A stretch of DNA of 64,000 bases from Centroscyllium fabricii (lineage: Eukaryota). Shown here piece after piece: positions 1 through 64,000 of the stretch. Under the pieces are notes generated by a model. It searched no databases. It saw only the letters and a program-made list of their open reading frames with translations, and was not told where the DNA came from. The stretch is from positions 166,160,001 through 166,224,000 of the forward strand of contig JBNRSN020000012.1 of the NCBI GenBank assembly GCA_051313645.2. Direction: 5' to 3'. The translations under genes were made by a program, and so were the position numbers. How positions within the stretch are numbered: position 1 is the stretch's first letter; every line of letters begins with the position of its first letter.

Positions 1-809
1 ATTGGAGTACTGGTGACCAATTTAAGTGTTGAGTTGGGAAGCTTTTATACTGCCAAAATATTGGAGACTGTTGTTACAGTGCTACTTTAATGTGTTTTAA
101 AATGTTGAATTTCAGATGCTGTTTAGAACGGCCAAACATTTCAGTATTGTATCTGGTTACAATGTTTGAATTCTCGACGGTTTAGGAGTAAAGCTGGATT
201 CTCTTTGTCAGAGTACTCTGTCTGATAGCCTGTGGGTCAGCCAGATTTATTGGTGTACTGGAGGTTGAGGCCGCAATAATCAAACATAGTCCTGCTCGAC
301 TGGTCCGTATAACAGTGTCATTACATGTACGTTCTTGTTCACTAAAATGTCACAATAAACTTGTACAAAACACCAAGCAGATTGTCTTCCTTTGGTTATA
401 TGTAACATACTGTGGGTAAAATAATTATGACAGAGAAACTGGAAGATGCTTTTGTTAGTCTCTGTCCTTATTTCCCAAAATCACTATCGGTTGCTCCCCC
501 CGACCACTGAGCCTGGCTGATGCATCCTGCCAGGCATGTTGGACTTCTAGTGCCAAATAAGACCACTTATCTCATCCACCTTGTAGGGTGTTTTTGCATG
601 CCCCTTGTTTCTATGACTCTCCCTTGAGTTGACCCGTGCCTCAAAACTCCCCGGTTTGGGTTGTTTCCCTTGGACGGCAGGAGCTTATCACAATAGTCCT
701 TGCCCAGCCCGTCGAGTAGTGGGTAATCCCACACAGAGACCATGGCCAGATATGTCTTCTATGCACGATGCGCAGTGTCCCCAACAGGATTACTGTGTAA
801 CTGGGCCTT

Positions 810-2340
810 GACCGGATGCCACCCGGTTGGTCTTCCGAATTGTACCGCGAACCACAAGCCCCCACAACCCCCAGGTTCGGACCCAAGGAGTTACTATGGA
901 TAGATTATAAATGATTTGGACAAAACGAAAGGTTCAGGTTGGTATGTCAAAGATCGATTCCTTTTATTACACTCTCAAACACCAACCCCTACTCCTCTCT
1001 CTTACGGCAGAATGAATAGGTGACTGTGGACACTAGCTTATAACCTTAGACGAAAATGCCCACCCTGTTGGTTAAGCCGAACCAACCCCTTCCCAGAATC
1101 TAAGCCGAGATAATGGAAAACCCTTCTAACTAAACCCCTCTCCCGGTTTGGTCAGAACCCACAATTAGAAGCCTCCTCACATACACACCCATTTTTGCCT
1201 GCGTCTTGGACTCTTGTAGTTCCTCAGCAGCCAAACACGCGAGCGGTCCTGGTGATTGAGAGGTGTATGCTGGATATAATTGCCAGCCCTTGTCGTTGAT
1301 TCACGCGGTCCTGGCTCCGTTCGACTACAGAGACTAAACCGTGCCTAACGGAGGCACGCGATGAGGCCTAGAGAGTTATGTTCAGGCGGTACGACGAAGC
1401 ACTCACCAGGCGTTCCTGGAGAGTTGACGGACATGTGGTTACGTGGAGAACCTAGTTACAGATGGTAGAGTAAAGCGAGCAAGCAACACCCTGCATCCGC
1501 AAAGTTCAGCATGTTTATACCCCGTGCAATACACCACTTGCTGGGCAAGACCTGGTTACCATGTTCGCAGAGACGCTTGTTGGTTTACCTGGTGATGTCT
1601 CTGTCTTGGATTGGTCATCTTTGGGGGGGGGGGGGAAACAATGATAGGCCATTACTAATGGTAGATGAGCAGTTCTTGACTGCTCCTTCCAGCGGTGTTA
1701 CTTTTGTCCTGCAAACCTCATTGTCCATCCAGACATTCTGGCTCCATGGACAAAAGGTGGGTTTCCCCAAATCTCAAGTTCAAATATGAAAAGGCTCCCC
1801 ACCTATCATAGAATCCCTACAGTGCAGATAGAGGCCATTTCGGCCCATCGAACCTGCACTGACATATATCCCACCCTATCCTCGTAACCCCCACATATTT
1901 AATCCCACCCTATCCTCGTAACCCCACATATTTAATCCCCCTAACACTGAGGGTCAATTTATCATGGCCAATCAACCTAACCCGCATATCTTTGGACTGT
2001 GGGAGGAAACCGTAGCACCCGGAGGAAACCCACGCAGACACTGGGCGAAGGTGACACAGATAGTCACCCGAGGCCGGATTTGAACCCGGGCCCCTCGCGC
2101 TGTGAAGCAACAGTGCTAGCCACTATGCCACCGTGTCGCCATATCCGGGTTGAGACAGGTCCTATGCCAACCCAAAAGACAGACAGTTCCTGTTATCTTC
2201 AGAGACCAACAGGCAGTCCCTTTAAAGGCCAAACTCCATTTTTAAAACACAGCCCATGTGTGTCTCCTTTTTAAAAGTCCAAAAATCCTTGAGGCACCTG
2301 CACCTACTGAAGTTGGCACCGGCCACACCCTCCACCCCCT
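810..2340 (-). mobile_element. 3' LTR plus polypurine tract of an ERV-like element (interrupted by an HE1 SINE); left end uncertain
   Basis: Minus strand reads PPT AGGGGGTGGAGGG (2340-2328) then TGTGGCCGG at 2327; TATAAA near 1514-1519; AATAAA near 963-968; lies downstream of the env-like ORF once nested inserts are removed. Confidence 0.5.
1805..2140 (-). mobile_element. HE1-like tRNA-derived SINE
   Basis: Pol III A box TGGCATAGTGG (~2120-2130), B box GGTTCAAATCC (~2076-2087), CR1-type tail ending TTCTATGAT; ~35-bp internal tandem duplication at 1868-1939. Confidence 0.85.
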
Positions 2341-2348
2341 GTGATAAT

Positions 2349-5300
2349 TGATGCACAATCAATTACTGCGAGACGAGGAGAAAAGTAACTCAGGCTTTTA
2401 TTGACAAGAACAGGAGTACAGGTCTAGATGATAGCTGGTCTTGGGAATGCCATGCAGTCGACATGGCTGCCACCTTTCTACCTGGGTATGTGGGTGGAGC
2501 CAGGAGGAGGGGCCGGCTGAGTCCTCCCAGGTAGACAAGAGGTGACCCTGTCCAATACAATAGAGTGAACTATGTACAACAGGCAAGAGTGAACTATGTC
2601 CAATACAGATTGGTGGTAAACAGTAATAATGGTTTACCACATTCACCCCTTGTTTAAGATCAAGTCCGGCGGGGTGAAGTGGTTCGGCCGGGGAATACGA
2701 AAGTCTGTCTGGTGGTCTGGTTTCTCTCTGCGACCGTCGCGGTGCCGGCGGCCGTGCGGGATCCTCAGTCGCTGTCTGTGGAGTGGCGATGGTTGAAGAA
2801 TGTGCATCGGAGGGTCCCGGGCCTCTGGTGTACCGTCTACAGGGGCTAGAGAAAAACGAAGTAACAAGGTTGCGTGGAGAGTTACGGTGGGGGGGGTCTC
2901 GGGCACCCGAGGGTGCAAGGTCTCTGATGGAGACGGTGTCCTCCCGCCCTTCAGGGAACGCCACGTAGGCATATTGGGGGTTGGCGTGGAGGAGCTGTAC
3001 CCTGTCGACCAGGGGATCCATCTTATGGCCCCTCACGTGTCTCCGAAGCAGGACGGGCCCTGGGGACGACAACCACGATGGTAGCGAGGACCCGGAGGTG
3101 GACATCCTGGGGAAGGAAAACATCTGCTCGTGAGGGGTAGCGTTGGTCGCAGTGCAGAGCAGCGACCGAATGGAGTGGAGTGCATCAGGGAGGACCTCCT
3201 GCCAGCGGGAGGTCCCTAGACCGCAGGGCTAGGCTGATGGCCTTCCAGAAGGTCCCGTTCTCCGTCCCATTCTCCCGCTCAACCTGCCCGTTTCCCCGGG
3301 GGTTGTAACTGGCGGTCCTGCTTGTAGCGACTCCCTTGGAGAGCAGGTACTGGCGCAGCTCATCGCTCATGAACGACGACCCCCAGTCACTGTGGATGAA
3401 GTTGGGGAGGCCGAACATGGTGAAGCTGCTGTGCAGACACCTGATGGTAGTGGCCATGGTCATATCCGGGCAAGGGATGGCGAAGGGAAAACTGGAGAAC
3501 TCATCGATGACAGTGAGGAAGTAAGTGTTACGGTTAGTGGAGGGGAGGGGCCCTTTGCAGTCGGCGCTCAAAGGGGCGGGAGGCCTTGATCAGGTTAGCT
3601 CTGTCTGGCTTGTAGAAGTGCGGTTTGCACTCGGCGCAGGTCGAGCAGCGCCTGGTCACGTCCCGGACGTCCGAAACAGAGTAGGGCAGGTTGCGGGACT
3701 TCACAAAATGGAAGAGGCGGGTGACTCCTGGGTGGCAGAGGTCATTGTGGATGGATTGCAATCTATCCACTTGTGCGCTGGCACAGGTTCCGCGTGATAG
3801 GGCATCCGGGGGCTCATTGAGTTTACCGGGACGGTATAAGATGTCGTAGTTATAGGTGGACAGCTCAATTCTCCACCTCAAGATTTGATCATTTTTGATT
3901 TTACCCCGCTGTTTATTACTAAACATGAAAGCCACTGACCATTGGTCCGTGAGCAAGGTAAATCTTCTACCGGCCAGGTAATGTCTCCAGTGCCGCACCG
4001 CTTCCACGATAGCCTGGGCCTCCTTTTCCACCGAGGAGTGCCTGATTTCAGGGCCTTGGAGTGTGTGGGAAAAGAAGGCCACTGGTCTCCCCGCCTGGTT
4101 GAGGGTGGCGGCCAGGGCGAAGTCAGAGGCATCGCTTTCCACCTGGAACGGGGTGGATTCGTCCACGGCGTGCATGGTCGCCCTGGCGATGTGTGACTTA
4201 ATGGCGTCGAAGGCCGCGTGAGCCTCATTCGCCAGGGGGAAGGAGGTGGACTTAATGAGGGGGCGGGCTTTGTCAGCGTACTGGGGGACCCATTGGGCGT
4301 AGTACGAAAAGAATCCCAGGCACCTTTTCAGCGACTTGGGACTGTGGGGGAGGGGAAGCTCCACAAGGGGTCGCATGCGTTCGGGGTCATGGCCGATGAC
4401 TCCATTCTCCACGACACAACCCAGGATAGCGAGGCGGGTGGTGCGGAACGCGCGTTTCTCCTTGTTATAGGTGAGGTTAAGGAGCTGGGCGACCTGGAGG
4501 AACCTTGTCAGGTTGGCGTCGTGGTCCTGGATGTCATGGCCGCAGATGGTGACGTTGTCGAGGTAGGGGAAAGTAGCCAGCAGCCCGTTTTGGTCCACCA
4601 TCCGGTCCATCTCCCGTTGGAAGACCGACACACTGTTGGTGACGCCAAACGGGACCCTGAGGAAGTGGTAAAGACGGCCGTTCGCCTCAAAGGCGGTGAA
4701 CTGGCGGTCTTCGGGGCGGATGGGGAGCTGGTGATACGCCGACTTCACGTCAATTGTAAAGAATACCCGGTACTGCGCGATCTGGTTAACCATGTCTGAG
4801 ATGCGTGGTAGGGGGTATGCGTCCAGTTGAGTAAAGCGGTTGATCGTTTGGCTGTAGTCGATGACCAGGCGGGGCTTTGCGCCGGTCTTGACGACAACAA
4901 CCTGAGCTCTCCAGGGGCTGTTGCTGGCCTCAATAACCCCCTCCTTCAGGAGGCGCTGAACCTCCGACGATGAAGAGTCGATCCCCCATACTGTTGCGCC
5001 TGCTCTCGGTAGCTATGGGCTTGCAGTCGGGGGTGAGGTCAGCAAAAAGTGGAGGAGGGGCAACCCTGAGGGTTGAGAGGCTGCAAACCGTACGTGGCGG
5101 CTGATTTAAAAACTGCTGGCTGCAGACCGTGAAGGGGGGGGGAACGGAAGAGAGGGGCCCACCGTACTTCATGGTGACACTATCGAGATGGCTCGGGAAA
5201 TCTAGCCCGAGCAGAACAGCAGCGCAGAGGTGGGGGAGGATGAAGAGTTTAAACTGGTTATGCACAGTACCCCGCACCGTTAACGTCACAACGCAGGACC

Positions 5301-6860
5301 CGCCGACCTCAGCCGTTTGTGCGTTAGAGGCCAGGGAGATCCGTTGGCGCGGCGGGAGTACCGTGAGGGAGAGCTGCCGCACCGTGTCCGGATGGATAAA
5401 ACTTGCGGTACTCCCCGAGTCAAACAGGCAGTTAACAGTGCGGCCGTTTACCTCGATGTCCATGGTCGATCTGGCGAGCTGGTGGGGCCGAGTTAGGTCG
5501 AGGGTGATGGATGCCAGCTGGGGCAGCAGTAGATCCTCATTGAAATTCCTCTGTGAAAGTGCGGGGAGGGCTGGCCGAGTTACTGCGGGCGGCGCCTGGA
5601 TCAAAGATGGCGGCGACCACTTTAAAGATGGCGCCCAGAGTCCACACGTGGCCTGTTCAAGATGGCTGCCCGATCCAAGATGGCTGCTGCCAGGATCGCC
5701 ATGCGGTGGGGTAAGATCGCCGCTCCAGGGTGCCCACGCGGCGCTGCTAGGGTTGGCGGAGGCTCTTGCCTTGCAGACGTTCGCGTAGTGGCCCTTCTTT
5801 CTGCAGCTCGAGCACGTTGCGTTTCTCGCGGGGTAGCGCTGTCTGGGGAGTTTAGGGAGGCCGCAGAAGTAGCAATTCTGCACCCAGGATGCCACTGCGC
5901 ACGTTAGCGGGGGAGGCGCGGCGGGGGTCAATCCTACCCATGATGGCTGCGCCCGATGTCTACGAGGTCGCCGGCTGCTCGAACGCCTCCAGATTCCGAT
6001 GCGCTGCGTCCAGCGATTGCACCAGGGCTGTAGCTCTTTTTAAATCGAGCCCGTCTTGCTCCAGGAGCCGCTGGCGGGTGTAAGTGGAGTTTATGCCCTC
6101 CACTATAGCATCGCGGATCAGGTCGTCCATGTTGGTCTGGGCCGTTACTTGCTGGCAGTGGCAGACCCGCCCGAGTACCCGCAGCGCTGCAATAAAGTCT
6201 GTAACGGACTCGCCGGGCTGCTGCTTTCGGCTCAGCAGGAGGTGCCTAGCGTAGACCTCGTTGGTCGGGGCTGCGAATTGGTCCTTAAGCACTTGCAGGG
6301 CACTCACATAGGTGTTTTCGTCCTCAATCAGCGTATAGCTGGCCGGGTTTACCCGAGACTGCAGGACTGTCAGCTTCCGGGCGTCCGTGGTGACGGTTTC
6401 GCTTGACTCCGCCAAAAAGGATTCGAAGCACTTCAGCCAGTGCGCGAAAGTCCGTGCTGTGTCCAGCGACTGCGATTCTAACTCCAAACGATCGGGCCTT
6501 AATATTTTGTCCATCGTTGAAAAATCTTGTCATAAAATTGTCAAAATTGATGCACAATCAATTACTGAGAGACGAGGAGAAAAGTAACTGAGGCTTTTAT
6601 TGACAAGAACAGGAGTACAGGTCTAGATGATAGCTGGTCCTGGGAATGCCATGCGGTCGACATGGCTGTCACCTTTCTACCTGGGTATGTGGGTGGAGCC
6701 AGGAGGAGGGGCCGGCTGAGTCCTCCCAGGTAGACGAGGTGACCCTGTCCAATACAATAGTGAACTATGTACAACAGGCAAGAGTGAACTATGTACAACA
6801 GGCAAGAGTGAACTATGTCCAATACAGATGGGTGGTAAACAGTAATAATGGTTTACCACA
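2349..6860 (-). mobile_element. Full-length Ty3/Gypsy LTR retrotransposon (Mag-like), frameshifted
   Basis: LTRs 2349-2641 and 6548-6860 with TG...CA ends; 5-bp TSD ATAAT (2344-2348, 6861-6865); PPT beside the left LTR; gag-PR-RT-RH-IN order. Confidence 0.95.
2700..6514 (-). pseudogene. Gypsy gag-pol split into several ORFs
   Basis: gag 5960-6514; zinc knuckles and protease LFDSGS in 4930-5931; RT (VPFG, YLDN) and RNase H (ESDASD) in 3534-4793; integrase (IHSD, GQVER) in 3185-3571. Confidence 0.92.
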
Positions 6861-7420
6861 ATAATAACCCCATCAAACCTACAGCACAATTATCACACAA
6901 CCGGTCTGTGTATGGAGGCCCCGGTATGTCTTCAAACCAAACCTAGCTCGCCGGGAGTTTCCTAAACTAAAACAAACTATTCCGAAAACTTGGATAACTA
7001 AACAGTTCCCTGAAAGTACAATGTCCCCAAATCCATAAAACTCATTACAAGGTGGAGACAGAAAAACCTGTCTCCGAGTAATGTGACCACATTCATAACA
7101 ATACAAGGGAACATGTACGTCGTTTCTCCCCACAGCATTTCACAAAAATGAACTTAACGCGGATACCCTCTCCCATGGCCGCCAGTTTTAATTACACTAG
7201 ACTTCAGTCACCCTTGTACATTCCCGTAAACTTATTAAAACCCGCGCAACATACCCGATGCAACATATACAACAGACTGGGTCGGCCCCGCCGGTGCACT
7301 CAAAAACACATCCATCCAACAGTACATCGCACAACTCCTTTATCGCAATGGTGAAACAGCTTGTGGGGTCAGGGACCGATAATGCTGCAGCCTCAGCCAC
7401 CAATCTCAAACTGCCTCTCC

Positions 7421-7579
7421 TCATTGCCTGCAGGTTACGTAAAGCAAATCCGCAGTTATTACACATTGTACAATCACTAAGACGTGAGGGACTATAATCG
7501 ATGGTGGGGCTTCTATGCTGAGCCCAACATCCCACCATGAAGGAGACACCAGCTGAGTGATGATCTCGATCTTCCTGTT
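7421..7579 (-). pseudogene. C-terminal part of an env-like glycoprotein (WW motif plus TM segment)
   Basis: Frame reads GKIEIITQLVSPSWWDVGLSIEAPPSIIVPHVLVIVQCVITADLLYVTCRQ-stop and joins 21646-21790 in frame after BEL removal. Confidence 0.6.
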
Positions 7580-7957
7580 TGTAGTGAAAACTACTTTCAA
7601 ATAAGGACGTGAGACGTCGAATGTAAGAATAAAAATAATCTTTATCTTTAACCTTGGATCGTTGCGTTACAGCATTCAATAAAGATCGTGGCTCGATTTG
7701 GAGGCAGGAGACATGCTGGAGGAGCTCCACACGGTCCGGAGTAAAATCAAATCTAAAATGCCCGCCACCCACATGATGACATCACGCTACCAACGTCATG
7801 ATGTCATTGCGCTCCCGACGCTCCTAAAGTGACCCTGCATCTCAATCAAATATAATACAAAGGAAATGTATTTCTTGCCTTTAAATCACTGTAAACAATA
7901 TTCAGCTACATTCAATGCAGTAAATGTAAACATTAACAATGTAACCTATTAAGTTAC

Positions 7958-8209
7958 TGTGATGAAATATGTATGTTCATCAGACTGTGCTTTTCACCTG
8001 GACTTGCCTGTGCTAGGAATGTATGTACCGCCCACCTTTGTCTATTGTATATGTCTGGCTCCGCCATTGTCTTATACGGAGGACTCCAGAGTGGCTTGAG
8101 CCATTCGACCTGGAGAACTCAGTGTGGGAACATGCACCACAGTTCTTAGTTATTAAAAGCCTACCTTTAAGTCCTTAAATCTCTCGCTTGGATTATTGAT
8201 GGCCTATCA
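7958..8209 (+). mobile_element. Solo LTR (Gypsy-like) inside the BEL 3' LTR
   Basis: TGTGATG...CTATCA ends; exact TSD GTTAC (7953-7957, 8210-8214); ATTAAA near 8152; absent from the matching BEL 5' LTR. Confidence 0.85.
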
Positions 8210-8266
8210 GTTACAACATTCTCCCCCCCCCCCCCCCCCCCCCACCTCGATGAACTACTTGTTCAT

Positions 8267-11200
8267 CTAAAGCTCTAAACAGTAGAGTAACTGAATAGGT
8301 CTCCTCAACAAAGTCCCTGAGGTAGTGCGAACTGAGCACAACCTAACTAGGCCATCTCGACCTGGAAACAGTTCTTCGATCCTGCCCAGTTTCCAGGTTT
8401 GTCTGGGTGTGTTATCTTCTCCGATGAGTGCAACGTCACCCACTTTCAGTGAGGTGGGCTGTGGTGTGTCACAGCGATGTGCTGACTTCAAGTCTAACAG
8501 ATAATCCTTACGCCAGCTGTTCCAGAAGCTGGTTGTGAGTCTCTGCCAATACTTCCATCTCCGGGTGATTTGTTCCTTGTTTGCTGTTGGATGCGGTGCA
8601 TCAGCCGGAAATGGCTTGGGCGGCAGAGATGTCAGTCGTTTACCCACCAGGTAGTGGGCTGGGGTCAGTGGCTGTGGCTCGTCCACTTCATTATGCACAA
8701 ATGTCAGAGGCCTAGAGTTCAGAATAGCTTCAACCTCTTGTCAGGACTGTGCACATCTCTTCAAAGTTGAGGGAAGCTCTTCCGAGAACTTACTTCAGGC
8801 ATGTTTTTACTGATCTGACGAGTCTCTCCCAGAATCCGCCCCACCAGGCTGCTCGCTCCACGATTAACCTCCAGGTGATGCCCCTTTCTGAGAAGAATCC
8901 CAACAGTTGGGGATCCTTGATGGCTTTCCACAGCTCTTTCAAGTCCTGATCAGCTCTCTTGAACGTTTTTGCATGGTCTGAGTATATTACCTTGCATAAT
9001 CCTCTCCTTGGGATGAATCTTTTTAGTGCTAACAGGTCTCTGTGGACTGATCCGAGACCAGTTCCAAGTGCACTGCTCTGGTTACAGCACAGGTGAACAG
9101 CGCAATGTTTGACTTCTTTACAGAACCATCTGCCTTCACATAGAGGGGTCCTGCAAAATCCACACCTGTGACTTAGAATGGTGGGGATTCAGTTATTCTG
9201 TCTTTTGGTAAAGGTGCAGCGACCTGCTGTCCGGCCTTTGCTTTGAATCTCTTGCAGACTGTGCATCTTGCCACAGTGCTCTTGACAAGCTGTCTAGCAT
9301 GCAAGATCCAGTATCTCCCTCTGATTTGCACTAGAGTGTCTCTTACTCCTGAATGCATTATCTTCTCGTGATAGTACTGTATCAGCATTTCTGAGTATTT
9401 GTTGGGCAGAACCCATGGGTGCTGCTCTCTCAATGTGAAGTTGGACTGTTGCAGTCTTCCTCCTACACTGAGTTTGTGTTCGTCCAGGAATGGTCTGAGT
9501 TCTTTGATCTTAGTCATTGTTTAGGCCTTTCCCTGCCTTCAATAATTTGATCTCCTGACTGAAATTCTTGTGTTACTTTGGTCCAGTACTTTTCTGTCTC
9601 GGAGTTCGTCAGCAGTCAGTTCACCTCGTGTCTTTGTGTTTGTTCGAGGATTAGCTGTGAATCTCTTTATCCAGGCAGTCACTCTGAACACTCTTTTTAG
9701 TTTGCTGTACCCTTCTAGCTCCAACAGTGTTTCAGTGACGTCTGTGTCATTTGCGGCGAGCTGTTCGGTGACCTGGTGACTGGACTAAGTTCTGTGTTCA
9801 CCTCTTCTGGAACATGGTCGTCATCAGTCTCCTCTGACTGGGTGATGTCAGAACATTGGGTCCGTTCCACCATAACTGACTCTGTGTCAAGTTTTGAACA
9901 GTTTGTCCTCTTGTAGGGAGGTCGGCTGGATTCGTTTTCCCTGCGATGTGTGACCATGACTCTGGGTTGGTCAATGACTGGATCTCTGTCACTCTGTTTG
10001 CGACAAACTGTTTCAAATTTTGAGCTGAGCTGTAAATCGAATGCAGCACAATCCGAGTCCGTCCACATCCTGATCTGTTTTTGTTCCATTTTCAGAGTGG
10101 TTGTCAGGTTGTTTGCTAGTCTCGCTCCAATCACAGCCCCCATGAGCTCTAGGCGTGGCAGCGTCATTTTCTTGAGTGGGGCTACCCTGGATTTGGATGC
10201 GACTAAGCTTGTCGTTGCTTCCCCGTTTTGTGTTTCACCCTGCAGGGAAGCTACAGCACTGTAAGCCCTTTCACTTGCGTCACAGAACACATGTAGTTTC
10301 AGAGTGTGGCTGCTCTGTGGCTGCATGTCTGTTCGGTACCACCTTGGTATGGCGAGTTGGTGTAGCTGGGGTAGTTCTGAACACCACTGTTGCCATTCTC
10401 GAGTCAGATCGGGTGGTAACATCTCATCCCAGCTGAGTCCTCTCTCCCACATTTCCTGAAACATGCACTTTATCCTGATTGTGAAGGGGGTCAGGAAGCC
10501 GAGAGGGTCGAAGATGCGCGCAGACGACTGCAGAACGCTTCTCATTGTATTCTCCCTTTGCTTTAGAATGCTCACTAGTGGCCTGAGGTCAAACACAAAG
10601 TCATCAGTTTCCGGGCTCCACACTAAGCCTAACACCTTCAGCACTGCTCCGTGTGTTTCTGGCGCCAACGTGTGGTCAGTCGTACTCTCCTCCCATTTCC
10701 CTTTCAGCTCCGGAGAGTTGGTCATCCACTTAGAGGTCCATGCCTGCAGTCGACAGCATTCGCTTTGCAGTTGTTGTCACAGAGTAAGCCTCTTCAACAT
10801 TGCGGGAACTTGCAATGAAGTCATCTACATAGAGTGACTCTCTCAATGTCTCTACAACTTGTGGTTGTTTCATATTGTTTCAGGTGCTTCTTGATTGTAG
10901 CTGCGAGCAAGAATGGACTCGGGGAGGCTCCAAACACCGCTCTGATCATCCTCAGCACGCGCAGCTCCTCATCATTTTCTCCATTTGGTGGGCCTGTGAG
11001 CCACAGGAATCTCACGGCGTCTCTGTCTCTCTCTGCTAGGTTTGTCTGCAGGGAAGCCTTCTTGATGTCTGCCATGAATGCAATCTCGTGTAGTCTGAAC
11101 TTAATCAGAACACTGAGAAGATCTGGATTCAGGTTCGGCCCTGTGAGTAGACAGTCGCTGAGGGATAGACAGCCATCTTCATGGGACAAAGTATCAAACA

Positions 11201-13135
11201 CCACTCTCAGTTTTGTCGTCACCTTGTCCTCTCGGAGTACTGCATGGTGAGATAAGTAGCATTCCACGTTGTCTGCACTTGATGCGTTGTCCTTCGGCAC
11301 GTCCTCCGCAATACCCTGTTGTCAGTAGTCCCCCACTACTTAGTTGTATCTGCTGTACAAAGTCACATCCTTCTTCAGTCTTTTCTTCAGACCTTCAAAC
11401 CTCCTCTTGGCGATTCTGTAGTTGTCATGGAGTTCTGCTCTTTCTGGTTTCCATGGCAACTCCACGTGGTATTGTCCATCTTTGAAAGTTGTTGTTCTCT
11501 CGAACATCTGTAGAGCCGCCTCTTCTGGGTTCTGTGTTTTCTCACTTGTGATGCCCAGAGACTTAATCTCCCAGAATGCACACAGTTGCTTGGAGACTAG
11601 CGTGTCCTCATCAAGTGGGATGAGCATGCATGTTGCCTCGGCGACACTTGACATGGACACTGGTCCCTGCACCGACCACCCAAAGGTGCTCTCCAATGCA
11701 ACCTAAGTCTCTGTCAGTCTCTCCACTCTGCCTGATAGTCTGCTCCTATCAGGACAGAGAGTTCAAGATCATCGTCGTCTCCTGGAAAGTCTGCTAGCTG
11801 CAGTCCTGAGCTCGTGATGAATCTGCTCACCAGGAACCTTCATCACTGCTGAACACACCCGTGGGGTTTCTATTGCTTCTATTTCAATTCTCTGCTGGTT
11901 GTCCCAGATATTCTCCAAGATGACTTTCACTGCGTTGCGTCGTGACGTTGCTGGGGCAGAGGAGCCAAACGTGTGATGGGTGAGTGCCTCTTGTATGATT
12001 ACTGGTAGCTTCAGGCTCTTCACGAGGTTTTCATGTACAAAGCTTCTCTGACTGCCTCCATCTAGTAAGCAACGAGCTATCTTCCTGCCGATAGGCCCTC
12101 CACCCATGCGTTTGCAGTTTGTAGCAGCACAGTGTTCTGCCCGTCTGGTTTCATCTTCTGAGTGGGCAATAACTGAGGAGACAACAGCATCTTCAGAAAC
12201 AGTGGGGGTCTGCACCTCACTTCTCTTACCAGTACACACAGCAATGTGATGTCTACTTCCACATGTTGCACAGGACACATCCTTCACTCAACAGAATTTT
12301 GCGATGTGTCTCTGTCCTAAACATACAAAGCATCTTCCCATCCTTCTCAATTTGACCTTGCGTTCCGCATCGTTGTGGTCTGGGCAATGTTCTGATTTAT
12401 GGTCTGCACTGTCAGTTGTGTGTCCTTTGACTGGCTGTGTGCAGTGCGGCAGCAGATGATATGCTGGGTCTTTTTGTTTTCATTTCACTGGATGAGCATG
12501 ACTGTTTCCATGATCTGCTGTCTTTCTGTTGGTTACATGATCTTGTCATTTGTCTCCCTGCCCTGAACTTCCTTCTGTAGGAATGTGACTATCTCCGAAA
12601 CCTTCCATTCATCATCTACTCCCCTCTGATGACTATAGTCAAGAGCTATGTCCTCAGGAATCATCTGTAGTAAGATTGGGCATAGTAGGCTTCCGTAGGT
12701 TTCTGACACTACACCGTGATTCCAAGCTCCTAATCTGAATTTCACATTCATCATATAGCTGCCTCAAGGCATTTACATCAGAGGATTTCTTCACAGGAGT
12801 TAAATTCAGCAGCTTTGACATGTGAACACTGATCACAAGATCCTTCCTTCCAAATCTACTTTTAAGTAGAGTGATTGCATCATCATAATTATCGTCTGTT
12901 AACATCAGTCCTGCTACTGCCTTTGCAGCTGGCCCGGTGAGAGAGGTTTTCAGATAGGTAAACTTCTCTCTATTGCACAGTGCATCATTGTTGTGAATAA
13001 CAGTCTCAAACTGGCTCCAATCCTCCTGCCACATACTGACTTCTCCATTGTATTTGTCAATGATCAGTTTTGGTAGCTTTACTGATTGTCTCTGTGATCT
13101 GCCTGAGCTGGCTTCACTCACCCCCTCTGGTGGTG
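8267..13135 (-). pseudogene. BEL/Pao gag-pol, frameshifted (gag, zinc knuckles, protease, RT, Pao RNase H region, integrase, C-terminal domain)
   Basis: Motifs VKLPKL, LLDGGSQRSF, KLRVVFD, LHVFCDASERAY, SKSRVAPLK..TLPRLEL, WKLGRIEELFPGRDG. Confidence 0.92.
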
Positions 13136-13267
13136 GACGGTGATGTATTGGTATAGTCTGCACTCCCCTTAAGGGCTGTGGCAGTTGGAATGTTCCATCC
13201 CAAGGCATGCTGGGTAACCCCAGCATCTTAATGGCTGCTGCTGAATAAACCAGTCGACGTCCTGTGA

Positions 13268-15891
13268 AGGCCCTGTCACACCTTGACGTTTTAGCCAGCG
13301 TATGCAAATTTGGCGAAAACGTTGGTTTACGTCGGATACGTTATGGGTAAGTTTTGTATACGTTAAGAGCACGCTGGCATACGTCGTTGAGTCGAGAAAT
13401 TTTGAGCATGCACAAAATTTCTCTACGTATCCTGCGTATGACTCACACGTTCCGCATATGCTGGCCATAAGTTGTAGGCACGTTAGGCGATCGTTGACGC
13501 ACGTCGACACACGTTACTTGTAAGTTAGTCATAAGTCAAAATACGTCGAGATAATGTCTAGCGTACCCGGAACTTATTTCTAACCTATGAGTAACGTGCT
13601 TTGAACCTATGTGTAACGTATCTCCAACGCATATTGACGTATGTAGACGTATTTGACGTCTTCCGGACGACCACAGAACTTACTGAACGTGTTTCTAACT
13701 TACAGCTCCTGATGAACATCTTAAAAAGCCTTTTTTTCAATTATCCACTTTTCAATATACATGTACATTATATTATTATACCTTTTTCAAAGTGTATGAA
13801 TTTATTATTGTTAATTATTGTTTATGATTTAAATATTAAAACAATAACATCAACAAACATCAAGAGTTTGCTCAACTTTTATTAAATAATTAAACATGAT
13901 AACAATGGTCTAAAAACGTATATACAAACATGGCCAAAACAATCTCAACTTCTCGTAGAAAAATCAAACGTATATACAAAATGGCACAAACATGGACAAA
14001 ACAATCTCAACTTCTCTGAAAAATCAAATGTATATACAAAATGGCACAAACATGGCCAAAACAATGTCACCTTTTATTCAGGTGTCTTCAGCTCCCCAGA
14101 CGGGCTACTTGCAGCATCAGGACCGCTGGACAAGTTGAGCACTCCAAATAAGTCACTGTCAAAGCTGCTTTGGCTCTGGTTCAGTACCTGGCCAGCCGAG
14201 CCTATAGCAGCAGATGAAGAGGCGAGGCTTGGCTGCTGCGTGATCAGAGGAGGAGGATGCTGGAACACATGCTGAGGGGGAGGAGGCATCATCTGCTGGT
14301 ACTGAGGCTGCTGCTGTTGGTACTGTGGCTGCAGTGGCTGATGCATGTACGGTCCACATGTCTGTGAGCCCCAGTCTGACGCAGCCGGTGCCGTGTGTCT
14401 CCACATGTGGGGATGTGGCTGGTACATCTCCGACGCCGTGGGGGTGTAGGTAGCTGGTGCTGAAGTTGATCGCACATAAATGGGGGTTTCTTCTTCATTC
14501 TCCTCATCTATCAGCTCAGTGAGGATGGTGTTGATGCGCGACCTTGCCTTCCGGAAGTTGCGCATCGACATGCTGACCAGGCTGTCACGCACGTAGTTGG
14601 CGACGGCTGAGGTGGCTGTGATGGGCTGAGGCTGTGCGAGACCTTTGAGGAGCTCCCCAGACTCGTGCACCCTCTTCTGGAGTGACTGCAGCTGGTCATC
14701 GTCCTGGCCACGCTTCCCCTTGGGGACAGGGGAGGGTGTGCTGTCGTCAGTCAACACCATCTCTGCACAGGCAGCCTCGCCAGCCTCGAGGTCCCCGCTG
14801 TGTGCTGCAATGGTTTCCTTTACCTGCAATTATGACAATTGATTAGTAAAATACAATGCAAAAATACGAGGCAAAGTACAGTAAAACTAATATAAATAAA
14901 TATTAGTATTGATATTAATATGTGTTTATACTTACACTGTGGACGGGCTCAGCACGATGGCGGACCACAGTCTTGAGGAAGCCGAACTTTGCCTTCACCC
15001 ACTGCTCCCTCTCTGTCAGTTCCGGGGCGCCATCACCGCTCTTCTTGTCGAGACGGGTGTGGGTGTCTCGCAGGGACTTGAACCACCCTTGAAGGTGCTC
15101 GACAGTCTTCCCCATGGCCTTTGCCTGATCCTCCCAGAGCTTTGCCTTCTTGTCCACCCTCCAGTAGTCAGTCTTCTTAATGTCCCAGAGGATGGCGTTC
15201 TCGAAAAGAAAATCGCACATCAGCTGCTCCTCTTCAACAGCAAGACAAAACTGTGTCTTCTTGGCCCTCTTCTTCGCAAGGGTTGGCTGAGAGGAGGTGG
15301 AGGCCACGGACGCAGCTAACAATGCCACCGACGATGCCCGAGAGGCGTTGGAACCAGCATCCTCTCCGTCAGAGGGTGAGCGTGATGGGGAGGGTGTGGG
15401 TGATGATGGATCCTCCATGCGTCCGCGTCCACGAGACTTCTTGGCAGCATTCTTTGGACTTTTCCTAGGCATGATGTTGTAGAGACTTGTCAAGGCAGAT
15501 TGTGATGTAGAACTGGAATCAGTTTGGGTGGGTGGAGCTGCACTTCGATGTCTAGTATGATTTGAATCGTCCAATGACAGCCTTTGAATAGGCTACGCCA
15601 CGTGATCGTCGGCGAAACGCTGCCGCGTGCTATGCATAAGTTAGACTATCGTTGGGCATAAGTTGTGAACGCCGACAACACGCTAAGCATTCGTTGGTAT
15701 AAGTTATCTAAGTTATCGATACGTTCTGTGTACGTTACTAATACGTTATGCATACGTCCAACTCGTTATGAATACGCTATTATACGCCCAAAACTGAAAA
15801 AAACATCGATAGTTCAGCGAACGCCAGCGTTTTAGATAAATTTGCATACGTCGGCATGCGCTGGCTAAAACGTCAAGGTGTGACAGGGCCT
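13268..15891. mobile_element. PIF/Harbinger-type DNA transposon lacking a transposase
   Basis: 33-bp perfect TIR AGGCCCTGTCACACCTTGACGTTTTAGCCAGCG; TGA TSD (13265-13267, 15892-15894) confirmed by the empty site CTGTGAGGCTC in the 3' LTR. Confidence 0.9.
14074..15472 (-). CDS. Two-exon MADF/Myb-like DNA-binding protein (~428 aa) of the Harbinger element
   Basis: Exon 15472-14936 contains the MADF pattern ILWD...KAKLWE...GWFKSLRD; GTAAGT donor at 14935; TTGCAG acceptor at 14824; phase-0 join to exon 14823-14074; no stops. Confidence 0.8.
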
Positions 15892-16590
15892 TGAGGCTCT
15901 GTGTGATCTTTATCCTTAGCCCACGATACAACAAATTGGCTACGAGGTGGATGGGATCCACTATTGATGAGTCAAACAGACTCATTGACGAGTTTTAAAA
16001 TAAATTTTTTATTTTTAAAATAAAAATAGAATAAAAAAAAGAACTCTGCGATTTCGACTGCAGGACGCACTCGATAGCGGGAGTGGACATCGGACGTCCA
16101 ACGTTCCGGAATTGGTGAGGGCGGCTGCAGATCAAAAGCGGAACCGGGACCGGCGGGAGGAACCGCGGTCGACGGGCGCACACAGGAGGCTGAACAGGGG
16201 CTGGAGGACAGCAAGCAGAGGAGGAGGCCTGCCACCACTGGAGGTTGGAGGAGCTGGGAGCACTCCAAACAGCGGGCGTGGCGGTGCCAGAAAAGGGACG
16301 ACAGAGTCGACCACCAGGTACCTCAAAAAGGAGGTAAGAGAAGCCGTTAAAAGAAAAGGGCAAGAAAAGAACGCTAAGCGTTTAAAAGAAAAAGGGCGCG
16401 AACAGAACGCGAAGCCGTTAAAAATAAAAGAACGCGAAGCCGTTTACATTTTTTAAAAAGGGCGCGGAAAGAACGTGAGGAAAACGACAAAGGACACGGA
16501 GACGCCATCTTGTGTTCAGCAAAGACTGAATGTAAGGCTGTGCATTCCTCAATCGCGTGTAAAAGAAACATTTTAAATAAGGGTTGAACA

Positions 16591-19500
16591 ATGGCTGCAG
16601 TCTGCGCAACTATTGGGCCCTATGATGAAGGAACGGAGCAGTGGTCTGGTTATACTGAGCGATTTGACTGTTTCGTCAAAGCAAATGATATCAAGGAAGA
16701 GAGAATATCCTCCACATTTTTGAGCGTGATGGGCCCGAGAACATATAATCTACTGCGCGATTTGCTGCAGCCAGACAAACCGGGGACCCAAACATATAAA
16801 AAAATTGTGGACACACTGGCCAACCATTTCGCACCCAAACCCTTGGTCATCGCGGAACGGTTTCGTTTTCACAGACGCAGCCAAGAAGATGGCAAGGCTG
16901 TTACAAAGTTTGCAGCAGCGTTGCGGAAGCTCGCAGAGCATTGCAATTTTGGGCAATCGCTGAATGATACACTGAGAGACCAGCTCGTATGCGGGTTAAG
17001 CAATGAGGCCGCTCAGAAGAAATTATTAACAGAGAAGGATTTAACATGGGAGCAAGCCCTAAATATTGCGGTGAGCATGGAAATGGCTTCGAAGGAAGCT
17101 CAGCAGCTGCAGGCGACGACAAGTCGTGTATATAAGGTTGGCGGTAATAAGCCAAGTGGCCAAGGGCCGAGCAGTCAAGGTCAGTGCTTCCGTTGTGGGC
17201 AAAAGGGACACCTGGCACATTCTTGTTGGTGCAGGGATTTGGAATGCCGCAGCTGCGGGAAAAAGAGCCACATAGAACGGGCATGTCGCAGTAAGAAAAG
17301 CACGGGCACCCCATCGAAGTACGGGGCTAGGACGAAGAAATACGTTCATGCAATGGAGCAAGAGAACAAATCAAGTGACTCCTCAGGGGAGGAACTGCTG
17401 GTAAACACCCTTAGAATACGGAACATAGATGAGGGTTCGGATGGTTACTGGGTCTCACCCAAGCTAGAGGGACACGCAGTTAGAATGCAGATTGATACCG
17501 GGTCACGGGCCTCAATTATTTCGACCAAGGTCTTTAACAAATCCTTGAGGCACCTAAAGCTGCAACCCTCTGATACGGTTTTCAAAACATTTACGGGGCA
17601 ATCGGTACCCATGAAGGGGATGACTGATGCCATAGTTCAGTATGGCGGCAGAACCGAAAAACTTCCACTATACGTTACGCAAGGGAACTACCCTGCCATT
17701 ATGGGGCGCACGTGGCTGAAAAAGATAAAGCTGGACTGGCAGGCAATACACATGGTATCAAAGCACTCCACAGAGCTGCAGGCCATTTTGGAGAAACACA
17801 GCGAGATTTTCCGAGATGAGCTGGGAAGCATGAAGGGCATAACAGTCAAATTACATGTTAAGCCAGATAGCAGGCCGGTGTTCATGAAGGCCAGGTCGGT
17901 ACCATACACTATCAAACCGAAAGTAGAAGCTGATTTAGATGCTCTCGTTAAAAATGGAGTGTTGGAGCCGGTCACTGTTAGTGATTGGGCTACACCAATA
18001 GTTCCAGTACCAAAAAAAGATGGAGGCATCCGAACCTGTGGGGATTTCAAGGTAATACTTAACCCAGTGTTATGTGCGGAATAGTACCCACTTCCCCACA
18101 TCGATGATTTGTTTGCTGGACTCAGTGGGGGACAAAAGTTCAGTAAAATAGACCTATGTCAAGCTTATTTATAAATGCATGTCCACAAAGACTCGCGTGA
18201 ATTGCTCACCATTACCACGCGCAAAGGTCTTTTTCGTTATCGTCGGTTGCCTTTCGGTATTACCACAGCTCCAGCATTGTTTCAGCGTGCCATGGATCAA
18301 ATTCTTAGTGGACTGTCCGGGGTCCAGTGTTACCTGGATGATATTCTTTGTACTGGAGTCACTGATGAGCAGCACCTTCGAAATTTGGATGCGATGCTCA
18401 ATCGGCTTAAGCAGTATGGACTCAGAGTTCGTAAAGACAAGTGTGAATTTTTCAAAGCATCGGTAGAGTACTTGGGGCACGTCATTGATGCCGAGGGGTT
18501 GCATACTGCCCCATCTAAAACCGCAGCCATTGTGGATGCGCCACCACCGCAGAACGTCAGTCAATTGCATTCTTTTCTAGATCTGCTTAATTATTATGGT
18601 CGTTTTATGCCAAATCTAGCATCGTTGTTGAAGCCACTCCATGAATTGCTGTGCCAAGACAGAACATGGAAATGGAGTACTGCCTGCCAAGAATCTTTTA
18701 AAAAGGCTCAAGAGCTGCTAGTTCGTTCAGATGTCTTGACTCATTTTGACCCTTCCCTTCCTCTTCAACTGGCCTGTGATGCATCTCCATATGGGGTAGG
18801 TGCAGTTCTTTCGCATGTCCTGTCGAATGGGGATGAAAGACCCATCGCTTTTGCGTCAAGAACACTGAATAAAGCAGAGGCCAACTATGCTCAACTGGAG
18901 CGAGAAGCTTTAAGTATCGTCTTTGGTGTTCGTAAATTTCACCAGTATTTATATGGGTGGAGGTTCACACTTCTTACAGACCACCGGCCTCTCACAACCA
19001 TCCTGGGTCCACACACTGGGATAACGTCTCTTGCTGCAAGTCATCTGCAATGTTGGGCTTTATTATTGTCTGCTCATTCTTATGATATAAAATATCGTAA
19101 GGCAGACTCACACTGCAACGCCGATGGTTTATCTAGATTGCCACTTCCTGTCATTAAACCAGAATTCCATAAGGTGGACAATGCTCCTGTCTCAGCTTCT
19201 CAAGTACGAGGTGCTACGCGCACCGATCCCATCTTATCGGCTGTTTTGGAGATCATTGTAAAGGGCACCATTGGTAACAGGGACAGCAACTTACAGCCTT
19301 ACCTGTCAAGGAAAACGGAATTGTCAGTACAGTCGGGATGTTTGCTATGGGGAAGGAGGGTGGTCATCCCACCATCATTACGCAAACCAGTGTTGCAACA
19401 ACTCCACTCGGCACAGCGGAATTGTACGAATGAAGGAAATAGCAAGAAGCTATTTCTGGTGGCCAGGCATGGATGGTCAGATCGAGAGCATCGCAAAGAC

Positions 19501-20500
19501 ATGCTCTTCATGCCAGAAGATTAGAAACCGTCCACAGTTGGCTCCTCTACACCCATGGAGTTTCTCTGAAGAACCATGGCACAGGGTCCATGTTGATTTT
19601 GCAGGACCGTTTGAAGAAAGGATATTTCTTGTCGCTGTTGATGCACACAGCAAATGGCCTGAAGTGACAATCATGCGTTCCACCACGGCAGAAAGGACCA
19701 TTGAGAAGTTGGGGGAAATGTTCAGTCGGTTTGGAGCTCCCGTCCAGCTTGTATCTGACAATGGCCCACAGTTCGTATCGCAGGAGATGACTGCCTTCTT
19801 GCAAGTAAATGGAGTGCAGCATATTAGGTCCGCCCCATATCATCCTGCAACCAATGGCCTCGCTGAAAGGTTTGTGCAAACGATGAAGCACGCCCTGAGA
19901 GCATCCCAAGGCCAAGGAACCTTGCATCAAAGATTGCATAGGTTCTTACTGACCTACCGTAATACGGCCCATGCTACGACCAAAGTATCACCAGCTAGCC
20001 TATTACTCAAAAGAGAGTTGCGGTCCCATTTTGACCTCCTGAAGCCACCATCAGTGAGGGATACTGTGCAATAGCAACAGGAGTCACAAATTATTAGAAG
20101 AGACCAGCATGCGAAGCCCAGAGCCTTCGCACCAGGGGCATCAGTGTTGGTACGAAGTTGTCAGTGGGCCCAACTGGATTCCGGCCACTATCATTGCTCA
20201 GACGGGACCAGTTTCATATACAGTCCAGACGACTACTGGTACTGTCTGGAGACGGCACGTGGACCAACTGTTACACACGGTTCAGCCCTCAGGGCTACCT
20301 TACGAGAATCGCCCAGAAATTCAATGTGATGCTCCACCTGTCGGCCAGTCCTTGCAGAGCGTGCCCCCAGTGTTGCCTTAGCCTGACCCTGCGGTTCCGG
20401 ACCTGCCCGCCGAGGAAGACGTCCTTCCTCCTGTCGCCTCTCGAGTTTGCTCCGATTCACCATCGCCAACAAGCGAAGGCAATGTTCCGACTGACCGCCG
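16591..20500 (+). pseudogene. Gypsy gag-pol with in-frame stops and frameshifts
   Basis: Two CCHC knuckles, protease IDTGS, RT LPFG/YLDD, RNase H CDAS, integrase VDFAGP/SDNGPQF/GLAER; stops at 18082 and 18172, frameshift near 19410. Confidence 0.93.
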
Positions 20501-20930
20501 ATATCCTGCTAGACAGCAGCGGCCCCCTGAATGACTGAGTTATTAGTAGAGGCATACCCAAAACAACTGGGGCAGAATAATCCCCATGGGTATTGCCGGG
20601 GTCTGAGGAAGTCTGGTACCCTCACCCCAGGTGCGGGCAATAATGTATATATGTATAATAATGTTTTGTTAATTGGGTATGTTACTTTTGTTAATTGTAA
20701 ATGTTATTGTTAATTATGGACGTTGATTGTAAGGGGGGAGGAGATGTGATGTATTGGTATAGTCTGCACTCCCCTTAAGGGCTGTGGCAGTTGGAATGTT
20801 CCATCCCAAGGCATGCTGGGTAACCCCAGCATCTTAATGTGTTTGTGTAATGGCTGCTGCTGAATAAATCAGTCGACGTCCTGTGAGGCTCTGTGTGATG
20901 TTTATCCTTAGCCCACGATACAACAGACGG

Positions 20931-21244
20931 AGGTCCTGTTTTCTTTGTATCATGTGCTGCGCACGGCTCTTCAGCATGATGATGCGCTCCTTACATTCCT
21001 CCGTGGTTTCAACCTCTGCCTCCAACCCCTCTAATGGAGTTAGCTGTTCAATTCCACGGTCAAGTTCAAACAAACTGTCCGTCTTTGCTGCCAGCATTTC
21101 TAACAACATACTCAAGTGATCGGTATCAGGATTTTGCCGACCCAACTCCGATTCAATCGGATTCAAAACTCGAGTAGTAGCACCTCGGATTGCACTCCGC
21201 TTTCCTCTAATTCTTTCTGCTTCGGTCCGACGTTCCTCTTCATG
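20931..21244 (-). pseudogene. BEL gag N-terminus
   Basis: MNHEEERRTEAERIRGKRSAIRGATTRVL starts just after the PBS and continues in frame at 13135 once the nested Gypsy is removed. Confidence 0.85.
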
Positions 21245-21645
21245 GTTCATCCTTCTCCCGGGTTTCAGCACCAAAATATGTAGTGAAATCTACTTTCAAA
21301 TAAGGACGCAAGACAGATGTAATAATAAGAAGAATCTTTATCTTTAACCTTGGATCGTTGCGTTACAGCATTCAATAAAGATCGCAGCTCGATTTGGAGG
21401 CAGGAGACACACTGGAGGAGCTCCACACGGTCCGGAGTAAAATCAAATCTAAAATGCCCGCCACCCACGTGATGACGTCATCACGCTGCCGACATCATGA
21501 CGTCATCGCGCTCCCGGCGCTCCTAAAGGGACCCTGCATCTCAATATCAAATATAATACAAAGGAAATGTATTTCTTGCCTGTAAATCACTGCATTCAAT
21601 GCAGTAAATGTAAACATTAACAATGTAACCTATTAAGTTACAACA

Positions 21646-21900
21646 CCATTACGCTGTTCTAAAGTATTAAAGTGCTTCTGTGACAATTCCACCTCCTTGA
21701 GCAGCTTTGTGAGATGTTCGGACAGCGGTGGAATGTCATACCTGAACTGTTACATATTTATATAAATTGGTCATGGAATAGTTTACGGTAAGATGCACCG
21801 TGGAGAGCTCCGTGATGAAACCCCCAGTACTGTTCTAAATCTGGATTACAACTGCAAGTCTTAAAATGCAAGTGAGGGGAAAATCCAGGTACGCTGGCCC
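21646..21900 (-). pseudogene. Upstream part of the env-like ORF (heptad-repeat-like segment)
   Basis: QFRYDIPPLSEHLTKLLKEVELSQKHFNTLEQRN, in frame with 7574-7421; a stop and frameshift lie further upstream. Confidence 0.55.
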
Positions 21901-22964
21901 TGACAATCTGCAGGGATAAAACCGGTGGAACCTACCAGACAACAGCAAGGAACCAGTTGCGCTGGATCTCCACTATTTCTGGGATGTTCCAGCTTGCCTT
22001 GGGCCAGAAATGGGCTGTGTCCTCCCACTTCATTGCGCATGCCAACACCAGGTGCCAATTTTCCCCTCTCCCATCATCAATCTCGAGTCCCAACAGCTCA
22101 GTTTCCCTCTCACCTGAATGTATGCCACCAGCTCTTACACAGCCTATCTCCATCCGAGCCTAGTACCCAGCTCCAACCCATTACATATTAGCTGCCACCT
22201 TGCTGAGCTTAAAGGAATCTGTGAGAGCCTGGAAAACATTGAGAGAGAAGTGAAAATGGCTTGCTCAATCTCGAGGCTTAGTTTAGTGATGAGGAATGAA
22301 CCAGAATTAGCTAACAATATGTAAAATTAACATCTTGCAAATAGTGACCATAACATGCGTCAATTTGATATTAGTTTAGCAAGGGAGAAGCAAGAATCAA
22401 AATGCTAAAATTAAGCAAGTCAAACTTCGAAGGGATGCGAAATACATTGACCGCAGTAAACTGGGCTGAACTGTTAATGGGTAAACCTACAAATAGTGGG
22501 AAGTATTCAAGGAAGTTTTTTGTACAATACTAAACCAGTACATACCCAAAAAGGCAAAAGCTCCACTTGTGCAGTTAAGCAAACATGGTCAACATACCAG
22601 GTAAGAGACAGTATTAAGCTAAACAAAAAGCTTGCACAAAGGGATATGAAGAAAGTTACAAAAAGGGGGTATTAGTTTTGATATTTCTTAATTTTTGTTA
22701 ACCGTCAAAGTTTTTATAAATATATTGAGAAAAAGAGTGGTAAGGGGGAATGTGGGCCCATTAGAGGCAGATACAGGTGATACAATAATGGCTAATAAGG
22801 AAATGACAGACTTGTTAAATTAATACTCTATTCCTTTTCACAGTAAAGGAAGAGGACTAAAAACCAGCGGTACAAGGGAACCTAAAAATAAGCTAAGGGG
22901 AGGAACTTAATATACGTTTATAAAATGGTAATGGAGAAAATAATGGGACTTAAGATTGACAAGT

Positions 22965-23828
22965 CATAGAGTTATACAGCACAGAAAGAGGCCCTTCAGC
23001 CCATCGTGTCCGCACCAGCCATCAAGCCCTGTCTATTCTAATCCCATTTTCCAGCACTTGGTCCATAGCCTTGTATGCTATGGCATTTCAAGTGCTCATC
23101 TAAATGCTTCTTGAATGTTGTGAGGGTTCCTGCCTCTACCACCCTTTCAGGCAGTGAGTTCCAGATTCCAACCACCCTCTGGGTGAAAAAGTTCTTCCTC
23201 AAATCCCCTCTAAACCTCCTGCCCCTTATCTTGAATCTATGCCCCCTGGTTATTGACCCCTCTACCAAGGGAAAACGTTCCTTTCTATCTACCCTATCTA
23301 TGCCCCTCATAATTTTGTACACCTCAATCAGGTCCCCCCTCAGCCTTCTCTGCTCCAAGGAAAACAATCCCAGCCTGTCCAGTCTTTCTTCATAGCTGAA
23401 GTTCTCCAGCCTAGGTAACATCCTGGTGAATCTCCTCTGCACCCTCTCCAAAGCAATCACATCCTTCCTATAGTGCGGCGACCAGAACTAGCATTTTGTA
23501 CAGCTCCATCATAACCTCCCTGCTCTTATATTCTATGCCTCGGCTAATAAAGGCAAGTATCCCATATGCCTTTTAACCACCTTATCTACCTGTCCTTCTG
23601 CCTTCAGGGATCTATGTACATGCACACCAAGGTCGCTCTGATCCTCTGTCTTTCCTAGGGTCTTACCATTCATTGTTTATTCCCTTGCCTTGTTAGTCCT
23701 CCCAAAATGCATCACCTCACACTTTTCAGGGTTAAATTCCATCTGCCACTGTTCTGCCCATCTGACCAACCCATCTATATCGTCCTGTAGCCTGAGGCTT
23801 CCCTTCTCACTATTTACCACCCCACCAA
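22965..23828 (-). mobile_element. 5'-truncated CR1 (HER1-like) LINE
   Basis: ORF 23038-23460 ALERVQRRFTRMLP...FFTQRVVGIWNSLP plus a CTCTATGA-type tail. Confidence 0.88.
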
Positions 23829-24931
23829 AAGTCTCCAGGAGCTGATGATTTCCACTGTATTGTATTAACGAAACAGGTGATCACATTACAGATGCATTAG
23901 TCAAAATTTTCGAGAGGTATCTATATTCAGAATTGTGCCATTGGATTGGAAAATTGCATATGTCACTCCATTATTTAAGACAGGAGGGAGGGAGAAACCA
24001 GGAAACTACAGACCTGTCAGTTTAACATCAGTTGTGAGAAGTTATTGGAATTTATCATCAGGGGCAGTGACTGAGCATTCGAACAAGTATGAGCTGACCA
24101 TAGAAAGTCAGCACGGATTTGTGAAGAGTAGGTTATGTCTGACTAATTTTGCCGAATTTGTTGAGAGGTTACTAACATGGTGTCTATGGATGTTATCTGT
24201 ATGGACTTCCAGAAGCATTTGATAAGGTTCCACACAAGAGATAATTAGCAAAAAATGTTTGGAGATAACCTTGTGACATGGATTGGTAACTAGTTGGGAG
24301 ATAGGAGACAGATAAAGGGACTGTACTCTGACAGGATTTGACAAGTGGTGTTCCCCGGGGATCTGTGCTGGAGCCTCAGCTTTTCACGATATATATCAAT
24401 GACTTGGACAAAGGAATAGAGAAGTGTATATCCAAGTTAGCAGATGACACTAAGTTAGGAACCACAGTAAGTTGTGTAGAGCAAGAAGTTACAAAGAGAC
24501 ATAGACAGTTCAAATGTACGGACAAAACTGTGGAAGATGGAGTTCAATCTGCAGAAGTGAGGATACAAGAAAGTCAAATTGGAATATTTTCTGACTGGCG
24601 AGAGACTAGGAACTGTGGCGTAGAGAAGGGATTTGGGTATTCAGGTACACAAATTATTAAATGCTAGTGCACAGGTACAAAAAGTAATCAATGAGGCTAA
24701 TAGAATTTTGACCTTTATCTCAGGGGATTGGAATACAAAGGGGAAGAAGTGATGGTTCAGTTATACGGAGCCTTGGTCAGCCCCCATCTGGAATATTGCA
24801 TTCCATAGTTTTGGCACTACACCTCGGGAAGTATAAATTCCTTGGAAGGGCTGCAGCGCAGATTCGCCAGAATTAAATCCGGGCTTAAGGACAGGTTGCA
24901 TACACTTGACTTGTAGCCCTAAAGTTTAGGA

Positions 24932-25264
24932 TGTGGAGGTGCCGGTGTTGGACTGGGGTGGACAAATGCAAGAAGTCACACAACACCAGGTTATAGTCCA
25001 ATGGTTTTATTTGAAATCACAAGCTTTCGGAGCGCTGCTCCTTCCTCAGGTGTAAGAGAAGTTCCTTTAAAGACAGCATATATACAAGGGAGAGAGCAGT
25101 CTAATCTCTCCAACATCACACTTCAGCAGAGAGACATACAGAGCACCATCAGGCACCAGTCTGAGATCAATGAGGTATAGTCACAAAGGGTCAAATGTTG
25201 CAGTCTTGTGTCTGTGTGATTTCAAATAAAACTGTTGGACTATAACCTGGTGTTGTGTGACTTC
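24932..25264. mobile_element. Penelope-like mini-element with inverted pseudo-LTR pieces and a hammerhead core
   Basis: ~50-bp inverted repeat 24971-25021 / 25215-25265; TSD TAAAGTTTAGGA on both sides; minus-strand CTGAGGA-aGGAGCagcGCTCC-GAAA at 25018-25052. Confidence 0.7.
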
Positions 25265-25534
25265 TAAAGTTTAGGAAGTTGAGGGGTGATTTAATTAAGG
25301 TGTTTAAAATGATAAAAGGATTAGAGAAGGTATTTCCTCTGGTGGGGGAATCCATAACAAGGGGGCACAATTAGCTAGGCCATCTTGGAGTGTAAACAGG
25401 AAACACCTTTTTAAACACAAAAGGTAGTGTAAATCTCAAATTCTCTCCTACAAAAGGCTGAGGATGTTGATTTAATTGAAATTTTCAAGACTGAGATCGC
25501 CATATTTTCTATTAGTTAAGGGTATCATGGGATA

Positions 25535-25918
25535 GAAACATAGAAGATAGGAGCAGGAGTAGGCCATTCGGCCCTTCGAGCCTGCTCCGCCATTCAATGA
25601 GATCATAGCTGATCATCCAAACCCAGTACCCCGCCCCTGCCCTCTCCCCATCGAGCCTGCACCAACACACATCCCACCCTATCCCCGTAACCCCACATAT
25701 TCAATCTCCCTAACACTAAGGGTCAATTTATCATGGCCAATCAACCTAACCCGCACATCTTTGGACTGTGGGAGGAAACCGGAGCACCCAGAGGAAACAC
25801 ACGCAGACACGGGGAGAATGTGCAAACTCCACACAGATAGTACCCGAGGCTGGATTTGAACCCGGGTTTCCAGAGCTGTGAGGCAACAGTGCTAACCACT
25901 GTGCCACCGTGCCGCCCA
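25535..25918 (-). mobile_element. HE1-like SINE with a second CR1-family tail
   Basis: tRNA head with A/B boxes at 25850-25918; body joined near 25650 to a tail ending CTTCTATGTTTC. Confidence 0.8.
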
Positions 25919-27169
25919 CCATGGCACAGTGGTTAGCATAGATTAATATGGATTAAAGGCGGGTAAATGGAGTTGAGGTACAGATCAGCCATGATCTAAT
26001 TGAATGGCGGAACAGGCTCAAGAGACTGAATGGCCTCCTCCTGTTCCTATGAGTGAAGGGGAAAGTGGAACTGAATCAGGGAACAGTGGGAGAATAGAGC
26101 CAAGTTGGGGAATGCAGGGCAGAACACAAGAAAAAGTCAAGGATGACAAAGGCCATTCAGCCCATTGACGCTTGGTCAGCTACTATCCACCTCACCCAGC
26201 CCAGCTTAAAACCCCTTTAGGCTCGAATTTCCAAGCCCCATGGAGGCGGGAGTGGGGGTAAAATTGCAGAATCGGGGGTACGAACCCTTTACGCACCCAA
26301 CTTGTCTCCATGCCCATTTCCCAGGAGGCGGGTACCCGACCTGTATTGCAAGCCGCATCCCCGAGGCGGGAAGGGCATTAGTGCCAATGAACTAAAACAA
26401 CAGAAAATGCTGGAAAAACTCAGCAGTTCATGCAGCATCGGTGGAGAGAAACACAGAGTCAACTTTGTTATTGTCTAGTGCCAATTAACTGTCTGTTAAC
26501 AGGCAGTTTTTTGGCCTAATCCCTATTTTTAGCCCTGAAGTGTGGGCTGCCCGATGGCTCCAAACCACGCCAGGTTAGCGAGGTGGACCATCGGGCTTGG
26601 AGGGTTCGAGATGTTCAGGTGAGTGATGGGTGCATGAGTGCAGAGGTAAGTGTGTTTGGTGTGTGTAAAGTGTTTAAATAAGTTTTACTTACCTTTACTT
26701 ACTAATGCAGGCTTCCTTCCTTCAGGTCTCAGGAGTCCCTCATCTCACTGGCCCAGAAAGCAGAATGGCCGCGAGCTGTCAAAAGTTGCAGCCTTCTGCT
26801 TTCTGTTCTGGAGAGATTTCTAACCGAGTCTGTGGAGGACTCAAGGTAGAAGTCAGATTGTCTGTGTTTGACAGCTTCACAGAGCTGTCAAATGCTGATA
26901 TTTCATCTGTCAAGAGCTTAAAACAGATGAAATGCCAATCCCTGATGTCACCTGTAACCAGATGTCCCTTAATTGGCCTGCTGAGCCAACTGGGTGGGCT
27001 CAACAAGGTCAATCAAGGGAAAATTGCGTGGGTTGGCCACAAATCGATGGAGGCGGGACTGCAACCGAAAAAGTAGGGGTCCTGCCTCCATCATGTCCCC
27101 ATTGACAAAATCCAGCCCTTTGTGTTTTTTCAAAAATGTTATCACCTTTTGAGTAAAGAATTTATTTTT

Positions 27170-28505
27170 TATTCGTTCCTGGGATGTGGGCGTCACTGGC
27201 AAGGCCAGCATTTATTGCCCATCTCTAATTGCCCTTGAGAAGGTGGTGGTGAGCCGCCGCCTTGAACCGTTGCAGTCCACGTGTTGAAGGTACACCCATA
27301 GGGCTGTTAGGGAGGAAGTTCCAGGATTTTGACCCAGCAATAATGAAGGAATGGCGATATATTTCCAAGTCAGGATGGTGTGTAACTTGCAGGTGATGGT
27401 GTTCCCATGCACCTGCTGCCGTTGTCCTTTTAGGTGGTAGAGGTCATGGGTTTGGGAGGTGCTGTTCAAGAAGCCTTGGCGAGTTGCTACATTGCATCTT
27501 GTAGATACTGCAGCCACGTTGTGCCAGTGGTGGAAAGAGTGTTTAAGGTGGTGGATGGGGTGCCAATGAAGCGGGCTGCTTTGTCCTGGCTGATGTCGAG
27601 CTTCTTGAGTGTTGCTGGAGCTGCACTCATCTAGGCAAGTGGAGAGTATTCCATCACACTCCTGACATGTGCCTTGTAGATGGAGGAAAGGCTTTGGGGA
27701 GGCAGGAGGTGAGATACTCGCCACAGACTACTCGGCCTCTAATCTGCTCTTGAACCTACAGTATTTATGTGGCTGCTCCAGTTAAGTTTCTGGTCAATGG
27801 TGACCCCCAGGTTGTTGATGGTGATTCAATTCAATTAAATTTTATTTGTCACATGTATTAAAATACAACAGGTGCAATCTAGACAGTGAAATGCTTTCTT
27901 TACGAGCCGAACGCACCGCGCAACAAAGGACACTAAGATGCCCGGCACATATTCATCGGCGCCATCATCATGGGTCCCGTTCTCGCACCGCTCCGGCTTC
28001 TCCTGCTCTCAAAGTTCGATGTTCTTCAGCCGCTCTGTTCACCCCGCCGCTGCGGCTGCGGCCTGCCTCTCCACCCCCCCCCGCCCCCCACTCACAGTCA
28101 GTACCTCGAGCCGAGGAGCTGCCAGCTGACATGCTGCAGCGGGTCGTCGTCACCAGTAATGGCAATGATGTTGAATGGCGGGGGTCGATGGTTAGACTCT
28201 CGCTTGTTGGAGACAGTTATTGTCAGGCACTTGTGTGGCACAAATGTTACTTGCCACTTAGCCCAAGCCTGAATGTCGTCCAGGTCTTGCTGCATGCGGG
28301 CATAGACTGCTTCATTATCTGAGGAGTTGCGAATGGAACTAAACACTGCGCAATTATCAGCGAACATCCCCCAATCTGACTTTATGATGGAGGGAAGGTC
28401 ATTGGTGAAGCAGCTGAATATGGTTGGGCCTAGGACACTGCCCTAAGGAACACTTGCAGTGATGTCCTGGGGCTAAGATGATTGACCTCCAACAACCACA
28501 ACCAT
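27170..28505 (-). mobile_element. Non-LTR retrotransposon 3' fragment (RT C-terminus), interrupted at 27828-28153
   Basis: MFADNCAVFSSI...MQQDLDDIQAWA in ORF 28098-28367; AATAAA-containing tail near 27170-27215. Confidence 0.7.
27828..28153 (-). mobile_element. Short CpG-rich retroposed insert with a Rex1/Babar-like tail
   Basis: Minus-strand 3' end TGTGACAAATAAAATTTAATTGAATTGAATC; interrupts the host LINE; GC-rich body. Confidence 0.55.
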
Positions 28506-28719
28506 CAAGGCGGGGACGGGGTACTGAACTTGAAAGATCAGCCATGATCTCAGCCAAAGATCAGCCATGATCTCATCGAATGGCGGAGCAGGCTCGAAGG
28601 GCCGAATGGCCTACTCCTGCTCCTATCTTCTATGTTTCTATGCTAGGTATGACTCGAACCAGTGAAGAGTTTTCCCCCTAATTCCCATTGACTTCAATTT
28701 TACTAGGGCTCCTTAATAT

Positions 28720-30460
28720 AAGAACATGAGAAATACGAGCAGGAGACATGAGAAGGCCATACGGCCGCTCGAGCCTGCTCCACCATTCAATAAGATCATG
28801 GCTGATCATCGACCCCAACTCCCCTTTCTCGTTCGATCTCCATATCCCTGGATTCCCCTAGAGTCCAAAAATCTATCTCACCTTGGAATATACTCAAAGA
28901 GTCAACATTCACAGCCCTTTGGGGCAGAGAATTCCAAAGATACAAAACCCTCCGAGTGAAGAAATTCCTCCTCATCTCGGTCTTAAATGGCCCACCCCTT
29001 ATCCTGAGACTATGCCCCCTAGTTCTCGACACTCCAGCCAGGGGAAACAGCCTCTCAGCATCTACCCTGTCAATCCCCTTCAGAATCTTGTATGTTTCAA
29101 TGAAATCACCTCTCATTCTTCTAAACTCCAGAGAGTATAGGCCCATTCTACACAATCTCTTATCATAGGGCAGCCCTCTCATCCCAGGAATCAATCTCGT
29201 GAATCTTCGTTGCACCACCTCCAAGGCAAGTATATCCTTCCTTAGATAAGACGACCAAAACTGTGCACAGTACTCCAGGTGTGGTCTCACCAAGGCCCTG
29301 TACAATTGTAGCCAGACTTCCTTACTCTTATACTCCAACCTCCTTGCAATAAAGGCCAACACGCCATTTGCCTTCCTTATTGCTTGCTGGATCTGCATGC
29401 TAGCTTTCTGTGTTTCTTGCACGAGGACACACAAATCTCTTTGAACACCAACATTTGAAAGTTTTTCACCATTTAAAAAATCTTGTGTTTTTCTATTCTT
29501 CGTACATTATACTCCATCTTCCACCTTACTGCCCATTCACTTCGTCTATCTATATCCCTTTGCAGACTCTTTGTGTTCTCCTCACAGCTTACTGTCCCAC
29601 CTAGCTTTGTATCGTCAGCAAACTTGGATATATTACACTCGGTCTCTTCATCCAGGTCATTAATAGATTGTAAATAGCGGCACCCCACTAGTTACAACCT
29701 GCCAACCTGAAAAAGATCCATTTATCCCTACTCTCTGTTTTCTGTCTGTTAACCAATCCTCTATCTATGCTAATATATTACCCCCAACCCCATGAGCCCT
29801 TATCTTGTGTAATAACCGTTTATGTTGCACCTTATCGAATGTCTTTTGGAAATCCAAATATACATCCACTGGTTCCCCTTTATCTACCCTGCTAGTTACA
29901 TCCTCAAAAAACTCTTAATAAATTTGTCAAACACGATTTCCCTTTCATAAAACCATGTTGACTCTGCCTAATCGTGTTATGATCTTCTAAGTGCCCTGAT
30001 ACCACTTCCTTAACAATGGATTCCAGCATTTTCCCGACGACTGATGTCCGGCTAACTGGCCTGTAGTTCCCTGTTTTCTCTCTCCCTCCTTTCTTGAATA
30101 GCGGTGTTACATTTGCGACCTTCCAATCCACTGGGACGGTTCTACAATCTAGGGAATTTTGGAAGATTAAAACCAATGCACCGCTTCAGCCACCTCTTAG
30201 AATCCTCGGATGTAGGCCGTCAGGTCCAGGTGATTTGTCGGCTTTTAGTCCCATTAGTTTCTATAGTACTTTTTCTCTGCTTATATTAATTAGGTTAAGT
30301 TTCTCACCCTCATTAGACCCTTGGTTCTCCACCATTGTTGGTATGTTTTTTGTGTCTTCTACTGTGAAGACATACAAAATATTTGTTTAATGTTTCTGTC
30401 CTTTACTTATTCCCCATAATAATTTCTCCTGTCTCAGCCTCTAAGGGACCAACTTCAATT
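28720..30460 (-). mobile_element. CR1 LINE ORF2 fragment
   Basis: ORFs 29904-30176, 29473-29688 (KFADDTKLGG) and 28796-29434 (LVRPHLEYC). Confidence 0.9.
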
Positions 30461-30780
30461 TTACTCTGGCTACTTGATGCCACACTCAGTCAAATGCTGC
30501 CTTGATGTCATGGGTAGTCACTCTCACCTCACGAATTCAGCTCTGTTGTCCATGTTTGGACCAAGGATGTATTGAGGTCTGGAGCAGAGTGCTCCTGGTG
30601 GAACCCAAACTGAGTGTTGGTGAGCAGGTTATTGGTAAGTGTCGCTTGCTAGCACTGTCGACAACACCTTCCATCACTTTGCTGATGATAGATTTATGTC
30701 TCTTATCATATTGGCCTTAAAGAAAGGGCAGAAGTGCCTAACCTCATTAATTTAAAAAAACTCATTCTGAAAAACTTTTC

Positions 30781-31088
30781 ATAATAATAATTAATAATAA
30801 TTCAACTTTTATTGTCATTATACAATGTACAAGTACATGAACAACGAAATGTGATCTTGCAAGCTCCCAAGAGTCCAGCAAAGCCGCTGCGTCTGTGCGC
30901 GCCGCCATTCCATCTTCCCATCATTCCGACAATCTTCAGCCAACCGCCCCTCCCCGGGGCTCCTTTCGTGACCTTCTGCACCTGGTATTCCCTGGTGGTT
31001 ACCCATCCAAGTACTAACCAGGCCTGGCTCTGCTTAGCTTCCAAGCCTTGCCAGTGACCCTGTCCCTAGTCGCAGGAACAGGGTTCCC
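30781..31088 (-). mobile_element. 5S rRNA-derived SINE (SINE3-like), copy 1
   Basis: 30972-31042 matches the 3' part of vertebrate 5S rRNA (about 61/71 by eye) including box A, IE and box C; tail TGACAATAAAAGTTGA(ATT)n. Confidence 0.88.
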
Positions 31089-31366
31089 TACAGTGCAGAT
31101 AGAGGCCATTTCGGCCCATCGAGCCTGCACCGACACATATCGCAACCTACTCCCGTAACCCCACACATTTAATCCCCTTACACCAAGGGTCAATTTATCA
31201 TGGCCAATCAACCTAACCCGCACATCTTTGGACTGTGGGAGGAAACCGGAGCACCCGGAGGAAACCCACGCAGACACGGGGAGAATGTGCAAACTCCACA
31301 CAGGATTTGAACTCGGGCCCCTGGCACTGTGAGGCAATAGTGCTAACCACTATGCCACTGTGCCGC
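31089..31366 (-). mobile_element. HE1-like SINE fused directly upstream of the 5S SINE
   Basis: Same head and body as 1805-2140; lacks only the terminal TTCTATGAT. Confidence 0.85.
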
Positions 31367-32104
31367 TTATTCAAATAAATCCTCATGACAACAGGGGAAT
31401 TTGAACTTCATTGCTTCGGGGTTACCATTCCTCACTTATTCTGGAAGGATATTTTTCAATACAAGTCTTCAAAAAAAATAGAATTCTTTTCACCACAACC
31501 TAAAATGTACCATTTACTGTCCTGAGGGAATGGGCATGAGCTGAGAAGGGTCTGTGGAGTGGGCACCATCTCAGGAATCAGCACCTACCTGAGAAGTGGG
31601 CAGCTATGGAGAACAGGCCCAAGCATCAGCTGAGAACTGGAGCAGGGTTTGGTGAACTGTGGAGAGTACCTTGGAGACCCGGCTTTTCAAACACAGGTGA
31701 ATCAATGCAGAAGATTGGAGTAGATTTTTGTCTTCACCTGGGCGGTAATCTGGTGAAAATTGGGCGGGTTCTATATCCGCTCCACCTGTTTACTACCTGG
31801 GCAGTGAGGATGAAAATCTACCCCAATGTTTCCACAACAACTAAAGAGAATACCCAGAATCTCTACATGTGGTGTACACTGAAAAATGACACAAATTGAG
31901 GATAACCAAAGGTTTCAGTTTTGAAAATATGAGCTTGCAAATAGCCTATAAAAAAAGCCACCAACATGAGTCTCCCATTAGAACTGTGAGTTGGCAGCAC
32001 TGCAAAGGATCTCATTCTGCACTTATGGATAATCATTTTAACATTTTGGGACTGAAAGTGGTTGGTGCTGTGGTACACTCACCACAACTCTCAGGCATGT
32101 GTTT

Positions 32105-32682
32105 TCTAGGGCCTTGGTGAGACCACATCTTGAGTATTATGTGCAGTTTTGGTCGCCTTATCTGAAGAAGGATGGTCTTTCCATGGAGGGAGTGCAGCGA
32201 AGATTCACCAGGCTGATACCTGGGATGGCAGGAATGACGTATGAGGAGAGATTGGGTCGCTTGGGCTTGTACTCGCTGGAGTTTAGAAGAATGAGAGGGG
32301 ATCTCATTGAAACTTATAACATTCTATCAGGACTGGACCGACTAGATGCAGGAAGGATGTTCCCGATGGTGGGCGAGTCCAGAACCAGGGGTCACAGTCT
32401 AAGGATAAGGGGTAAGCCATTTAGAACAGAGATGAGGAGGAATTTCTTCACCCAGAGAGTGGTGAACCTGTGGCATTCCCTACCACAGAAGGCAGTAGAG
32501 GCCAATTAATTAAATATATTCAAGAAGGAGTTAGATATATTTCTTAAGGCTAAAGGGATCAAGGGATATGGGAGAAGGCAGGGACAGGGTACTGAATTTG
32601 GATGATCAGCCATGATCGCATTGAATGGCGGAGGAGGCTCGAGGGGCCGAATGGCCTACTCCTGTTCCTATCTTCTGTTTCC
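32105..32682 (+). mobile_element. CR1 LINE 3' end
   Basis: ORF 32099-32509 RALVRPHLEYYVQFWSP...; tail CTATCTTCTGTTTC. Confidence 0.88.
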
Positions 32683-32936
32683 ATTCCATAGCACCAAGAT
32701 CCCTCACCTTAATGAGTACAAAAACGATTTCCAAGGTTTACCGTTTACTTGCAAGTGAAAACAATGTCCTGTTCATGTCCCCTTTAACCTGTGTTGGCTA
32801 TAATTCCCTGTGTGTTACAGCTGTCATTTTGGTCATTTGTTACTGTATTATGTTGATCAGCCGAGGGTTGCTGGCTACCAGATTATTCTTCTCCGCTCAA
32901 AGATGTACACTGACAGTTCTGAAAATGAAAGACAAA

Positions 32937-33301
32937 TCAGATCTCTCCATCTTGCTCTTCCTCATCCCAGCCACATGACTCAATCTGTCCATCCTGTGGG
33001 AAGACAACTTCCAGGTCATAAACAAACTCTGGGTCATTGGGTTTTCTCCGGTTCTTTTCAAACAGTTCATCCATGATTTTTTTCTTTTTTGCCAATTGAT
33101 TGTCATCAAGTTTGTTGAGGTCCTCCTCTGGGTTGATGGAGTTTTCCCTCACGATTATCTCCAGACTCTGGTCAAGGCTCAGCCCATTCAGGCTATCCCT
33201 CAGGAACTGGTATAATTTCTGCAGCTGCTGCTGTGACACTCCATCCAGATATTCTTGGTGCCGAGGGTTATTCTTCAACTGTTCCGCAGCTCGGCTGCAA
33301 T
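32937..33301 (-). CDS. CEP19: Centrosomal protein 19, last coding exon
   Basis: (D)[14 protein letters not shown]...[10 protein letters not shown]...MDELFEKN...FVYDLEV...SCGWD; AG acceptor at 33303-33302; 130+365 nt gives 164 aa plus stop. Confidence 0.95.
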
Positions 33302-34454
33302 CTATAGTAAAATATTTTCAAAAGGGAAAATATATATTATATGCTGTCTCCATTCAATGCTTTTTCTATTTCTTTCCTTTTTGCCTATCTCTTCTAACAG
33401 TGTTGACTCTAACTGGAGTATGGTTTGGAATAATCCATCAAGGAAGAACACAGAAACACAGAAGATAGGAGCAGGAGTAGGCCATTCGGCCCCTCGAGCC
33501 TGCTCCGCCATTCAATGAGATCATGGCTGATCATCCAAACCCAGTACCCTGTCCCTGCCCTCTCCCCATATCCCTCGATCCCTATCGAGCCTGCACTGAC
33601 ACATATCCCACCCTATCCCCGTAACCCCACATATTCAATCCCCCTAACACTAAGGGTCAATTTATCATGGCCAATCAACCTAACCCGCAAAAGACAGATA
33701 ACAGGGGTAATGGAATCTCAGTGTAGAGCCTTGTGAGATGTCGGCATGGTCAATGAGTCAGCCCTGTTGTGCCCTAGCCTCTGTCCCATACTCCCATCTA
33801 ATGTGGCTGCATGCTAGGAGAGTAACCTTACAAAGCTGCCCTACCCATGACAGGAGAATTACCGTACTAATGTACCAAGGCTGGTGGAAGCAAATTCAAT
33901 AATAACTCTCAAAAGGGAATTGGATAAATACTAGGGGGGGGGGTGATTTTCATGTCACCATGAGGCGGGGTTTTGGGCGGGTCGGAGGTGAAAATAGCAA
34001 ATTTGTTGGGTCCTGCCCCACCCTGCCGTTTTTCCATTTTTGGCAGGCCTGTTTCCCTGCCCCGAACCTTTCCTGCCAGCAGCCGGCGGGGATGGTTGTT
34101 AAGGTCCTTAAGGGTCCTTAATTGGCATCTGTAATGCCATTTTAAGGGCCCTTAGCAATTTTCAGCTGTTTCCCACCCAAATCCCGCCATCCTAAACCCC
34201 GCTGGGTGAAACCTAGCGGGAACACAATCGGATTGCTGAGTATCTGTGGCAGGTCCCTCATTGAAGGCTCACATTTAAGCAGCCATCATTGGCATTCGCA
34301 CCGACATTGTTGTCTCAGGCCTGGGGATACTTGCAACAGGCTTCACCACACCTGTGGAAGGTTGGATTCTCACACACTTCTGCAGTGTGACCTGGGAAAC
34401 GCCTCTGACTCCCCCCTCACTCAGTGTTTCCTCAGCCGAGGCTGCCAGCACAGC

Positions 34455-35450
34455 CATGGGAGGCCTTTTCTTCCTTCCCTTCTTGGCATTAGATGATCTC
34501 CAGCAGGAGCAGTTGCGACGACAGCAGCAGCAGCAGCAGCCACACCAGGAGCCACACGCTCCTGCGGACCCTCTGGAGGCAGCATGGGCCAGAAGGCATC
34601 AGCGCATGGAAGCCTGTCGCCATAGAAGATACCCCCCAAACAGGGTCTACAGAATCAGGGCCAGTTACCTCAACATGAGTGAACGGCAGTGCGAAAGGCG
34701 GCTCCGACTTTCCCAAGAGGCAGTCACAGACATCTGCGCAATGCTGCAGCAAGAGCTGGAGCCCAGAACACCAGGTAGACATGCCTTACCAGTGGGCCTC
34801 AAAGTCACCACCGCACTCAACTTTTTTGCCTCGGGCTCATTCTAGGGATCATCAGCGGCATCTCCCAGTCGGCCGCACACACTTGCATCATGCAGGTAAC
34901 CGATGCCCTCTTTGCCCTCGCCCACAATTTCATCCATTTCACCAGGGATCGCGCAAGTGTGAGGGGGCGAGCGATTGGAATAGCTTGTCTGGCAGGCTTA
35001 CCAAGAGTGCAGGGCATCATTGACTGCACACATGTGGCCCTTAGGGCACCTCCCGACAACCCAGTTGCTTTTGTCAACCGCAAGGGCTTCCATTCGCTCA
35101 ATGTTCAACTGGTGTGTGACCACAAGGAGGAGATTTTGCATTTGTGTGCCAGGTACCCTGGCAGTTGCCATGACTCCTTCGTCCTGCGCCACTCAACCTT
35201 GCCTGCGCTCTTCACACCGCCAGACGAAATTCCGGGATGGCTACTTGGAGGCAAGGGCTATCCCCTCAGGACTTGGCTCATGACGCCGGTAAGGAGGCTA
35301 GCCAATGAGGCTGAGGAGAACTACAACTCCAGACATATCTCCACCAGATGCATTATAGAGCACACCATCGGCTTGCTGAAGATGCGTTTCAGATGCTTGG
35401 ACAGATCAGGTGGAGCCCTGCAATACTCACCAGCCAGCTTCTGTTACTCT
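34455..35450 (+). pseudogene. HARBI1-like DDE transposase, disrupted
   Basis: [57 protein letters not shown]; stop at 34843 and LGGKGY replacing the catalytic LGDxGY. Confidence 0.88.
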
Positions 35451-37004
35451 CACCATCTTAACTGCGCATCCTGAATGCCAAACACCATGCGCTTCCACAC
35501 CTCATGGCTCCATGATCCCCAGTATTCCAAGAAGTTGTGAGTGTAGGGGGTGGCCTTGTGGGGGTCACAATTAGCTCGGAGTGCCTTCAGCACTGGCACA
35601 GGCTCCCAGGCCCCTGAGGCAGCACACAGTACACTGAGGCTCATTTTCTCCATCCATCACAAGCAATGGTTTAGAGCTTAGCCGCTGCAAAACTGGTTTA
35701 AGGCCAAAGAGCAGCATCACATGCAATCATGTACACAGAATCATTAAACATTGCCATTCTAATATAACGTTTATTAAGGAAATACAGCAACCATGGGGAA
35801 ATGAATGGTTCTTTGAGTGAACACCAGCACCTAGCAATCAGTCCACTTATTTGGTCCCAGCCATCACACCTACATGCAGCTATGAAAATTCACAGATTCA
35901 ATCTGAGCAATGCACACGTTCAGCCAGTCCAGTTTTGAGATTGCACAATGCTTTCCATTGTCCTTCAGGGTCTGCCACTGTCACGTGCTGCCCCTCCCTT
36001 TTCAACTGTGCGAGACCTTCACCGCATCCATCTGCTTCTGTTCTGGTGGTCTCAGAGACTTTGTGGTTGCAATCAACCCTATCAAAGTTCCTCCAGCGAC
36101 TGAGGGCTTCACTTTCAAGCAATCAAAGTACTTCCTTCATCCTCTGTTGCTCCAGAGATGTACCGCACAGTGATGCAAGCGCTGTTGCGTTTCTTTCTTA
36201 AACTTTCCTGGCTCTGCCTTAAACTGTCGTAGAGGTGTTTCAGGGCTGGCCATCCCCTCATCTACGAGGAAATATGCAACACAGTTCTCACAGCTTTTTG
36301 GAGGGCCTGGAGAGGCCTGGCTGGCCCATAGTGTTCAGAAGCTAGGCATGCTGCCACCATCACTGATTCGCCCGGTCCTTCATGGTGATGTGTTGTGGGG
36401 GGGCCAGCTGCCAAATGCAAATGTTGGATGCGTGGCCACTTTGCACAGTTTGCACCTTTAATCGTTATCCACATTCATCCTTATGAAGTTTAGTTATGTT
36501 CAGCATTCACCCTTCTGATGTTTGTTTCTGTTCAACGTTAATCCTTATGTTTGGTCGCTCTCCAGTGTGTTGGTTCTGATGGTTGGATGGTTCCCAGCTT
36601 CATCGTTGTGCTCGTTGGTGTGGCTGTGCTTGCAGGTAAGTCGCATTCAATGACCTTCAACCTTCACCATGGGCCTCCTGTCTGTTTTGTAACCTTATGC
36701 CTTTTGCTGTAACTCCTTCTGTTGACGTGCGGATGCATCATTGCATAACTGTGAGGGCTGACCGAATGTTGGCCAGCCTGCATAAGGCGTCAATCTGGAA
36801 TGGCTAGTCGCAAGGTTCCAGACGTGACAAGTGCAGGAGGTCCCATGCCCCTTCGTGTGCGCTGCTAAAAAGTGACTACATCCTTAATCAGATCATTTGC
36901 CATCACCCAAGTGACTCCCCTTGTGCCTAATAGTGCTTTATTTTACTCTTACGTGTGCTTCTACATGGTGCTGTCCCTGTGGTGTCAGCAGATGTGGAGG
37001 CCCC

Positions 37005-38925
37005 CTACTCACTTCCCTGCTGCTCCTGTGTCGACACCTTTGGCGGGCGTCCTCTGGGGCGGCGAGCCTGTGAGGACTCGCCACCAGTCTTCTGCTCCTG
37101 CGGCTGGGCAGGCGATGAGACTTCCATCTCTGTTGGGTGGGGACTCCGGCGGACCTCTGACCGAGGGCTCTGCAGTGGCATGGAAGTGGGAGCGTTTGGA
37201 GAGGAGCCCCCACTTCCTGCAAGTGTGCCACCAACCTTTCTCTCATGGGTCAGCTCCCCCTCAGCGCCTGCAAGTGGTTGGACAGCACCTTGCTGCACAT
37301 CAGGGGGGCCATGGGGACCTGTATCTGCACTGGAAGTCCTACTCGGAAGGACTTCCATGAAGATCCGGTTCCTGTGTTCAATAGATGCCCATCGCTCCTC
37401 AAGAGATGTCACTCTATTGTGAACACTCACCATGTTTTCGATACACTGGCGACTTATCTGCTCCATGGCCATTGCCATCCTCTCCTCCACTGTAGCCATC
37501 CTTTCCATGGAGGTTGCCATCCTTGCCATGGTGATGCGGTCATGCGCCACTGACTCCACAAAGGCTCTGCTCATGTTCGCTACGGACTCCTCCATTCGCT
37601 TCACACTCGTAGCTACCTCGGAGACAAAACCTGCCAGACACTCCTGCATCTCTGTATGGAGTCCCATCACCTGTACTCTGCCGGATTACCCAGAGGCAGA
37701 GGGTCAACCTGCAGCTGAGCTGAGCTGTCAGAGTCCTGCGCCCTCCGACTAGGACTCTCCAATGCTGTCCCTGTCTCCACAATCTGCTGAGGCTCACTTG
37801 TGATTTGTGATTCACCTGGTGACAATACTAAGCTATGTCCCAAATCGTCCCACCGAGGTGCGAGTATCTGCGCTGGTGCTGGGTGTCCTCAGTGCTGCTG
37901 ACGCTGCGCCCTCAGAGGTGGGAGCTTCCTCTGAGGATTCCCACCAGGCAGGCTCTTCAGCTGTACCACTGGGCAGCTGCTCTCCCGATGGTCCTGTGGG
38001 GCAGTAAATGAAGAAGTTAGAGATGTGCTACTAAGGTTACATTCACAGAGCATTTAGCAGATGAACACAAGTCCAGCTGATGTACTTTTATATTCATTGT
38101 GGCAGACTCATGTAATGGCTATGATAGAGATATTAAACAATTCTGTAACCAGCTTGCGATGCTGCCCCTGCCTCTCCCCCGCCTACTCCCGACGCATCTC
38201 CATTCCCCACAATTTTCAAGACTCCTTCCTCCCATGGGGTGAGGTGGGTGATGGAGGGTGGGCCTCCTCCGGTCCTGGCTCTCTCCCGGTTGTTGATGGC
38301 TGTCTTTTCCTGCAATGAGGGAGACAAGTGGAGGTTGAGTGAGAATGAAGGAGTTTGTGCAGCGAGTGAACAGCAAAGATAGTTGGAGGGAGAGAAAGAT
38401 GGAGTAAGGCTGCAAGACCAAGGGCTCTCCCTGTGAGCTGTCAGATGTGGTGCGAGCATCAGAGTGAGAGGGAGTGTGAGGGCTGCATGGTCGAAAAGGG
38501 CTGTGAATGTGAGCATAGAGAGAGAGGGAATGGGTAAGGGTGCTTGGATGTGATCGTGAAGTGGGATGTGGAGGAAGGGACTGGTGAAGCTAAGTGCTGC
38601 TGAGGAAAGGCGAGGGGGATCAGATTGAGGGTGATGGAAACTTCATACTTACTTTAGCAGTGCAATGAAGGTCATGGAATCTCTTCCTGCACTGGAGCCA
38701 GGACCGTGGTGTAATTACCAGGGAGATGACCCCCTCAGCCACCTGCAGCCAGGCAGCCTTCGTCTGGGAGGGAGGTCTCTTCCTCCCTGAGGAGGGGAAG
38801 AGAACCTCCCTATGAGCCGTAGCCCCCTCTAATAAGGAATCGAGCGACGCGTCATCAAATTTTGGGGCGGGTCGTCCCCTGCTGCTGCCCGATGCAGCAT
38901 GCTGTCGCTCGGCATTGTCCTGGAT
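37005..38925 (-). pseudogene. Multi-exon Myb/SANT (NAIF1-type) Harbinger partner gene
   Basis: Exon ending 38653 reads RPAPKFDDASLDSLL...AAWLQVA...RSWLQCRKRFHDL; GTAAGT donor; next exon EKTAINNRERARTGGGPP from 38309; no clear ATG and an internal stop. Confidence 0.75.
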
Positions 38926-40230
38926 GTTAGCAGAATGCTGAGGAGTGCGGGAGGCGAGCTGTGTTCATTAAAAGAAAGGGGAATGCTGACGTCATACTGT
39001 GCGACTTTCTGACTGGAAATCCTAGATTGAGAAGGCTTCCCACATGCGGGGATTTAATTGGGCACTTAGACCAAAATACCGTGGGGCACGCAGACACTTT
39101 AGCGGGCAGGCCAGAATGCCGACCCGCCCGAAACCCGACAATTCCCTGCACTTCCGGCAAAATCCCCCCCTAGAAGGGGAAAAATTTGCAAGGCTACGGG
39201 GAAAGGGCAAAAGAGTGAGACTAGTTGGATAGCTCTTTCAAAGAGCCAGCACAGGCACGATGGGCTGAATTCCTCCTTCTGTGCGCTATCATTCTATGAT
39301 TCTAGAGGGATGGGCTGAATGGCTTTTTCCCATCCCTGGCTTTTCTTATATAGAAATAAATTACTCCTGGTACAGAACATTGCATGACCAGAGCGCATAT
39401 AAAGAATTTGGACAAGGTGGTTAGCGAATTTCACTTGATTTTCCATTCACGAAGATTAATAGATAGATAAACACACTGACCTCTTCACCTGAATTCCTGT
39501 AAGAAGTCACACAACACCAGGTTATTGTCCAACAGTTTTATTTGAAATCACAAGCTTTTGGAGCGTTGCTCCTTCATCAGGTGTAATAGTGATGCATAAA
39601 GTGCAACACCGGCACCTTCACATCCTGAATTCCTGATATGTGCTCTCTTTTTCCGATTAGCAGTACTAATTGGTACCCTAGATTTTTCTTTACCTAATTT
39701 CCCCTCTCCTTGATTGTCATTCAACTGATTCTGCATAAAGCCAAAGAAAGAGAAAGGCAGTGAAGAAGTCTCCTTTTTGTCCCATAAAACCAATAGATTG
39801 CCTCCACACTATGTTTGTACCAATATGTTATATTACACTTAACCAAATAGCTTTCATGTTGTGAGGAGGTTTTTATGGTTTAAGTACATCTTAAGTTGCT
39901 CCCAGCACTACCTACACCAGTGGCAAATGTTTAACTATCATTATTTCACCTAGTGTGCTATAGCTTTATTTTGCAAAATGTTCTCTCTCAGTTTGGTGGG
40001 GAAAAATCTTTAATGATAGTGTTGAGTGTTTTTAATAGTGTAAGTGGATGTAGTAGGAAAGATTTCACTGGCCCAGCATGCATTACTGAAATTCTACTGT
40101 CAGCGCTGCAATACCACTCCATGTTAAGATGTTCATTGTAATTTCTCCCCTCCTCCCGCATTCAGCGTCCACTTGGTTGGTGCAGTGTTGGATGGGCTAG
40201 TTGAGAATAAACATAAAACTAGGTTCTCAC

Positions 40231-40360
40231 CTGAAAATTTGGAGAAATTTCGAACTGGTATCAGTCTTTGTCGAGTTTTCGTAGTACTTTCATCTTCATA
40301 GATTAAAACAATAGCAGGTGGTTTAAACTTAACGCCGCACTTCTTTGGAATATAGGCCAT
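40231..40360 (-). CDS. CEP19: Centrosomal protein 19, first coding exon
   Basis: [22 protein letters not shown]...PVRNFSKFS; GTGAGA donor at 40230 (phase 1); likely acceptor at 40518. Confidence 0.95.
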
Positions 40361-41739
40361 CTTGTTTCAGCTACAAGATCCTTTGACCTTGCAGGCAATT
40401 CATCAGCAAGGTTGGAGAGTCAGTGACATTATGACAGTCAATAACCTCGGTGTCTGGCTCCAGAGATCTTCGTAGCATACAGTTTAAAGTAGTGAAGAAT
40501 AATCTACAAGGAACATCCTGTTTGGGGAAAAATAAGTAAATTTAAGTTAAAGCATTTGAATCTCTTCTGTGAAACTAGAGAAAAATAGGTTGTCTAGAAG
40601 ACATGGCAGCTGCTGGTGGCTATACTGAATCCAGGGGTATTATACCTCTGAGAATAAACTGAAACAGGTCATCTATGTGACACTTCCTGGGCAATGGTTC
40701 CATTGGCACTGGCAGCCTTCCAGTATCTCAGTGAAGTAGCCACTGATCAGAAGCAAACCTGGACAGTACGTGTCCACAAGAAATTTGACTGTGATCAAGA
40801 ATCCTGAGCCTGATCTTGGCCACACACAGACACTTTCCAATTGGGGTCACTGGACAGCAATCAAACACAGAAGGCCTGGCTAATTTTTCCCATTCCTGGG
40901 ACTGTGAGCTTAATAGTAGTGCCCCACTGGTTCGCTGTCTGGGATCAGATAGGTCAGCATAAACTTGGCCAAAATTGGATCTTCCTGGTCTGTATGGCAT
41001 ATTTACTTACTGAGCCATTGGGAAAGCTCATCTTACAGTATTTCGACAATATGCATTGTGAAAGAGATTTTTTTTGTTTCACTGAAGTCACTGGTTAATG
41101 TGAGCATTATTTACAAATATATTGAATAATGGAATTTCTACTTTTGTTCCCTTCATCTCCTTCCTGAAGGTGGCGACATGATGGGTTATAGTTCTATCAA
41201 CATTGGCAGCCCTCTGGTACCTTGCCCAGTTGACCTTTCTTGATGTGTGAGCCTCGTCAGTCTGTGGACTCGGACTGTGGCAGCACACGCAAGCCTTACC
41301 CTGTCCAGCAGTGGCCAATGGACAGCAACGTAGAACAGGAAGCCTGTCTGAAATTCTCAACTCTGACCCAAGGCCACTGAAGCCAATTGTAGTGCCCCAT
41401 CACTGCCCTGACCAAGACCAGTTAACTCAACACTGACAAGAGATGGACCTAGATGACACGGTGCAGTCGCACATCAAGCATTTACATACTGAGCTATCAC
41501 AAGAGCCAAATTTTATTTTAAAGCTAAGTTATCAGAAGGGTTTGACTTGCAAGCCTGTACTTTGTGCCATAATCAAGGATGCGATGAAAGACAGGGGTGG
41601 TTTCCCATTACTCAGAAGCTGTTTATTTATACTACCTGATATTTTTCAATCTTGGTGGCATCCTGTGCTATTAGCCTTGGCCTTTCCTTAAGTTTCTCAA
41701 AAAAAAATCTGTGAAATTATTCAGCTCTAAATAACTCAC

Positions 41740-42090
41740 TGGTGGCTCAGTGAGTTTATTCAATGAGTGGATGAGCTACTTGAAAGGTCCCAGTTTCGAA
41801 CCATGGTTTGTGCTGAATTAGCTGATCTCAGTCAAGACAGCAGGAGCTGCACTGCAATAGGCTTCAGTGGCCCTGGTTTAGGGACAGGAAAATCAGCCAG
41901 GATTCTCACTTCCAATTGCTGTCAACGATCCTTGGTAGAAATACGCAAAATGGATGTTTAGTGATTTGGCAGGATTGGTTGGGATCTTGTCAAATTAGCC
42001 TCGACATTCATCGTCAAGGTTCACAAGTGAATAATAGCCACAAAGATGAGGTACCTAGGAATGACTGGGACCCACAGAACCATAACTCAG
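41740..42090 (+). mobile_element. Ancient tRNA-derived SINE (LF-SINE-like); related pieces near 41200-41500 and 60830-61090
   Basis: Head GGTGGCTCAGTG, B-box-like GTTTCGAACC, then TGTGCTGAATTAGCTGATCTCAG; family name from recall only. Confidence 0.45.
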
Positions 42091-42212
42091 CAAGAAGAAA
42101 AGGAAAGGAAGTGAGGGAACAATAGCAGAGTTTACTAACCACAGGGGATGGGGAAGGCAACGTGCTGCTCAACTCTGCCTCTTCCTTTGAAATTAAAGAT
42201 ATTTAAGACTAA

Positions 42213-42456
42213 GGGGGAGAAATTCGGTATTGCCCCGTTTGGGTCGCAATTATTGGCCGAGCGCAAAGTTTAGCACCTGGCGCTAATTATCGCCTCTGAA
42301 GGCAGATGGGCCTCTGTTTAACATCTCCCGCAAAATGTCTGGTCAATTTCACGGGCGGCGCAAACATCGCCGTGCCTGAGCGCTAGTTGCATTCCGCTCT
42401 ATTAGTGCCCCCTTAGGGCGCTAACAGGAGGTGCAAAGCAAACAAATTGTTCCCCC
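42213..42456. mobile_element. PIF/Harbinger-type MITE
   Basis: TAA on both sides; TIRs GGGGGAGAAATT / AATTGTTCCCCC. Confidence 0.75.
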
Positions 42457-44330
42457 TAAGCCTTCTGATAGAACAAGTCTACCAGTGAAACCTGGCCCAA
42501 GGTTTTTGCAAAGTAAAAATTTGCACTTCTTTATGCCAAAACAGCATGTTTCAGATGATCAAGCTATTGCTGGCATAGAAACATAGAAGATAGGAGCTGG
42601 AGTAGGCCATTTGGCCCCTCGAGCCTGCTCCGCCATTCAATGCGATCATGGCTGATCATCCAAATTCAGTACCCTGTCTCTGCCTTCTCCCCATATCCCT
42701 TTTCTTTCCCTTTACTCTGCTAAAGCTGCTCACACCTATTCAGGGCCATCCTGTGTTCCTTTAATTTCTCCGAATATCTCTTACCTTCCCCCGCCTTCCA
42801 GCCTGTCACTGATCTTTCCTTTGTTCTTTCAGCCCCTCCCTCCCTCCACCCCAGCTTTAAAATCTCTCCCCTCCTGGCTTCTCCAGTTTTGAAGAAAGGT
42901 CATCAACCTGAAACGTCAACTCTGCTCCTCTCTCCACCGATGCTGCCTGGCCTGCTGAGTTTCTCCAGCGTTTTCTGTTGTTCTTTCAGATTTCCAGCAT
43001 CCGCAGTATTTTGCTATCATACAATTTGTCTTCTTCACTGCCTGCTGCACCTGCATGCTTACTTTCAGTGACTGGTGCACAAGAACACCCAGGTCTCGTT
43101 GCACTTCCCCTTCTCCCAATCTATTGCCATTCAGATAATAGTCTGCCTTCCTGTTTTTGACATCAAAGTGGAATACCTCGCATTTATCCACGTCATATTG
43201 CATCTGCCAGGCTTCTGTCACTCTCACATCCTCCCACTTGTTAAGAACAAAATACATTTAGGAACAGAAAGCATTAAAACCAACAAGCCCATTTCTTGTT
43301 CATATATTTCAACATCAACAGTCCTAGCTCAACTTAAGAAGTAATTACCCCAAAACCAGAGATAATTATCATTACTATTGACATGGGTAGTGAACTGGTT
43401 AGAAGGTTGGAGACAGAGAGTAGGAATAATGAACATGCACTCAAATTGTCAGGATGTGACGAGTGGTGTCCCTTGGGGATCTGTACTGGGGCCGCAACTT
43501 TTCACGATATTTATAAATGACTTAGATGAAGGAATAGAGAGACGTATATCCAGGTTTGCTGACGACACCAAGTTAGGTGGCATAGTAAATATTTCAGCCC
43601 ATGTGCTGCTGAATCTCTCATGTGTGTCTTTGTCACCTCCAGACTCGACTATTTCAATACTCTTCTGACCATCCTCCCATCCTCCTCCTCTGTAAACAAC
43701 AGCTCTTCCAAATTCTTGCTGCTCATATCCTATGCTGCACCAGGTCCCGCTTATCCATCAACTCCTGTCCTCCCTGATCTACATTGGCTCCCAGTCCCCC
43801 AACAAATCAAATTTTAAAATTGTCAACCTCGTGCTTAAATCCCTTCATGGCCTCACCCCTTCCTATCTCTAAACCTCCTTCAGCCCTACAACCTCCTCCA
43901 AACGCCTTGTTCCGCCTAGGCCCCATACTCTGGAATTCCCTCCCTAAACCTCTCCACTTCTCCACCTCCCTCTTCTAATATCTCCTTCTCTGGCAAAGGT
44001 TCCATTTTTTACATTACAGCTCTGTGTCTTTATCAACAACAAAAACTGGTATTTGTATAAAAAGTCCCAAGAGTACTTCACAAAGTCATAAGCAAAAACA
44101 AAAATCACTAATCTAACTGTGAATCCCTGATTTAACACTCACTGCTTTTTACTCTCACTTATTATTAGTTACTAATATAATTGCTATAATCAGTAATAAA
44201 ACTCTCAATGGTATTATTAGTAAAACTCTTAATATAACTCATCGGTACTAATATAGAAAGAAAATAACTTGCATTTCTATAGCGCCTTACACAACCTCAG
44301 GATGTTTATAGCCAATTACATCCTTTTTCC

Positions 44331-44370
44331 AGTTCTGATGAAAGGGTCATCGACCTGAAACGTTAACTCT
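44331..44370 (+). ncRNA. Minimal hammerhead ribozyme motif from a Penelope pseudo-LTR fragment
   Basis: AGTT-CTGATGA-aaGGGTCatcGACCT-GAAA-CGTTAACT: conserved core, stem II and short stem I. Confidence 0.65.
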
Positions 44371-44600
44371 GGGGGGGATTTTAGGAGGTCCCTGAGTGCG
44401 GGTTTCTGGCGGGTCAGTTACTAAAATTCCAATCCAGCGGGCGAGAAGGCTGGATCCCCGCCCATTTGGGATTTTCGTCTGGCAGGTTTTGCCGCCCCGC
44501 ATGTTTCCCGCCCGCCCAGAATTGGACACAATATTCCAGTTGGGGCCGTACCAGTGTTTTATACAGGTTCATCATAATTTCCACACTTTTGTACTCTATA

Positions 44601-45214
44601 CAGGTTGTGCACCGAAAATCCGTGATCCGAAACGCCGGCAGCTTCAGTCTGCCGGCACAAATTGCCCCGACTGCACTGCGCATGCGCAAGATGGCAGCCG
44701 CGATCGCGGCTTCGGCGAATGATCTGTGCATGCGTCGCCGGACGGCTAGCGCATGCACAGATCATTCAAAACAGCCGCCGGTTATTTTCTCGACAGCTGA
44801 GCCCCTTGACTGAGGCGGACAGTCACCAGGCAGCAGCTGTCAGCCCGAGTCCGGCTCGGCGGCAGCAGCAACCCCGAAAGGCGATGGAGAGGGAAGGCGG
44901 ACCTACTGGGCCCGACCCGCGCCCGAACAACCCTCCTTCCCCCCCCCCTGCAAGACCGGCCTTTCACTGCTGCCCGACAGCCCTAAAAGCCAAACGGAAC
45001 GCCACACAAGCCTGAGCCCGTCAAAAAACTTTGCGGCGGCCATTATTGGATGATCTGCGCATGCGCTCGCCAGCCATTCCCAATGTTGTGCGCATGCGCG
45101 TGGCCATTTTGAATGGTGCGCGCATGAGCATTGCCCAACTTCATTCTCCCGTTTTTTTCACTTTCCCGGCACGGGCCTGGTCCCGCCCGTGCCGGATTAA
45201 TGGTGCACAACCTG
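44601..45214. mobile_element. Tc1/mariner-pogo (Tigger-like) MITE inserted in a CR1
   Basis: TA TSD; TIR CAGGTTGTGCACC / GGTGCACAACCTG; CpG-rich interior. Confidence 0.85.
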
Positions 45215-47665
45215 TATCTCTATTTATGAAGCCCAGGATCCCTTAAGTCTTTGTAACTGCCTTCTCAACCTGCCCTGCCACCTTCAACGATTTGTGCACA
45301 CATACCCCCAGGTCTCTCTGTTCGTGCACCCACTTCAGGATTGTACCATTTAGTTTCTATGTCTTCGCCTCATTCTTTCTACCAAAATGTATCACTTTGC
45401 CCTTTTCTGCATTAAATTCCTGAAGTCTATCACACTCCTACTTACTGTTCACTATACTTCCAAGTTTTGTTTCATCTGCAAACTTTGAAATTGTGCCCTG
45501 TACACCCTCGTCCAAGTCATTAATATATATCAAGGAAAGCAGTGGTCCTAGAACCGGCCCCGGGGAACACCACTGTATACCTACCTCCAGTCCGAAAAAC
45601 AACCATTCACCACGGCTCTCTGTTTCCTGTCACTTAGCCAATTCTGTATTCATGCTGCCACTGTCCCTTTTATTCCATGGGCTTCAACTTTGCTGGCAAG
45701 CCTATTATGTAGCACTTTGTCAAACGCCTTTTGGAAATCCATGTGCACGACATCAACTGCATTACCCTCATCAACCCTCTCTGTTACCGAATCAAAGAAC
45801 TCAATCAAGTTAGTTAAACACGATTTGCCTTCAACAAATCTGTGCTTACTTTCCTTAATTAATCCACACTTGTCCAAGTGACTGTTAATTTTGTCCCTGA
45901 TTACTGTTTCTAAAAGCTTCCCCACTACTGAGGTCAAACTGACTGGCCTGTAGTTGCTGGGTTTATCTTTACACCCTTTTTTGAACAATGGTGTAGCATT
46001 TGCAATTCTGAGGGAGTGGAGTGCTGAACTATTGGAGGTGCCGTCCATTGCAAGAGATGTTAAACAGAGGCCCATCTGCCTTCTCAGGTGATGTAAAAGA
46101 TCCCATTGATACTATTTCAAAGACGAGCAGGGGAGTTCTGGCCAGTATTTATCCCTCAACCACTAAAAACAGATTATCTAGTAACTTTTATGTTGCTGTT
46201 TGTGGGAGCTTGCTGTGTGCAAATTTGGCTATCGTGTTTCAAAAGGACTTAAAAACAGAAAATGTTGGAAATACTCAGCAGGTCAGGCAGTATCTGTGGA
46301 GAGAGAAACAGAGGGTGGAATTTTTAAAAAGCGGTGGGAAGCTGGCGGGTTTTGGGCGGGTCAGTTTTCTGTCCCGCCCGCCCAAGGACCTGGGAGGCCC
46401 GAGCGATTTTGGCTCAAGTGGCCAATTAAATCCCCGCCGATCTGTCGGGCTTCCAATACATTAATGGGTGGGAACATAGCCCTTTACATTCACAGTTTGA
46501 GTTGGGCGGGCTGTTGATTGACAGGCCTGAGTAGTAAGAACTCACTAAGCTTGATTGACAGATCTGAAGTGTTGCCTTTGTTTCTATGTTTACATAGCCT
46601 CTGTGAGTCAGACTATGAAAGGAACACTTGAAACCACAAAACAAACAGTTGAAGTGAGTCACTGTTTGTTTGTGGTTTCAATGGAATGTAAACAGAAACT
46701 GATCCCCTGGGTGATTGACAGCTTGGCTCACAGACACAGCGCAGCAGCCCGATCTCTGTTGAATATGAGCAATTTGAAGATGAATGATTTCAGTGTTTTG
46801 GGGCTCTGAAGTTTCTCACCCTTGGATGGCAGCTGCACCTCCAGCATGGTGGAGGCTAGCAAGCTGCTGTGTGGGTGCTGTGCCCATGCCGTGAAGGTGG
46901 TAGACACCCAGCCGCCTGGGTTCCCACCACCTTTTTTACGGCGGGGTTTTCACCAGGCGGGTTTTGGGTGGGAAGAGGGCTAAAATAGCTGAGGGCCCTT
47001 AAAATAGGATGTGAAGGCCTTAGAGAGGGTGCAAAAAAGATTTATGAGAATAATTACGAGAAAGGGACTTCAGTTACGTTGATAGACTGGAGAAGCTGGG
47101 GTTCTTCTCCTGAGAGGAGATTTGATAGCAGTGTTTAAAATCATGAGGGGTCGGGACAGAGTAGAATAAGGGAAACTTCCCATTGGCAGAAGGATCGTGA
47201 ACCAGAGGACACAGATTTAAGGTGATTGGCAAAGAAACCAAAGGCGACATGCGGAAAAACATTTTTACGCAGCAAGTGGTTAAGATCTGGAATGCACTGC
47301 CCGAGAGGATGATGGAGGCAGATTCAATCACGGCTTTCAAAAGGGAGTTGGATAAGTATCTGAAGGAAAGAAATTTGCAGGACTACGGGGAAAGGGCGGG
47401 GGGAGTGGGACTAGCTGAGAGGGACTAGCTGAGATTGCACGGGCTTGATGGGCCTAATGGCCTCCTTCTGTGCTGTAACTGTAATATTTGCATACGGAAT
47501 TGTCATTGGCTGCAGACATTCTGCAAGGACAGCTACTGTTTGGAAAGTTCCGGAACACGGGGTCCTAAAGCCACATTTTATCCAGTGGTGCTGCAGCCAG
47601 TAGATCAGACCTTATGCTGTAATAAAAGAGTTAATTTATAATACTCCGTTGTCCTGCAACATATT

Positions 47666-48383
47666 GGCCCAGAAATTAGCCTTGGAGCCTTCGTGCGAGT
47701 GCAGGGCTCCTAGTTACACTTACCCTGCACTTTTGCCGTTTTGAAATTTTACGCTATGAACTCCCGAGTTGTACAGCAGCTTCAGGCTCTATGCGATCTG
47801 CTGGTGCAACTCAGTGGCGAAATTAGTGCGAGATATCGCACAAGACCATGTGATCAGCAGGGAGCCAATCAATGGAAGCAATCCTCCATTCAAAACTTAC
47901 ACGGAGAAATCGGTGTAACTTTTGAATTGGAAGAGCTTCAAAAACACATCTAAAACACAAAAATAAAATAAAAAAAACACATTTTTTAAACAATACTCTA
48001 ACTAACATAAATTACCTATTTTAAAGAAAAAATAAAAATTTAGAAAAAAATGTTAGCGTCTTTAACTGGCCTAAAAGAATACTTACCTGTCTTTAAAGTT
48101 TAAATTTTTTTTAAACCTGTAAAAATACTTAAAATCTATAAAATAAAGACCTACCTGCTAAAAACCGGTGCTTACGTCTGATATTTTCAAGTGTAAAATC
48201 TTCCATACTTACCCCGATAAAAAAAAGTCGGAAAAAAACCCGGATCCATCTCGCAGCAGCTCTCTCTCCCCGCCCCGCCGCCGCCCCGCTGGAAGCTGGA
48301 AACGGCTGCTCCCTGCGATTCGGAGCTCGGGTGCGCTAACACCCGGCTCCAAAACCTCCTGCGCTCATCGGAAGTATTGGCCC
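47666..48383. mobile_element. Probable non-autonomous DNA transposon (Harbinger-like)
   Basis: ATT flanks, imperfect TIRs GGCCCAGAAATT / AAGTATTGGCCC, CpG-rich ends and AT-rich middle. Confidence 0.45.
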
Positions 48384-48745
48384 ATTATTTTTGTACAAAG
48401 TGTGCAAAACAAGACAGTAACTATTCTAAGATTCTACTGCACTGGGAGTGTCATCCTAGATTTTGTGCTCAAGTCTCTGGAGTGGGACTTCACCCAAAAC
48501 TTCTGACCCAGAGGCAAGAGTGAGCCACTGGCTGACAGTATTAGTCACCATTATAACTCTGATTCAGCACTAATATAACTCACTGCTTTATAGTCTCGCT
48601 GTTAATAGTTACCATATTGATCAGTAATAAAACTCTCACTGGTATTGTTAGTAAAACTCCTAGTAATCACTAATCTAACGCTGGCTGTTAATAGTTCTTG
48701 TATAATTCTAATTAATACATCTGTTATTTTGCTGTTGATACAAAC

Positions 48746-49162
48746 CTCAGGTGGCCTGAACTAGGCCTTGACAACCTCTATCCCCATGGCAACCCGGCCC
48801 GGACAAGACTTTCCCGGGGTGGAGCGCTGAGATGCCTGACAATAATAAGACGCCCAACGACCCTCTACACCTATTTAACACGATTAATAATTCAGTAAAA
48901 GTGCTATCACTATTCTAATATTTTCCCCTGCCGTATGTAAAGGAGAAGCGGTGAATTTCGAGGATTGTGTTGCTGTGCACTCGGGCCGCGTGAAGGACAG
49001 CCGGGCCCTGGACCTGGGAGCAAATTAAGTACCGAGAGCCGGCCCCAACCCCAGGCCCCGAGAGCCGGCCCCGGCCCCGGCCCCAACCCCAACCCCAGGC
49101 CCCGAGAGCCGGCTCCGGTCCCGGAGAGTCAGCCCGAGTCTGATTGCAGCAGGAAGGTCGCG
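48746..49162. promoter_or_regulatory. CpG-rich bidirectional CEP19/PIGX promoter region with putative non-coding CEP19 exon 1
   Basis: Genes diverge from here; X-box-like GTTGCCATGGGGAT (minus, 48780-48793); candidate minus-strand donor GAG|GTTTGT at 48745. Confidence 0.65.
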
Positions 49163-49223
49163 ATGGATGTCGGCGGGGCGGCGCTGGTTATTTTCGGTTG
49201 TATTTGTGTCGGTGTTTGCAAAG
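49163..49223 (+). CDS. PIGX: PIG-X exon 1 (signal peptide)
   Basis: MDVGGAALVIFGCICVGVCK; AG|GTAAGA donor; phase 1 matches exon 2. Confidence 0.75.
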
Positions 49224-49469
49224 GTAAGAAAAATTGAAGGGTGAGCGACCAGGGAAGCGCCGGCTCACCGGGCAGCGGCTATTGACCGCACACTGGGGCA
49301 ACACCTGATTTACTCATTCTCACCCACAGGAAACCCGGGGGCGGGGGGGTGAACAATACTCACCCAGCACTTTGTCTGCAATGTAATCCATAACTCATTT
49401 TTAGTGTGGAAGCAAGTAATCCTCGGTTCCAAGGGACTGCCGAAGAAGGGTAATTCAAACACTCTGCAA

Positions 49470-51530
49470 TGTGTAATGTAATAGCAGAGCACTTGGAAAA
49501 CAGTGACCGGATCCGACAAAGTCAAAAAGGATTTACAAAAGGTAAATCGTGCTTGACTAATCTGCTGGAATTTTTTGAGGATGTAACTGGTAAAATAGAT
49601 AAGGGAGAACCAGTAGATGTGGTGTATTTGGACTTTCAGAAGGCTTTCGATAAGGTCCCGCATAAGAGATTAGTGTGTAAAGTTAAGACTCATGGGATTG
49701 GGGGCAAGGTACTGACTTAGATTAGATTCAATTTTATTGTCATTGCACAGTGAGCAAACACAATACAACAAAATATATTCTTGCAAACTCCCAGGAAACG
49801 ATGCAGATGTTAAAATGTCCGCTGCTTCAAGTCCCAGTCTGTTCAACTCCATGTTGGCCCTGGTGCTCCGACCACGCAGGCTCCGTCGCTCCGAACTCGC
49901 CGACCTCCGGCGCTACGACCACCTCGGTGACCACGCAGGCACCGGCACTCCGACTCTGCAAGCCCCAGTGCTCCGAACTTGCCGACCTCCGGCGCTACGA
50001 CCACGTCGACCTCGGTGACCACGCAGGCTCTGGCGCTCCGAGCACACCGACCCCGATGACCACGCAGGCTCTGGCGCTCCGAGTACACCGACCTCGGTGA
50101 CCACGCAGGCTCCAGCTCCAAACACGACCTCAAGGCCCCGGCGCTCCGACCACGTCGACCCCAGTGCATCCCCAATGCTCCGATCGCGGACATCCCGGTG
50201 CTCCAACAACTCCGTTGCACTGACCCCAGTGCACTACCACGCCGAACCAGCCATCCCCTCCGAGCAAACAGACCAGAACTACCAGCGGACAGCATCACCC
50301 CGGGAGACGCAAAGCCTCTGCGTCTACACGCGCCGCCATCTTGCCATCTGGCTTGGATAGAGAACTGGTTGGCAGACAGGAAGCAAAGAGTTGGAATAAA
50401 CGGGTCTTTTTCCAAATGGCAGGCAGTGACTAGTGGGGTACCGCAGGGATCGGTTCTAGGACCCCAGCTGTTCACAATATAGATTAATGATGTAGACGAG
50501 GGAACTAGATGTAATATCTCCAAGTTTGCAGATGACACTAAGCTGGGTGGGCGTGTCTGCTGTGAGGAGGATGCCGAGAAACTCCAATATAATTTGGACA
50601 GGTTGGGTGATTGGGCAGATGCATGGCAGATGCAGTGTAATGTGGATAAATGTGAGGTTATCCACTTTGGTGGCAAAAACAGGAAGGCAGATTATTATCG
50701 GAATGGCAATAGATTGGGAGAAGAGGAAGTGCAACGAGACCTGAAATAACAACGGAAAATGCTGGAAAAACTCAGCAGTTCAGGCAACATCCGTGAAGAG
50801 AGAAATAAGAGTCAACGTTTCGGGTCGGGACCCTTTATCAAATTGTGCACCAGTCGCTGAAGGTGAGCATGCAGGTGCAGAAGTGGTTAAGAAGGCAAAT
50901 GGTATGTTAGCCTTCGTAGCGAGAGAGTTCAAGTACAGGAAGAAGGATGTCCTGCTGCAGTTGCACAGGGCCTTGGTGAGACCACACTTTGAGTATTGTG
51001 TGCAGTTTTGGTTGCCTTATCTAAGGAAGGATGTTCTTGCCATGGAGAGAGTGCAGTGAAGTTTCACCAGACTGATACCTGGGATGGCAGGAATGACGTG
51101 TGAGGAGAGATTGGGTCGATTGAGCTTATACTCGCTGGAGTTTAAAAGAATGAGAGGGGATCTCATTGAAATTTATAAAATTCTAACAGGACTAGACCGA
51201 CTAGATGCAGGAAGGATGTTCCCGATGGCCGGGGAGTCCAGAACCAGAAGTTACAGTCTAAGGATAAGGGGTAAGCCATTTAGGACAGAGTTGAGGAGAA
51301 ATTTCTTCATCCGAGAGTGGTGAACCTGTGGAATTCTCTACCACAGAAGGCAGGTGGCTAATTTATTAAATATATTTAAGAACGAGTTAGATATATTTCT
51401 TAAGTCGAAAGGGATCATGGGATAGGGGTAAAAGGCAGGGACAGGGTACTGAGTTTGGATGATCAGCCATGATCTCATTGAATGGCTGGGTCGAGGGGCC
51501 GAATGGCCTGCTCTCATCTTCTATGTTTCT
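49470..51530 (+). mobile_element. CR1 LINE ORF2 3' part, interrupted at ~49718-50350 and ~50745-50845
   Basis: SCLTNLLEFF, VYLDFQKAFDKVPH, VTSGVPQGSVLGP; standard CR1 tail. Confidence 0.88.
49718..50350 (-). mobile_element. Non-autonomous retroposon with GC-rich internal repeats and a Rex1/Babar-like tail
   Basis: 5' CAAGATGGCGGCG; 3' CAATGACAATAAAATTGAATCTAATCT; imperfect TSD CTGACTT/CTGGCTT. Confidence 0.6.
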
Positions 51531-51554
51531 GTGATCCAATCATTGTCAGGCAGG

Positions 51555-51682
51555 CTGCCGGGTTCTGAGAGCGGACGGCGCTCACCCTGCCGGGTTCTGA
51601 GAGCGGACGGCGTTCACCCTGCCGGGTTCTGAGAGCGGACGGCGCTCACCCTGCCAGGTTCCGAGAGCGGACGGCGCTCACC
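51555..51682. repeat. 32-bp GC-rich tandem repeat, about 4 copies
   Basis: Unit CTGCCGGGTTCTGAGAGCGGACGGCGCTCACC. Confidence 0.9.
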
Positions 51683-51903
51683 CCAATCTTGTGTAATAAC
51701 CTTTTATGTGGCACCTTATCGAATGCCTTTTGGAAATCCAAAAATACTACATCCACTGGTTCCCCTTTATCTACCCTGCTAGTTGCAGCAGCAAAAAACC
51801 TCTAATAAATTTGTCAAACACGAATTCCCTTTCATAAAACCATGTTGACTCTGCCTAATCATGTTATGATTTCCTGAGTGCCCTGATACCACTTCCTTAA
51901 CAA

Positions 51904-54675
51904 CAGGAAACACTGGAAAAACTCAGCAGGCCAGGCAGCATCGGTGGAGAGAGAAACAGAGTTAACGTTTAAGGTCGAAGACATTTCTTCAGAACTGGAG
52001 AGGGGATAGATTTGAAAGCTGGTGGGGGCTGGGGAAAAGGGGAGGGGCTGAAAGAACAAAGGGAAGAACAGCAACAGGATAGAAGACAGCGGAGATTAAG
52101 AGACATTGAGAAACATTAAGAGAAATTCAAGGAACACAGGATGGCTCTACAGGTGTGAACGGCTCTGGCAGAGAAAAGAAAAAAGAAAAAAGCCCAGACG
52201 AAAGTGTGGATTGAAAAAAGAGAGAAAATATATATATATATATAAAAATGTGATGGGGCCGAGGTTATGATCTAAAATTGTTGAACTCTATGTTTAGTCC
52301 AGAGGGCTGTAGAGCGCCGAAGCGAAAGATGAGTTGCTGTTCCTCGAGTTTACGCTGAGCTTGCGTGGAACAATGCAACAGGCCCCAGACAGTGAGATCT
52401 GAATGGGAGTGGAGTGGAGAATTAAAATGACAGGCCACTGGGAGCTCGGGGTCCCCTTTACAGACCGAACGGAGGTGTTCCGTAAAGCGGTCACCCACCC
52501 AATCTGCGTTTGGTGTCCCCAATGTAGAGGAGACCACATCGCAAGCAGCGAATACAGTATACCAATTTGCACGAAGTACATGTAAATCGCTGTTTCACCT
52601 GGAAGGGGTGTTTGGGGCCCTGGACAGTGGGAAGGGGGGGAAGTATAAGGGCATGTGTTGCATCTCCTGCGCTTGCATGGGAAGGTGCCGGGCAAAGGGG
52701 TGCTGGGGGTGGTAGAGGAGTGGACTAGGGTGTCGCGGAGGGAGCGGTCCCTACGGATTGCTGAAAGGGGAGGTGATGGGAATGTGCATTTGGTGGTGGG
52801 ATCACACTGGAGGTGGCGGAAATGGCGGAGGATGATCTGTTGAATGTGGAGGCTGGTGGGGTGATAGGTGAGGACAAGGGGAACTCTATCGTGGTTCCGG
52901 GAGGGAGAGGCAGGGGTGAGGGCAGAAGTGCGGGAGATAGAACGGACACGGTCGAGGGCCGTGTCAACCACAGTAGAGGGGAATCCTCGGTTGAGGGAAA
53001 AGGAAGACATGTCAGAAGCACTGGTGTGGAAGGTGGCATCATCAGAGCAGATGCGGCGGAGACGGAGAAACTGGGAGAATGGAATAGAGTCCTTACAGGA
53101 GGTGGGGTGCGAGGAAGTGTAGTCCAGGTAGCTGTGGGAGTCGGTGGGCTTGTAGTGAATGTTGGTCAGTAACCTATCCCCAGAGATGGAGACGGAGAAG
53201 TCGAGGAAGGGAAGGGAAGAGTCGGCGATGGACCATGTGAACGTGAGGGAATGGTGGAAATAGGAAGCGAAGTGAATGAAATTTTCTAGTTATGGGCGAG
53301 AGCAGGAGATGGCACCGATACAGTCATCAATGCACCGGAAAAAGAGGTGAGGGAGGGGACCTGAGTAGTACTGGAACAAAAGGTGTTCCACATATCCCAC
53401 GAAAAGGCAGGCATAGCTAGGACCCATGCGGGTACCCATAACAACACCTTTGATTTGGAGGAAATGAGCGGAGTCAAAGGAGAAGTTGTTCAATGTGAGA
53501 ACATGTTCAGCCAGGCGGAGGAGTGTGGTGTTGGATGGGGACTGGTCGGGCCTCTGTTCAACGAAGAAGTGGAGCGCCCTCAGGCCATCCTGGTGGGGGA
53601 TGGAGGTGTAGAGGGATTGTACGTCCATGGTGAAAAAGAGGCGGTTGGGGCCGGGAAACTGAAAACTGTTAAAGTGGCGGGAAGAGACTGGACAAGGGGA
53701 TAAAAAAGAGTCGAGATAAGAACAGACTGAGATGATGGGTCTACCAGGGCAGTCCTGTTTGTGGATCTTGGGAAGGAGGTAGAAGTGGGCTGTGCGGGGT
53801 TGGGGAACTATGAGGTTGGCGGCCGTAGGGGGAAGATCTCCAGAGCAAATGAAGTCAGTGACAGTCTTGGAAACGGTGGTTTGATGTTCGGTAGTGTGGT
53901 CATGGTCCAGGTGGAGGTAGGAGGAGGTGTCAGAGAGTTGGCGTTCAGCTTCCACTAGGTAGAGGTCGGTTTGCCAAACAACAACAGCACCACCCTTGTC
54001 AGCAGGTTTAATGACAATGTCGGGGTTGGATCTAAGAGAATGGAGTTCAGAGGGAGGTAGGTTGAAGTGAGTGAGGGGAGCAGAGAAATGGAGATGGCCA
54101 ATGTCACGGCAGCAGTTTACAATGAAAAGATCTAGAGAGGATGAGAGGCCAGGGGGAGGGTTCCAGGGAATTCTGAAAGTGGGAGAAAGGGTCAGCTGTG
54201 CGGGGGGGGGGGGGGGGGAAGACTCCTGGCCAAAGAAGTGGGCGCGAAGGCGGCGGAAAAAGAGCTCAACATCATGCCGAGCTCGAAATTCATTGAGGTG
54301 GGGGCGTAAGGGGATGAAGTTCAGGCCTTTGCTGAGGACTGATCGTTCGGGGTCAGAGAGGGGAAGGTCAGAGGGGATAGTGAAAACGTGGCAGGGGGTG
54401 AGATTGGGAGAAGGGGATTCAGAGGAATGGGGAAGAAGGTTCCGGAGGGGCGTTGGTGTTCAAGAGTTGATGAAGCTTGCGATCCTTGACATCGGAAAGG
54501 AAGAAAAAATGTTTTTTTGTTGAAGCGTCAGTTGAGTCGAAGGATGAAATGGAACTGTGGATCCGGACAGCTTTGAGATAGAGTGCGTCGGTGCTGTTGA
54601 AGAGAGAGGTCGAGATTATTCATGTGGCGCTGCATGGCATTGAGCGTGGATCTCAAGATGCGGCGAGAGCAGCAG
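51904..54675 (-). mobile_element. Penelope-like element (RT plus GIY-YIG endonuclease), degraded, inserted in a CR1
   Basis: FYLLPKIHK, MDVQSLYTSIPH, MGTRMGPSYA, RFTEHLRSV...PVACHFNS, GLNIEF; TSD TTCCTTAACAA (51893-51903, 54676-54686). Confidence 0.9.
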
Positions 54676-56579
54676 TTCCTTAACAATGGATTCCAGCATT
54701 TTCCCAACAACTGATGTCCGGCTAACTGGCCTACAGTTCCCTGTTTTTTCTCTCTCCCTCCTTTCTGGAATAGCGGTGTTACATTTGCTACCTTCCAATC
54801 CGATGAGACCATTCTAGAATCTAGGGAATTTTGGAAGATCAAAACTGATAGACTATCTCTGCAGCCTCCTCTTTGTGAACTCTAGGATGTAGGCCGTCAG
54901 GTCCAGGGGATTTGTCAGCTTTTAGCCCAATTCGTTTCTCTAGTACTTTTTCTCTACTTATATTAATTACGTCATGTTCCTCACCTTCATTAGACCATTG
55001 GTTTCCCACGATTTTTGGTATGCTTTTTATGTCTGCTACTGTGAAGACAGATACAAAATATTTGTTTAAAGTCTCTGCCAGTTCCCTAGTCCCCATAATA
55101 ATACCTCCTGTCTCAGCCTCTAATGGTTTACATTTATTTTTGCTACTCTCTTCCTTTTTACATGCTTGCAGAAGCTCTTACAATCTGTTTTTATATTTCT
55201 TGCTAGTTTTCTCTCATTCTATTTTTTCCCTTTTTATCAATGTTTTGGTCATCTTTTGTTGGTTTCTGAAACTCTCCCAATCCTCAGGCTTACTACTATT
55301 GTTTACAACAGTATAAGCTTCTTCTTTCAATCTAATGCTATCCTTAGCCACGGATGGATCACTTACCGTGGACCTTTTGTTTCTCAGTGGAATGTATTTT
55401 TGTTGAAAATTATGAAATATTTCTTTTAAATGCTAGGCATTCCTTATCTATCGCCATAACTTTAAATTTCTTTTTCCAATCTACCTTAGCCAGCTCGCCC
55501 CTCATTCCCATGTAATTGGCAGCAAAGAGTCCGTGTACCCCGGCTCCCAAATTGTGGCTGTCTACTGGCTACCTCTGATCTTACTGTCCACCATCCCTCA
55601 TAATATCATCATCGTCGTCTGCTGTACCTCAACCCTACTGCTGCTGAAATGCTCATCCATACCTTTGTTGCCTCAAACCTCAACTTATTCAATGTTCACT
55701 ACTCTTCTCAAACTTCAACACTGGCTCGATATTATCCCACACACCCAACACTCCTATCCTCACCAACCTCAACCGGCTCTCTCTTTCCCAAAGTATTGAT
55801 TTCAAAATCCTTGTTTTGTGATTTATAAAGCTTCAGCATAACCTCCTTGCTTTTGTGCTCTATGCATCTATTTGTAAAAACAAGGATCCCGTTTGCTTTT
55901 TTAACAGCCTTCTAAACTTGTCCTGCCATTTTCAAAGATTTGTGTATATGAACTCCAGGTCTCTGTGTTCCTGAACCTCCTTTAAAATTGTACCATTTAG
56001 TTTGTATTGCCTCTCCTCATTCTTCCTACTAAAATGCGTCACTTCACACTTCTCTGCATTAAATTTCATCTACCATATTTCTGTCCATTTCACCAGTCTG
56101 TGTATGTCCTTCTGCTATCCTCTTCATTGTTTACTGCATTTGCAAGTTTTCTGTCATCTGCAAACCTTTAAATTATACCCTGTATATGCCCAAGTCCAGG
56201 TCATTAATATATATCATACTAATATATTTTAAAAAATCAGTGGTCCTAATACCGACCCCTGGGGAACAACACCACTGTATACCTCCCTTAGCCAATTTGT
56301 ATCCATGGGCTTTAATTTTGCCAACAAGTCTCGCACGTGGTACTTTACCAAATGCCTTTTTGAACGAACATCTAAGCAATGTTCGTTCAAACACTACCCT
56401 CATCAACCCTCTCCATTACTTCATCAAAGAACTCAGTCAGGTTTGTCAAAAGTTAGTGATTAACTCGAAAAGGATTTTCTTTCTATGTGTCTTTCAAGTA
56501 ACTTTCTTACTAATTAGCTACAGATAGAGGGTCATTATTCTGACTTTAATTTTCCTATATTACAACAATGATTGATAAA

Positions 56580-57170
56580 GAAAGAAAGACTTGCATTCCT
56601 TTCACAACCACCGGACATCTCAAAGCGCTTTACAGCCAATGAAGTACTTTTGGAGTGTATTCATTGTTGTCATGTGGGAAATGTGGCAGTCAGTTTCAAG
56701 ATTAAGGAAAGAGACTTGTGTTTCTATACCGCCATATTATCTCCAGGCGTCCCAAGCGCTTTACAGCTAATGTACTTTTGAAGCGTAGTTACTTCATGTA
56801 ATATAGGAAATGCAGCAGCCAATTTGCACACAGCAAGCTCTCACAAACAGCAATGTGATGATGACCAGATAATCTGTTTTTTAGTGATGTTGATTGAGGG
56901 ATAAATATTGGCCAGGACACCGGGGATAATTCCCCTGCTATTTTTCAAAATAGGGCCATGGGATCTTATACGTTCATCTGAGAGAGCAGATGGGGCCTCA
57001 GTTTAACATGTCATGCAAAAGACGACACCTCTGATAGTTCAGCACTTCCTCACTACAACACTGGAGTGGCAGCCTAGATTTTTGTGCTCAAGTCTCTGGA
57101 GTGGGACTTGAACCCACAACCTTCTGACTCCGAGGCGAGAGTGCTGCCCACTGAGCCACAGCTGACACTT
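56580..57170 (-). mobile_element. Deu-domain tRNA SINE (SacSINE1-like); other pieces at 46010-46240 and 48420-48535
   Basis: Minus-strand head TGGCTCAGTGG...GGGTTCAAGTCC; core GTCCTGGCCAATATTTATCCCTCAA shared among copies. Confidence 0.65.
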
Positions 57171-57679
57171 CAAAAAAAGTACTTCACTGCTTGACTGTAA
57201 AGTGCTTTGGGATGCCCTGAGGTCATGAAAGGCACGATATAATTGCAAGCCTTTCTGCTTTTTCTCTGTTTATTCCACACCTATTTTCAGAAACAAGTTG
57301 CTCAGTCAGCCTCCTAGACCTGTCATTCTGCCACTGCTCTCATTCAGCCATTTGCTATGTATCTGGTATGCAAATCCCTGTGTCTTCCACTTCTCCTGGA
57401 GAGCTGGCATTCCCAGAATTCCAGTAGTAAGCCTTTGGCGTTTCCCAGAATTCAGTAATGCAGTTTGGGAAGCTGCTTTTCTCCAGTGTGTGCTGTAGAA
57501 GAATTAGTGCGAGAAGGGAACGCAGATGAGGTTTCTTTGGAGTAACAAAAAATTTAAAAAACAAACAAATCTTGTGCCTCGAATCTCCTAAATTTGGAAA
57601 ACAATTTCTTGCCCAATCACATCTGTTAAATACTGTCTGAAGCTGGGAGTGGAATGCTGACTGTTCTGTGTTTCTACAG

Positions 57680-57758
57680 ATAGTGATCCCTTGTACTCTG
57701 AACCCTGGCTGCAATCAGTGAGTCTGAACAGACACATTATAAAGAATGGGTTTCATAG
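57680..57758 (+). CDS. PIGX: PIG-X exon 2
   Basis: CAG|...SLNRHIIKNGFHR|GTAAGG; phases fit exons 1 and 3. Confidence 0.85.
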
Positions 57759-57963
57759 GTAAGGACTAAAAATTATACATATGTTTTTACATTATTTTAC
57801 TACAGAACGGCCAGAGTAGGCCGAATTGGTTTAAGCGGTGTGCTCACAAATCCTATCTTTTGATCACAATGACGCTCATTAAAATTGGAGAAGGATGAAA
57901 CTTTAGACAATGTAACAATTTCAGAGCTGAAGACTTTGTACTCTGTCAGGATAGGCACTATAG

Positions 57964-58268
57964 ATAATAATAATAATAATTAATAATAATTCAACTTTAT
58001 TGTCATTATACAATGTACAAGTACATGAACAACGAAATGTGATCTTGCAAGCTCCCAAGAGTCCAGCAAAGCCGCTGCGTCTGTGCGCGCCGCCATTCCA
58101 TCTTTCCATCATTCCGACAATCTTCAGCCAACCGCCCCTCCCCGGGGCTCCTTTCGTGACCTTCTGCACCTGGCATTCCCTGGTGGTCGCCCCTCCAAGT
58201 ACTAACCAGGCCTGGCTCTGCTTAGCTTCCAAGCCTTGCCAGTGGCCCTGTCCCAGGAACAGGATTCC
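57964..58268 (-). mobile_element. 5S rRNA-derived SINE, copy 2
   Basis: Near-identical to 30781-31088; 5S segment 58160-58230; (ATT)n tail. Confidence 0.88.
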
Positions 58269-58376
58269 TTCCGCTCTGCGTCTCCTTACTGAAGCGGGCT
58301 GGAGCCGTGGTCCCGGCCCCGAGAAATCCTGGCCCGCTGGTGTTCCCGCAAAGGGGGGGGGGTGCGAGTGCTCCCG

Positions 58377-58796
58377 TTAGGTGTATTCGCAGAGGTGCCC
58401 ACAGCCAGTCGGGCAGTGGGAGTGGAACTGGAACCAGTCCATGACGTGCTGGAGGTGGCCTCCGTGGGCACATCCCTGGCACCAGACAAACAGCCCCTTC
58501 ACCGCATGGTGGCAAATCGCACAGGTGCTAGCTCCATGGCGACACCTCTCGCACATCCAGCCTCGGGTGTTCATCGGCCGCTTGCAGTTGTTGCAGTTCA
58601 CGTGCAGGGTCGTCGACGCCTGGTTCAGGCAGTTGATGGATCTGTACGTGCTCAGTTTGATCACCTCGTTGGCCACGTTCCAAAGTCGGAAGCGCTGGAG
58701 GAGGTCAATGTAGGACGTGTACCAGTGCTCCTGTGTCTGCTCATCGATTTCTTTTTTAATCCTGTCTCCGAGCACAATCAGGACAGATATCGCCAT
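58377..58796 (-). pseudogene. WDR24: Processed, 5'-truncated WDR24 (GATOR2) retrocopy with an open C-terminal zinc-finger/RING ORF
   Basis: [23 protein letters not shown]...[12 protein letters not shown]...[26 protein letters not shown]...[11 protein letters not shown]; lies antisense in PIGX intron 2; no upstream WDR24 exons seen in the window. Confidence 0.88.
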
Positions 58797-59375
58797 TATT
58801 AAATAGAATCAACTAATTGGTATTTATTGAGTTAGAATTGTGAGGTTAAAACACACCAGAAAGAGAGACACCGCAGTATCAGACAGGCTTTTATCACAGT
58901 AGGGGCCAACTGTATATGTTCTTTTTTGTGCTTTGGCAACATAGGATGTATCTTGTCATGCCAATAAAGCAATTTGAATTGAATTGAATTGAGTGTGAAG
59001 AAGGAATTTTGATTGCCAGTGTAGATAAGAGAAAAGAGACCAGGTCAAAATCCTGGAACACTCTACCTAACAGTCCTGCGGGAGCACCTTCACCACAAAG
59101 ACTGCAGCAGTTCAAGAAGGTGGCCCGTCTCGAGGGCAGTTAGGGATGAGCAATAAATGCTGGCCTTGCCAAAGACGCCCACAACCCATGAATGAATTTT
59201 TAAAAAAGTACTGAGCTAAGAGGAGAGTTGCTAAGCCTTTCAGAGTTAAAGCAAGGCACAGAACATGACAAATGAAGATGGATATCCTATTTTTCATGTG
59301 GTTAATTTGGAGAATGTGTTGTTGAACAGGTAAAAGTCTGCATTATTGTGACTAATTGACTGCTTGCTTGTGTAG

Positions 59376-59511
59376 AGAGATGGTGATGGATGTTCAGTTC
59401 GGTGAAGGTGCCCGCTCAGACTGTTCCATTATGATTAAGGAGCAGTTACCTCAAGGACTTTATGTGGATCCATACGAGCTTGCAGCACTACGAGAGCATA
59501 ACAGTGGAAAG
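59376..59511 (+). CDS. PIGX: PIG-X exon 3
   Basis: EMVMDVQFGE...LPQGLYVDPYELAALREHN; AG/GT boundaries in phase. Confidence 0.93.
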
Positions 59512-60516
59512 GTGTGAGAAATTCAACCTTGCATTATTTATCAGTAATAAGGACAGAGCAGGAGTATTGTGACCTTGTTTAATTATTTTTGGTCACTTTG
59601 TCATTATCAAAGTGAAAAGTGTCACTGCTAGTGAGTGGAGTATGATTTTCACAATGTCAGTGTTACAATCCATCTCCTAGGTTAAGTCTAGCACTGGTAT
59701 GTATCTAGGATAAAACTGCAATGTCACATTCAAGCAAGACCAAGTACTGCATATGCTATATACAGGGTAACATTCCTTATACTGTCCCAGCAAGTAATTC
59801 CAGACCAAGTTAGCTATAAGGTACAAACAATGTACTTTAAACCCAACTTTAGTCATAGTTGTAGTCATACACAGCTTTTAGATTGCTCTTTGACTGCTAG
59901 CTCTTGCAGCTGTGGAAACCTGACATTTTTAGACCCATTTTCCACTGATCTTATTGAGACTTGTAAATGAGCTGCTGCCATGCTTTGGTGGTGACACCAT
60001 TATGCGCAAATATTCTTTATAGAGGCATCATGTCACAGCCAGCCCTGCATATGTGCAGCCTCTGCACCTTACAAAATAAATGGCAGGAGAGCTTTTCAGG
60101 TAGCTCACTCTCAGAGCCAGGTTGCAATGTAGAAGCAGCTGTACATTCTAATATCAGAAGTGTGAAATGGGAAGCATTATTACAACACCATAGCAAAATA
60201 CTGCAGATGCAGAAAATCTGAAATAACAACAGAAAATTCTGGAAACACTCAGCAGGCCAGGCAGCATCCATGGAGAGAGAAACAGAGTTAACGTTTCAGG
60301 TCTGTGACCCTTCGTCAGCGCTATTACAACTACTGTGTATTCATTTTGATTAGCAATGCCATTTATTTCAACCGCAGCAATGGTGCTAACCCTATTGCAT
60401 TATAACTGGTAGTACAAACTATTGAGAATCATTCACTTAGATGTATATAGTGACATTGGTTACTGTTTGTTTCTAGCTAGTTAAGCTGGCTATTAATGTT
60501 TGTGACTGCTATGCAG

Positions 60517-60730
60517 ATATTCATTCAGAATGAGATCGACATTGAAGCTCCGGAATACTTATCAACAGTGCACACGATTATCATCTACCTCAAGCCTGAC
60601 CCCAGACACACTGGACGTTTTACTGGCACAGTCCCATTGCATATACGATATCATCGACCAACTGACACGGATGAAACCAATTCTTTGGTGACCCTTGCAG
60701 ATCCACACTTGATGATTCACTGCCAGAGAA
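60517..60730 (+). CDS. PIGX: PIG-X exon 4 (gene continues beyond window)
   Basis: IDIEAPEYLS...VPLHIRYHRP...DPHLMIHC; CAG acceptor and GTATGT donor. Confidence 0.93.
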
Positions 60731-61587
60731 GTATGTAACAAATTAGAATGGGTGGCATCAGTTTGTTTTTTTGCCTTCCAATTTTCTATCCTCCCCTCAC
60801 TCCTATTATTCAGGTATGGTTCTGTAGAGGCCAGCTATTGTCTCGTTTCTCATTCAGTAAGTCTCGACTGTTTATTTGACTCTGGGGATGCACCAATCCC
60901 AATTCCATCCACACATGATTCCCACACTGGATTGCAACCTGCAGTGGAAACCCTGGCTTTTTTTTCTCCCCTCCCTAACCCAGGGATGCTGAAGTCAATT
61001 GTAGCACCCTAATTGCTGTTCTGTTTCAGTTCAGGTCAGTCAACAAAGAACAGACCATGATCTGTATAGCTCGGGTCCACACGGGGCTTTTTGTGCTGTA
61101 GATTGCAATAAACTTGATTTCTAGTGGAAACCTTTTACTGTAAAGGCAAACTTGTAAGTAGGGTTGCCAACTCTGGTTGGATGCATTCCTGGAGGTTTTG
61201 CCATCTGACCATGCGCCATCTGCAAATGTTACTGCACTCACCTTACAAAGATTGGGTCCCCTGTAGTTGAATATCTTTGCTTGTGGTTTTGCACCAGCAG
61301 CTGTTGTACGAGTAATTCTGAAAACCAGAGGCTCCCCGTGAGCGGGGGGTGGGGGAAGAGTGGAAACAGGGGTGAGGGGGGAACTGGGGGTGAGGGGGGA
61401 ACGGAGGGCAGTGGGGGGAGAGGAGGGGGAACAGTGTGTGGTGAGGAGGGGGGGGGGGGGACCAAGGGTGTTGGGGGGAACCGGAGTTGGAAGAAATTTG
61501 ATTTCACTAGTAACTCACTGAAAGTGCACCAATAACTAATACTGTAAAACTCATTTCCCTCATAACCAACAGTAATATAATAACTCA

Positions 61588-62047
61588 CTGATAGTAATAG
61601 GTGTGATATGTAACTGATAGTAATAGGTGTGATATGTAACTGATAGTAATAGGTGTGATATGTAACTGCTAGTAATAGGTGTGATGTGTAACTGATAGTA
61701 ATAGGTGTGATGTGTAACTGATAGTAATAGGGGTGATATGTAACTGCTAGTAATAGGTGTGATGTGTAACTGATAGTAATAGGTGTGATGTGTAACTGAT
61801 AGTAATAGGGGTGATATGTAACTGCTAGTAATAGGTGTGATGTGTAACTGATAGTAATAGGTGTGATGTGTAACTGATAGTAATAGGTGTGATGTGTAAC
61901 TGATAGTAATAGGTGTGATGTGTAACTGATAGTAATAGGGGTGATATGTAACTGCTAGTAATAGGTGTGATGTGTAACTGATAGTAATAGGTGTGATGTG
62001 TAACTGATAGTAATAGGTGTGATATGTAACTGATAGTAATCGGTGTA
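61588..62047. repeat. 26-bp minisatellite, about 17 copies
   Basis: Unit GATAGTAATAGGTGTGATRTGTAACT. Confidence 0.95.
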
Positions 62048-63435
62048 ACACCCGAATATCCTACCTGTAACTAATGGTAATCCTTTAACTCACTGATACT
62101 CTGCCCTGAAACTGCAGCCAGAATTCCCCTGCACTGTACCTGCTCCTGTCTCTCGCACTCGGCACAGCCAGACAGCAGCTCCCTTCAATACAAAATTCCA
62201 GAAGTGCGGCAAGCAGGTGCAGCAGTGGAAAGCGAATAACTGGCTGCTGCACCATTTTAAAACATCAGCCCAGCGACCTTTGAATCTCTCCATCTAAATA
62301 AAATAACGTGCAACAAAGGGTTGGTCACCTCCGAACAAACTTTTCTCCCGCGTTGCGAACAGCAGTGCTGGGAACCCTATTTGTAAGTCTTTCCTTGGGC
62401 TTTTCAGGGAGGGCTTTAAGCATTGTCTGTTACCAACACTGACAGTAGCCTGCATTTTTTGCATGGGTATAGCTCAGTGAATTATTTTAAATCTAAACTG
62501 ATCTAGTTTATATTTTAACAGAACTCTGAACTGGAAAAGGATCAGGAATGTATCACTTTCCATCATGTTACAATTGTAATTGGTGGATTTAATTCTCTAG
62601 GAGTTCTAGGACTTTTGTTCCCACTTGTTACAAACTGACAGGTGTTTATGAGCTTGGTCCTGTGGGTCCCATCAATGATCCTTCTTGATTCGTGAAGAGA
62701 AGTTGTGATTTGGATTCTTTTAGGTGGGGCTAAGAGCAGGTTGTGTTATAATTCTTTCTCCTGTGATGGAGCACCCTGCTGCTGTTTAAGGTCCAGTCTA
62801 AGGTACTAGACCTGGCACTGAAGATTGAACCTCAAGCAGTTGAGGATCTTGGAGCAGGAGCTACTATGAACCATGTAACTGTTGTTACAAGATGTTGTCA
62901 GTGACATTGAGTTTTGTGTGGCTTGAAGTTGTCGCCTTTCTATAAAATGAAATCTGCACTGCTGTGTGTCTTAGGGAATCACTACATGCAGAGATCCACT
63001 TTCCAGGCATATAGGTGTTTTTAGTACAAACTGCACTGCTGGGAGAAGTTGAGGGAAAAAGTGTAGTAGTTTGTATGTTTGGATTTAGCCCGTTAGAACA
63101 TTTACCCTGGAGTAATCCTGTTTGCCTGTACTTTACACATAGTGATATCTGTGTAAACGGGCACCTACAAAAAACGATCACTTAATTAGGGACCCTAAAT
63201 TTTGTTAATGCTGAACAGCCTCATAAGATGGTTACTTGGCATTTTATCTGTACCTTGCACAGAAACACAACGAGAACGTGGAGTAGACAAATTAGCCCCT
63301 CTCTGCCACCTTTAAATTGACGCAGCAATATTCTAGGCATGGGAATGGAAAATTTGTACAATCTAAATTATAAAAACACACTTTGTGCAGTTTTAATGCC
63401 TGATAGAAGGTTTTGTCTACTGACAACTCTGGTAG

Positions 63436-63937
63436 AGAAACATAGAAGATAGGAGCAGGAGTAGGCCATTCGGCCCCTCGAGCCTGCTCTGCCATTCAAT
63501 GAGATCATGGCTGATCATCCAAATTCAGTACCCTGTCCCTACCTTTTCTCCATATCCCTTGATTTCTTTAGCCTTAAGAAATGTATCTAACTCCTTCTTG
63601 AATATATTTAATGAATTAGCCTCTACTGCCTTCTGAGGTTCACCACTCTGGGTGAAGAAATTCCTCATCTCTGTCTGAAATGGCTTACCCCTTATCCTTA
63701 GTCTGTGACCCCTGGTTCTGGACTCCCCGACCATCCGGAACATCCTTCCTGCATCTAGTCTGTCTAGTTCTGTTAGAAGTTTATAAATTTCAATGAGATC
63801 CCCTCTCATTCTTCTAAACACCAGCGAGTATAAGCACAATCGACCAAATCTCTCTTCATACATCATTCCTGCCATCCCAGGTATCAGCCTGGTGAATCTT
63901 TGCTGCACTCCCTCCATGGCAAGAACATCCTTCCTTA
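63436..63937 (-). mobile_element. CR1 LINE 3' end
   Basis: RKDVLAMEGVQQRFTRLIPG... plus a CTTCTATGTTTC tail. Confidence 0.88.
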
Positions 63938-64000
63938 AGGCCCTGTCACACCTAGACGTTTTAGCCACAGTATGCAAATTTGGCTAAAACGCTGGGTTAC
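63938..64000. mobile_element. Left end of a second copy of the 13268-15891 Harbinger family
   Basis: TTA then AGGCCCTGTCACACCTAGACGTTTTAGCC...TATGCAAATTTGG; cut off by window end. Confidence 0.85.

Follow-up and report, generated by a model that had tools for sequence, protein, structure and literature searches.

One of the two 5S-headed SINE copies in the 64,000-nucleotide stretch of Centroscyllium fabricii DNA analysed here (the window) is a true mRNA-SINE chimera, joined at its 5' end to a spliced fragment of WDR24. We consider it probable (roughly 0.6) that this SINE, copy 2, and its WDR24 piece arose as one insertion through a jump of a Rex1-type reverse transcriptase, a rare accident, and that copy 1 is an ordinary insertion into the tail of an older HE1-type SINE.

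Both SINE copies proposed in the earlier note were real; they were ~300 nt each, full length, on the minus strand, and 95% identical to each other. Copy 1 (30781..31085) comprised a 5' hairpin, a 5S-like promoter region, a Rex1-like 3' end and an (ATT)n tail, and copy 2 (57964..58266) carried a 7-nt deletion within the 5' hairpin. A 22-nt head motif had 16,874 exact matches in the 7.2-Gb genome, which sets the minimum number of SINE heads. The head matched 5S rRNA (Rfam RF00001, E=3.4e-4, 30.4 bits) weakly, under the gathering score of 38, and with this reservation it represents the 5S rRNA-derived head that characterizes SINE3. The first ~40 nt folded into the 5' hairpin (z=−3.0), and the consensus of 66 unbiased copies (sampled independently of similarity) began A(G/A)CCCTG, with no conserved letter at the four positions further upstream. 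As a putative member of SINE3, it would be transcribed by RNA polymerase III. On the minus strand at 49726-50339, the window also contained a ~600-nt element of which the start matched the SINE middle (31 nt, 87%) and the end matched the SINE tail (72 nt, 76%); this is likely a two-ended non-autonomous relative of the 5S SINE.

The SINE tail was compared with the 3' ends of LINEs encoding RVT_1 together with PF09004, which we take to be Rex1-type, with PF09004 assumed to be a Rex1 marker. The best match was 72–76% over 83 nt, and these LINEs end in (GAATT)n versus (ATT)n in the SINE. No similarity was found between the SINE tail and 30 HE1-type 3' ends, such as a CR1/HER1-dependent SINE with an HE1/HER1 tail would show. 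A search for a partner LINE with the exact (ATT)n tail returned none, the 72–76% matches being the best candidates. Locus L017 was tried as a source of the partner LINE and rejected, as its stretch carried a Ty3/gypsy gag and no LINE ORF. Because the tail was Rex1-like and without a match to the HE1/CR1 tail, a CR1-type LINE, as the earlier note had in view, is probably the wrong partner, and, judging from the sequence, the enzyme of this SINE is likely Rex1-type rather than CR1.

WDR24 coding sequence and 3' UTR directly preceded copy 2, as had been claimed. The C-terminal coding sequence was identified via PDB 7uhy_C (E=5e-78) and formed a spliced, 5'-truncated piece of 139 codons plus stop with three exons joined (58377..58796, minus strand), followed by the first 115 nt of the 3' UTR (58262..58376, minus strand). 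These 535 nt corresponded to the last three WDR24 exons without introns and were 97–100% identical to the parent gene, which lies on another contig (G000:C745:32862167-32876544) and had no SINE in ~19 kb downstream. The match to the parent stopped 115 nt into the 3' UTR, precisely at the SINE start; the parent UTR continued differently beyond. At the junction (58262..58266, minus strand), the UTR letters AATCC lay over the SINE head A(A/G)CCC, with 2 nt exact and four of five matching an AACCC head. A 4-nt ATCC microhomology was dropped because the unbiased head reads A(G/A)CCC, the longer match being an artefact of having ranked the copies by their similarity to copy 2. Copy 2 therefore combines a 5' part of processed RNA, the same orientation, a direct junction and a retroelement at the 3' end. 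A second WDR24-like match (L035, G000:C446:79017274; 78% identical) was tried as a retrocopy and proved to be a last exon with a splice acceptor, possibly of a paralogous gene.

The site of copy 2 was resolved using an old host repeat, of which the upstream half (58797..58930, minus strand; paralogs L210/L220) was broken where the WDR24 piece starts and the downstream half (57770..57963, minus strand) resumed directly after the (ATT)n tail. Paralog L210 read across the site without loss, its upstream flank ending ...TATTTAATAAT and its downstream part resuming CTATA, and a second paralog, L212, showed the same join. Since the host-repeat paralog is continuous across the site, WDR24 and the SINE fill one break, and they interrupted the repeat at a single point with a 0–2 nt duplication and no deletion, the empty site being inferred from paralogs of 75–86% identity and not from an ortholog. 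At its 5' boundary the WDR24 piece had a shared AT. The SINE part of copy 2 differed from its seven best relatives by 0–1 substitutions. The WDR24 part carried 6 differences from its parent in ~530 nt, whereas the 275 nt of the SINE part showed no private change (p=0.10), a slight hint of an age gap between the two parts that runs counter to a single origin. Over 656 nt of flank, two samples of the best-matching organism showed 0 and 3 differences from the window, and therefore allelic variation could explain part of the six WDR24 differences. In a search of public runs for an orthologous empty site, 21 DNA carriers and no RNA carrier were listed; in the four runs compared with the downstream flank, contigs from two other organisms extended ~200 nt beyond it.

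In the reading we favor, the reverse transcriptase, presumably Rex1-type, would prime on the (ATT)n tail at the target AATAATC, copy the SINE RNA through to its 5' end, and then jump to WDR24 mRNA, guided by the 2–5 nt match between the SINE head and the WDR24 UTR. Copying of the mRNA would halt after ~535 nt, and the WDR24 5' end would be joined to the target via the common AT. The earlier note had proposed that the enzyme finishes the SINE and then moves to a second RNA. For copy 2 this is the best reading, and the U6 and pre-tRNA-Gly chimeras described below concur; copy 1 is better read as a nested insertion, and the adaptor role was largely refuted.

A single insertion site would fit equally well if the chimeric RNA had existed before copying, whether as the transcript of a lost or unsampled WDR24 allele with a SINE in its 3' UTR, ending in the SINE tail, or as a product of RNA ligation, with the LINE enzyme copying one RNA only. 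The junction of copy 2 also resembles a plain 5' insertion junction, as the 5' junctions of 5S SINE insertions show short duplications such as ATC or TATCC. The SINE tail contains AATAAA, and U6/L1 RNAs are reported to arise by RtcB ligation (PMC6789731). However, the assembled parent WDR24 has no SINE, the SINE part of copy 2 has no private changes, an additional and unobserved step is required, and a break internal to the UTR would offer no natural ligatable end. We therefore regard a pre-made chimeric RNA as unlikely.

An origin in two steps, an L1-type retrocopy of WDR24 followed by a SINE insertion that removed the remaining UTR together with the poly(A), is quite improbable. Ordinary poly(A) retrocopies are present in the genome (RPL21 at L204 and U6 joined to poly(A), both described below), and the WDR24 part is perhaps slightly older, as the p=0.10 comparison allows. 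Yet, because the host repeat resumes without loss, the deletion must have stopped exactly at the retrocopy boundary and erased its duplication. Its length is a further difficulty, as gaps at 65 traced insertions of the 5S SINE ranged from −24 to +39 nt, whereas in the parent the nearest candidate poly(A) signals lie 1.0–1.4 kb further on.

Copy 1 was directly preceded by a tRNA SINE in the same orientation (31085..31366, minus strand), ending at GGGA as the earlier note had described, and cut where its (TTCTATGA)n tail begins; this older element is the likely target of copy 1. We presume it to be HE1. The HE1 SINE is tabulated for sharks and rays (PMC3747384). Two details claimed for this junction changed on closer comparison. 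The overlap is one A and not a shared GGGA, because no letter is conserved ahead of the A(G/A)CCCTG that opens the head, and GGGA lay outside the SINE head in the 66 unbiased copies. The HE1 tail described as missing may be represented by TATGA at the copy 1 end (30779..30783, minus strand), partly within the (ATT)n run, because 29 of the 30 HE1 copies inspected ended GGGA-TTCTATGA(n) (one change tolerated in the first unit) and copy 1 terminates ...TTATTATGAAAAG.

The two elements also differed in age. Of 1937 HE1 candidates the top 40 were scored, and among these 40 the HE1 before copy 1 showed 13–17 substitutions (~5%) to its top seven relatives and a best genome match of 94%. The copy 1 SINE showed 2–3 substitutions (~1%) to its own top seven. 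Private changes numbered 7 in 279 nt of HE1 versus 1 in 284 nt of the SINE (Fisher p=0.036), which does not agree with equal age. Genome-wide, HE1 ends and SINE heads lay no more than 25 nt apart at three real sites among seven pattern matches, with at least 1.2 expected; fusion of HE1 to the SINE was consequently rejected as a class, being at chance level. No empty site was recovered for copy 1, as no paralog among the loci compared spanned it. With the form of the HE1 tail and an HE1 older than the SINE, insertion nested in the older HE1 tail fits better than the fusion proposed earlier and is in our view likely; a template switch onto HE1 RNA is a possible alternative.

Other copies of the 5S SINE were surveyed in two sets, the first 100 matches to the head motif on contig C1, a sample unbiased by similarity, and 58 copies taken by their rank in similarity to the two in the window. 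One copy without an anchor and five without a clear tail were dropped, leaving 152 copies, in which three pairs represented duplicated loci. Insertions were traced by comparing the flanks of each copy separately with all loci in the set. Seventy of the 152 copies tested were traceable, and 67 of these were plain insertions, with the host repeat taking up again directly at the ends of the SINE (45 of 46 in the unbiased traceable sample). The same tracing flagged copy 2 and the U6 chimera, which served as positive controls, and no mRNA cargo was found among the 70 traceable other copies. The other three traced copies, L005, L045 and L189, were rejected as cargo carriers, as the sequence between host repeat and head consisted of other repeats and not mRNA. 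Duplications of at least 5 nt at the SINE's own ends were present in 14 of 95 unbiased copies versus 3.2% of shuffled pairs.

For each of 156 copies, with three duplicates left out, the longest ORF on the same strand in the 1.4 kb upstream was screened with Pfam. The matches were to transposon domains, apart from one DUF7041, a sub-threshold repeat and the WDR24 of copy 2. No cellular domain above the Pfam cut-off was found upstream in the 154 other copies, a screen blind to UTR-only or frameshifted cargo; within the same limits, the unbiased sample gave 0 of 99, with an upper bound of ~3% (computed for 100). Cargo was thus not carried by a large share of copies, as a dedicated capture system would imply. 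The generalisation drawn earlier from the two window copies fails on these 152, and plain flanks, seen in most traceable copies, were the very outcome that the earlier note had set as refuting its capture system.

Some copies carried extra sequence of their own. Of 158 copies, 7 had self-derived SINE pieces at the 5' end, arranged in tandem in L003, L017, L021 and L156 and inverted in L114, L119 and L160, which would fit an enzyme prone to slip on reaching the 5' hairpin. A search for SINE dimers gave one real case among three pattern matches (the other two judged from matched letters only), the real one, at L372, joining two different subtypes of the 5S SINE head to tail. End-to-end jumps onto poly(A) were rejected, since the 15 pattern matches, at 12 loci, appeared by eye to be genomic A-runs or repeat interiors.

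Passengers other than mRNA were found in targeted searches. At L248 (G000:C933:91621212-91621630), a full-length U6 was fused to the first bases of the 5S SINE, and the host repeat ran on uninterrupted on either side of the pair. This was the only fusion to a 5S SINE head among 48 scored U6 matches, and 12 of the 48 were fused to HE1-type heads (L233, L253, L258, L260, L278, L281, L285, L288, L289, L290, L292 and L295). Some of the remaining scored matches joined CR1-like tails or poly(A), and a three-part chimera at L255:1423-1605 ran from U6 to tRNA-Asn to an HE1-type SINE. Using an exact pattern, the rate of U6 joining was 1 in 16,874 (5.9e-5) for the 5S SINE, a figure resting on one event (95% CI 1.5e-6 to 3.3e-4), versus 7 in 112,152 (6.2e-5) for HE1 (Fisher p=1), so that for U6 the 5S SINE did not exceed HE1. 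A tRNA pattern identified a pre-tRNA-Gly(TCC) with its 3' trailer fused to the 5S SINE head inside a 7-nt duplication (L375:1440-1830, G000:C800:59569240). Three distinct passengers, WDR24, U6 and pre-tRNA-Gly, are thus known at this head. Capture at the first bases of the 5S SINE is most likely rare, generic template switching of known kind, and not specific to this SINE, because U6 joins it and HE1 at equal rates.

Searches for further retrocopies and fusions gave little. The RPL21 search returned one retrocopy ending in poly(A) (L204:1275-1810, G000:C745:85480943); its tail adjoins the start of an HE1-type SINE, either a possible mRNA-HE1 chimera or two insertions. The search with PF03143 and PF01201 yielded exon-sized matches only, with no SINE near, and the search for U2 fusions yielded only tandem gene arrays. 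These U2 snRNA arrays, with periods of 836 nt and ~21.9 kb, were located at G000:C745:21.7-21.8 Mb and C1044:137.2-137.4 Mb. A tandem repeat of another kind, a 26-nt minisatellite of 17.7 copies (94% matches), was present in the window at 61587-62046.

That the 5S SINE is a specialised adaptor routinely capturing RNAs at +1, with both window copies as examples, is largely refuted and hardly credible, for although it could draw on the three passengers, the strong 5' hairpin, the frequent slipping suggested by the self-derived extras and a chimera in one of the two window copies, it is opposed by the plain flanks, the empty domain screen, the U6 rate equal to that of HE1, the single head-to-tail dimer and the twelve loci at which A-runs beside a head appeared genomic.

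CR1, L2 and similar LINEs are thought to copy only RNAs bearing their own tail (PMC5470649, PMC4476161), and outside mammals the number of retrocopies is reported to follow the content of CR1 or Tx1, the figure for cartilaginous fishes being 14,081 (bioRxiv 10.64898/2026.06.26.734816). Copy 2, a young chimera of mRNA and SINE whose empty site is resolved, represents one concrete way round the tail restriction of LINEs; as a trait of the 5S SINE family, mRNA capture is minor. Full-length SINEs of tail-specific LINEs (the Rex1-tailed 5S SINE, HE1 and others) might act as low-rate adaptors onto mRNAs in cartilaginous fishes and supply a sizeable share of retrocopies, a proposal that we hold to be doubtful. 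If it were true, such retrocopies could be recognised because they would end in a SINE and not in poly(A).

The SINE resembles SINE3, the group of 5S rRNA-headed SINEs that includes the combined 5S and bipartite RTE forms CoeSINE5 and HaSE3 (Kojima 2018, PMC5786205), in its 5S-derived head and LINE-derived tail. Unlike those described there, its first ~40 nt are replaced by a hairpin and its tail resembles PF09004-bearing LINEs; the term Rex1 is absent from the main text of that paper. Intron loss and 5' truncation of the WDR24 piece are shared with L1-type processed pseudogenes, whose other hallmarks, poly(A) and a long duplication, were lacking at copy 2, which ends in a SINE instead.

By analogy, copy 2 appears to have the testable features of known template-switch chimeras, both of U6 with Mon-1, L2 and AnolisSINE2 and of mRNA with L1. 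The U6-Mon-1 and U6-L2 chimeras of platypus and U6-AnolisSINE2 of Anolis were read as template switching, a process stated to occur across several LINE clades (Doucet et al. 2015, PMC4476161), and share with copy 2 a second RNA 5' of a stringent-type SINE or LINE and small duplications (1–9 bp in those cases). They differ in that the passenger of copy 2 is a spliced mRNA cut within its 3' UTR and the carrier a full-length 5S-headed SINE with a Rex1-like tail. Human mRNA/LINE-1, Alu/LINE-1 and small-RNA/LINE-1 chimeras, including 17 mRNA cases (bioRxiv 10.1101/2025.02.02.635956), are likewise co-insertions of a retroelement with mRNA fragments or small RNAs. The human chimeras involve L1, poly(A) and long duplications, and their exons are mostly first exons joined at splice sites, whereas in copy 2 the exons are the last three, the tail is (ATT)n and the duplication measures 0–2 nt. 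Among the papers listed in literature searches, no title or abstract described an mRNA fused to a 5S-headed or Rex1-tailed SINE. Relative to the known chimeras, copy 2 differs in that it pairs a spliced mRNA passenger with a full-length SINE that has a 5S head and a Rex1-like tail.
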